DNA of 64,000 bases from Eledone cirrhosa (taxonomy: Eukaryota). Shown in pieces: positions 1 to 64,000 of this stretch. Each line of letters opens with the position of its first letter. Position 1 is the first letter of the stretch. Made by a program: the position numbers and the translations under genes. The notes beneath the pieces were generated by a model. The model made no database searches and was not told the origin of the DNA. It was given only the letters and a program-made list of their open reading frames with translations. The DNA is taken from positions 198,958,001-199,022,000 of the forward strand of contig OZ024741.1 in assembly GCA_964016885.1 (NCBI GenBank). The letters are read 5' to 3'.

Positions 1-718
<718 letters not shown>

Positions 719-2737
719 AGAAAAACACTCATCAGAAAAACACTCATCAGAAAAATTAAGAGAACGAACAAAAAAATCAACAAGCTGAAATACTGTCAGC
801 AGCAACACATCAACTTGACTGCCATTTCATCACTAGAGATTAAAAAACATAACCTCCAAAACAACATAATGTCCCTCATCAACAATCAGAGAAGAGCTGA
901 AGAGGCCTGGGCCATTGAGAAGATCAAACTCAATCCCAAAGTGTTCTTTTCATTTGCAAAAAAACACAAAATCACTGGCTCTACTGTTGGCCCTCTAATT
1001 GATGAAAATGGCACTCTTCAAGACAATGCTAAAACCATGGGTGAGATACTGCAGAAACAATACTGCTCTGTTTTCAGCAATCCTGATATGGCCGATCTGG
1101 GCTGTATCGGCGATGTTACTCCCCATTACACCTTATCGGACATAACGTTTGGCGCCCCTGATGTCTTGGCGGCAATAAAGGAAATCAAGCATAATTCAGC
1201 AGTAGGTCCCGATAGGTTCCCTGCTTGTGTCTTGAAGGCGTGTCAACACCAACTTGCTTCTCCTCTTGCCAATCTGTGGCGGAACTCACTGGATGCTGGA
1301 TATGTGCCAGAAAACCTTCTATCCCAGTCTGTTGTCCCAGTTTTCAAAAAGGGAAACAAATCCCTTGCCGTGAATTACCGTCCAATCTCACTCACCTCTC
1401 ATATCATTAAGGTATTTGAGCGAGTGGTGAGATCGCGAATGACCCACTTCCTTGAGAGTAACAATATGCTGAACTCCAACCAGCATGGATTCCGTAATGG
1501 AAGGGATTGCCTGACGCAACTACTGCATCACTTTGATGACATTTTGAGAGCCTTGGGAGAGGGTTCCAACACTGATGTTATCTACCTTGATTTCAGCAAG
1601 GCCTTTGACAGGGTTGATCATAACATTCTACTGAGAAAGCTGTCCAATATTGGTGTCACTGGAAAGCTGCTGCAGTGGATCAAGAGCTTCCTGTCAAACA
1701 GAACCCAACATGTTGTAGTTGAGGGAGTCAAATCAAGCCCAGCCAAAGTCAGTAGTGGAGTCCCACAAGGCACTGTGTTGGGCCCACTTCTCTTCATCAT
1801 CTATATTAATGACATCACTGACATCATCAAACACAGCAACATTAAAATTTTCGCTGATGATTCCAAGCTCCAAAAGGTCATCAATGGCGTGGATGACCGG
1901 ATAAGCCTTCAGTCAGACCTACTGGCTGTTACCCAATGGGCAGAAAAGAACAACATGCTACTGAACGAAGACAAATTCGAACTGATCCACTTTGGAAAAG
2001 AGGATGCTCTGAAACTCCCGTACTCCCTTCCCTCCGGGGAAACTCTCGTGGCATCTAACAACATCAGAGACTTGGGAGTAACCGTGGACAGCAACATAAG
2101 CTGGACCACGCATATAAGCAGCAAAGTTGACATGGCCCGCAGAATGTGTTCCTGGATCCTCAGAACCTTCCAGTCGAGAGATTCCCGCACCATTATCCTT
2201 CTCTTCTCTACTTTCGCCCGACCACACCTTGAATACTGTTGTCCACTGTGGTCTCCCCACACGAAACAAAGTATCATGAAACTTGAAGCTCCTCAAAGGG
2301 CAATCACGAAAAAGATAGATGGCATGTCAGACCTTGACTACTGGGGTCGATTGGAAAACCTGAAACTTTACTCACTCCAACGTCGCCGTGAGCGTTATAT
2401 TATCTGCATGATGTGGAAAATGTTCCATCATCACTGCCCAAATGATGTTGGCATCGCCTTCAAGATACACCCAAGGCTTGGGCCCCGTGCTATCCGTCCC
2501 ATTCAAAAATCTAAATCGCAACTCATAACAACAATACGGCACAATTATTTCACCTCAATCGGCCCTGCTCTCTTCAACATCACACCAGGACACGTCAAAA
2601 CAGAAACTGACCACACAAAATTCAAGAAGTCTTTGGACAAATTCCTCCAAGTAATCCCGGACAAACCACCCACACCCGGATATGTCTCCGCAAACAGTAA
2701 TTCTCTTCTCGAATGGGCCATGGTGCCCAAATCCTGA
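719..2737 (+). CDS. Partial LINE ORF2 reverse transcriptase (CR1-like), N-terminally truncated
   Basis: Motifs [62 protein letters not shown]; no internal stops. Confidence 0.9.
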
Positions 2738-2816
2738 ATTGAAAGACTTCGCCAGGTGGTGCTATTAAGTTAGACATGGCCTGGGCCAATACTGGCCAAA
2801 ACATTTCAAAGTTATT
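719..2816 (+). mobile_element. 5'-truncated CR1-group non-LTR retrotransposon (LINE)
   Basis: Open RT-containing frame to 2737, short 3' UTR, microsatellite on both sides, no APE domain retained. Confidence 0.9.
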
Positions 2817-3287
2817 ATGTGTATATATGTATATATATATATATATATGTGTATATGTATATATATATATATATATATATGTGTATATGTATATATATGT
2901 GTATATGTATATATATATATATATGTGTATATGTATATATATGTATATATGTATATATATATATATATGTGTATATGTATATATATGTATATATGTATAT
3001 GTATATATGTATATATATATATATATGTGTATATGTATATATATGTATATATGTATATATATGTGTATTTATGTATATATATATATGTGTATATATGTAT
3101 ATATATATATATATATGTGTATATATGTATATATATATATATATATATGTGTATATGTATATATATGTATATATGTATATATATGTATGTATATATATGT
3201 ATATATATGTATATATATATATATATATATATGTGTATATGTATATATATGTATATATGTATATATATGTATGTATATATATGTATA

Positions 3288-3321
<34 letters not shown>

Positions 3322-3399
3322 TATATGTATATATATGTATATATGTATATATATGTATATATGTATATATGTATATATATGTATGTATATATATGTATA

Positions 3400-3433
<34 letters not shown>

Positions 3434-4251
3434 TATATGTATATATATGTATATATGTATATATATGTATATATGTATATATATATATATATGTGTATAT
3501 GTATATATATGTATATATGTATATATATGTATATATATGTATATATATGTATATATATGTATGTATATATATGTATATATATGTATATATGTATATATAT
3601 GTATATATATGTATGTATATATATGTATATATATATATATATATATATGTGTATATGTATATATATGTATATATGTATGTATATATATGTATATATGTAT
3701 GTATATATATGTATATATGTATATATATGTATATATATGTATATATATATATATATGTGTATATGTATATATATGTATATATATATATATATGTGTATAT
3801 GTATATATATATGTGTATATGTATATATATGTGTATATGTATATATATGTGTATATGTATATATATGTGTATATGTATATATATATATATATGTGTATAT
3901 ATATATATATGTGTATATGTATATATATGTGTATATGTATATATATATATATATGTGTATATATATATATATCTGTATATGTATATATATGTGTATATGT
4001 ATATATATGTATATATATGTGTATATGTATATATATGTATATATATGTGTATATGTATATATATGTGTATATGTGTGTATATGTATATATATGTGTATAT
4101 GTATATATATGTATATATATATATGTGTATATGTGTGTATATATATATATATGTGTATATGTATATATATGTATATATATATATATATGTGTATATGTAT
4201 ATATATGTATATATATGTATATATATATATGTGTGTATATATATATATGTG

Positions 4252-4284
<33 letters not shown>

Positions 4285-4302
4285 GTGTATATATATATAT
4301 AT
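2817..4302. repeat. (TA)n/ATGT microsatellite array
   Basis: Direct reading; same variant units as 1-718. Confidence 0.98.
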
Positions 4303-4404
4303 AAAAGGAACGATCGACTTTCGTCAAATCGGACCGAGGGAACAATGTTTCCGTTGGTCTTTCCAATTGCTAATACTATCTATCGGTTGCAACTCCAGGT
4401 AGAA

Positions 4405-4524
4405 GGAGCAACGTGAAATAAAGTGTCTTGCTCAAGGACATAACGCATTGCCTGGTCCAGGAATCGAACTCACAACCTCACGATTGCGAATCCAATTCTC
4501 TAACCACTCAGCCACACGCCTTCA
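4405..4524 (-). mobile_element. tRNA-derived CORE-type SINE, 5' part
   Basis: Minus strand has A box TGGCTGAGTGG, B box GTTCGATTCC, then CORE-like TGTCCTTGAGCAAGACACTT. Confidence 0.8.
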
Positions 4525-4613
4525 TGTATATATATGTATATATGTGTATATGTGTATATGTATATATATATATGTATATATGTGTATATGTATATATATA
4601 TATGTATACATAT

Positions 4614-5080
4614 TCCAAGACAATGTCACTGGACCGAGACCTTTGGCGGTACTCAGTAACAGAGAAGACCCGCCTTACCTAAATATATAGTAAAACCTAC
4701 TACAACCAGTAGGCATCTCTAACAAAATACCCCCCCCCCCCCCCGTCCCACCACCCCCACCCCATCCACGCCACCCCGTTCTATGTAAAGTTGTGTTGGT
4801 GCCACACCATCCAGGCCGAAACAAATGAGATCGTGTAGGTGTCACGACAAAAAACACACAGTCCACGCTGTAATGTGGCCGTGTAGGCAACAGGGTAAAA
4901 ACCTCCCAGACCCACACTGTAAATGTGGTTGGTGTTAGGAAGGGCATCCAGCTGTAGAAAACCTGCCAGACAGTCCTATGCGAGCAAGACAATCACTCTT
5001 GCCTCAAGTGGGACTACCCCCGTCCAAACCCATGCAAGCGTGGAACACGGACGTTAAACGTTGATGATGATGATGATGAT
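4614..5080 (+). mobile_element. RTE family-1 LINE 3' fragment
   Basis: Near-identical to 9170-9633 (SKTMSLDRDLW...TRLT* plus 3' UTR), ends in (GAT)n. Confidence 0.95.
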
Positions 5081-5219
5081 ATATGTATATATGTGTATAT
5101 GTATATATATATATGTATATATGTGTATATGTATATATATATATGTGTATATGTATATATATATATGTATATATGTGTATATGTATATATATATATGTAT
5201 ATATGTGTATATGTATATA

Positions 5220-5250
<31 letters not shown>

Positions 5251-5252
<2 letters not shown>

Positions 5253-5512
5253 TTTCTGTTCCTATTAAGTGCTAAATACGTTTAGGTTTTTGGACGTATT
5301 TAACTGAACAAATTTTGTATTTTTGTTAATCGCTTGTTAAATGCATAGACAAATCTCAATCATTACCTTCTTGCTAGCTATTTTCAAACCTTAATTCCTA
5401 ACGTATTTTCAAACCCCAAAAAAAAGCAAAATCCTTTCCTTCTTCCTTCTTCGAAGGCACGGGGCGGTCAAACGCCTAACACCCACAGCCATCATGTGGC
5501 CCCCTACCCTCG

Positions 5513-5549
<37 letters not shown>

Positions 5550-5839
5550 AATATATGATAGGAATTCACTTCGCCAAATTTCATTTCTTTGCCTGCTGTC
5601 CGAACGAAAATCATGTAAACGTAAGGTACAGACTTCATCTCTCTCTCCTCTCTCTCTCTCATTTCGTATTTCAAGTCCAAATAGCCATTCTATCGCTAAA
5701 ACAAACTACATTTTCTGTTCCTATTAAGTGCTAAATACGTTTAGGTTTTTGGACGTATTTAACTGAACAAATTTTGTATTTTTGTTAATCGCTTGTTAAA
5801 TGCATAGACAAATCTCAATCATTACCTTCTTGCTAGCTA
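5251..5839 (+). repeat. Perfect 130-bp direct repeat (5251-5380 and 5710-5839) at RTE-1 5' end
   Basis: ATTTTCTGTTCC...TTGCTAGCTA occurs twice. Confidence 0.95.
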
Positions 5840-6007
5840 CCCAACACCCCTCCCTCCCACCCCCACACGCCACCATTGCTATTACGTGGACCAATCATAA
5901 AACAGCCCCCACGTATCACCAGTATTATTACGCGGACCAATCAGAAACCAGAGGCCTATACTATCGCTTGCCTGGTTGCCTTTCGATATACGATATATGA
6001 TGGATGG

Positions 6008-9000
6008 ATGGACTGCGGAATCCTGGAGAGTGGAGGTGAGAGAGAAAAATCTGGACGCTCAGCGACAATGCCAAAGATAAAGACAAATTCACCCCTTGGA
6101 CGAGAATGCGAGCACTCCTCATTGTTTCGACCGCGGACGGCTAACATAACACCATCGCCCCCCGCCCCTCACCGCCCCCAACCCCCAAACGCAATCCAAA
6201 ACTTCAGAGTTGGTACCATAAATGTAGGCACCCTAAAGGGTCGCGCTAACGAGGTTGTAGAAATGCTTGAACGTAAGGAGGTCGATGTTTGTTGTATTCA
6301 AGAGACCAGGTGGAGGGGTGGGTCTGCTAGGTTCATTGAGGGTAAAAAACGTTGTTATAAGCTTTTCTGGGTGGGAAACGACGATGGGCTGGGTGGAGTA
6401 GGAATCATGGTAGCAGAAAAGTGGGCAGATAAGATAATAGACGTAAATAGAGTGAACGACAGAATAATTAAAATACGACTTGTCCTCAATAGAACTACGG
6501 TGACAGTAATATCTGCGTACGCACCCCAATCCGGACTGCCCGGCACTATAAAAGACAGATTCTATGAGACACTGATGCTAACTACCTCCCAAATATCCGA
6601 CAGTGACTATATAATTATCGCAGGCGACCTAAATGGTCACGTTGGACAACATTGTGACGGCTACGACGAAATCCATGGAGGCTATGGGTTTGGTACTAGA
6701 AATGAGGAAGGCTCCAGAATCCTGGAATTCTGTGATGCAAATAACCTAACTATCTGTAACACTAACTTCAAAAAACGTGACAATCACCTGATCACCTATA
6801 GATCCGGGGAACACACAAGCCAGGTAGATTATATCCTTACCAGAAGACGTGACAGAGTGTCTGTTGTTAACACTAAATCCCTCCCCCATGAAGAATGCAC
6901 CTCCCAACATAGACTGATAATTAGCGACCTCATAGTCAGGACGAGACGTACTCGACAACAGAAGAGGACTATCCTCAGGAGGAAAATATGGAAGTTAAAG
7001 GACCCCACAGCCAGGAATAAATTTCAAAGCATATTACTTGATGCTTTCGACAGTAAGGAAGAACATTTAGAGTCGGACAATATAGAGGGAGAGTGGGAAT
7101 TTCTGAAAGCAAACCTGCTGTTGGCGACAGACGAGGTCTGTGGCTGGAGCAGGCCTGTAGGCAGGAGGAGAGTAACATGGTGGTGGAACAGTAAGGTGGA
7201 GGGGTCAATTAAGGCCAAAAAGCAGGCTTGGAAAGTATGGCGGGATGGGGGAAGTAGAGAGGACTATCAAGTGGCCAGGAGGGAAGCTAGGAGACAAGTG
7301 TACTTAGCAAGAAGGGAAGCTGAGGAAAGAAAGTTCAAGCATGTTCTACAACGCGATGACCAAAAACGTGAGGTGTTCAGGATTGCTAGGCAATGCGTCA
7401 AGGAAAACCGTGATATTGTCGGGGAGAAGTGTGTACTAAACGACGATGGCACACTTGCCATCACCGACGCTGATAAGAAGGTAGCTTGGAAGTGTCACTA
7501 TGAAAGGCTTCTAAATGAGGAGAATAATTGGGAGAAAGGCAGTCTCCCCCATATCGACCCAATAGAGGGACCAGCAGTGTTAGTCGAGGGGAGTATAATA
7601 AGTAAGGCAATCAAGGATATGAAGACTGGTAAGGCGGCTGGGCCTTCGGAAATAGTTGCTGAGATGCTGAAGGCATCTGGCACGGTGGGACACACCATGG
7701 TCACCCGCATAGTTAACCAAGTCGTACAAAACGGGGTTGTTCCGAAGGACTGGCATAGCAGCATCATCGTTAACTGTTATAAGGGTAAAGGAGACGCCCT
7801 AGATAGGAGTAACTATAGAGGCATTAAATTAATCGACCAGGTCATGAAGGTCACGGAAAGAGTAATAGCGCAGCTAATCAGAGAGAGAATTGACCTAGAT
7901 GAAATGCAGTTCGGGTTTGTGTCAGGCAAAAGTACCACAGACGCTCTTTTCATAGTACGACAACTACAAGAGAAGTACCTAGCTAAAGGTAAACCCCTCT
8001 ACTTAGCTTTTGTCGACTTGGAGAAAGCCTTCGACAGAGTCCCCCGCTCCATTATCTGGTGGGCTCTTAGAAAACTAGGCGTTGACGAATGGCTTGTGAG
8101 GGCTATACAAGCCATGTATAAAGAAACAGTCAGCAAGGTTAGAATTAACAACGAATATAGTGAAGAGTTTAGCGTAAAAGTCGGCGTCCATCAGGGCTCT
8201 GTTCTCAGTCCACTACTATTTATTATTGCCCTTCAGGCCATAACAGAGGAGTTCAAGACAGGCTGCCCATGGGAACTCCTATACGCAGACGACCTGACAC
8301 TCATAGCGGAATCAATGGCCGAGCTAGAGAAGAAATTCCAAACATGGAAGCACGGCCTAGAGTCAAAAGGACTTAAAATTAACCTGGCTAAGACCAAAGT
8401 ACTAGTTTGTAGGAAAGAAAACAAGGCGGCGGTCCCTTCTGGGAAATGGTCGTGCTCGGTGTGTAGGAAAGGCGTAGGTAGAAACTCCATTTTATGTCCT
8501 AAATGCAAAGTATGGGTGCATAAAAGATGTAGTGGGATCACAGGTAGGCTAACTAAGAACATAGATTTTACATGTGGCCGGTGCTCTGGTGCAATAAGTA
8601 GCAGCAAGTGCCCACAAACTACTAGCTCTTTCAATTGCGCAGAGGGTTCTATAGAAATAGTGGACAGCTTCCGTTACCTGGGCGATAAAATCAGCAGTGG
8701 GGGAGGGTGCTCTGAAAGTACTGTAGCTAGAGTCAGAACTGGTTGGAAAAAGTTCAGAGAGCTTATACCACTATTAGCTGCTAAAGGGTTCTCACTAAAA
8801 ATGAAAGGCAGGTTGTACGATGCCTGCATACGAACAGCAATGCTGCATGGCAGTGAGACCTGGGCATTGTGTGCAGAGGATATACGCAGACTAGAGAGGA
8901 ACGAAGCTTGCATGCTCCGCTGGATGTGTAACAGTAATATACGTGAACGGCAAAGCATAAACGAACTAAGGAATAAATTAGAGATAAGAGGGATCAGATG

Positions 9001-9238
9001 TTGTTTACTCGAGAGAAGGCTACGTTGGTATGGACACGTGATGCGCATGAAAGTCGATAGCTGTATAACAAAGTGCAGGGCAATAAAGATAGACGGTAGT
9101 CACGGAATAGGCAGACCTAGAAAAACCTGGGACGAGCTGATAAACTCCGACATCACACACTTACACCTCTCCAAGACAATGTCACTGGACCGAGACCTTT
9201 GGCGGTACTCAGTAACAGAGAAGACCCGCCTTACCTAA
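6008..9238 (+). CDS. RTE ORF: APE endonuclease + reverse transcriptase + PHD-like C4HC3 finger (start at ATG 6008 or 6068; frame open from 5876)
   Basis: GTINVG, QETRW, SAYAPQ, GDLNGH, DYIL, SQH (APE); NYRGIKL, FVDLEKAFD, GVHQGSVLSP, YADD (RT); CSVC..CPKC..H..C..CGRC; GRPRKTW. Confidence 0.93.
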   Translation: MDCGILESGGEREKSGRSATMPKIKTNSPLGRECEHSSLFRPRTANITPSPPAPHRPQPPNAIQNFRVGTINVGTLKGRANEVVEMLERKEVDVCCIQETRWRGGSARFIEGKKRCYKLFWVGNDDGLGGVGIMVAEKWADKIIDVNRVNDRIIKIRLVLNRTTVTVISAYAPQSGLPGTIKDRFYETLMLTTSQISDSDYIIIAGDLNGHVGQHCDGYDEIHGGYGFGTRNEEGSRILEFCDANNLTICNTNFKKRDNHLITYRSGEHTSQVDYILTRRRDRVSVVNTKSLPHEECTSQHRLIISDLIVRTRRTRQQKRTILRRKIWKLKDPTARNKFQSILLDAFDSKEEHLESDNIEGEWEFLKANLLLATDEVCGWSRPVGRRRVTWWWNSKVEGSIKAKKQAWKVWRDGGSREDYQVARREARRQVYLARREAEERKFKHVLQRDDQKREVFRIARQCVKENRDIVGEKCVLNDDGTLAITDADKKVAWKCHYERLLNEENNWEKGSLPHIDPIEGPAVLVEGSIISKAIKDMKTGKAAGPSEIVAEMLKASGTVGHTMVTRIVNQVVQNGVVPKDWHSSIIVNCYKGKGDALDRSNYRGIKLIDQVMKVTERVIAQLIRERIDLDEMQFGFVSGKSTTDALFIVRQLQEKYLAKGKPLYLAFVDLEKAFDRVPRSIIWWALRKLGVDEWLVRAIQAMYKETVSKVRINNEYSEEFSVKVGVHQGSVLSPLLFIIALQAITEEFKTGCPWELLYADDLTLIAESMAELEKKFQTWKHGLESKGLKINLAKTKVLVCRKENKAAVPSGKWSCSVCRKGVGRNSILCPKCKVWVHKRCSGITGRLTKNIDFTCGRCSGAISSSKCPQTTSSFNCAEGSIEIVDSFRYLGDKISSGGGCSESTVARVRTGWKKFRELIPLLAAKGFSLKMKGRLYDACIRTAMLHGSETWALCAEDIRRLERNEACMLRWMCNSNIRERQSINELRNKLEIRGIRCCLLERRLRWYGHVMRMKVDSCITKCRAIKIDGSHGIGRPRKTWDELINSDITHLHLSKTMSLDRDLWRYSVTEKTRLT

Positions 9239-9697
9239 ATATATAGTAAAACCTACTCCAGCCAGTAGGCATCTCTAACAAATACACCCCGTCCCACCAC
9301 CCCCACCCGATCCACACCACCCCGTTCTATGTAAAGTTATGTTGGTGCCGCGCCATCGAGGCCGAAACAAATGAGATCGTGTAGGTGTCACGACAAAAAA
9401 ACACACAGTCCACGCTGTAATGTGGCCGTGTAGGCAACACGGTAAAAACCTCCCAGACCCACACTGTAAATGTGGTTGGTGTTAGGAAGGGCATCCAACT
9501 GTAGAAAACCTGCCAGACAGTCCTATGCGAGCAAGACAATCACTCTTGCCTCAAGTGGGACTACCCCCGTCCAAACCCATGCAAGCGTGGAACACGGACG
9601 TTAAACGCTGATGATGATGATGATGATGATGATATATATATCACTCTGTTTCTTCCCATGCATAGAGTACTAATCTGATTTGTGGTCTTGGTACCGC

Positions 9698-9734
<37 letters not shown>

Positions 9735-9735
<1 letters not shown>

Positions 9736-10476
9736 TCGTTTTCACATCAGTTTTTTTTTAATGCTTGCATAGGTTAAATGAGTTCTCTCCAGTACCTGAT
9801 CTTTCTGCATGTCTCATTCCCCTGGCAAGTCCTTTGTGCGACTCTATTTCTTGAGGTTAGCTTTCACAATTCTGTCCACGTTTTTCCGTCCACTTGGAAC
9901 ATTTGACACTTCTTTACCCAATAGTTATCATCCAATATGTATTACATACCGCCACAACCTTTTTTCCTGTACATTGTATCTGATTCCATTCATGCCTAAT
10001 TTTTCTCTCAGTTCAGCTGCTCTTTGAAATTCTTGCTCATGTACATTACTCGTCCATCAGGACATGCATAGCCTTCTCTCTTTCTCTGTATTTAGACCCA
10101 TAACTCACTACTGTGTAAGATTGCACTTCTCACTCAGGCATCATACAATCTACCCTTCATTCAGAGAGAGAGAGAGAGAGAGAATTCTTTTGTTGCCAAC
10201 AGAGGTAATAGCTTCCTGAACTTTTTTCCACCCAGTTTTTATTCTCGATACTATGACATGACACTGTAAAGTGGTCAAGTAGGTGTCATGACAAAAAGCA
10301 CCCAGCACACACTGTAAATGTAGTTGGCGGTAAGAAGGGCACCCAGCTGTAGAAACGAAGCCAAAATTTGCTCCGGGTCAGCTAAACATGGTCTTCTGAC
10401 CAGTTTTTTTCCTAAGGGTCTATCCGTCCTACCCATGAATGATGGATGCTAATCGACGAGGTTGATGATATATTTA

Positions 10477-10523
<47 letters not shown>

Positions 10524-11700
10524 TATATGTATGTGCTCGCAAATATATATATCATTATCATGATATGTGCATGTATATATATATATATATATATGTATAT
10601 TATGCTGGTACCACAAAACATCCAGCCCACACTGTAAAGTGATTGTATAGGTGTCACGGCAAAAAGCACCCAGCACACACTGTCAATGTGGTTGGCATTA
10701 AGAAAGGCATCCAATCGTAGAAAACCAGCCAGAAACACTCCTATATGAGTGAGACACGGTCACCCGACACAACCTCTAAATGGGACACAAACCAGTCTAA
10801 CCCATACTAGCGTAGAAGATAGACGTTAATTAATGATGATGATGATGATGCTTTGAGAGCAACCATTTTCGCAGTTCATAATGTTTCTTAGTTAACAGAA
10901 GCTATCAGCCACTTCTACAGAACCTTCCTTGGATTAGAAAAATTTAATTCACTGGTACTCCTATTAATGTGCACCTGACACATACAAAGTCTACCTTTTC
11001 TGATTGTCTGCCTGCAATCCTACTACATCTCTTGTGCACCCGTATTTTACATATTAAGTGCATCGCATACCGAGCATGGCCAATTTCCTGATGGTATCAG
11101 GGTCATGTCTTCTTTCCTACTTATTCAAATTAAGTTTATTCTGAGACCATTTGGATTCTAAGTTCTGTTTCCTTAATAGGAACTGTAGCTGTAAGAACCA
11201 GGTGGTCTTCATACAAAAGTTCCCATGGACAACTGGTTTTAAATTCCTCTGTAATAGCTTAGAGCTGTATGATAAACAGAAGTGGGATGAGGACTAAGCC
11301 TTGATCCACATCTATCTACACACTAAATCTTTTACCAAACTCGGTACCAACACTCAATTTACTGACAGCATCTTTCTACATAGCTTGCACTGTTCCCACA
11401 AGCCATTAAACTTTGCCTATCAAACTAAACATGGTATTCCGTGAAAGTCCTTCTCTAAATCAACAAATGCTAGGTGTAGTGGTTTACTGTTGGCTAGGAA
11501 ATTCTTGCAGTTGTCTCACCAAGAAGAAAGTTATTTTCTCTCCTGGTCCGGATCCAATTTGCATCTCATCTAATCTAATTTTTTTTTGTAATTAGTTGTG
11601 CTAAAGCTCTCTCTTTCTATTATTTTAATAACCCAATTCATCACTTTGATGACTCTGTAATTGCTCTGTTCTACAACAGTTAATGATGGCATTGCTATGT
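9735..11700 (-). pseudogene. Old degraded RTE LINE (RT to C-terminus), split by a nested insertion at 10256-10850
   Basis: Minus-strand remnants of GWKKFRxLLPLL, VHKRC, AITEEFKTxCPWE and the 3' end; many frameshifts. Confidence 0.75.
10256..10850 (+). mobile_element. Two tandem RTE-3'UTR fragments separated by a microsatellite
   Basis: CACACTGTAAA...GAAGGGCATCC motifs, (GAT)n tail. Confidence 0.75.
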
Positions 11701-12293
11701 CAATCATCGGGTATGTATTTAGCTAGAAGCAAAGAATATTACAGTAGGAAAATAATTTGAGAGTAAGATAGTGAATATATAGCACTCTAGAATTAGTTTA
11801 TTAATTAAACTGTTTTATCAGTTCACTCATGATCATTTCTCTAACTGCATAAAATCTCTCTATTTTTATATAATTAGTGCATTTTATGGTGCATGCAACT
11901 AGAGGGATGGTTTTAGTTGGATGCAGTCTGGTTTCTATAAATTGGAATATGTTTTTAGTAATGCCCTTTTGAGGATTAAAATCACTCTACTGATCGTACA
12001 ACTGCTCTTGGATAATTTTGCAATGTCTTTTGACACAGTTCTTAATTCTACTTGTCTTAGATTGGAAGATAAATCTGGAAAAATCACAGCAGGAGCCCCC
12101 CCCCCCCCCCCCATCAAAGAAAGACCAACTAAGATGATCAGCTTTCACTAATGGTAAAATCACCCATTGATGTACTAAATCTTTCTCTTCTTCAATTATG
12201 TTCCCTCTCCCCTGAAGAGTTTGGGGACTTCTCATTTCAAACAATGTCTGGCACTTATTTTCATAGTTTTATTTATTGGGAGATGTTCTTGGG

Positions 12294-12585
12294 CCCAATT
12301 CCTTGTTCACACACAGTTTCTTTTGGTGAAACCAGTGTAGGGAGCCCAATTCCTTGATCCCATGCAAATCTTTTTGCAAAATCACAGAAGTGGAGGTCCA
12401 ATTTCTTGCCCATGCACAGATTGCTTTGTGAAAACACAGTAGGTGTCCCCATTTTTTTTGCGCATGCACAGAGTTTTTGTGACACCACAGTTGGATGTCC
12501 AATTTCTTTGCTTATGCACAAATTCTGTAGAACCACAGTAGGGGTCCCCAATTCCTTACCCATGCACACTTTTTTTGTGAAACTA
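12294..12585. repeat. Degenerate ~50-bp minisatellite, about 6 units
   Basis: CCCAATTCCTT..CATGCAC..TTTGTGAAACCACAGTAGG recurs at 12294, 12345, 12398, 12448, 12499, 12547. Confidence 0.75.
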
Positions 12586-12769
12586 GAGTTGATACTTCTG
12601 CTCATCAGTTGAGAATGGATTATTTTACCTGAGACAGGCTTAAGAAGGTTGTCTATACAGACCTCATCAAGACCTTGTCAATAGAGCATTAACATTTTTT
12701 TAAAAAAGAAGCAGACACCTCACCCCACACTAATCCACTGCACTCTTGGGTACACCTCGCTGATGTACC

Positions 12770-12945
12770 AGCACTACCACTCTGTAAGTGGTAGGGTTGG
12801 TGCAATGAAAAATGCACTCAGTACACTCTGTAAAGTGGTTGGCATTAGGAATGGCATCCAACTGTAGAAACCATGACAAAAATGGAACTTATGAGTATAC
12901 TGCAGTTCAACCCACCAAACTGACTTAATATGATGTTGATGATTA
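12770..12945 (+). mobile_element. Degraded RTE-type 3' tail fragment
   Basis: ACACTCTGTAAAGTGGTTGGCATTAGGAATGGCATCC motif, GAT-like tail. Confidence 0.6.
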
Positions 12946-13459
12946 TACATTCTATTTTAGCATGTTTGTCTAATGATGGTAAGTATATCATCACAACCAT
13001 TCTCAGCTCTCATGCAACACTTGGAATTAAAATAAGTTTTTATTGACTGCTGACACTGCATTTTCTGCTTGCAAACAAAAGCAATTTTTATTTTAAGTTT
13101 GTGAAGTCTGATAGCAAGTGGTACATAATATTTCTGTACATTGTGTTGATGCCAAAAAAACGTTTATAATAATAAACTTTCCTGTAGATTGACAGAAAAA
13201 TTATGTTCTCTACATTATGCCAGTTTTTCCATCTTTGGAATCCATAAGATGTCAGAATTATTTCAGACTCCTAGAACAACCTTTATGTTCAATTTGTACA
13301 AGGCTATATAAACTATATCTATCCAATGGTTGAATCATTTCAGCCTCTCTTATGTTATCAGGAACCTTTTTTTCTACTGTATTTCTAATGAAACACACTG
13401 CCCAAATGTCTTAATTGATTTTAATGAAATAACTAACTCTGTCATTGTTGGAAGGGGTA

Positions 13460-13735
13460 GAGGCACATGACCTAGTGGTAAGGGTGTTGGACTTACAATC
13501 ATGTGTGGGTTTGATTCCTGGGCTGGTTGTGTTGTTTTCTTGAGCAAAACACTTTATTTCATATTGCTCCAGTATACTAAGCTGAAAATAGGTACCAGTG
13601 ATAGCTGGGGTTTAACCCTGCGATGGACTAGCATCCTGTCCAGGGGAAGTTGTGTACTCTCAGTCACTTCATGCCACAAAATCAGGATAAGCACTAACTG
13701 ATCTGACAAGCCTCCTGGCTTGAGACAGACTTTAG
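13460..13735 (+). mobile_element. tRNA-derived CORE-type SINE (older)
   Basis: GAGGCACATGACCTAGTGG head, B-box-like GGTTTGATTCC, CTTGAGCAAAACACTTTATTTC core; related minus copy at ~51645-51790. Confidence 0.7.
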
Positions 13736-13967
13736 AAAAGATTTTAGTCATTGTTGGACCTCCACCATTTCCGATGACTAGCACTCCAGTTGTCTCAAAT
13801 AATGGAATAGCCTGGCATTTCACAGATATGTGCCATGTTTTTGTCATCTTGTCTGCAGGGTGGGATCTAATGTCCAGCCAATGACCAGCAGGATCTAATG
13901 TCCAGTTGAGATCTACTATCCAGCCAAAGCTGTAGTACTTTCTCCCTCCTCATTTCTATCATCAATT

Positions 13968-14195
13968 TCATCATCATCATCACCATTTAACATCTACTTT
14001 CCATGCTAGCATGGGTTAGACGAGTTGTTTCATTGTGAGACAAGATCAGGTGATCATGTCTTGCTCATACAGAACTGTTTCTGGCTCAGTTTCTATGGCT
14101 GGATGCCCTTCCTAATGCCAACCACATTACAGTGTGGACTGGGTGCTTTTTATTGTTGAACCCAAATGACCAACTGGCAGGCTGGACTAGATACT
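13968..14195 (-). mobile_element. RTE 3'UTR fragment
   Basis: (CAT)n followed by GGATGCCCTTCCTAA motif. Confidence 0.75.
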
Positions 14196-15330
14196 TCATT
14201 TTAAAAAATTTCTTTCCTTTTTTTCTCTTCTTGTCACATTTGTAAATTGTATTCTTTAAAATACACCATACACTTAATTACATACACATCTAAAAATAAT
14301 AAAAAGGACAAATACTATATCTTTATCCCAATAGTACTTTTAAGTACTACATGCTGCCAGTCAACAATAACAAACCAGAAAACAGGTTTAGTAACTGATT
14401 AAAGGAATTGTCAACACTCCTTTAGTTCTTGTTTTTCTCTTTTAGATTTTTTTTAAAATATGGCAGGAAATAAAAATAAGATAAAGACAGAGGAATGCCT
14501 TTAGAAAATGATTCAAGTTGAAAAATAAAATATAGAATTTCTCTTAGTAATTCTAAAACCTTTATTTTTCTCCTATTTATTATTATTGTTGTTGTAATCT
14601 TTATTATTGTCTTTTTACTGTTTTACATCCATTTTCAACATGCTGGATGTTTGTATATTTACATTAATAGAACAAATATTTGTTCACTCCTAAAAAAAAA
14701 AAACTTCCTATACTTAATCACCCTACCAGCTAACTGCTCATTCAATTTGCCAGAAACAGTAGCCAAATTTCCCTCAGATCACAACCTGTTATCCTGAAAA
14801 AAGACATGGTGCTTGATGTTGTGTTGCACCCCCTGGCACATAACAAAATAGGTGGGATGGTCACAGCTGGAATGCTTTTGATCATAGGTTTGTTCAGAAC
14901 CTGGGGCTAAACAGCACAATGATAATGGTGTCTTTATTAACCACACTGAGCAATAAAGACATCACAAGACGATCAGTGTGGGTTTTTTTTTTTGTATAAA
15001 AAATGTTTTTAACAACTAAAAACAAACATAAAAAAAATGAAACATAACAAATTTGCCAAAATGTTGGGGGAGGCCTCTGAGGATCACTGGTGAAAAAAGT
15101 ACACAAAAGCCACGGTCATCCTGACCGTTAGGGCAAGTACCCTCCCTCTCCCAGTTGTCCTCACCCAATTGATAGTTTCATACTCAGAGCAGGCCCTAGA
15201 AAGAGATGTTCATGACTGGAATATCTCTTTGATATTAATGTCTGCTCAATCATAGCAAAGGAGTGTTGTGTGTGAACTGAGAAGGAAGTCTCTGAAGCTG
15301 TAGAAAAGCAACGTAAAATGATGATGATGA

Positions 15331-18613
<3,283 letters not shown>

Positions 18614-19469
18614 AACATAGATTTCACATGTGGCCGGTGCTCTGGTGCAATAAGTAGCAGCAAGTGCCCACAGAATACTCGCTCTTTCAACTGCGCAGAG
18701 GGCACTATAGAAATAGTGGACAGCTTCCGTTACCTGGGTGATAAAATCAGCAGTGGGGGAGGGTGCTCTGAAAGTACAGTAGCTAGAGTCAGAACTGGTT
18801 GGAAAAAGTTCAGAGAGCTTATACCACTATTAGCCGCTAGAGGGTTCTCCCTAAAAATGAAAGGCAGGTTGTATGATGCCTGCATACGAACAGCAATGTT
18901 GCATGGCAGTGAGACCTGGGCATTGTGTGCAGAGGATATACGCAGACTAGAGAGAAACGAAGCTTGCCTGCTCCGCTGGATGTGTAATAGTAATATATGT
19001 GAACGGCAAAGCATAAATGAACTAAGGGAGAAATTAGAAATAAGAGGGATCAGATGTTGTTTACTCGAGAGAAGGCTGCGTTGGTATGGACACATGATGC
19101 GCATGAAAGTCGATAGCTGTATAACAAAGTGCAGGGCAATAAAGATAGACGGTAGCCACGGAATAGGCAGACCTAGGAAAACCTGGGAGGAGCTGATAAA
19201 CTCCGACCTCACACACTTACACCTCTCCAAGACAATGTCACTGGACCGAGACCTTTGGCGGTACTCAGTAACAGAGAAGACCCGCCTTACCTAAATACAT
19301 AGTAAAACCTACTACAGTCAGTAGGCATCTCTAACAAAATACACCCCGTTCCACCACCCCCACCCCACCCACACCGCCCCCTTCTATGTAAAGTTATGTT
19401 GGTGCCACACCATCCAGGCCGAAACAAATGAGATCGTGTAGGTGTCATGACAAAAAACACACAGTCCAC
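18614..19469 (+). mobile_element. RTE family-1 fragment, 5'-truncated with 3' UTR cut off
   Basis: ORF 18716-19294 nearly identical to the RTE-1 C-terminus. Confidence 0.93.
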
Positions 19470-19835
19470 AAGCCCGGAACGCGTCTTTCGCTGTTTGTTG
19501 TTTTGAATATTGAAAACAACAAACAGCGAAAGACGCGTTCCGGACTTGTCCGACAGACAACCTTTTCCCCCAACCCGAAAAAAAACCCCAGTTGATGGAT
19601 GTGAATCCGAAATATATAGGGACTATTAAATCTCTCCCAAGGTAACTCTCTATTGTGTTGTTATTTTTATTTTTATCCTTTATACTCTTCCCTTCATTCT
19701 ACACATCTCACACATCTTATACACACCACGCATCTCAACGTACACCCACTTACATCTCTCTCTCAACCACCGGACCTTGTTACCCGGAGATTTACCCATT
19801 TGCATTGTCGAGGCTTCCAAACGACTTAAAGATAG
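19468..19835 (+). mobile_element. Fold-back element (82-bp palindrome, degenerate HHR, ATTAAA), probably Penelope-like
   Basis: Palindrome 19468-19549; CCC-CAGTTGA-TGGAT-GTGA-ATCC-GAAA-TATA-TA-GGG at 19586-19621. Confidence 0.5.
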
Positions 19836-19854
19836 ATATATATATATATATATA

Positions 19855-19989
19855 AATGTTTCTACTTTTAGGCACAAAGCCAGCAATTACCCAGTGCATT
19901 ACTGGTACTTTAATCCCTTGGCGGGATTTGAACTCAGATCGTAAAGGGACATAACTATGCTGGAAAGCGATACTGCCAATCCACCGCCC
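19855..19989 (-). mobile_element. SINE family B, internally deleted
   Basis: Matches 15525-15714 but lacks part of the central domain and head. Confidence 0.8.
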
Positions 19990-20022
19990 ATATATATATA
20001 AAAATAATGTATATATATATAT

Positions 20023-20300
20023 ATCATCATCATCATCATCATCATCATCAACGTTTAACGTCCGTGTTCCACGCTTGCATGGGTTTGGACGGGGGTAGTC
20101 CCACTTGAGGCAAGAGTGATTGTCTTGCTCGCATAGGACTGTCTGGCAGGTTTTCTACAGTTGGATGCCCTTCCTAACACCAACCACATTTACAGTGTGG
20201 GTCTGGGAGGTTTTTACCGTGTTGCCTACACGGCCACATTACAGCGTGGACTGTGTGTTTTTTTGTCGTGACACCTACACAATCTCATTTGTTTCGGCCT
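20023..20300 (-). mobile_element. RTE family-1 3'UTR fragment
   Basis: Reverse complement of ~9359-9633. Confidence 0.93.
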
Positions 20301-20358
20301 GTATATATATACATTCGGCCTATATATATATACATTATTTATATATATATATATAAAT

Positions 20359-20546
20359 AATTGTTTCTACTTTAGGCACAAGGCCAGCAATTGCCCAGTG
20401 CATTACTGGTACTTTATTTTATCGACCCCCGTAAGGATGAAAGGCAAAGTCTACCTCGGCGGATTTGAACTCGGATCGTAAAGGGACGTAACTATGCTGG
20501 AAAGCATGGCATCCGACCCTCTAGCGATACTACCAATACTACTGCC
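20359..20546 (-). mobile_element. SINE family B
   Basis: Full-length homolog of 15525-15714. Confidence 0.85.
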
Positions 20547-21628
20547 ATATATATATATAAATAATGTATATATATATAATATATATATATATAAATAATG
20601 TATATATATATATATATAAATAATGTATATATATAAATAATGTATATATATATATATAATGTGTATATATATATATAATGTGTATATATATATATAATGT
20701 GTATATATATATATAATGTATATATATATATATAATGTATATATATATATATAATTGTATATATACATATATTAATAATGTATATATATATATATATAAT
20801 GTATATATACATATATAAATAATGTATATATACATATATAAATAATGTATATAAAAATATATAAATAATGTATATATACATATATATATAATGTATATAT
20901 AGATATATAAATAATGTATATAAAAAATATATAAATGTATATATACATATATATATAATGTATATATACATATATAAATAATGTATATATATATATATAA
21001 TGTATATATACATATATAAATAATGTATATATACATATATAAATAATGTATATATGTATATATATATAATGTATATGTATATGTATATATGTATATATAT
21101 ATATATATAATGTATATATATATATATATAATGTATATATATATATATAATGTATATATATATATATAATGTATATATATATATAATGTATATATATATA
21201 TAATGTGTATATATATATATATAATGTATATATATATATATAACGTATATATATATAATGTATATATATATATATAATGTATATATAATATATATATAAT
21301 GTATATATATATATAATGTATATATATAATGTATATATATATAATGTATATATATATATAATGTATATATATATATAATGTATATATATATATATATATA
21401 AATAATGTATATATATATATAAATAATGTATATATATATATAAATAATGTATATATATATATAAATAATGTATATATATATATAATGTATATATATATAT
21501 ATATAATGTATATATATATATAATGTATATATATATATATAATGTATATATATATATAATGTATATATATATATAATGTATGTATATATGTATATGTATA
21601 TATGTATATGTATATATGTATATATATA

Positions 21629-21671
<43 letters not shown>
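20547..21671. repeat. (TA)n array with (AAA)TAATGT variants
   Basis: Direct reading. Confidence 0.97.
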
Positions 21672-21674
<3 letters not shown>

Positions 21675-24600
21675 CGCGGGTTTCTCTTAGTAGTTTTTTT
21701 CATGACGTTATTATTGTTAATTTTACTGATGTAGTATTAACTTATTAACTTGGATATTTACCATGCGGTATTCTAATCCTATTGTATCTCTCTCAGTTAT
21801 TTACCATGCGACCCTCAGTTCCTACCCCCCCCCCTCTCTATGCACTTCTTTAAGGCTTACTACCCTGTCTTTAACCTAATTCATTCAATCTGAAAATATT
21901 GAAGAGATAAGACACTTTCCCATTCTTCTCTGCTAAAATGTATCACTAGAGCTGATTCCAATTTTCCCAGCCAGCCATCCATCTAATCTACGAAGGTATT
22001 TTAGCCTACATATTGTCGTTAATATTATGATGTTCCCTGCTGTATTAGCGTTAAATTTTCCCTGCTGTATTAGCGATAAATTTTCGAGGGTTTCTCTTAG
22101 TAGTTTTTTTTCATGACGTTATTATTGTTAATTTTACTGATGTAGTATTAACTTGGATATTTACCATGCGACCCTCAGTTCCTACCTCACAATTTCCCTC
22201 CCCCCCACCCCCACACACCACCATAGTCTATTCGACCAATCAAACCTAGCATGCCATTTCCACTGCTGCTGCTGCTACTACCTGCCTAACTAACTCTCTC
22301 CTCCTCTGGCGCATCCCAACACACCCTGCCATTACCCCACCACCACTGTCCTTCTAGCCCTCAATTTTCCCACCGTTATGGATGGATGAGCTGGGAATAC
22401 ACGAGCAACTCTGAATCAATAGATGAAATATGAATCTGCGAGCTACCAAGCACCCACGTGAAGCGCCAACCCAGAGACCCTCCCCTACGAGTGTCGACAA
22501 ATGCCCAAAACTCCGAGTTGGTACCATCAATGTAGGCTCAATGAAAGGAAGAGCAGGAGAAATCGTAGAAATGCTAGAGCGAAAGGAAGTTGATGTATGC
22601 TGTGTGCAAGAGACTAGATGGAGAGGAGGGTCTGCTAGAGTCCTTGTAGGAAAAAGCCAGTGCTACAAATTTTTCTGGGTGGGAAATGACGATGGGATGG
22701 GTGGTGTAGGTATACTATTAGCTGACAAGTGGGTAGATAAAGTAATCTCAGTGTACAGGGTAAATGCAAGAATCATTAAACTCAGACTAGTCCTGAATAA
22801 GACAATTACCACAATAATATCAGCTTACGCACCCCAATCGGGGCTGCCAGACGAACTTAAGGATAGGTTTTACGAGTCCCTAATACACACTACTGCTCTA
22901 ACAGACGACAAGGACTTCCTAATCATTGCAGGAGATTTTAACGGACACGTAGGTAAACACTGCGACGGCTTCAATAGAGTACATGGAGGCCATGGAGTTG
23001 GCACAAGGAATGAGGAAGGATTCAGACTTCTAGAATTCTGCGACGCCAATGACATGTCGATATGTAACACAAACTTTAAAAAACCCGACAACCACCTGAT
23101 CACCTATAGATCAGGGGAGCACTCTAGTCAGTTAGATTTTATCCTCATCAGAGGACGTGACAGATGGACGGTCGTAAACACAAAAGCCTTCCCTAGTGAG
23201 GAATGTACATCCCAACATAGCTTAGTTGTCAGCGACCTCACGGTCAGAACTAGACGAGCCCTGAAACAGAGGCCAACCTGGAGAAGAAAGATCTGGAAGC
23301 TGAAAGTCCCCTCAACCAGTAACAGATTTAAAGATATTTTACTCAACGCCTACGACAGTAAAGAAGAACAGATAGAGACATTTAACGTAGAAGAGAACTG
23401 GGAGTTCCTAAAAAATAACTTACTAGAGGCGACGGATGAGGTTTGTGGCTGGAGTAAGACCTCAAGCAGGAGGAGAGTGACTTGGTGGTGGAACAATAAG
23501 GTAGATGAAGCAGTCAAGGCCAAGAGACAGGCATGGAAAGAATGGAAGAACGGGGGGAGCAGGGTACATTACATAGAGACCAAGAGGGAAGCTAGGCGAC
23601 AAGTATACTTAGCTAGGAGGGAAGCAGAGGATAGAAAATTCAAGCATGTTTTACAACGTGAGGACCAGAAACAGGAGGTATTCAAGATTGCGAGGCAGTG
23701 TGTCAGAGATAGTTGTGATGTCATTGGAGAGAAGTGTATCCGGAATGATAAAGGTGAGCTTGCCCTCACAAGTGCTGAGAAGAAAGATGCATGGAAGAGT
23801 CATTATGATAGATTACTAAATGAGGAGAATGCATGGGAAGAAGAGACCCTACCCCACGTAGACCCTATAGAGGGACCAGCAGTACAAGTCAGCGGCAGCG
23901 TAGTAAGTAAGGCAATCAGAGATATGAAGATAGGGAAGGCAACCGGTCCATCGGGTATAGCTGCCGAGATGCTGAAGGCATCTGGGTCTGTAGGTCACAC
24001 TATAACCACACGTATCGTTAACCAGGTAATACTAGAGGGGGCCATACCAAAAGATTGGTGCAGTAGCATCATTGTCAACTGCTACAAAGGTAAAGGCGAT
24101 GCACTAGATTGAGGAAACTATAGAGGTATAAAGTTGATGGACCAGGTCATGAAAGTAACAGAAAGAGTTATAGCACAGCTGATTAGGGACCGGGTGAATA
24201 TAGACGAGATGCAATTTGGGTTTGTACCAGGGAAAGGCACCACTGATGCGCTCTTCCTTGTGAGGCAATTACAGGAAAAGTACCTAGCTAAAAGTAAGCC
24301 ACTCTACTTGGCATTTGTCGACCTTGAGAAAGCCTTTGACAGAGTTCCACGTGCAGTAATCTGGTGGGCTCTTAGAAAACTAGGAGTAGATGAATGGCTT
24401 GTGAAAGCGGTACAAGCCATGTATAGGGGAGCAGTCAGCAAAGTTAGGATTGGCAATGAGTATAGCGAGGAATTTAGCGTACAGGTTGGGGTCCACCAGG
24501 GCTCTGTTCTTAGCCCTCTCCTGTTCATCATAGTCCTGCAGGCAATAACGGAGGAGTTTAAGACCGGATGCCCATGGGAACTCCTGTATGCTGATGACCT

Positions 24601-25861
24601 CGCACTCATAGCTGAATCTATGGTAGAACTAGAGAATAAATTCCAAACCTGGAAGCAGGGACTAGAGAGAAAGGGCCTCAAAGTCAACATGACAAAGACT
24701 AAGGTCCTTATAAGTAGACGAGAAAACAGAACCCAGATCCCCTCAGGGAAATGGCCTTGCTCAGTATGTAGGAAAGGTGTAGGTAGGAACTCCATTCTTT
24801 GCCCCAAATGCAAACAATGGGTACACAAGAGATGTAGCGGGATCTCAGGAAGCTTAATTAAGAATGTAGGATTCACATGCAGCAGCTGTGCTGAAACAGC
24901 AAGCAAACAGCCACAGGAAACAAGTACCACCAATCTCTGGGAGGGCCCTGTAGAAACAGTAGACAGCTTCTGCTACCTAGGTGACCGAATTAGCAACGGA
25001 GGTGGGTGCTCAGAAAGTACAATAACTAGGGTAAGAACGGGATGGAAGAAGTTTAGGGAACTACTACCACTGCTAGCTGCAAAAGGCTTCTCCCTCAGAA
25101 TGAAAGGCAGACTGTATGATGCGTGTATACAAACAGCGATGTTGCATGGTAGTGAGACCTGGGCGCTGAAGGTGGAAGACTTACGTAGATTAGAGAGAAA
25201 CGAAGCCTGCATGCTCCGATGGATGTGTAACAGTAATATACGTGAACGACAAAGCATAAATGAATTGAGAGAGAGACTGAGCATAAGAGGAATCAAATGC
25301 TGCGTGCAGGAGAGGCGGTTACGCTGGTATGGACATGTGATGCGTATGAAGGATGACAGCTGCATAAAAAGGTGCAGAGCACTAGAAGTTGATGGAAACC
25401 GCGGAGTGGGGAGACCCAAGATGACTTGGGATGAGGTGATAAAAGCCGACCTTACCCAACTACACCTCTCAAAGTCAATGACACACGACCGTGACTTCTG
25501 GCGTCACGCAGTAATACAGGGTACCCGACCTCCCATGGGTACATGCTGAAGCATATAAACAATATGCCCCCCCCCCCCCCCATCGCAAGGTGGTCGTGGA
25601 GGTGCCACGGCAAAAAAGCACCCAGCCCACACTGTAAAGTGGACGTGTAGGCGCCACGAAAAAGCACCCAGCACTCACTGTAAATGAGGTTGGTGTTAGG
25701 AAGGGCATCCAGCTGTAGAAATCAAGCCAGATCAGTTCCTGTATGAGCAAGGCATGGTCAGCCGACCAGACACTGCCCACAACAGGACAACCCGTCTAAC
25801 CCATGCTAGCGTGGAAGAACGGACGTAAAACGGTGATGATGATGATGATGATGATGATGAT
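21672..25861 (+). mobile_element. Full-length RTE-clade LINE (family 2)
   Basis: 5' direct-repeat leader, APE-RT-PHD ORF, 3' UTR with ~48-bp subrepeats, (GAT)n tail. Confidence 0.92.
22430..25549 (+). pseudogene. RTE-2 ORF (APE + RT + PHD-like finger) with a single in-frame TGA at 24110-24112
   Basis: ORFs 22430-24112 and 24134-25549 are in the same frame; the stop replaces the Arg of GDALD-R-xNYRG seen in RTE-1. Confidence 0.9.
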
Positions 25862-26199
25862 GTGCATATGTATGATTGGATGTGTGTATATATAAATATA
25901 TATATATATGCATATATATATATATATATATGTCAACATGGCTTGTCACTGGACGACACATAGCCATGGGGATGGAGTGGGGGGTATGTGTGCAGCACAA
26001 GCCCGTAGCATTACCATCTTTATGTGCATATATTACTTGACAAGTCCCACAGCAGTGGAGGAGTGGTAACGTGTGTAGACTCGACCAGTTAGAAGCACAT
26101 TGTCACCAATCTAGTCTTAATATAACGTTGCTGATGTGTTAACCTGAACAGCTACATATTCTGGTGAAGTCTTGAGTGTCTGACACACTGCTCACCCAT

Positions 26200-26930
26200 A
26201 CTACATAGGAAGGGTCTAGAAAAGGTGACCTAAGCAAAGCCTGTTCAGTTATCAAGCTGGCAAGCAGCCTACAGTTGGCAGTGGTACAAACTATGGGTAC
26301 ACAAGAGGTGTAGTGGGATCTCAGTTAGATTAACTAAGAATAGGTTGCACAGGAGCAGTAAGCAGCAAATGCCTACAGGAAACAAGCGGTATCAATTTAT
26401 TGGAAGGTTTGGTAGAGGCAAAATACAGCTTCTTCTGTTTGGGTGACCAAATTAGCGGTGGAGGTGGGTGTTCTGAAAGTAGAGTAGCCAGAGTGAGAAC
26501 ACTACAAAAAGAGTTTTCCCTGAAAATGAAGGGCAGACTGCATGATGCATGTATACAAACAGCAATGTTGCATGGTAGTGAGGTCTGGGCACTGTGCATA
26601 CGACCTGTGAAGATTGGAAAGAAATGAAGTTTGCATGCATTGATGGATGTATATACATGAATGGCAAAGCGTAAATGAACTAAGAGAGAAACTGGGATTA
26701 AGAGGAATCAGATGCATGTGATGCATATGATGGATGACACTGTATAAAAAGGTTCAGAGCGTTCCAAGTTGATGGAAGCCATGGAGTAGGAAGACTTGGG
26801 ATGAGATGATAAAAGCTGACCTTGCACAATTGCAACTATCAAAGGCGATGACACAGAACCAAGATCTCTGGTGTTATGCAGTAATACAGAAGACCCACCT
26901 CCTCATGAGTACAGGTTGAAGCATACATCT
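26200..26930 (+). pseudogene. Degraded RTE C-terminal fragment
   Basis: WVHKRC, LGDQISGGGGCSES, KMKGRLHDAC with deletions and frameshifts. Confidence 0.8.
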
Positions 26931-27047
26931 AATATGTGCCACCTTCCACGTCCTAACACTCCACCCACATCCTAATACTGTGCCCATATCCTAAAACTAT
27001 GATCACAAATGACCAATGCTCTAACCACTAAGCCATGTGGCTTCATC

Positions 27048-27078
<31 letters not shown>

Positions 27079-27081
<3 letters not shown>

Positions 27082-27300
27082 TTTTAATATAGATGAGATT
27101 CTACAGGACTAGAACTGTTTCATTCTTTAGAAATCATCAGGAATCTGGGTATCAAAAAATGATACCCAGATTCCTGATGATTTCTAAAGAATGAAACAGT
27201 TCTAGTCCTGTAGATTCTCATCTATATTAAAACTTTTATACTCTGCAATGTATTGAGTACCTTACTTACTGTGGTTACCTCCGATTCAACCCGGAATAAC

Positions 27301-27301
<1 letters not shown>
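27079..27301 (+). mobile_element. Fold-back HHR element A1 (76-bp arms, 5-nt loop, 66-bp tail), Penelope-like non-autonomous
   Basis: Arms 27079-27154 and 27160-27235; inserted in (TA)n. Confidence 0.75.
27096..27146 (-). ncRNA. Type I hammerhead ribozyme (mirror copy on + strand at 27168-27218)
   Basis: AGAUUC-CUGAUGA-uUUCuaaaGAAu-GAA-ACAG-uucuaguc-CUGU-A-GAAUCU: stems I and III and core intact, GUA site. Confidence 0.75.
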
Positions 27302-27340
<39 letters not shown>

Positions 27341-27343
<3 letters not shown>

Positions 27344-27550
27344 TATTTTATAGAAGGAGCTTCTACAGGACTAGTACTGTTTCATTCAGATGAAATCTTC
27401 AGGAAGCTTTCATCTTCAGGAAGATTTCATCTGAATGAAACAGTACTAGTCCTGTAGAAGCTCCTTCTATAAAATAAAATTTTTTTTACTCTGCCATGTA
27501 TTGAGTACCTTACTTACTGTGGTTATCCCCGACTCAACCCGGGACCTACG
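27341..27550 (+). mobile_element. Fold-back HHR element A2, homologous to A1
   Basis: Arms 27341-27400 and 27420-27479; same tail TACTCTGC.ATGTATTGAGTACCTTACTTACTGTGG. Confidence 0.75.
27358..27408 (-). ncRNA. Type I hammerhead ribozyme
   Basis: AGCUUC-CUGAAGA-uUUCaucuGAAu-GAA-ACAG-uacuaguc-CUGU-A-GAAGCU; stem I covaries with A1. Confidence 0.78.
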
Positions 27551-27758
27551 TATATATATATATATATAAATAAAATAGGTAGTTCAGTAGATTCATGGTT
27601 TACTGAGGCAGGTACCAAAATTAGCACTCTAGGCTAAGGCAGTGTGTATATACATACACACACACACATATATATTCATGTATGTATGCATATATATGTA
27701 TGTATGTATGTATATATATATATAAGTCTTGCCTCGAGTGAATTATTTTCATATCTAC

Positions 27759-27869
27759 GTACTCTGATGTGTTGATCAGAGGTAAATAATGTATTGGTGA
27801 TCGAGTGACGCAACCTCAAGCGATTAGCGAACTCTAGACTCACCTGATCAACGAAACAATTGTCAGTAC
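27759..27869 (+). ncRNA. Hammerhead ribozyme with greatly extended stem II, in Penelope-like fragment ~27724-28086
   Basis: GUACU-CUGAUGU-GUUGAUCAG...CUGAUCAAC-GAAAC-AAUU-GUC-AGUAC, followed by AATAAA. Confidence 0.7.
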
Positions 27870-28399
27870 TTTAAATAAAGCTCCTTATTGTACAGCCAAC
27901 CATGTTACTCTTCATTATTTAACTATTATTACTTCAAGTATAACCTGCATAGAAATTACCGCAAACTCGCTGCATAACTATGGAAGCATCTTGTTGAGTC
28001 AAACAAAGCCGTACGTTAAAACTATCCACGATGCAGAGTACTCACAACCTCTAACTGGATTACCTATAACGATAACTTGTTATCCCATATATATATATAT
28101 AATATATATATGTTCTCATCATTATTATTACTTTTACTGTAATTAATGTTTTGAGTTTTTGTTTAATCATTTTACTTTTATTTACATCATTACCAATACA
28201 TGGCAGCTGGAAATCATTCAGCTATTCTAAATAGAATATTAGTCTAATGATTTTGTTGTAGCATGAAATTTTTCTTCTCACTCCACATAATGACATAATT
28301 ATTCCTGCATATATTTCATCCATCATCAGAGAATATCCTCACATACCACCATTATGTCTTCCTGTTTTCTTTTCGTTGAAATGTTTATTGAAATATTTA

Positions 28400-28600
28400 C
28401 TTCTGATTTATTTCAGATTTATTTTTTTCAGTTTCAAAAGATCCCGTATAGGGTGAAAGCAGAAATTCTTTGCTTACATTTTAAGCTGTACTAATAATAA
28501 ATATTTCTTCTAGTGGTTTATATATACTTATATATATATATATTTTATATATACAACCTTTATTGAGCCCTCTTCGAATTTTGGTCTTTGTCTAATATTC
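28400..28600. mobile_element. Degenerate HHR-bearing Penelope-like fragment, related to 60655-60765
   Basis: Shared GATCCC..GGGTGAAAGCAG..ATTCTTTGCTTA..AATAAATAT block; 28560-28590 is the reverse complement of 60658-60686. Confidence 0.45.
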
Positions 28601-30186
28601 AGCTAACATCCCTGTCTGACTCCAAACATTCAAAATAAGAAGTGCTACTTCTCTTTTCTACATCTGCTACAGACAAAACCTCATTCTGCTTCATTGCCTT
28701 GGGCTTGTAGTGTGTGGATACCCTAAGGATATTTTATAATAGTTTTACATATGTAGAAAGAGTGTGGAGGTGGGAGATGTCAGTTATAAAGCCTATTGCC
28801 TGTTGGTCATCAACTGGAAGAAACTAACTTAAAGAGGAAAGTAAATATTTCATTGAGAATTTATCTGTAACATACAGCAGCTGGTCATATAATCTGTTTA
28901 TACCTGCAGGGCTAGCTAAATTTATTTACCATCTGCTGAGGATATAAATGATTTTGCTCTACCATTTGGGACAGGATTCCATAGAGCTTTTAGTTTTACT
29001 ACTATGATTATCATGTTATAAGCTGTGTGTATCTGGTTTAGAATAGGTGCTGCATATCCTTGCACGTCATAAGAGGCTACTAAAAGGTTTGGAGTTAGGA
29101 AGGGCATCCAGTTGTAAACCATTGCTTCAAAAAGGACCCCATGATGAGCCTGTGTGACTGACCTACTTTAACAGGGAAAAACGACCTTAAAATATTTGCA
29201 GTTGCCGCTCTCAAATTAACTCTAGTTATAATATTTCTAATGAAAGAACCTATGATGTTCTTATATAGAATTATGATGGAAAGTTATTAGATAAATATAA
29301 ACAGTTTTGTATCAGAACCAAGAGCAGTTTCAGGTAGGTTGGTATAAAAAATATAATATAGTTTCATTTTATGAATAAGATAACTGTTAGAAAAAAAACT
29401 TTCAGTGCAAAGGCAATATAAGCACCAAACTGAGATAGAAAGATGTGTCTGCAATCATAATTTCTTTTGATAAACTTTTGTACACCTTCATAGGTATCCA
29501 TCTACATGATACATATCTTCTGTGTATTCACATCAGTAAGAATACTGTCAAATGTGATGAAGTAGGCCATAATTTTGCAGAAAGGTTCTTGTACCTCTTG
29601 TATTTTCTATTAATTGTCCCAAGTTTCTATTATTAACATTTGATATACTTGGGGAGTTAAAACCCATGCTTTGCTCATGGTAATTTATGTAATTTTAGTG
29701 GATTCAACTTAAATGCTGAAAACATTACACCAGAGACTTATAGTATTTATTTATCACTGTTATCCAGTATTAATTTCATTTTATACAAAATCACTCTTTT
29801 GACCTGGAAAACACTTTCATAGGGCCTGGATCATGGGACAATTAGTGCCAACAGCTGCTTAAAGTTTCTATTGTATATTTTCATTGAGTTAAAATCCAAT
29901 CACCATATTATAATCATCATCATCATCATTTAACACCTGTTTTGTCTCCTAGGGAGGATTGGACAAGTGGTCACTGATGAGTCAGTACTCTAGTGGAAAC
30001 TCTGACCTCCGGGTAGGCAGGGGAAAGGTGGGGGCTGACATACAATCCCACACTCTATCAAGTGTATTTTATCATGGCCCAACACTAGAGAAGTTGTCAT
30101 GACTTTGACAATTGCTGAAGAGTCTTCCTGACCATTTGTTTAGCAGGTTTTCTATGGCTGGATGCCCTTTTTATCACCCAATTACT

Positions 30187-30386
30187 NNNNNNNNNNNNNN
30201 NNNNNNNNNNNNNNNNNNNNNNNNNNNNNNNNNNNNNNNNNNNNNNNNNNNNNNNNNNNNNNNNNNNNNNNNNNNNNNNNNNNNNNNNNNNNNNNNNNNN
30301 NNNNNNNNNNNNNNNNNNNNNNNNNNNNNNNNNNNNNNNNNNNNNNNNNNNNNNNNNNNNNNNNNNNNNNNNNNNNNNNNNNNNNN
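30187..30386. other. Assembly gap (200 N)
   Basis: Run of N. Confidence 1.
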
Positions 30387-30706
30387 AGAGAACAAGGAGC
30401 CAGAATGAATACTGCAAAGAAATATATCTGACATTCTAACGACTTCATTAATTTGCTGCCTTACAAATTATTGAGTTTGTGCCTAAATTAGAAATCAATA
30501 TTAGCTCTGTTTCAAGTTGATGATTTTTGTCTTGGGATTAATGTGTGCATATTCTTGACTATAACTGTTATAACTCTACTTAAATATTGTTGTGAAATAA
30601 CACAACATTTACCAAAGAAAGAATTTCATGATTTATGTAATAAAAAAAAGAAAAGGAAAGTAAAAGAATAGATGTTTTGAAGTTAGGTGTTTGTTAGAAA
30701 ACTGTC

Positions 30707-30890
30707 AATAAGAGGAAAGTATGTCAGGACACTGTATGAAAAAACATATTTACAGTCAAATGTTCTCAATATGAGAGAAGTGTGCCAGAACACTGTGAAA
30801 AGACCATCTTTACAGTAAAACATGTTCCTCTTAATAAAAGGAAACTATGTCAGGTCACTGTGTGTGAAAAGACCATCTTTACTATCAACT
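30707..30890. repeat. Degenerate ~60-bp tandem repeat x3
   Basis: AATAA..GGAAA.TATGTCAGG.CACTGT..GAAAAGACCATCTTTAC recurs. Confidence 0.65.
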
Positions 30891-31382
30891 ATGTTTTTGT
30901 AATAATACATATGGCTTACTTTGATAGTTCATTTCTTTTCAACTTGGCTCTCCTCAACTATATTTTTCATCAGGTTTTTCCTTAACTATCTGGTCTAAAA
31001 TTCCTTCTCCTATTTTGTTATGTTCATGGCAACAATAGATAAGTCACAATTTTTTCAAGATATTTATTATTGGATAAAAGGATTACTGGTTCCAGGAGCT
31101 AAAACTGTTTATAAATACACTTCTTAGAACAGCTGTATTGGCTCAAAAAGACGCAGTTGAAATATGAACTCATTACTCAGTAGTCCGATATCATATTCAC
31201 ACTGCAAATTTGCCTTGTTATTGAGTTAAAAGCTGCTTAAAATATTCTTTAAAACCCTTTCATTGCCATATTTCTATCATAATTTGAATTAGTTATTAAA
31301 AAATTTGGAGGGATTTACTAAAGTTAGTAATATTTCCACAATTAAGATGATATTTGTAACATAATGTAACAAAAGTAAAATT

Positions 31383-32158
31383 ATCATCATCATCATAATC
31401 TTCGTTTAATATCCATCTTCTACGCTAGCATGGGTTAGATGGGAGTTGTCACTTGAGGCAAGGTTGGTTGGGTGACCGTATCTCACTCATATAGGACTAT
31501 CTGGCAGGTTTTCTATGGCTGGATGCCCCTCCTAACACCAACCACATTTACAGTGTGGAACTGGGAACTTTTTACCGTGTTACCTACATGGCCACATTAC
31601 AGCGGGGACTGTGTTTTTTTTTTGTTGTGACACCTACACGATCTCGATCTCATTATCTTATTTATTTGGACTGGATGTTGTGGTACCAACTTTACAGAGA
31701 GAGAAGGTGGTGTTGGTGGGAGTGGGAGGATAGGGCAGGAGTAGTGGATTGGGGGTGTATATTTGGTTAAGAGGTGCCTACTGTCTGTAGGTCTTCTGTA
31801 TTACTGCGTAGTGCCAAAGATCTCGGTCCAGTGTCTTAGAGAGGTGCCGGTGTGTAAAGTCGGTATTTATTAGATCGTCCCAGGTTTTTCTGGGTCTACC
31901 TACTCCGTAACTACCATCAATTTTGATCGCCCTGCACTTTTTTTTATACAGCTGTCGTCTTTCATGCGCATCACGTGACCATACCAACGTAGTCTTCTCT
32001 CAAGTAAACAGCATCTGATCCCTCTTATTCCTAATTTCTCACTTAGTTCATTTATGCTTTGCCATTCACTTATATTACTATTACACATCCAACGGAGCAT
32101 GCATGCTTTGTTCCTTTCCAGTCTGCGCAGGTCCTCTGCACGCAATGCCCATGTCTCA
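31383..32158 (-). mobile_element. RTE 3' fragment (C-terminus plus 3' UTR), decayed
   Basis: AEDLRRLERN..LLERRLRWYGHVMRM, GRPRKTW; (CAT)n tail. Confidence 0.88.
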
Positions 32159-33934
32159 AAAGTAAAATTATGTTGGAAATTATTTCGTTGGAACCCTTAA
32201 AATGGGTGTTTTCGTTTCATAGAATCAGAGGTAGTTTTGGAAGTGTATCAGAAGGATTCAATTTTTATAATCTGCCCCCCCCCCCCCCTTTTTTTTTTTT
32301 TACAAATTTATTGAATTTCTTACTAGGAAATCTCAGGTGATTTTTCTTGAAACCAAGATTTAGAACTTAAAAGACTAAATTTGTTTCTTAAAATGGTTTA
32401 GTTCTAAAAACAAGCCATTATAGCCGATTGACATAATTTTCTCAAGCTCAACAATGCGAAAAGTGTTGCATTGTTGCTCATGTTACTACAGTAGAACAGA
32501 AAAGAACATTATTCAAATTTTCATTCATAATTGTTATTACAGTGACAGGTCTAGCATTGTGAAGGTGTGTGTGCCTAGCTGAGTTGCTGGGATGCTAAGA
32601 TCAGCTTTTAGTATTCTGGAACTGTATTGTATTGATGTAAACTCTCAGTGAACAAATTTACTTTGTTGTAATTAATTACTGCAGCATATGTTGATGTAAA
32701 AAGTATCATAGATTTCTAATTTAGGCAAATCTTGAAGAAGGGCAAAGGTAATTAAAACAAACCCAATACTTGACAGGAACATTATTTTTTTATCCCAGAA
32801 GGATGAAAGGCAAAGTTGATCTTGGCAGGATTTGAACTTAAACATAAATGGCCATAATCCTCTTATCCAACAATAAATATCTTGAAAAGTGGTAACTTAT
32901 CTATTGTAGTTATGTGAACATAACAAAATAGGAAAGGACCAGATTTTAGACCTGCCAATCCACCTCCCTTAGCGGGACTGTATTATTGAGGTATGATTTG
33001 TTGCTTTTCAGTGCTGGATTTAATTACTTCTAACAAGAACTGTTACCTTTGATAGTCCTCCCCCAAAAGACTTTGTATAAAAATTGTCCATCTAACCTAT
33101 GCCATCATGGAAAAATGAATGTAAAAGCAACAAGGATGATGTCCAATGTTTTCTTTTCACTGTGGTAAACTGAGACGTACAACTTTGTTTCCATACTACT
33201 TCATGATATTGAAACAGATAATGACTGTTATGTAATCTCTCTTTCTTAACCCTGACCTTCTTATGGCTATGTAACATATCAGTCATGCTGCAGTGTGCTT
33301 GAAATGGTAAAGTGCTCTACTGTATATTTTACAGTATTCAATTTCAACCCTCTGACTTGGCTCCTCATTGGAGTTGATTTATTATTTTATCCTTTCCTCA
33401 TCATTTTTACACTGACTTTTCTATGCTGTAAATTGAACTTCTAATTGTAGCAATATGACTTAGATAGGTAGTGCATTGTGTGTGTGTATGAATAGTAAAG
33501 TTACAGACAGAGATATATATAAATATACAAACATGTGGTGTATTAGCATAGTCTTAATAACAAAGGTTAGTTGCATTACTAAATAACTTCAAATTTTTTA
33601 TTATTTACAAAATTAATTAAAACACATAAGCAGTATATTTTATTAAAAATATGCTCATTAATGGGTTAATGAAGCTAAAGTATGTTGGTGATGTTTTAAA
33701 ATATCAGACACTAACTAGCTAGACTTTAAATTGTTTTCCTACTTTTTGTCTTAAAAATAGGATGTTAGCTATATTAAAATTGTTGGTCTGGTCTTAATGG
33801 TGAAATCCATTAGACAAAACATTTGAGAACCTGTTAAAAAAATGTGTCTCATATTTTACAAATACATTATGCCAAATGAAAATTATAAATTAAAGTAAAT
33901 TCCTGCTTCAAAACTGAACTCTATAGAGAAGCAA

Positions 33935-34345
33935 TCATCATTATCATCATCATCATGTATTTATATTTGCTTTTATATGTTTGTATGGATTAGATGGATC
34001 TTTTCCAGCACATCCCCACTTCGCTCATTGCATTCCTTTGTCATTTCCTCTGCAATGTTCAGCCTTTTGAGGTTCACTCTGCCCAGGTTTTCCTTGCCAT
34101 CCATCTACTGTAGCTTCCTTCCACTGGGAACTCCTGGCACTTCTTCACTTCAACAATCATCATCCATATGCATCACATGTCCATTTCAGCACAGTCTTCA
34201 CTCTTGGACACTACATTTAATTCCTCTTATACCCAGTTTTTCTCTCAGCCAATTCATGCTTTGCTGTTGGTCCCTATTAACATTACACATCCATTGGAGC
34301 ATGTTCACTTCATTTCTCTCAAGACTCCACATATCCTCTGCATTC
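33935..34345 (-). mobile_element. Old RTE 3' fragment
   Basis: Remnants of AEDMWSLERNE / EKLGIRGIKC / GKPGQ; CAT tail. Confidence 0.6.
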
Positions 34346-34707
34346 ATTATCCAAGAATATGTATTATTTTCACAAGAGTATGAAAAGGTTGCTGAGTGGC
34401 AGAAATTGTAGAGCTCTGAAGTAAATGTTCTTCAGAACTTAGTTCCTTCTTTCTCTGTTTTGAGTTAAACCCTTTCATTACCATATTTCTAATGAAAGAC
34501 CCTGCTTATAATTTTCAAATCATTTTGAAAATTATCAAGAATTCAGATGGATTTGGTTATATAACTAACTTCCTCATTATTAAGCTGGTGTTTAGAACAT
34601 AACATAAAAAAGGTTCTTAAAATTTATGATGGAAGGTTTTTAGATAAATATGAAGGTGTTTATACAATTTTGATTCAACCTTTCCTAAGGTTGCTGACCT
34701 TGTACAT

Positions 34708-34872
34708 AATCATCACCATCATCGTTTAACGTCTATCTTCCACACTAGCATGGGTTAGACGGGAATTGTCCCACTTGAGGCAAGATTGGCCGGGTGACCG
34801 TGTCTCGCTCGTATAGGACTATTTGGCAGGTTTTCTACAGCTGGATGCTCTTCCTAACACCAACCACATTTA
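34708..34872 (-). mobile_element. RTE 3'UTR fragment
   Basis: CATCGTTTAACGTC..GGATGCTCTTCCTAACACCAACC. Confidence 0.75.
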
Positions 34873-35485
34873 CCATTATGATAAATCACTATATACTAAT
34901 TTTAATAAAAGTGATTGTCAAATTCATTGTTTTGGTCCAATCCTTTGTTTTCTGTATTCAGGACTATATTATCCAATGTGTCCCTTAAGTTGTTAGAGTG
35001 TGATTTGAAGGAGAGTGGCTTGCTATTTCAAACAGGTTGTGTGGCTGTATAGAAACTCTTCTGTTGACCATGTGAGGTGCATTCACAAGAAACCTTGAAT
35101 AAAACCACAATGATTGCATTCTGTTTTTTTGTTTTGTTTTACAACACTGTTAAACTTAGTGGCATTTCTAGTTAAATTTTGTGCTAGTCATCTTTCATTC
35201 TTTAACAATTAGGTTTCTTTTTAGCCCTTTTAATTCTCTTTAGTAAATACTATTAAACCTATACTATCAAATGTACATAAATAAATGTACATTTCAAGAA
35301 CACAGCATCAAACTAATTAACCCTTTCATTACCATATTTCTAACAAAATATGCTGCCTATGTGTGTTTCAATTAATTTTGAAAATAACTAGTAGCTTACT
35401 ATTTCTTATAGTAGTTATACTGTATATACCCTTAACATTATCAAATGAAAAGATAAAGAAATATGTGTTAAAAAGAAAGAAAAAT

Positions 35486-35720
35486 TGAACCTTTTTGATA
35501 CCAATCTATCCAAAACGGCTTCTAGTTCTGTGGAAAACTTACCTATTTTAAACGATTCCTATTAAAATCTTCCAAAATCATTTTATATGAGAATCTTTTG
35601 TTCTGTTATGAGTATAATTTGTTATATTTGAAAAATAAATGTAGTAAACCCCACCAAATTCTTCATTAATTAATTCAAATGCAGAGTATTTTATTTGAAA
35701 TATGGTAACAAAAGTGTTAA
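35486..35720 (-). mobile_element. piggyBac-like MITE (~250 bp)
   Basis: Reverse copy of the CCCTTTCATTACCA...TGGTATCAAAAGGG family with TTAA-like flanks. Confidence 0.55.
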
Positions 35721-38051
35721 TATCTTTGTAATTGTTAAAGTAATTATGAACATAGGAGTTTGGTTCTTAAAACAAACTTATAACAATTATTATTTCATGT
35801 TTGATCTGAATTGTGAGAAAAGGGAAGAGAATGAGAAAGATTTCAAAATAATTAAATGCTGCCCACCTCTCAAATTCCATCTGTGTTAGTCAACTATGTC
35901 ATGATTAAAGATTTAGTAGATCACCCAAGAAATTTCAAATAATATTTTTCAAGAATTTCAAGTGTTGAAGTTCTGTGCATATTTCTTTATATTTACGAAC
36001 CAAAAAGAAGAATTTCATCCACTTAAGTTTGCTCTTTGCATTTTGATTTTCTCCCATTTTCCTGTATGCTAAGTTCAGATGTGAGTTTGTAGATGAGTCA
36101 TTATGGTAACTTATGATTTTGAAGATGTGAAGTAGTTTTCTGACCTTTACTGCCTTAAGGTAGACATTAGTAAACTTCCATTCTGGTTTTGAAGTCAGTA
36201 TGTTTTAGTGTCTAAATATATGAGAAGTGGTTCACTACTTTTCAGCTTATAAAAGTGCAGGCGTGCTCAAGAATGAAATCTTGTAGCCATGTAGAACAGG
36301 TTTTTAAACATAAGTATATAAATTAAAACGGATGAAAGTTATTTTATCAAGCTATCTGAAAGTTATTTTATCAAGTTATTTTATCAAGCCTGCTGATGTA
36401 TAATATATAGACTTAATATAGCAGGAATTGAATATCACCTAATTAAGCTGAAGTGCAATAAATAAAACTGGGTGATAGCTGATGGAACCATTATATACTT
36501 TTCAGTTCCTTTTCCTCTCTACATATAATAATATATTTTGTTTGTAACTTTCCTGCAATCACAAATTCATCTCTAGTCAACAAGTTAATTAATTGTTGAG
36601 CCTTTCTAACACATTGATAATTTTCTTTACTCTTGGTAGAATATAAAAAATATCTATGATTTCTATCCTCCTTAATAGCTTATGTCAGCATGGAAGAAAG
36701 ATGTACTCCTTCTCCCACCACATCCCTTGCCCAACCCATGCCATCATGGAAAGCTAGGCATGTCTCACGCTATATGACCAGATGCAACTCACTCTCTTCA
36801 AGGCCACCTCTGTGACGCAATGCTTCCATTCTTGTGGTGGTATCACTCCTCCTCCACTATCTCCAATGCTTCTCTAATGCTGGTGTCATCATAACAATGC
36901 ATACAACCAACCCTGTAAAGTAGTAGTACTTGTGCCACAATAAAGAGGCTGCACAGTCAGGCAATAGTAATGTCAGGGAAAAAAGCACCCTGTTCACTCT
37001 GCAAGAGTCACAATAAAATGTTCCCAGTACATGTTGCAAATTACTTGGCATTAGGAAGCTCATCTAACTGTAAAAACCAAGCCAATAACAGATTGTACAA
37101 GCAAATCGTGGTCACCTGACATGTCTAGCCGCATTACGTGACAACCCGTCTAAACCATGCAAACATGGAAACCAAGCGTTAAACAGTGATTATGTTGATG
37201 ATGGCTTACATCCATTTATTCATTTGGCAATCTGAGTCAACATTATGACTCACTGAACCATCCCATCATTATGCCAACTTCCTTCTTGTTAGATCATTGA
37301 TCCAGATTTTACAACTCCTCATCAGTGCTCATAATGTCTTGATAAAATGCACTCAGTACATTTTGTAAAGTGGTTGTTGGCAATGTAGAGTAAAGAGGGA
37401 GGACTCTTCAGACACGCTAAAAATATGGTGACTTCTTTTGCATTGGTGTCTTGATAAAAAAATACACCTTGTAAACTCTGTAAAGTGGTGGAAAGGGCAT
37501 CCAACCATAGAAACAATGCCAAAAATGGAATGTATGATTCAAACATCTATAAGGTCAGTAGATGACAAGAATCATAATGACCAGTCCAATACATGCCAAT
37601 ATGGAAAACAGATGTATGATGATATGTATGTGTGGACATACAGACATTCTGATGAGACCACTGAATTTAGAAGTAACTGTCAAACCATTTCTTCATAAAA
37701 ATATGTGTATATATATATATATAAATATATATATTCACACACACATACATATATATATACACATATACACAACAAACACACATGCACATACACATGTACA
37801 TATTTATGTACATGCAAATATACTGACATAGAGGTGTGGGTTCTGTGTGTATCTTACTTAATTTAATGATTTCACATTTCCAAGTGACAAGCAGGAGATG
37901 TAAGACAACATACATGCTAGGTCTCTTTAGATATTACAACTGACAGAAATTATTAACCTTAATAGATATTGGGTTTTATTTTTTCTTATTTAATCTGTTG
38001 TTTCTTATGGACTTCAAGTACATATCATGATAAATATGAAGATGGATAAAA

Positions 38052-38549
38052 AGCTGCATAAAAAGGTGCAGAGCACTAGAAGTTGATGGAAACCGCGGTG
38101 TGGGGAGACCCAAGATGACCTGGGATGAGGTGATAAAAGCCGACCTTACCCAATTACACCTCTCAAAGACAATGACACACGACCATGACTTCTGGCGTCA
38201 CGCAGTAATACAGAGTACCCGACCTCCCATGGGTACATGCTGAAGCATATAAACAATATGCCCCCCCCCCCACCGCAAGGTGGTCATGGAGGTGCCACGG
38301 CAAAAAAGCACCCGGCCCACACTGTAAAGTGGACGTGTAGGCGCCACGAAAAAGCACCCAGCACTCACTGTAAATGAGGTTGGTGTTAGGAAGGGCATCC
38401 AGCTGTAGAAATCAAGCCAAAATCAGTTCCTGTATGAACAAGGCATGGTCAGCCGACCAGACACTGCACACAACAGGACAACCCGTCTAACCCATGCTAG
38501 CGTGGAAGAATGGACGTAAAACGGTGATGATGATGATGATGATGATGAT
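38052..38549 (+). mobile_element. RTE family-2 3' fragment
   Basis: Near-identical to 25358-25861. Confidence 0.93.
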
Positions 38550-38685
38550 ACCTCGTTAAAAGGTTTGCTGTGCAATTATGTGGTTCTGAGTTCAATCCTA
38601 CTGCACTGTATATTAGACAAGTATCTTGGATTAACCAATACATCACAAGAGGAAATTGTATATATAATTATATATATATATACAT

Positions 38686-39160
38686 ATCACCATCATCATC
38701 ATTACCGTTTAACATCCATTTTCCACACTAGCATGGATGAGATGGGTTGTCCCATTGTGAGACAAGTCAGAACAGGCAACCGTGTCTTGTTCATACAGAA
38801 CTGTTACTGGCTTGGTTTCTACAGCTGGATACCCTTCCTAATGCCAATCACATTTACAGTGTGGACGGTAGTTTTTATTGTAGCACCAAAATGACCAACT
38901 GATAGGTTAGAGTGGGTGCTTTTTGTTGTGTCACCAATTCAACCACCTTACAGGGTGGACTGGGTCCTTTTTCTCATGTCACCAACATGACTACTTTACA
39001 GGGTGGACTAGGTGCTTTTTGTCATGTCACCATGACCATTTTACAGGGTGGACTGGGTGCTCTTTTGTCATGTCACCAGCATGAGCATCTTACATTGTGA
39101 ACTAGGGGTTGTTGTTATCACCAGCATGATCACCTTACAGGGTAGACTGGGAGCTTTTAG
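38686..39160 (-). mobile_element. RTE 3'UTR fragment with about 6 degenerate subrepeats
   Basis: Repeated TTACAGGGTGGACTGGGTGCTTTT..TGTCACC. Confidence 0.75.
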
Positions 39161-39732
39161 CCATTTGAGCAGCATTGTTGGGGAGTATGTCCAGCTTTCC
39201 ATACTTGCCTGCATGGGTTGGACAAGAGAAGTATATCAGATGTAGTAAGTGGGGGGGGGGGATGTATGTATAAATGATCGGGATTGGAGAGGTAGGTCTA
39301 AGGTGGGGTACTTAGCTGGTGAAGGGTGAAGACATGGGAGGTGTATGGAAAGGGTAGAGGGAGAAATTGTGCATACTAGTGATCACTAAATGTTTGCTTC
39401 ATCTTGTGTACATGGGAAGGCGAGTATATTTATCGAGAAAATATATTTGTGTGTGTGTGTGTGTGTGTCTGTCTGCCCCCAGGCATGGTTATCGCGACCT
39501 TTAGACAACAGGTCTATAGAATTGCCAGCAAATCGCCCTAATCAAAGAATAGTCTAAGTTTCCATATTTTCCCATTGGTAAAGAGATTAACCCCTGTGTT
39601 TTCAAATGCAGGCCATTTTTATTTTGCAAATATTAGTAAAACAGATAGAATCAAAGAGATTGAATATTTATACTAATTGCTTCTACAACAACAATTAGAG
39701 GAATTTTCTTTAAGGAATATGAAAATTTTGGG

Positions 39733-40035
39733 TTAACCCTTTCATTACCATGTTTCATTACCAGACAATATCCATCTCTAATCAATCTTATATTCAAAAT
39801 ATGAATTGAATTCAACCCTTTTATTGCCTATGATTTTAAAATAATTTTGAAAATAGTAAAAAACTTGGAGAAATTTAGTTATAAAACTAACATTCTTATT
39901 ACCAAACTGGTGTCTGGAACATAACTTAACAAATGTTCTTACATAAAATTATGATGGATGGTTCTTAGATAAATATAAACTCTTTAAAACAGTTTTGTGT
40001 CATAAAATCAGAGGCAGATGGTATTAAAAGTTTAA
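39733..40035 (+). mobile_element. piggyBac-like MITE
   Basis: TTAACCCTTTCATTACCA ... TGGTATTAAAAGTTTAA. Confidence 0.55.
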
Positions 40036-40555
40036 GGGATGGTCATAGGCTGCTTATTAATTCCTATTTGTGAGAAACTTTCAAGTCCACTGAACGGGTG
40101 TAGTCAGAAGGTATTGTTTGTAAGTTTTCTAAGTATATAAATATAGATTTCATATAGTTGGAGGAGTTAGTGCGTTTTTTGCCCAACCTCACCTTACTAG
40201 GAACAGCAGCAGCAGCTACAGCATTTTGTGAGGAGGAAATTGCAGTTGCTTTTAGTTTTATCTGAGAAAGTTTAAATGAGAAAGTAATATTATTATTTAA
40301 TTGGCTTCAGTATTTGAACTGTTGTTATGCTGGGGCACTACTTTTAGTCAATTATATTGCCCCCCCCCCCCCACACACACACACCATCTGTACTTTTGCT
40401 TGGTACCTATTTTATTGCCCTTGGAAGAGGATGAATGACAAAGTTAACCAAGTGTAAAGAATAATGGAGAAATGGAACTGAATGAAACAAAATACTACAC
40501 AGTATTTTTGTTCAACGTACTTATTCACTTATTCTACCATCCTGTGGTGATATAT

Positions 40556-40880
40556 GTAAAAGGTAAAGAGAAATAACAACACAATTGGTACAGTATATGG
40601 AAGGAATATATTAGGTTAATACTTGAAATAGCAGGAAGAGGGTCTTAATGTTTCGGACACTAGTCCTTCATCAGAAGAAAGAATGAGAAATTAGAAAGAT
40701 TGAAGGGATGGGCGGGGTGGAATTGGAAAAAAATGTTTTTAGAGAAAAATAATAGGTTCATTCAAGTTGCCATCTCTTGGAAAACTGTTGATGCTAGCAT
40801 TTTGTGTATGATATATTTTTTTAGACAAGTGGATGATGGAACACATTTACCTGAAATGGAAATAAAAACGTTTTGTATAA
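40556..40880 (-). mobile_element. Penelope-like HHR element family B
   Basis: Homologous to 46290-46505, 60418-60600 and 61947-62190; HHR at 40643-40678. Confidence 0.65.
40643..40678 (-). ncRNA. Minimal hammerhead ribozyme
   Basis: UCUU-CUGAUGA-a-GGAC-uagu-GUCC-GAAACAUU-AAGA (family consensus GAAACGUUA with palindromic AACGUU). Confidence 0.7.
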
Positions 40881-40890
40881 AGAGTTATAC

Positions 40891-40924
<34 letters not shown>

Positions 40925-41356
40925 ATACGTCTGTACGAAGCTAAGAGGATATGTATGGGTTAGAAGGGTTTGTCGCATTTGAAGCAAGTTGGTTCGGGTG
41001 ACTGTGTCTCACTCATATACAACATTTATATATATATGTATATATATATATAAATGTGTGAGTAGTATAAACAAATAAAAAAGATCAATCAACACATAAT
41101 TTGTGAGCTGAAATTGTTGGTATTAAGTGTTCAACTTATTCATGCATTACCTGTGGTTTTGTAAAATGTTTTTACTTCCAGTTAAACCACTGCTAATGCC
41201 TGACATAAATAGCAGAGACATTTGTCCAATGTGACAGCACCATGTAGTTGCAAAGCAAACTTCTTAACCACAAAGCCATATATTGTTAAATTGCAACAGT
41301 TTTAATCAAATTCTTCAGATGAAAGTTACTATTGTTTTAATATTTGGACTGATTAA

Positions 41357-41560
41357 GGTGGGGTTGGCAGAATTGGTAGAGCTTTGGATAAAATGTCACT
41401 GAACTATTTGTTCCAGCTCTTTACATTCTGAGGCTAACTTTGCCTTTCATTCTCTTGGGGGTCATTAAAATAAAGTACCAGTCAAGTGCTGTGTGTTGAT
41501 TTAATTAACATTGTCCTCCCCCAAATTTACTGGCCTTGTGCCTAGATTAGAAATCAATAT
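41357..41560 (+). mobile_element. SINE family B (older)
   Basis: TTTGCCTTTCATTC..GGGGTCATTAAAATAAAGTACCAG; tail GGCCTTGTGCC. Confidence 0.7.
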
Positions 41561-41996
41561 TCTTTCCTCAAATAGAGGAATCTCAAAGTCATGGAAATGA
41601 TGGAATACTAGAATGTGTATTTATTTATTGAAAGTAAAACAGACTATGAAGTTTGAAGTGAGTTAAAAAAGAGAAAATTGATGTAAGAATTATTCTCCTT
41701 AGACACAGTATTACTTGACCTTCTCATACTTGTTAGAGTGACTTTATGGCAGAAGTATTTGTTATACACTAACAGAAACAGACAGGCTTGGTGTTTCTTT
41801 CACTTGTTGATGATTAATGACATTTTAAAGTCAGCAATAACTGACAGAGTAGAAATTGTTTTTTCTCCTATGCCCAAACACACCGTATCTACTGTCATAT
41901 CTTTTCACCAGAAAAATAAGTATCACTTCCACAAACCATTCTGATATGAAACCAGCCCAAACCTGGTTCTGGTTCTACGGAGCAAAACCCCCCATT

Positions 41997-42243
41997 TTAA
42001 TTCTTTCATTACCATATTTCTAATGAAAGACACTGCCTAGGATTTTTAAATAATTTTGAAAATAATCAAGAATTTTGGGGGATTGAGTAAAATAATTAAC
42101 TTTACATTATTAAGCTTGTATTTGGAGCATAACTTAACAAACTTTTCATTGATAAAATTATGATGGAAGTTTTAAATTCAAAACAAACAGCTTTGTATCA
42201 TAAAAGCAGGGCGGTTTCAGGCAGTTTGGTATGGAAAGGGTTA
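41997..42243 (+). mobile_element. piggyBac-like MITE
   Basis: TTAA-.CTTTCATTACCATATTTC ... TGGTATGGAAAGGG-TTA. Confidence 0.6.
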
Positions 42244-42934
42244 TAGGGTTTCTATTTAAATTGAAATCATCAATCATAGTATTATATAAGAACCATATGT
42301 TAAGTTACTTAATAATGAAATAACCAACAATCTTAGTAAATCTTTCAAAATCCTTCATTAACTTATTGAAATAGAGTGTATTTCATTAGAAATATCAATT
42401 ATCTTAACAATCCATGCAAATACCTGGATTTGTAGAACCTTCTTGTCTATTTTAGACATAAAATGTAGAAAATAATAGATAGAAAAGTTAAACAAACTAT
42501 TTGTTTATAGACATTAAGAAAATATTTGAAAATATTTGCAAAATGTTAAAAAAAAAGAAGAATTTCTTAATTAAGAAATATCAACATCCATAACTTTGGT
42601 TCGTCTCAGTTGGGAATCCAACTGGATCATTTGATGACAGTTGCTGTTTATAAGACCCTCTGCCCTTCAACCCTCTCACAACTGCCAGCACAACCCTTTC
42701 AGGACTAAGTGGGCTTAAGAAAAGAAATAAAAAGTTATCTAGAAGCCAACATTTATAAATATTTTCATAGGTAATCAGGTATGTTCAATTCTCATCCATT
42801 TTTCTTTTGACTGAGACATTCTGATTTTGTTTAGGTTTGACTTTTTACTCTCCTTTAGTGATCTCAGTCATTGGAGTGCAGCTTTCTTCAAAATTTTAGT
42901 CAGTCATATCAACCTGAGTACATATTTCAGTCTG

Positions 42935-43140
42935 GTAGCTAGAGCATCAGACAAAATGCTTTGCTGTATTAAGTTACAACTTTTATACATTCTAAGTTCA
43001 AATCTTGTCAAGGTCAACTTTGCCTTTCATCCTTCTATGGTTAATAAAATGAGTACCAATCAAATACTGGGGTCAATGTATTCAACTTCCCTCATGTCCT
43101 GAATTGCTGGCCTTGTGACAATGTTAGAAAGAATTATTAA
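42935..43140 (+). mobile_element. SINE family B (older)
   Basis: AAGTTCAAATC, GGTCAACTTTGCCTTTCATCC, GAGTACCA, GGCCTTGTG. Confidence 0.7.
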
Positions 43141-44496
43141 TTTTATCAATTTTTGTTGAATTGCTAAGTTCTGTGACATAAAAGACACAGAGGGACACAA
43201 CACAAAACATGGCTGCACACACACATCATCTATTTTCCACATCTATTAACACACTCAGGCTAGACAGGTCACGTGACCATATCTTGCTCATATGCTCTGC
43301 TTTTGGCCTGGATTCTACAGCTCGATGCCATTCCTAACACCAACCACTTTACAGTATGTACTAGCAGCATTTTATTGTGACACTACCACTATCATCTTAT
43401 GGTGCTTTTCATCATGGCACCAGCACTACCACCTTACTGAGTGGTTTTTATTGTGGCACTTGCACTGCCACATATACATGACTGGCTTGCACATGCTTTC
43501 CATCTACCAAATTTCACATAGTCAATCTGAGATTTCATTTAAAGACACTTGCCTAAAGTTTTTTGCAGTGGGATTGAACCTGGATCCATGTGGTCTTCAT
43601 AACTACAGGACTATGTCTGTGACTATTATAACATACCAGGCAGTTGATTTAGCCGAGTTCAAATCCTTTCTGAGATCTATGTTGCCTTTCGTCCTTTCAG
43701 GATCGATAAAGAAAGTACTAGCCCACTGCTGGTGAAGCCCTCTCCTCTTCCAGCTGTCACATCTTAGATGTTCCACTGGATCAAAGGACAATGGATCAAG
43801 AGGGTGTTTGTCTGTTTATGATTACATGGATACCTAAAACCCTGAGTGAAAGCATGGTAAACACTACCAAGTCATATCCAATTGCAAGTGACAGCTGTAT
43901 TTTTTTATTTTAATATACTATGGACTAACATAATTTTCTCTTTTCTTTCCAAATATTTTTCTTAAATTTGTTTAATATGTAAATAACAAGACAATGAAAT
44001 TACAGCTGACATACCATAAGTAACAGTCAAACATTGTCTTTTATTTGTTGGTCATGTCACATACCATTTGCTTTCCCATTTAGATATGTGATGTGGCCTG
44101 TATATCTTCTAGTAGCAATGACTGTCCTTGTTATTTCTATAATGTTTGACAGCAGCTGAGGTTATCTCTTTTTGTATTTCTTAGTACTAGCGTACCTTTG
44201 TTTCTACTTATTGTAGCAGTGTAATATGTTCTGTTGTCACATTCTCTCTGTTTTCTTCTCTTCAGCTGCTTCTATTGCTATTTACACTTCTTCTCACGTT
44301 CCGTTTCTAGGGGTGTGTGTGTGTGTGTGTGTGTGTGTGAACACATGTACATACACATCTCTAGTTTTCTATATATACTGAACCCTTTACTCTTTAAATA
44401 TAATCTTCAAAGTGCGTAAACTTGACATAGAATGTCTAAGGTAGTAAATTCCTCAATGATATTTTTAATATTGATTGTGTTAATGTTTAAAACATG

Positions 44497-44760
44497 TTTA
44501 ACCCATATATTACTATATTTTCAATGAAAGACACTGTTTATGTGTTTCAATTTACTTTGAAAATAATAAAAGAATTGGAGGAATTTATGAAAATAACTGA
44601 CTTTTTTAGGATGAAGTTGGTTTTTGAAACATTACTTAACAAAAAGTCCTTAAATAAAAATTATGATGGAAAGTTTTAATATAAGTATGATCATTTTAAA
44701 ATGGACAGTTTTGTGTCACTGAATAGAAGTTTCAGCTGGGTTGGTATCAAAAAGGTTAAA
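44497..44760 (+). mobile_element. piggyBac-like MITE
   Basis: TTAACCC ... TGGTATCAAAAAGGTTAA. Confidence 0.6.
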
Positions 44761-46289
44761 CATTTCAGAATAATTGATTTTTAGATAAATTCTAATTTGA
44801 GAATCTTCACATTGCCTAGTAACCTATTACATGAGGACAAATTAGTTTAGGATCTGTCAGTTCCCCTTTGCCTTCTGATGCTCACCACCCCATACTCATT
44901 GCAAAATGCTGCCCAAATAAAGAGTCCTGCATACATCTATCAATCTTATAAATCTATCCCCCTTTCTTCCCAGCTTACCCCAGGCCTTGCTCTGAGCTGT
45001 CAGCCATTGCTCCCCTTTCTTCAAGGCCTCTTCCACTACTCAACATTTGTCCTCACTCTTACTCTTTTGTTCTCTGAGTGATGACTCAGCTGACATTGCC
45101 AGCCCCTTCCATCATGCTTTCCTCCTCCTCTCCCACCACTGTCTCTCTCTGCTCTTCTGAGGAGGCAGCAATCATCCTAGTCCTGGTGTCACACTGAAAT
45201 GCACCAAGTACACTCTATAAAGTTGTTGGCATTAGGAAAGACATTCAGCCATAAAATGATATTTTGGTTTTGTTTTCCTCAAATTTTCTGCTTCTGTTTC
45301 CTTCAATATATATTGATAAATACATATTGTCTTTAAGAAATCTATTCTATTATCTATATACCTATTTTGGATATTAAGGTGATCAATTTGGCAGAGTTGT
45401 TAGAGTGTTGGATATTCGTTCCAGGTCTCTGTGATCTGAGTTCAAATGCTGTTGAGGTCCACTTTGCCATTTTTCCTTATGGGGTCAATAAAGAAAATAC
45501 CAACCTAGTTCTGGGGCAGCCTTCTTTCCTTCCTGCTGTCATATCCTAGATGTTCTGCTGAATCAAAGGAGTGAGGCAAAATGTTCATGTTTTTTTTTAT
45601 ATTGTCATACTGCTGTTTGTCTAAATCATGGAGTGTATGTAGATATAAGGTTTCAGTAGATTATTGGACAATATACTAGTTTTCATGTGGTTTTTTTAAA
45701 AACAGAGGTCTTACTTAAGGACTTAATAGGACTATTTCATCCTAGGAGAGAGGTACTGAGGGCCAAAAGTGAGATGTGGGGTATGTGTAATTTCCACAAG
45801 TTATAATACTAATCTGCAAATTACTAGGCTGCTATTTATTTTTTTGTTCATCAAAATGAATATGTATATGATAATAAGTGGGATATGACAATTAGTACAA
45901 AATGTAGGAAAATAAATTTTCCATTTAAAATTTTTCTTAATTCTCTTTTTCTATTTTCACTTTTGATAAATTCCATTTTTTTTCCATTTTATTATATTTC
46001 ATAGGTTAATTACAATAAAGTGTACTATGAAAATTATTAAAACAGGGGCAATCAACCTGTTTTAAAGATGTAGATGTAAAAAAGAAAGTGGACTAAAAGA
46101 TATTGATACAGAAGTAGAAAGAGATTGATTGAATTCTCAAGAACATAGTGACATAAACAAACTATGTTGTTGATACCTGGGTATCAAAACTAGATAGTGT
46201 ACTTGTTTTGTTTGGAGCACACTTCTAGCTTTAGGGTGATCAACACAAATTACTGATGTTAGTGTGTGTGTGTAAGATGGCTAATTGAA

Positions 46290-46505
46290 TATGTGCGTTT
46301 TTTTCTCCCCAATTTTTGTCTCATTTTCTGCATTCCTTCTCATCACTCTTTACTTTCTATTTATCTTCTATTTCTAATGCTCTCTTCTGATGAAAGACTA
46401 GTGTCCAAAACGTTAAGACTATCTTCCTGCTATATCAAGTGTTAAACTAATATATTTCTTCCATGTACTGTGCCATTTGTTTTATTATTTTTGTTATTAC
46501 TTTTA
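46290..46505 (+). mobile_element. Penelope-like HHR family B copy (HHR 46383-46418, GAAA mutated to AAAA)
   Basis: TCTTCTGATGAAAGACTAGTGTCCAAAACGTTAAGA. Confidence 0.6.
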
Positions 46506-46525
46506 AACACACACACACACACATA

Positions 46526-46561
<36 letters not shown>

Positions 46562-46982
46562 CACACATACACACACGCACAGACATTAATTTTAACGAGC
46601 CAGACAATTAGATTTTGTGTAGCTTCGCCTGTTATCCACTCAATGAATTTACAAAAATCGCAAATATGAATCTGCAGATCAGAGGTGACACAATACGTTA
46701 GACAGTAGATAAACAGATAAGTGAGGGAACACAAAGAATGCTCCGAACTGTACAATTTCTCTCTTTCTCTCACACACACATTTATGCTAGTGTGGAAAAA
46801 TGGACGTTAAACAGCGTTAATGATATATATATATAAATATATACACACACACACATATATATATATATATAGCGAGGGAAAAGTGGTAAGGAACCAGGTG
46901 GACCATAACGCACCAAAGTACTCAATACTTAGGGTAGTAGAGTGGGAAATAGGAGTAAGTAAGACCCCGACGGCTGAGCTCA

Positions 46983-47025
<43 letters not shown>

Positions 47026-47870
47026 ATACTTTGGGAGGGTCATGTTGCCAATAAGAAACACACGCACCAGTTGCTTTCACTTCAATTTAATTTAATATAT
47101 ATTTATAAATTTACAAATTTATAAATTTCTGGTTGGTTGGTTGGTTCCACAACCAGATAGTTGTTTATATATATATAGTCATAGTTCTTTCGTCACACAC
47201 TCTGTGACCTCTTCAGTGACTGGGGATTTCTTTCTTCGTTTCTGTGCCTTTCCTTTCTTCTATCCTACGCCATTTTGTTTGTGTGTGGGTTGCGTGCTCA
47301 GTTTGCGCATGCGCCACATCCGGGTGTCTGTGTGTGTTTGTGTTCATTTTTCTATTTTTCTATTTATATTTGTTTGTTTATTTATTTATTTATTGTTGGT
47401 TGGTTGTTTGTTCTATGTGTGTGTGTGTTTTCATTTTGTCTTGTGTGTGTTTTCATTTTGTGTGTGTTTTCAATTGTAAGTTGTTTGTTCTATGTGTGTG
47501 TGTGTTTTCATTTTGTCCTTAATTGTAAGTTGTGATGTTGCTGTTCCACTCATATTTTCTATTTAATTTTGGTTTTAATTCTTTTAAAAGAATTTGGTTT
47601 TAATTCTTTTAAAAGAATTAAAACCAAAATTAAATAGAAAATATGAGTGGAACAGCAACATCACAACTTACAATTAAGGACAAAATGAAAACACACACAC
47701 ACATAGAACAAACAACTTACAATTGAAAACACACACAAAATGAAAACACACACAAGACAAAATGAAAACACACACACACATAGAACAAACAACCAACCAA
47801 CAATAAATAAATAAATAAACAAACAAATATAAATAGAAAAATAGAAAAATGAACACAAACACACACAGAC

Positions 47871-47928
47871 ACCCGGATGTGGCGCATGCGCAAACTGAGC
47901 ACGCAACCCACACACAAACAAAATGGCG
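47871..47928 (+). promoter_or_regulatory. Promoter-like cassette: ETS (CCGGATGT), NRF1 (GCGCATGCGCA), YY1 (CAAAATGGCG); mirrored at 47268-47325
   Basis: Three housekeeping-promoter consensus motifs within 60 bp, CpG-rich in an AT-rich context. Confidence 0.5.
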
Positions 47929-47974
47929 TAGGATAGAAGAAAGGAAAGGCACAGAAACGAAGAAAGAAATCCCC

Positions 47975-48019
47975 AGTCACTGAAGAGGTCACAGAGTGTG
48001 TGACGAAAGAACTATGACT
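47975..48019 (+). ncRNA. Minimal hammerhead ribozyme (mirror on minus strand at 47177-47221)
   Basis: AGUCA-CUGAAGA-g-GUCACA-gagug-UGUGAC-GAAAG-aa-CUA-UGACU. Confidence 0.72.
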
Positions 48020-48230
48020 ATATATATATAAACAACTATCTGGTTGTGGAACCAACCAACCAACCAGAAATTTATAAATTTGTAAATTTATAAATATATA
48101 TTAAATTAAATTGAAGTGAAAGCAACTGGTGCGTGTGTTTCTTATTGGCAACATGACCCTCCCAAAGTATAACAATATCGGTTTCAACACACGATTTCAG
48201 ATAAAGAATCTTGCTAAACAAATTCAGAAA

Positions 48231-48840
<610 letters not shown>

Positions 48841-49008
48841 ATATATGTATATTTATATACATACATACAAACACACGCACGCACATCAGAAGCATCCAGA
48901 ACTATAATGTTGCTCAGAAGACAGTGTGGGAATTGTCTATGTGCTTGTCTTTTCCGAGTTTTCTGTTTCCTGTATATGTCCCATGTATTTTTTTAATGAT
49001 ATATATAT

Positions 49009-49396
49009 ATCATCATCATCATCATTTTACGTCTGCTTTTCCCTGCTTGCAAGGGTGGGACGGGAACTGATTCTGGCTTGATTTCTACAGCTGGATGCCC
49101 TTCCTAACACCAACCTCATTTACAGTGAGTGCTGGGGGCTTTTTTTTCCGTGGCGCCTACACGTCCACTTTACAGTGTGGGCTGGGTGCTTTTTTGCTGT
49201 GGCACCTCCACGACCACTTTGCAGTGGAATGATAGGGACCCCAGTCCTATCATCTCATTTCTACAGCTGAGTAAACTGGAGCAATGTGAAATAAAGTGTC
49301 TTGCTCAAGGAAACAACACATTACCCGGTCTGAGAAGTGAACTCACAACCTTTCGATTGCAAGGCCAATGCTCTAACCACTAAGCCATGTGCCTCC
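49009..49396 (-). mobile_element. SINE-A full length
   Basis: Reverse complement of 48508-48840 with one extra subrepeat. Confidence 0.88.
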
Positions 49397-49562
49397 ATAT
49401 ATATATATCATCATCATCATTTAACATCTATTTTCCTTGTTAGCAAAGGTTTGGCGAATCAATACTGAAGTGAGGCTATTGACCTCCCAAATGGGCTGGG
49501 GTGGGGTTAGTGGGGGGGGGGGGGTCTTCATTTCGCTTTCATATGGTCTCATTTTTTTACAG

Positions 49563-49600
49563 AGTGCACAAGAGAAGGTTGAAATGAACTCAGATGATTT
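49563..49600 (+). CDS. Candidate host micro-exon (38 bp, SAQEKVEMNSDD..)
   Basis: CTCATTTTTTTACAG acceptor, GTATGT donor, one open frame, non-repeat sequence. Confidence 0.3.
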
Positions 49601-50139
49601 GTATGTTTGGTATTCCCTTTTATCGAATAGCTTTATACTTCTCTCTGCTATGTTTATGTAATTTGACATAATAATCTCCACTAATATCTGGCGGATTATG
49701 TTTTTTGAGTCAATATTTGAAAAGGAATTACAAAGCAACAGAAGCGAAATCCCATCTTTTCTAAATGGCCTTGTGAAATTCTTTGCAATGAGGAATTTAA
49801 AACACATAATCAAAAAGACCAGCATCATTTATAATCTGTTACTTCTTAAATTCTAAATAGGTTTATTTTTTATTTTTTAATCAAGTTGTCTTGTAGAAAG
49901 AGCAGTTGGGGAAGGCTAATAATTAAGTTGCTTAATATCTTCAACTATATTTTGATTAAGCTAAATCTTCTCTAAGCTTATGTGTATTTTCTAAGAGGGT
50001 GTTAGTAATCACTTAATGTTTATGCTGATTTTTATTGGGTCAGACTTATGTTTTATCCTCTGTCCATGTAAATATAAAACTGGCTTAGTGGTCAGAAGTT
50101 AAAAACTGTGAATCTAGAAATTAGGGGTTTAAGTCTTGA

Positions 50140-50226
50140 GTTAATATTGTTATGCTTATTATAAATGTGTTAATATTGTTATGCTTATTATAAATGTGTT
50201 AATATTGTTATCCTTATTATAAATGT
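50140..50226. repeat. 29-bp tandem repeat x3
   Basis: GTTAATATTGTTATGCTTATTATAAATGT at 50140, 50169, 50198. Confidence 0.9.
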
Positions 50227-52602
50227 GAGGGCATGTGGCTTAGTGGTTAGAGAATTGGATTCACAATCGTGAGGCTGTGAATTTGTTTCCCAGAAATATT
50301 TATTAGTCCCTATATTTTTGATTTATTATCTATTATTAAAGGGGTTTGAAGGAAACTGGAGAATGTTGGAGAAGGCCTTTCTATGTCTCCAAGTGGCTCA
50401 CAATTTTATTTTAGAATATTTCTTAAGCAATTTTCTAAATGTTAGCACATTTGGTTGGTGTTAGGAAGGGCATTCAACTGTAGAAACCAAACCAAAATGC
50501 TGATCCATATGAGCAAGACCTGGTTTCCTGATCTGACTTGACTCATAATGTGATAACCCGTCTAACCCATGCATGCCTGAAAGAATAGATGTTAAATGAT
50601 GATGATGAACTCCAAAAGTTTTCTTATTTTCAAAATTAACTTTATTTCATTAGTGAAATGAAGGAGTTAATTCTGGCCACTGGCATATAGGTGGAGTCTG
50701 AATTCAGAAGACAAAATATTGGAACAGTTATCACAAGGCATTCATCTGATTCTAGAACAGTTCCAACAATCCACCATCCTGGATAATTACTTTATTAAAT
50801 TGACCCCTGAAAGGATGAAAGGCAAGGTTGACTTTGGTGGGATTTAAACTTAAAGTGCAGGGAGACCAAAATGAGCTCTGCAAGGTATTCTATCTGATGT
50901 ATTAATGGCTCTGTCTATACATCTCTTTAGCAATGCAATATTAATGTACAATCTAAATATATATCAAGGTTGTTGGCTAAACCACATTGTTAACACTCAC
51001 ATACACAGACACACACATATACACATACACAAACACACACATATACACATACACAAACACACACATATACACATACACACACATACACAAACACACATAC
51101 ACATACACACATACAAACACACATACTCATGTTATTGCTGAATAAATATGGAGATTATCATTTTTATTAGCTTGACCATAGTGTAAATGGCTCTACACAG
51201 ATTATCACTTTTGTAAGCTTGACCATATTTGTGGATATATATATATATAGAGAGAGGTTATCTGTGTTGTTGGCATGCTGATTTACCTTTATAGAGCCCT
51301 TCCTATATAGTGTTAACACAAGTTTCAATCTTAGCTACACACTATATTTATTTTGTACTTTTATATCTGAATGAATCCTCTGTGATATGCTGATTCCTCT
51401 GCTTTAACTTTTAACTCTATTAATAGAGGAATAAAAATAAAGATATGGTAAGCAGTCGTGAGGTTAGACGTTATGAATAGAGGAATAAGACAAAAGAAGA
51501 TATGGTAAGCAGTAGTGAGGTTAAATCTGTTTCTGTTGCAGTAGAAAAGCTAGCAGAACATATCTAAAAACAGGTTTGGTCAAATTCAAATATTCATGAT
51601 GTTAAGATCTTTTTCTGTCCCAAGCACCTGAGAGTACGAGATTTCCCCTGGACAGAATGCCAGTCCATTGCAATGTTAACCCCCCAGCTACTGCTAGTAC
51701 TCATTTTCAGCTGAGTACACTGGAGCAATGTGAAATTAAGTGTTTTGCTCAAAAGCTTAATGCACAATCTGGTCCAAAAATCAAAACTGCAAAGGATCCA
51801 ATGATGTTAAGTAGACAAGAAATACACTAGATGGTATTATTAAAAGGTTTGGTACCTGTTCCTGACTACTAGGTGTATTGAGATTGATTAAATTAAACAC
51901 CTTGCCTAAAGACACGAGAAATTGCTTGCAGTAAATTAGAATACATATTTACTAGCCATTTTTCCTTTGTGACAATGGAAATAGTAATAACAAGAACCCT
52001 CATTTAACACAAATGCATTCTTTGAAGAATCCTATATGGTGAATAAGATTATTGATTTGTACATTGTTATGTATAAGGTCCTGTTTTATTGGTAGAATTT
52101 TTCTACACTAATAAATTTCTGATAAAGTATAGAATTTAGCTAATGGTCAATCCTTCACTGAACTACATGGAGACAGTCTTCAGTAGTTTAACTACTTAAT
52201 TGCTTATGATACTCACCACTTTACATTTGCTACTTTAGTAAGAGTAATAAACTATGCAACTGTAAATGGATAATATTAAACAAGTGTGCCTGATAAACAA
52301 AGGCTATAGTAGATAAAACATGACAGTAATGCTTTAGGGACTAATTCAACATTTAACATATAGCTAAAGTATCATATCTGGGTTGTTGGTTTTCCTCAGT
52401 ATCATTGATAAATATTAGTCTCCAAATTATACATCTCAATCTGGTTCAAATACAGCTCACAAATTTAGCTTATATGGCCTGTCAAATATTTGACCAACCA
52501 GTTATGTAATGTGATGGAGAAACAGCTATACATCTCATTCTAGTTCAAATACAGCACACAAATTTAGTTTATACAACATCAAATATTTGAGCAAATAATT
52601 AT

Positions 52603-52838
52603 ATCCCCTTTCAATACCAACCTGCTTAAAACCACCTATGGTTCTATGAAACAAAACCATCCTTTTAAAAGTTTCTATTTAAATTAGAATCTTCCAACAT
52701 AATTATATATAAAATCTTTTTTGTTATGTTACAAATATTATCTTAATAATCAAAATAATTCTAGTAAATCCCTCCAAATTCTTTATTGGTTAATTCAAGT
52801 ACAGTGTATTTTATCAGATATGTTAATGAAAAGGTTAA
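52603..52838 (-). mobile_element. piggyBac-like MITE
   Basis: CCCTTTCAATACCA ... TAATGAAAAGGTTAA. Confidence 0.6.
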
Positions 52839-52904
52839 GATGATGGAGAGATAGAAAGGTAGAGTGTCAGATTAAATGGTATTTAGATATGTTCTTATTA
52901 TTTC

Positions 52905-53087
52905 TTTGGCAGTATTGGTAGAGAGTCGGACACCATGCTTTGAAGCATAGACTTACGTCCCTTTATGATCTGAGTTCAAATCCCGCCGAGGTTAACTTTG
53001 CCTTTCATCCTTACGGGGTTGATAAAATAAAGTACCAGTAATGTACTGGGTAATTGCTGGCCTTGTGCCTAAAACAAAAACAATTAT
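52905..53087 (+). mobile_element. SINE family B
   Basis: TGGCAGTATTGG..GAGTTCAAATCCCGCCGAGGTTAACTTTGCCTTTCATCC. Confidence 0.82.
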
Positions 53088-54119
53088 TTCTAAGATCAAA
53101 TCATATGATCAACTTTGTTTTTCATCTCATAGACTTTTAATCTTTTCCCCTTTTTTAAAATGGTTTAGTGAGAAGAACAAACAGCCTCCACGACCCTCCA
53201 TCACTGGTAGCCAGGGTCACATGCTTATAACAGAGGAGACTCCACTAACGGCACACATGGTCATGTACTGGAGCAGGCCTTTCTTATTCTAGCTGTCACA
53301 TCCTGGATGTTCTGCCGGATTAAAGAAGAGAAGATCGAAAGCATGTCCATATCTGTTCAGACCTGGAGAGGAGATGGGTTCTGACAGATTTTTAAAATGT
53401 CAAAGATACACTGTATGTCACGACGACGACACCCATCAGGAGATACATACCCATACATACTTACTTACTTGAGCAAAAGCCAATCTAGCTGCAATGCTGT
53501 TGACCTTCATTTAACTAAAGTAATAAAATGATTAATATATAAATTTATGCATATATACATCAATACTAAATATTACCACAGTTCTTGTCTGCTAAATATC
53601 AAAAAGTTCTATCTTCCATAACTGGATAGGTTTAGTTAATTATTTGCATACTTGACATAGATTAGCTTAAGAAAAGTTGAGGGGGTTGGGTTAACTAACA
53701 ATAACGTTTTTTCACAATAGCTATGATGGTGATGATGAAAATGAAGCTAGAATTCTGTCACCTTCCTGTAGTTGGGATGACTATCAGTAATGAATAATTT
53801 TTCTAGCATGGACACAAGGCTAGTAATTTTAAGCGAGGGAAAGTCATTTGAATCAACCCCAGTACTTTACTGGTAATTTATTTTATTGAATGATAATCGC
53901 AAAGATGAACTTGGTGGGATTTGAACTCAGAATACAGAGGGCTGTAATGATTTAATGCAAAGAATTTTGTCCAACATGGTCATGATTCTGCCAGTACACC
54001 ACCATTCTTATTAGTGATAAATAATGGTAAAATTTCTCAGGAAGTTTTAAAGATTGTGCTCCAGTATGGCCTTAGCCTGTCGGCTGGAACACATAATAGA
54101 CTAATAAAGCAAGAACCTT

Positions 54120-54383
54120 TTAACCCATTCACTACCATATTTCTAATAAATTACACTGTTCATTATTTTCAAATCATTTTGAAAACAATTAATGATTTGG
54201 AGGTATTTATTTTTTTTATATAACTTTATGATCATTAAATTGGTGTTTGGAACACAACTTAACAAAGGTTCTTACATAAAATTATGATGGGAGGTTTTTA
54301 AATAAATATAAACACTTTAAAATAAACAGCTTTGCATTGTGGAACCAGGGGCAGTTTTAGTTGGTTTGGTTCAAAACGGTTTA
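54120..54383 (+). mobile_element. piggyBac-like MITE
   Basis: TTAACCCATTCACTACCATATTTC; internal homology to the other copies. Confidence 0.55.
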
Positions 54384-54448
54384 GGGGTCTGTTATCATCA
54401 AACAACAGACACACTGTATGTAATTTCACTTTCTCACACACATACGCA

Positions 54449-55548
54449 TATCATCATCATCATCATCATCATCAGGTTTAGCGTCCGTGTTCCACGCTTG
54501 CATGGGTTTGGACGGGGGTTTTCCCACTTGAGGCAAGAGTGGTTGTCTTGCTCGCATAGGACTGTCTGGCGGGTTTTCTACAGTTGGATGCCCTTCCTAA
54601 CACCAACCACATTTACAGTGTGGGGCTGGGAGGTTTTTACCGTGTTGCCTACACGGCCACATTACAGCGTGGACTGTCTGGCGGGTTTTCTACAGCTGGA
54701 TGCCCTTCCTAACACCAACCACATTTACAGTGTGGGGCTGGGAGGTTTTTACCGTGTTGCCTACACGGCCACATTTACAGCGTGGACTGTGTGTTTTTTG
54801 TCGTGACACCTACACGATCTCATTTGTTTCGGCCTGGATGTTGTGGGACCAACATAACTTTACATTGAAAGGGGCGGTGTGGGTGGGGTGGAGGTGGTGG
54901 GACGGGGGTGTGTTTTGATAGAGGTGCCTACTGACTGTAGTAGGTTTTTACTTTGTATTTAGGTAAGGCGGGTCTTCTCTATTACTGAGTACCGCCAAAG
55001 GTCTCGGTCCAGTGACATTGTCTTGGAGAGGTGTAAGCGTGTGAGGTCGGAATTTATCAGCTCGTCCCATGTTTTTCTGGGTCTGCCTACTCCGTGGCTA
55101 CCGTCTATCTTTATTGCCCTGCACTTTGTTATACAGCTGTCGTCTTTCATGCGCATCACGTGACCGTACCAACGTAGCCTTCTCTCGAGTAAACAACATC
55201 TGATCCCTCTTATTTCTAATTTTTTCCTTAGTTCGTTTATGCTTTGCCGTTCGCGTATATTACTATTGCACATCCAGCGGAGCATGCAAGCTTCGTTCCT
55301 CTCTAGTCTGCGTATATCCTCTGCACACAATGCCCAAGTCTCACTGCCATGCAGCATTGCTGTTCGTATGCAGGCATCGTATAACCTGCCCTTCATTTTT
55401 AGGGAGAACCCTCTAGCGGCTAATAGTGGTATAAGCTCTCTGAACTTTTTCCATCCAGTTCTGACTCTAGCTACTGTACTTTCAGAGCACCCTCCCCCAC
55501 TGCTGATTTTGTCACCCAGATAACGGAAGCTGTCCACTATTTCTATAG
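54449..55548 (-). mobile_element. RTE family-1 3' fragment with a 112-bp internal tandem duplication in the 3' UTR
   Basis: ORF 54959-55537 matches the RTE-1 C-terminus; duplicate units start at 54559 and 54671. Confidence 0.93.
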
Positions 55549-55872
55549 ATCAACAATATATATAAGTATATATATATATATATACATAAACACCCCCCCG
55601 TCCCACCACCTCCAATATATATAAGTATATATATATATATATACATAAAAAGTGCATGGTCAAATGATTAAGAAGTTTGCATTGTAATCATTAGGTACTA
55701 CTGGGTTTGATCCCACAGTATAGAATATTGGCAAGTGTCATTTACCATAGCCTTGGGTCAACCCATGTCTTGTGAAGGAAATCAGGTAGATGGCAGATGT
55801 CTGGAAGCCCCACTGGATGGACTGTACCTGTAATTTAAAAGTCCAGCCTTGTCATTCACTGTTTCATGCTGA

Positions 55873-56290
55873 ATCATCATCATCATCATTTAATGTCCAT
55901 CTTCCACGCTAGCATGGGTTAGACGGTTTAGTCTCACTTGAGGCAAGATTGGTTGAGAGACCGTGTCTTGCTCGTACAGAACTGTCTCTGGTAGCTTTTC
56001 TACGGCTGGATGCCCTCCCTAACACAAACTACACTTACAGTGTGGACTGGGAGCCTTTTTACCGTGTCCCCTACATGACCACTTTACAGTGTGGACTGGG
56101 AGCCTTTTTACCGTGTCCCCTACATGACCACTTTACAGTGTGGACTGGGAGCCTTTTTACCGTGTCCCCTACATGACCACTTTACAGTGTGGACTGGGTG
56201 CTTTTTAGTGGACAGAAATGGGAGGATGGAGTAGGGTGTGTGGGGTGGGGTGTATATTGGGTTAAGAGGTGCCTGTTGACTGTAGGTTTA
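55873..56290 (-). mobile_element. RTE 3'UTR fragment with three perfect 49-bp subrepeats (56035-56198)
   Basis: TTACAGTGTGGACTGGGAGCCTTTTTACCGTGTCCCCTACATGACCACT x3 plus a partial unit. Confidence 0.85.
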
Positions 56291-57815
56291 AGTTCCTTAG
56301 AATTAGGTTAATGGTCCACATGTCTGTGGAGTAGTCACATTAATATCATGAGCAGGCTGTGCCATTAATCAAACAACTGGAACACAATAGAAATATGTGG
56401 TAAACCTTATATTATGGTGGTGCATAGTCAGTAAGTAGGGTATAAGGAAAGACAGAGACTTTTACAGCAGAAGATTATATAGAAGTGAAGTAGCTGAAGA
56501 GGATGGTAATGATGATGAAGGTTGAAATTGTTGATTTTTATTGTTCCTCATTGTTGATCCATGGTCTGTATTGATACAACTGTTATCCCTCATGTGAAGT
56601 ATTGGCTGGAAAACAGAAAAGACACGTAATGATAAGCAAATGATAATAAATAATAAGCTATGGCCAGTTGCTATCAGAATTGTGTGGCATAATGCCAGTA
56701 TACAGCAATTTCATTAAATTTTTTTCTTAGTTTCTTCTATAAATAAAGGTGCAGTGGCCAAGAGGTTAACCTTTTCATTACTATATTTCTAATGAAAGAC
56801 ACTGCCTATGATTTTCAAACCATATTGAAAACAAGAATTGGTATTTGCAACAAAGGTTTTTTCATAACATATTTTTTTTTTTAATAAATATAAACACTTT
56901 AAAACAAATAGATTTGTATTGTAGAACTAGGGGCTGGTTTCAGACATTTTGGTGTAAAGAAAACCTAAGTAATGTTTTTCTGCTTTTTTAATTTCTCTTC
57001 TTTTGTGTTTCTGAGGCAGTGAACAAACCTGTAACTTGTAGAGATTTTATGGTTGTTTTTGTCCTTGTTTTATTACATTCTGCATTCAAATTCTGCTGAG
57101 GTCAACTTTGCCTTTCATTCTTCCAAGGTCGATAAAATAAAATACCAGTAATACCCTGGAGTTGATATAATTGACTTTCCCATCCTCCTAAATTTGCTGG
57201 CTTTGTGCCCTAAAGTAGAAACCATTATTAAGTTGTTTGGAACATAGCAAAGGTTCTTAGATAAAACTATGATGGAAAGTTTTTAGATAAATTCAAATAC
57301 TTTAAAACAAATAGTTTCGTATCAGAGTTTCAGGCAGTTTGGTATAAAAAAAGGCTGTCTTAGATGACTAAGTAAGATAGGAACATGGTGTTACGTTGCT
57401 GAATCTTTATTGCTGTAAAGTAGGTGGCGTTTCTACATCACACATGACTAGTTTGTATTAGAAAGAGCAAAGTTATCTTAGCAGGAAAATGAACAAAACT
57501 AGTTTTAAAATATTAGGAAATAGTCAAACAACCAACCATTTAATTATGACATATCAAATCAAAAGGAAATAGTTAACAACCTTCATATAGTTAAGTTAGT
57601 GTTAACATATTTAAGACAAAGAGCATTAAATATTTCAATTAGAAATAACTATATGGTGAGTACAAAAACTAAACAAAACAATATTAATTGGCAGGAGCTA
57701 CAATAAATCCCAACCAAATCAAGCATGCACTATATTCAAATGAACTTCCCTAGCAGATGTTTTATATACATAAGGTATATAAACAATAGTTTATTCTAGT
57801 CTCAGTACTATGTAA

Positions 57816-57864
57816 ATATCACTGATGGTGGATTAAAAGGTCCTGAAACACTAGTGTCTGGTGT
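57816..57864 (+). ncRNA. Hammerhead ribozyme motif (diverged)
   Basis: AUAUCA-CUGAUGG-uGGA..UCCu-GAAAC-ACUAGU-GUC-UGGUGU; palindromic stem III. Confidence 0.55.
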
Positions 57865-57943
57865 TCTCACATGGCTACTAAGATAACTTAAAACAGTTAT
57901 AGCAAGACTTATGTTTATTATATATAAAAATGTTGTATAAAAA

Positions 57944-58217
57944 GGTGATGGATTGGCAGCCTCAGTAGAGCATTGGAGAACATGCTTTGCAGCATATAGT
58001 TAAACATTTGCATATAGTTGCAGCATATAGTTAAACATTTGCATATAGTTGCAGCATATAGTTAAACAATTTTGAGTTCAAATCCCACCAAGGTTAACTT
58101 TGCCTTTGATCCTTCGGGGTTGATAAAATAAGGCACCAGTAATGTACTGGGGGTCGATTTAATTGGCTTTCCCTTTCCCCCAAATTGTTAGCCAGTTGCC
58201 TAAATCAGAAACCATTA
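57944..58217 (+). mobile_element. SINE family B with internal ~31-bp tandem expansion
   Basis: TGCAGCATATAGTTAAACATTTGCATATAGT repeated between the A and B boxes. Confidence 0.75.
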
Positions 58218-59752
58218 TATATAAAAATATTGTGTATACCTCCATTTTCACTTCTATGAAAACAATATTACTTTGATGATTAATGATGTTTTCATTTTGG
58301 CAAGTATGGGAGGCAAATTATCTCCTATACTTGCTGAAATAATTAAAACAATATTAGTGACAAATATATTCTTTTCTCACTGCATAAATATTTCTTCTTT
58401 GTCTTTGATACTCATGATGAAAGAACTGTGCTTATTGTCAGCATGCAGTAAACCCACCCATTAATTCAAGCAGAGTGAAACAAACGTGAAAATGGTGATA
58501 GTGATGAAAGACTGGAAGTATAATATATCTATATTTGGGTCTCTCACCCAATATGTCCATGTTAAATTCTTATGTTTCCCCTCACCTCATTCATACCCTC
58601 TCTCCACTCACCCTTTCATATTTCATCATAATTTTATGTAAGAATTTTTGTTATGTTTCAAACACCAACTTAATAAGGAGAAAATTAGTTATCTTACTAA
58701 ATCCCTCCGAAGATTTGAAAATGTTATATGAGATAGAAAGTGTTAAATATGTTAAAATAATTAGCAATTTTTTGCTTCATAATTTGCCTTTATGTAAGTT
58801 ATTGGGAAGACAAATACTTCATTATTTTTCATTTATAAACATCCACATACATCCTGGATGATAAAATATGTAAAATTTTATAATATTTTGCTGAAATCAT
58901 TACTGATGTTTTCAAAACTTTGCCACAGGCAAATGTCTAAGGCTGGATTTCTGTAAAATTGCACTTATATGACAGAAAAAATGCTTATAAAATGGGTGTT
59001 TTGTGAAGTTATGAGTGAAATGTTATGCTAAAAATTTAAATTCTCATCTTTGTCGATTCTGCAGTTGAAGCAATTGCAGATTGGAACAATACTTCACACA
59101 TATTTTCTGAATCATAACTGCAATTATTTATATCAAGATAAAATATATATTGCAGTTAGATAATAGTTGTAAGAGCAAATAATTTTTTTTAACTGTATTG
59201 AGTGAAGCTTCTTTTCAGTGAATCACTGAAGATGATGTTATCTCAATGGTTTAGTGCTGACTATGATGTCATGTTTTCTCCAATGCATAAGTGGCAACAG
59301 TTCTATTTGAAAATCTTATAATGATTTTTATAATACATTTGTTAACCCTTTTATGACTGTATTGCAATTAATTAATTAAGAATTTTGTGGGATTTACTAA
59401 AACCTGTAATCATTTCAATACATTTGTCCTTGTAAATAGGTATTTCTCCAAAGTTACTCATACATTTAATCTTTAGCTGAACATTTATGTAATTATATCC
59501 TAGAAATAAATTATTAAAACATTATTTTTATCTTTAATCAGTTCCAAGTGTCAGAAATCAACATACACTATAGGGTTTCTTTTACACAAACCATAAATTT
59601 ATCAAAACAAATTTCTCAGTTTGTATGATTGTTCATATATCCAGTAATTCTGGTATATATGACATACTAATGCTGGACTCCCAAAATGAAATATATTCAA
59701 CATTGTTGGTGTCATTATTCAAATCACTGGTCCAGCATATATATATATACAC

Positions 59753-60050
59753 ATCATCGTCACCACCACCACCACCACCATTATCGTTTAACGTCCATCT
59801 TCCATGCAAGCATGGGTTAGATGGGTTTGTCCTATTTAGAGGCAAGTTGGGTTGGGTTACCATATCTCGCTCATATTGGACTGTTTCTGGCTGTTTGCCC
59901 TTCCTAGCACCAACCACATTTACAGTATGTGGTGGCGCTTTTTGCCGTGTCTTTTACATGACCACTTTACAGTGTGGGCTGGGTGCTTTTTGTCATGACA
60001 CTTACATAACCACTTTACAGTGTGGGCTGAATGCATTGTGGTACCAACAT
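59753..60050 (-). mobile_element. RTE 3'UTR fragment
   Basis: CGTTTAACGTCC..CCCTTCCTAGCACC plus subrepeats. Confidence 0.8.
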
Positions 60051-60087
60051 ATCGTTTCTGAATTTGTTTAGCAAAGTATAACAATAT
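60051..60087 (-). mobile_element. 37-bp ends-only derivative of the 47018-48234 fold-back element
   Basis: ATCGTTTCTGAATTTGTTTAGCAA (reverse complement of tail end 48211-48234) fused to AAGTATAACAATAT (arm terminus). Confidence 0.7.
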
Positions 60088-60417
60088 ATATATATATACA
60101 CACACACACACATATATACATATATATATCATGATATATATATATTTGTGTATATACATATATCATCACCAACATTTTACGCCTATTTTCCATGCTAGCA
60201 TGGGTTAGACGAGTTGTCCTGTTGTGGGCAATGCTTGGTCAGGCGACCATGACTTGCTCATACAGGACTGATTCTGGCTTGCTTTCTACAGCTGGATGCC
60301 TTTCCTAATGCTAACCTTACAGTGAGTACTGGGTGCCTACACGACCGCTTTACAGTGTGGGCTGGGGGCTTCACTGGATGCATTTACTTTGGCCTGTCAT
60401 CATATATATATATATAT

Positions 60418-60599
60418 AAAGATATTTTCTCCAATTCTACCCCGCCCGTCCCTTTAATCTATCTAATTTATCATTCTTTCTTCTGATGAAGGACTAGCGT
60501 CCGAAGCGTTAACACCCTCTTCCTGCTATTTCAAGCATTAACCTAATATATTTCTTCCCTATACTGTACCGATTGTGTTGTTATTTCTGTTTACCTTTT

Positions 60600-60600
<1 letters not shown>
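60418..60600 (+). mobile_element. Penelope-like HHR family B copy (HHR 60479-60514, GAAA mutated to GAAG)
   Basis: TCTTCTGATGAAGGACTAGCGTCCGAAGCGTTAACA. Confidence 0.62.
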
Positions 60601-60630
<30 letters not shown>

Positions 60631-60762
60631 ATAATAATAGTAATAATAATAAATGTGAAGACTAAAATCTGAAGAGGGCTCGATAAGTTTCAGAAGATCC
60701 CATTAAGGGTGAAAGCAGTGATTCTTTGCTTAATCTTTAATCTGTTATTTTAATAAATATAA

Positions 60763-60802
<40 letters not shown>

Positions 60803-61631
60803 TATGTATGTAAAATCCCAACTGTGGCGCCAAGCGGTTTCGGCTTGTGTGTTTAGCAAACCATTTCAAGGCTTACACTCTTGAAAAGGTTTGTAGAAGA
60901 TTGGTATTGTCATTTGATATACAATAACTGTTGGAGAAGTCCTACATTTTGTTATATTTGTATAGAATAAATTGAATTAAAGTTTCCTAGTGTTACTGCC
61001 TGGGTTGGGTATTAGTTTTATGACTTTTTTGTTTTACATATTTCATTGGCAATAATTAGTTTCAGCTGAAGGTATATAGAAAAATAGAGCTAAAATGCTA
61101 AAAAAATAATTGATTAACTGAAATTAATATCAAATTTTCATCTGATAATAGACTTAGTAATCGACACTAATACACAGCATTTATAAAAGCCAATACAATT
61201 ATGTAATGTAATATTTTAATGGTACTCTCATTTAATGAACATTTCTACTGCAGATTATGTCATAATTCAATTGCAATCCATTGGTAGTTTGTTCTAAAAA
61301 AATGTTAATTTATTCTAATGGTTCCAATGATTTCCCCATTACCATATTTGGCACAGTCATAACTTTTGGCTGAAGAAGTTTGCTTTGTAACCATGTGGTT
61401 CTGGGCCCAATCTCACTGCATGGCATCATGGGTGAATGTCTTTTTCTACCATAGTCTTGGGTTGACCAATACCTTTGTAGATGGAAACTGTGTGCAAGCC
61501 TGACATCTATCTGTTTCCCCCTCTCTTCTTCTTCTTCTTCTTCTTCTTCTTTGATTGGTTTAGATGAGGTATATACAACCCTCTCTCCCTCCCCTGCTCC
61601 TCTCTCTATGTATATGCGTGTTTGTGTACAC

Positions 61632-61830
61632 AAGTAAATGTTAAGACTGGTTTATGTGATTACATAATCATTTTATTATGAGCATTTCAGTAACTATCTG
61701 ATGATGCCAACACCTGGTGTTATTACAATGCACATAATAAAATGATTAATGTAATCACAAACCAGTCTTAATGTTTATTTCTATAATTATACTCTGTAGT
61801 GTAAAGTGCGATCCCATATCAATGGTAGAC
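61632..61830 (+). mobile_element. Fold-back element (~55-bp imperfect arms, CTGATGA half-HHR in spacer, TATACTCTG tail)
   Basis: Arms 61632-61686 and 61727-61780; AATAAA in right arm. Confidence 0.55.
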
Positions 61831-61946
61831 ACATACTAGTGACATGCAGTGATCTGCTTACGCCATAGTTTGTTTTCATTGAGATGAGGCATACACAACT
61901 CTCAGAAATAAACACTCAAACAAATAATATGTATGTATGTATGTAT

Positions 61947-62190
61947 GTAAAAGGTAAACAGAAATAACAACACAATCAGTACAGTATATGGAAGAAATAT
62001 ATTAGGTTAATGCTTGAAATAGCAGGAAGAGGGTGTTAACATCAGAAGAAAGAATGATAAATTAGAAAGATTGAAGGGACGGCCCGGGCGGAATTTAGAA
62101 AAAATATTTTTAGATAAAAATAACAGGCCCATTCATATTCCCATCTCTTGGAAAACTGTATGCTGGAAACTTTATGCTGGAGTTTTGTGC
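61947..62190 (-). mobile_element. Penelope-like family B copy with the HHR centre deleted
   Basis: Colinear with 40556-40800 but lacking ~20 bp (stem II plus GAAA) at ~62040. Confidence 0.6.
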
Positions 62191-62636
62191 ATAACACACA
62201 CACACACACACACAATGAAATTATATTGATTCCTTAGCTATAACCCCTCGATGTAAATTTGGCACTAAAATACCAAAAACAGAGGGCACTCAAACAACAT
62301 TATTAATATCATGCCTAAAAATATATAATCAAGTAAAACATTAAAATATTACATACAACACTGTTTTTGGTCTTGAAAATACACAATAATCACCACAATT
62401 AAATGGATAATTATCTGAACTTCATCAGTAAAGCAATCTTATTAATTAGACAAGACATTATTTGTCCATAATTAAGTTTGAGTCAAGACACAAACTCACA
62501 TGTTGATATAGCAGCTGGCTGGGCAGTAACTTTCACAGTCTTGGACAGTGGAAGGCAGAGAGGAATGATAAAAAATTCTACTGATATATTGAAAAATCAG
62601 GAGAGTGAATATATAATTGTTTCTACTTCGTTATAT

Positions 62637-63108
62637 ATCATCATCATCATCAACATCATTTTACGTCCGCTTTTCCCTGCTTGCAAGGGTGGGACGGGAA
62701 CTGATGCTGGCTTGATTTCTACAGCTGGATGCCCTTCCTAACACCAACCTCATTTACAGTGAGTGCTGGGTGCTTTTTTTTCCGTGGTGCCTACACGTCC
62801 ACTTTACAGTGTGGGCTGGGTGCTTTTTTGCTGTGGCACCTCCACGACCACTTTGCAGTGGAATGATAGGGACCCCAGTCCCTATCATCTCATTTCTACA
62901 GCTGAGTAAACTGGAGCAATGTGAAATAAAGTGTCTTGCTCAAGGAAACAGCACATCACTCCGTCTGAGAATTGAACTCACAACCTTTCGATTGCAAGGC
63001 CAATGCTCTAACCACTAAGCCATGTGCTGTAGAAATCAAGCCAGAATCAGTTCCCGTCCCACCCTTGCAAGCAGGGAAAAGCGGATGTAAAATGATGATG
63101 ATGATGAT
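62637..63108 (-). mobile_element. SINE-A (minus, 62637-63027) fused head-on to an inverted copy of its own 3' tail (plus, 63026-63108)
   Basis: (CAT)n at left end, (GAT)n at right end; GC microhomology at junction. Confidence 0.85.
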
Positions 63109-63260
63109 ATATATATATGAAAAGATTCAGGACTCCGATGGCTGAGCTCCAGCCATTTCGACAGCTAGATCCGAACTATATATATATGCCAATTTTGTCA
63201 TTGAGTGAATACCAGACAATGTGATCAATATTATTGTATATTGAACAAAATTATTCATAT

Positions 63261-63608
63261 ATCATCATCATCATCATCATTTCATTTTACGTCCGCTTTT
63301 TCCCTGCTTGCAAGGGTGGGACGGGAACTGATGCTGGCTTGATTTCTACAGCTGGATGCCCTTCCTAACACCAACCTCATTTACAGTGAGTGCTGGGTGC
63401 TTTTTTGCCGTGGCACCTCCACGACCACTTTACAGTGGAATGATAGGGACCCTAGTCCCTATCATCTCATTTCTACAGCTGAGTAAACTGGAGCAATGTG
63501 AAATAAAGTGTCTTGCTCAAGGAAACAACACATCACCCGGTCTGAGAATTGAACTCACAACCTTTCGATTGCAAGGCCAATGCTCTAACCACTAAGCCAT
63601 GTGCCTCC
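63261..63608 (-). mobile_element. SINE-A full length (one subrepeat)
   Basis: Homolog of 49009-49396. Confidence 0.88.
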
Positions 63609-63634
63609 ATGTATATATATATATGATATTATTT

Positions 63635-63825
63635 AGCAGTGGTCTGGCAGTATCAGTAGAGTGTCAGACACCATGCTTTGCAGCATAGGAGTTATAGCGT
63701 TTAACGGTCTGAGTTCAAATCCCGCCAAGGTTAACTTTGTCTTTCATCCTCACGGGGTCGATAAAATAAAGTACCAGTAATGCACTGAGGTAATTGCTGG
63801 CCTTGTGCCAAAAGTAGAAACAATT
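63635..63825 (+). mobile_element. SINE family B
   Basis: Full-length homolog of 15525-15714. Confidence 0.85.
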
Positions 63826-63840
63826 ATATATTTATGTTCA

Positions 63841-64000
63841 TACATGGAGCAAAGCCGCTACCCAACTTTTCAAGGCCCAAATTTGACCATACCTCCAGAA
63901 AACAAGAGGCATTAAAAGAGTGATCTTTCTTCAGGTGCTAAAATGATCACTAATTTGATGCTTCTTGTTTTCAGGAGGTTTGGTCAAATTTGGGCCTTGA
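63841..64000. mobile_element. Palindromic MITE-like element running off the window end
   Basis: Imperfect arms 63870-63926 and 63945-64000; starts TA-CATGGAG. Confidence 0.55.

What the first reader, a model, noticed from the sequence alone, without database searches (positions are those of the whole stretch)
27079..27550. Tandem pair of small fold-back hammerhead elements with covarying stems
Seen: two diverged relatives, each inverted arm + direct arm + conserved ~65-bp tail, separated by (TA)n. Their HHRs differ in sequence but keep pairing: stem I AGAUUC/GAAUCU versus AGCUUC/GAAGCU, stem II UUC/GAA with different loops, stem III ACAG/CUGU, core CUGA(U/A)GA..GAA, GUA site. Compensatory change points to selection on ribozyme structure. 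The architecture matches the 47-kb element although the sequence is unrelated.
Basis: partly seen in the sequence, partly recalled or inferred. Interest (0 to 1): 0.75.

Follow-up and report, generated by a model that had tools for sequence, protein, structure and literature searches.

The report
Penelope-type retrotransposon stubs with hammerheads
These two small mirror-image repeats are broken end-pieces of two very common Penelope-type jumping genes, each carrying a predicted self-cutting RNA motif, and many sampled sister copies stop about 30 bases below a TATA-like box, likely because the copying enzyme runs off the front end of the gene's RNA.

Summary
The anatomy is real; the reading as selected small ribozyme elements is not. 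Each unit is a truncated insertion of a Hydra-clade Penelope-like retrotransposon in one (TA)n tract. Element 1 is 96.5-99.3% identical to the pseudo-LTR in front of RT+GIY-YIG ORFs (6 of 30 loci), element 2 is 96.9% identical to that of a sister family (2 of 30). The genome holds 27,447 exact core matches. Only the two inverted arms keep a perfect type I hammerhead; one direct arm has a rare stem mismatch, the other lacks its 5' part. The two elements differ by one compensatory pair. Inverted copy, one-sided tail, hammerhead and (TA)n target are published. Not found in print: in 100 position-ordered copies, 49 of 65 inverted arms end 36-46 nt before the cut site, at the start of stem I, 29-32 nt below a TATA box, and both arms share a source. 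This suggests two cDNAs running off an uncut RNA's 5' end (about 0.6; no RNA data; element 1 itself runs past the peak). I noted this idea first; the scan had reported it on other DNA.

The parts
27051..27079 (.). (TA)n target tract, left of element 1
   Evidence: sequence
27080..27160 (-). Element 1 inverted arm: family A pseudo-LTR from -59 to about +22 relative to the predicted GUA cut site; no tail
   Evidence: 98.9% to parent copy L080 over 87 nt; extents
27096..27146 (-). Perfect type I hammerhead of family A: 6-bp stem I, CUGAUGA, U.U at 10.1/11.1, 3-bp stem II, 4-bp stem III with a loop holding a 4-nt palindrome, GUA site
   Evidence: cleavage not tested
27160..27303 (+). Element 1 direct arm: family A pseudo-LTR from -53 to +91; hammerhead 27168-27218 with a stem I mismatch at 27215
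   Evidence: 97.2% to L080 over 144 nt; mismatch in 23 copies against 6,587
27235..27303 (+). One-sided tail of element 1 (about 69 nt between the two fixed outer ends); in parents it runs on into the 5' UTR and ORF
27304..27342 (.). (TA)n tract and short T run between the two insertions
   Evidence: sequence
27343..27408 (-). Element 2 inverted arm: family B pseudo-LTR from -45 (first base of stem I) to +21; holds a perfect hammerhead at 27358-27408
   Evidence: 95.5% to parent copy L154 over 66 nt
27409..27419 (+). 11-nt junction insert, partly a repeat of the end of the inverted arm
   Evidence: gap of 11 nt; sequence
27420..27551 (+). Element 2 direct arm, -37 to +95: hammerhead without its 5' stem I strand and first two core bases, followed by the tail (27478-27551)
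   Evidence: 96.9% to the pseudo-LTR in front of the family B ORF in L132 and L154
27552..27568 (.). (TA)n tract, right of element 2
   Evidence: sequence

Best explanation
The two units are separate 5'-truncated insertions of two sister families of Hydra-clade Penelope-like retrotransposons in one (TA)n tract, each likely made by two reverse-transcription events primed from the two nicked DNA strands, which in the short copies likely ran off the 5' end of an uncut RNA and were joined head to head. Shown: parentage, family size, two fixed outer ends about 70 nt apart (+89 to +91 for direct arms, about +21 for inverted arms), a pile-up of inner ends at the start of hammerhead stem I, a TATA-like box 29-32 nt upstream of that base, and a common source for both arms. 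Inferred: the endonuclease nicks both strands of (TA)n; one cDNA starts at the end of the tail and one at its start, as shown in vitro for a Poseidon element (PMC11167929); the element's transcript begins at the first base of stem I, so copies of that 5' end stop there (element 2); copies of a read-through RNA that covers the promoter go further (element 1, -53/-59); the two ends are joined through 1-4 nt of microhomology or short inserts. Every arm spans the GUA site, so the template was uncut or religated. The hammerhead belongs to the parent's RNA; at this locus it is a passenger, likely silent and decaying.
For: Parentage: element 1 matches the sequence about 45 nt in front of the ATG of 714-aa ORFs at 96.5-99.3% in 6 of 30 ORF loci; element 2 at 96.9% in 2 of 30 family B ORF loci. 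The two parent proteins are 72.9% identical and carry RWR, DKT, YRDD, CxCx5C, YIG, CxxC and CxH; by eye they follow the published Hydra alignment block by block. The U.U next to the core is common in the published Hydra hammerhead table. The same architecture occurs at larger scale: L062 has a tail-less inverted arm, then the ORF 3' part, then hammerhead and tail. Position-ordered sample (first 100 of the 6,587 matches, fetched): 65 have an inverted arm within 700 nt; direct arms end at +88 to +91 in 85 of 100; inner ends fall at -36 to -46 in 49 of 65 inverted arms (22 at -44) and 45 of 100 direct arms. Family B: 23 of 41 arms end at -37 to -46, 8 at -45. TATA to stem I spacing is 29-32 nt in 10 of 11 long copies of both families although the sequence between differs (a twelfth copy was dropped because the anchor pattern failed). 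Arms are coupled: both short 49, both long 10, mixed 6 (Fisher p 4.5e-8); loop II is the same in 52 of 54 pairs against 23.3 when shuffled (maximum 34 in 10,000). Either arm can be the longer one: inverted longer by 4 nt or more in 20 of 55 short pairs, direct longer in 10, which a single fold-back does not predict.
Against: The start site rests on promoter spacing and DNA ends only. Element 1 of this very finding does not stop at the peak (-53/-59). In family A the commonest end is -44, one base short of the predicted start. A G precedes 9 of 10 family A and 5 of 8 family B arms that end at -45, as a copied cap would give, but the partner arm or a switch to the stem I 3' strand gives the same G, so this does not count. 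Rare variants are mostly in one arm only (59 against 3 shared), so 'same source' means same subfamily or source locus, not a proven single RNA molecule. Inner ends are blurred by microhomology and by my alignment cut-offs; 6 direct arms at -47/-48 may be diverged longer copies. The sample covers only the first 67 Mb (A) and 83 Mb (B) of one contig. The hammerhead fold is not the lowest-energy fold even in isolation.
Confidence: 0.6

Rival explanations
1. Same parentage, but the inner ends pile up because of stem I itself: after copying the 5' strand of stem I the cDNA end is complementary to the copy of the 3' strand, and it switches template or stops there.
For: The peak coincides with the stem I 5' strand. 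Two junctions (L189, L190) carry a few bases that match the sequence after the stem I 3' strand.
Against: A helix would block a polymerase coming from the 3' side at +6, not at -45. Ends trail off from -44 to -36 with few just beyond (3 of 65 inverted arms at -47 to -74). The coupling of short with short and long with long arms points to two kinds of template. The fixed TATA spacing needs no such explanation under the start-site model.
Confidence: 0.18
2. The inverted arm arises by self-priming (snap-back) of one strand, for instance of an antisense template, as proposed for rotifer Penelope elements (PMC3846280, Discussion passage).
For: Many junctions are near-perfect palindromes with 1-4 nt overlap (29 of 65), and the arms share a source.
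Against: One fold-back makes one arm always the longer; both directions occur (20 and 10 of 55). Both outer ends are fixed and abut (TA)n, as two primed starts would give.
Confidence: 0.1
3. The RNA end at stem I is made by processing, for example a 3' splice site: a CAG after a T-rich stretch sits at -46 to -44, and in Drosophila virilis Penelope the intron ends at the 5' end of helix I (PMC4209133).
For: The CAG is present in both families; published precedent.
Against: No recurring upstream exon at the junctions; inserts are short and differ. No room for an intron between a TATA-driven start and -44.
Confidence: 0.08
4. One reading: an independent family of small fold-back ribozyme elements (retrozyme-like) kept by selection on these loci and giving circular RNAs.
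For: Perfect hammerheads in the inverted arms; stem I covariation between families; very many short copies.
Against: Inner junctions differ from copy to copy, so the fold-back is not itself copied; 97-99% identity to pseudo-LTRs of coding elements; both direct arms are damaged; long hairpins bury the motifs; no head-to-tail monomers here.
Confidence: 0.04

Closest known systems
Hydra clade of Penelope-like elements (Craig et al. 2021, PMC8557442; passages, section 11, supplement part 2 of 59 and supplement passages read)
   Same: C-terminal GIY-YIG, RWK-like and DKT motifs, CxCx5C linker, CxxC and CxH, canonical hammerhead often with U.U beside the core, (TA)n target, inverted 5'-truncated copy (noted for Penelope-13_HM), one-sided tail.
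   Different: New families: hammerhead and protein differ from Hydra-1_Obim as printed (by eye). Stem III has an 8-nt loop where the table shows 1-3 nt. The tail is about 70 nt, not 30-40. Thousands of short two-armed stubs with a fixed inner end are not described in the parts read.
Hammerheads in PLE pseudo-LTRs (Cervera and de la Pena 2014, PMC4209133; parts 1-2 of 4 read)
   Same: Type I motifs, genome-wide as mostly truncated copies, pairs 100-700 bp apart on opposite strands, palindromic loop III, families full of covariation.
   Different: These have a 4-bp stem III and a 3-bp stem II rather than the minimal form with long stem II, and no G10.1-C11.1 pair.
Poseidon element PAc in vitro (Frangieh et al. 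2024, PMC11167929; parts 1-2 of 4 read)
   Same: Two internal start sites bounding the tail, both DNA strands cut and extended, AT-rich target, uncut RNA as main template.
   Different: Other clade; there the hammerhead overlaps the start codon, here it lies about 135 nt upstream of it. The parts read do not link inverted copies to run-off at a start site.
Inverted pLTRs of rotifer Penelope elements (Arkhipova et al. 2013, PMC3846280; passages read)
   Same: Head-to-head junctions with palindromes, optional tail, TATA and Inr-like motifs in the pLTR.
   Different: They propose self-priming on an antisense template; the arm lengths here fit two primed cDNAs better.
Metazoan non-LTR retrozymes (PMC7229834, passages; bioRxiv 10.64898/2026.07.22.740005, part 1 of 5 and passages)
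   Same: Short, non-coding, type I hammerhead, related to PLE pseudo-LTRs.
   Different: Retrozymes are head-to-tail arrays with a hammerhead in each unit; the window units are head-to-head stubs.

Membership tests
Hydra-clade Penelope-like element | Element is the pseudo-LTR of a single-ORF RT element | tested here: met
   96.5-99.3% in 6 of 30 and 96.9% in 2 of 30 ORF loci, same strand, just upstream of the ORF; YRDD at 347. Pfam finds no RT in the full proteins; the assignment rests on motifs and by-eye match to the published alignment.
Hydra-clade Penelope-like element | C-terminal GIY-YIG endonuclease | tested here: met
   YIG at 603 of 714; Pfam GIY-YIG E 0.0084, below its cut-off, on the 426-aa piece, not listed for the full proteins; atlas look-alikes carry GIY-YIG in part.
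Hydra-clade Penelope-like element | RWK motif and DKG changed to DKT | tested here: met
   RWR at 38, DKT at 116 in both parents; definition.
Hydra-clade Penelope-like element | CxCx5C linker, C-terminal CxxC and CxH | tested here: met
   CxCx5C at 567, CxxC at 667, CxH at 695 in both parents.
Hydra-clade Penelope-like element | CCHH motif absent from the endonuclease | tested here: inconclusive
   None seen by eye in the printed proteins; no aligned test against canonical PLE endonucleases.
Hydra-clade Penelope-like element | Insertion into (TA)n | tested here: met
   87 of 100 direct arms are followed by TA-type sequence within 8 nt; 3,790 tail-less ends abut TATA directly.
Hydra-clade Penelope-like element | Generally shorter than 3 kb | tested here: inconclusive
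   ORF 2.1 kb, but family A has a long simple-repeat 3' region; in L062 about 3.7 kb lie between stop codon and hammerhead, possibly with later insertions.
Hydra-clade Penelope-like element | Placement in the Hydra clade on an RT tree | not tested
   The published proteins could be read but were not available to the alignment and tree tools.
Type I hammerhead ribozyme | Core CUGANGA, GAAA, UH and three formable helices | tested here: met
   Complete in the 2 inverted arms, one mismatch in direct arm 1, broken in direct arm 2.
Type I hammerhead ribozyme | Covariation in the helices | tested here: inconclusive
   15 hand-picked variants: 92.8% of cells paired, 3 pairs with double changes, all in stem I; stems II and III do not covary; 92 of 500 shuffles reach 3 such pairs; bulged and distant rows are misaligned. 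R-scape not available.
Type I hammerhead ribozyme | Stable fold as a monomer | tested here: not met
   The hammerhead fold lies 3.1-3.4 kcal/mol above the lowest fold; z-scores -1.0 to +0.3. Stem III pairs better between two molecules (-12.8 and -15.2 against -1.4 kcal/mol), as in dimeric motifs.
Type I hammerhead ribozyme | Self-cleavage | not testable with these tools
   Needs an assay.
Non-LTR retrozyme | Head-to-tail monomers of 170-400 nt, a hammerhead in each | tested here: not met
   Head-to-head arms, two different families, no recurring pair.
Non-LTR retrozyme | Circular RNA | not testable with these tools
   Needs RNA data.

The most novel reading that the evidence does not exclude
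The thousands of short head-to-head stubs are a genomic record of how Penelope-like elements integrate: both strands of a (TA)n break prime reverse transcription at two fixed sites on uncut RNA from one source, the cDNAs run off a capped 5' end that is the first base of the hammerhead, and end-joining fuses them. The inverted pseudo-LTR and one-sided tail would then be one process, and the hammerhead would be the very first structure of the transcript.
Probability: 0.55. Interest if true: 0.6.

Novelty: new member of a known kind. Interest (0 to 1): 0.4.

Why it matters
As a locus it is ordinary: two dead retrotransposon stubs among tens of thousands. The family-wide pattern matters more. How Penelope-like elements form their inverted ends, and whether their hammerhead cuts the template, are called open in the papers read (PMC8557442, PMC3846280, PMC4209133). 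If the inner ends mark the RNA start, genome sequence alone maps the promoter, shows that uncut RNA is a major template in vivo, and favours two-strand priming over antisense self-priming. Young families with open 714-aa ORFs give material for the in vitro test.

Tried and rejected
Rfam scan of the window: nothing at gathering score. A special origin for the stem I mismatch of direct arm 1: rejected, 23 copies against 6,587, and my first search was biased towards it. The pair as a unit: rejected. Assembly artefact: unlikely given fixed outer ends in thousands of dispersed copies; not checked with reads. Cap-derived G: confounded, not counted. Expression: no RNA holder listed (4 runs of unrecorded kind from one study); no reads were laid. 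Pfam and PDB sequence searches of the full parent proteins: no RT hit, only weak unrelated rows. Single-sequence structure prediction: mean pLDDT 32.4, not used, no fold search. The constrained energy for direct arm 2 used a slice that was off by one and is ignored. In one search the tail ends of family B were cut short by T-run length differences, so only the window copy's +95 and 4 others are read from it. Literature searches for the run-off or twin-priming reading: 'Penelope, retrotransposon, inverted, palindrome, transcription start site, hammerhead' (5 of 6 terms, 8 papers) and 'Penelope, twin priming, inverted, tail' (1 unrelated review); judged from listings, neither showed it. Also. 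The library lacks most subscription papers, and I read only parts of each paper; unseen supplements of PMC11167929 and the bioRxiv preprint may bear on this.

Full report
Observation. The window is a 64-kb piece of a 3.0-Gb animal genome. At 27080-27551 lie two related units between (TA)n tracts, each an inverted arm, a direct arm and a tail of about 70 nt. A scan for type I hammerheads finds perfect motifs on the minus strand of both inverted arms. The direct arm of element 1 has one stem I mismatch; that variant occurs 23 times in the genome against 6,587 for the paired form, so it is decay. The direct arm of element 2 begins 37 nt before the predicted GUA site, behind an 11-nt insert, and lacks the 5' stem I strand and two core bases. 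The two motifs differ at 8 of 51 positions, with a single compensatory pair. Rfam has no match.

What it is. Each unit has many dispersed copies at 94-100% identity; a 26-nt core pattern has 27,447 exact matches and 0 in the reversed control. Outer ends are fixed but the point where the arms meet varies from copy to copy, so the fold-back is rebuilt at each insertion. Longer copies lead upstream into an RT and GIY-YIG ORF on the same strand; L062 shows the same inverted-plus-direct layout over about 7.7 kb. A protein search returned 98 scored copies at 92-100% identity, many with open frames near 758 codons. In 6 of the 30 fetched loci, element 1's hammerhead and tail sit directly in front of the ORF at 96.5-99.3% identity; element 2 does so in 2 of 30 loci of a sister family at 96.9%. 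The two 714-aa proteins are 72.9% identical and carry RWR, DKT, YRDD, CxCx5C, YIG, CxxC and CxH, the marks of the Hydra clade (PMC8557442 section 11); by eye they follow the published Hydra alignment, and the U.U beside the core is common in the published Hydra hammerhead table. Pfam misses the RT, and no tree was built. The pair is two separate insertions into a preferred target: the other family lay within 700 nt in 0 of 100 family A and 2 of 30 family B position-ordered loci, with other spacing or orientation.

The ribozyme. Among 15 hand-picked variants, 92.8% of cells pair; 3 of 12 pairs change on both sides, all in stem I; stems II and III do not covary, and 92 of 500 shuffles reach 3 such pairs. 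This fits selection on the parents but is thin. The hammerhead fold lies about 3 kcal/mol above the lowest fold and folds no better than shuffles; stem III pairs much better between two molecules, as described for dimeric PLE motifs (PMC4209133). At this locus the TATA-like box is missing and a read-through RNA would form long hairpins (-273 kcal/mol), so activity here is unlikely.

How it likely forms. I took the first 100 of the 6,587 tail-bearing family A matches in genome order. Sixty-five have an inverted arm within 700 nt. Direct arms end at +88 to +91 in 85 of 100; inverted arms end about +21 (3,790 such ends abut TATA). Two fixed starts bounding a tail match the two internal initiation sites shown in vitro for a Poseidon element, which also cut and extended both DNA strands and used uncut RNA (PMC11167929). 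Inner ends pile up at -36 to -46 in 49 of 65 inverted and 45 of 100 direct arms, with 22 inverted arms at -44 and only 3 between -47 and -74; family B gives 23 of 41 arms at -37 to -46. Position -45 is the first base of stem I and lies 29-32 nt below a TATA-like box in 10 of 11 long copies, the usual TATA-to-start distance for RNA polymerase II (recalled, not from a call). Arms are both short in 49, both long in 10 and mixed in 6 insertions (p 4.5e-8) and share loop II in 52 of 54 pairs against 23.3 shuffled. Either arm may be the longer (20 and 10 of 55). Junctions show 1-4 nt overlaps in 29 of 65 and 1-6 nt inserts in 22. The simplest reading is two cDNAs primed at the two nicks, running off the RNA's 5' end and joined; long arms would come from read-through RNA.

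Against this. The start site is inferred from DNA only. Element 1 itself runs to -53/-59, so it belongs to the long class; only element 2 shows the peak. The family A mode is -44, not -45. The extra G that a cap would leave is present (9 of 10 and 5 of 8 arms ending at -45) but has other sources. Rare variants are shared by both arms in only 3 cases against 59 in one arm. Stem I template switching, a splice acceptor as in Drosophila Penelope and antisense self-priming remain rivals. In D. virilis the promoter is internal and TATA-less (PMC2377424 passages), so the layout is not universal.

Comparison and novelty. Inverted truncated copy, one-sided tail, (TA)n target and hammerhead are published for this clade, and opposite-strand hammerhead pairs 100-700 bp apart were reported in 2014. 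The families are new members; hammerhead and protein differ from Hydra-1_Obim. The run-off reading did not appear in two targeted searches or in the parts of papers read. I wrote it down before looking at the scan's notes; those notes report it on other DNA of this and other genomes and are unchecked AI notes, not support.

Verdict. Observation partly confirmed, interpretation partly supported. Identity as Hydra-clade PLE stubs about 0.97; full mechanism about 0.6. New member of a known kind; interest 0.4.

Noticed in passing
window 27725-28090 (+), motif at about 27759-27869: A third, unrelated repeat family next door carries a type I hammerhead-like fold (5-bp stem I, long stem II, palindromic loop III, GUC site) whose core lacks the conserved A9: 49 of 49 exact pattern matches read CUGAUG then U (47) or C (2), none A (fixed flanks may hide A-bearing relatives). 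The motif is the same in 12 of 12 similarity-picked loci; fold z -2.05; 3,341 candidates in the genome. Parent not sought.
   Followed up: partly
L030 (G000:C4:279228075-279231207): Head-to-tail array of a 191-nt unit with a hammerhead in each repeat and an inverted arm in front. The unit is 94% identical over all 191 nt to the family A parent from stem I through tail and 5' UTR to just past the ATG: a retrozyme-like array derived directly from the retrotransposon's 5' end.
   Followed up: partly
window 47020-48176: A long near-perfect palindrome with a different hammerhead-like core on both strands (47216, 47980); probably a two-armed insertion of another Penelope-like family; no BLASTN match to families A or B.
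   Followed up: partly
window 27250, 27498 (+), 46928, 28046 (-): A short GAGTAC-containing motif is shared by the tails of both elements and by two other repeats in the window; a similar stretch is printed at the 3' end of coral Hydra-2_Amil. Possibly a binding site for the element's protein.
   Followed up: no
window about 26000-26900: Decayed reverse-transcriptase fragment of a LINE-like element, with stops and frameshifts, left of the finding (family not tested).
   Followed up: no
L025, L083: Two insertions whose inverted arm keeps the tail, exceptions to the one-sided tail.
   Followed up: no
L062:1077-1124 (-): A distant hammerhead of the same layout with wholly different stem I and stem II and a GUC site.
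   Followed up: no
window 16001-18000 and 48230-48500: Very long (TA)n tracts (GC 0.04 at 16-18 kb); the window also holds 200 N.
   Followed up: no
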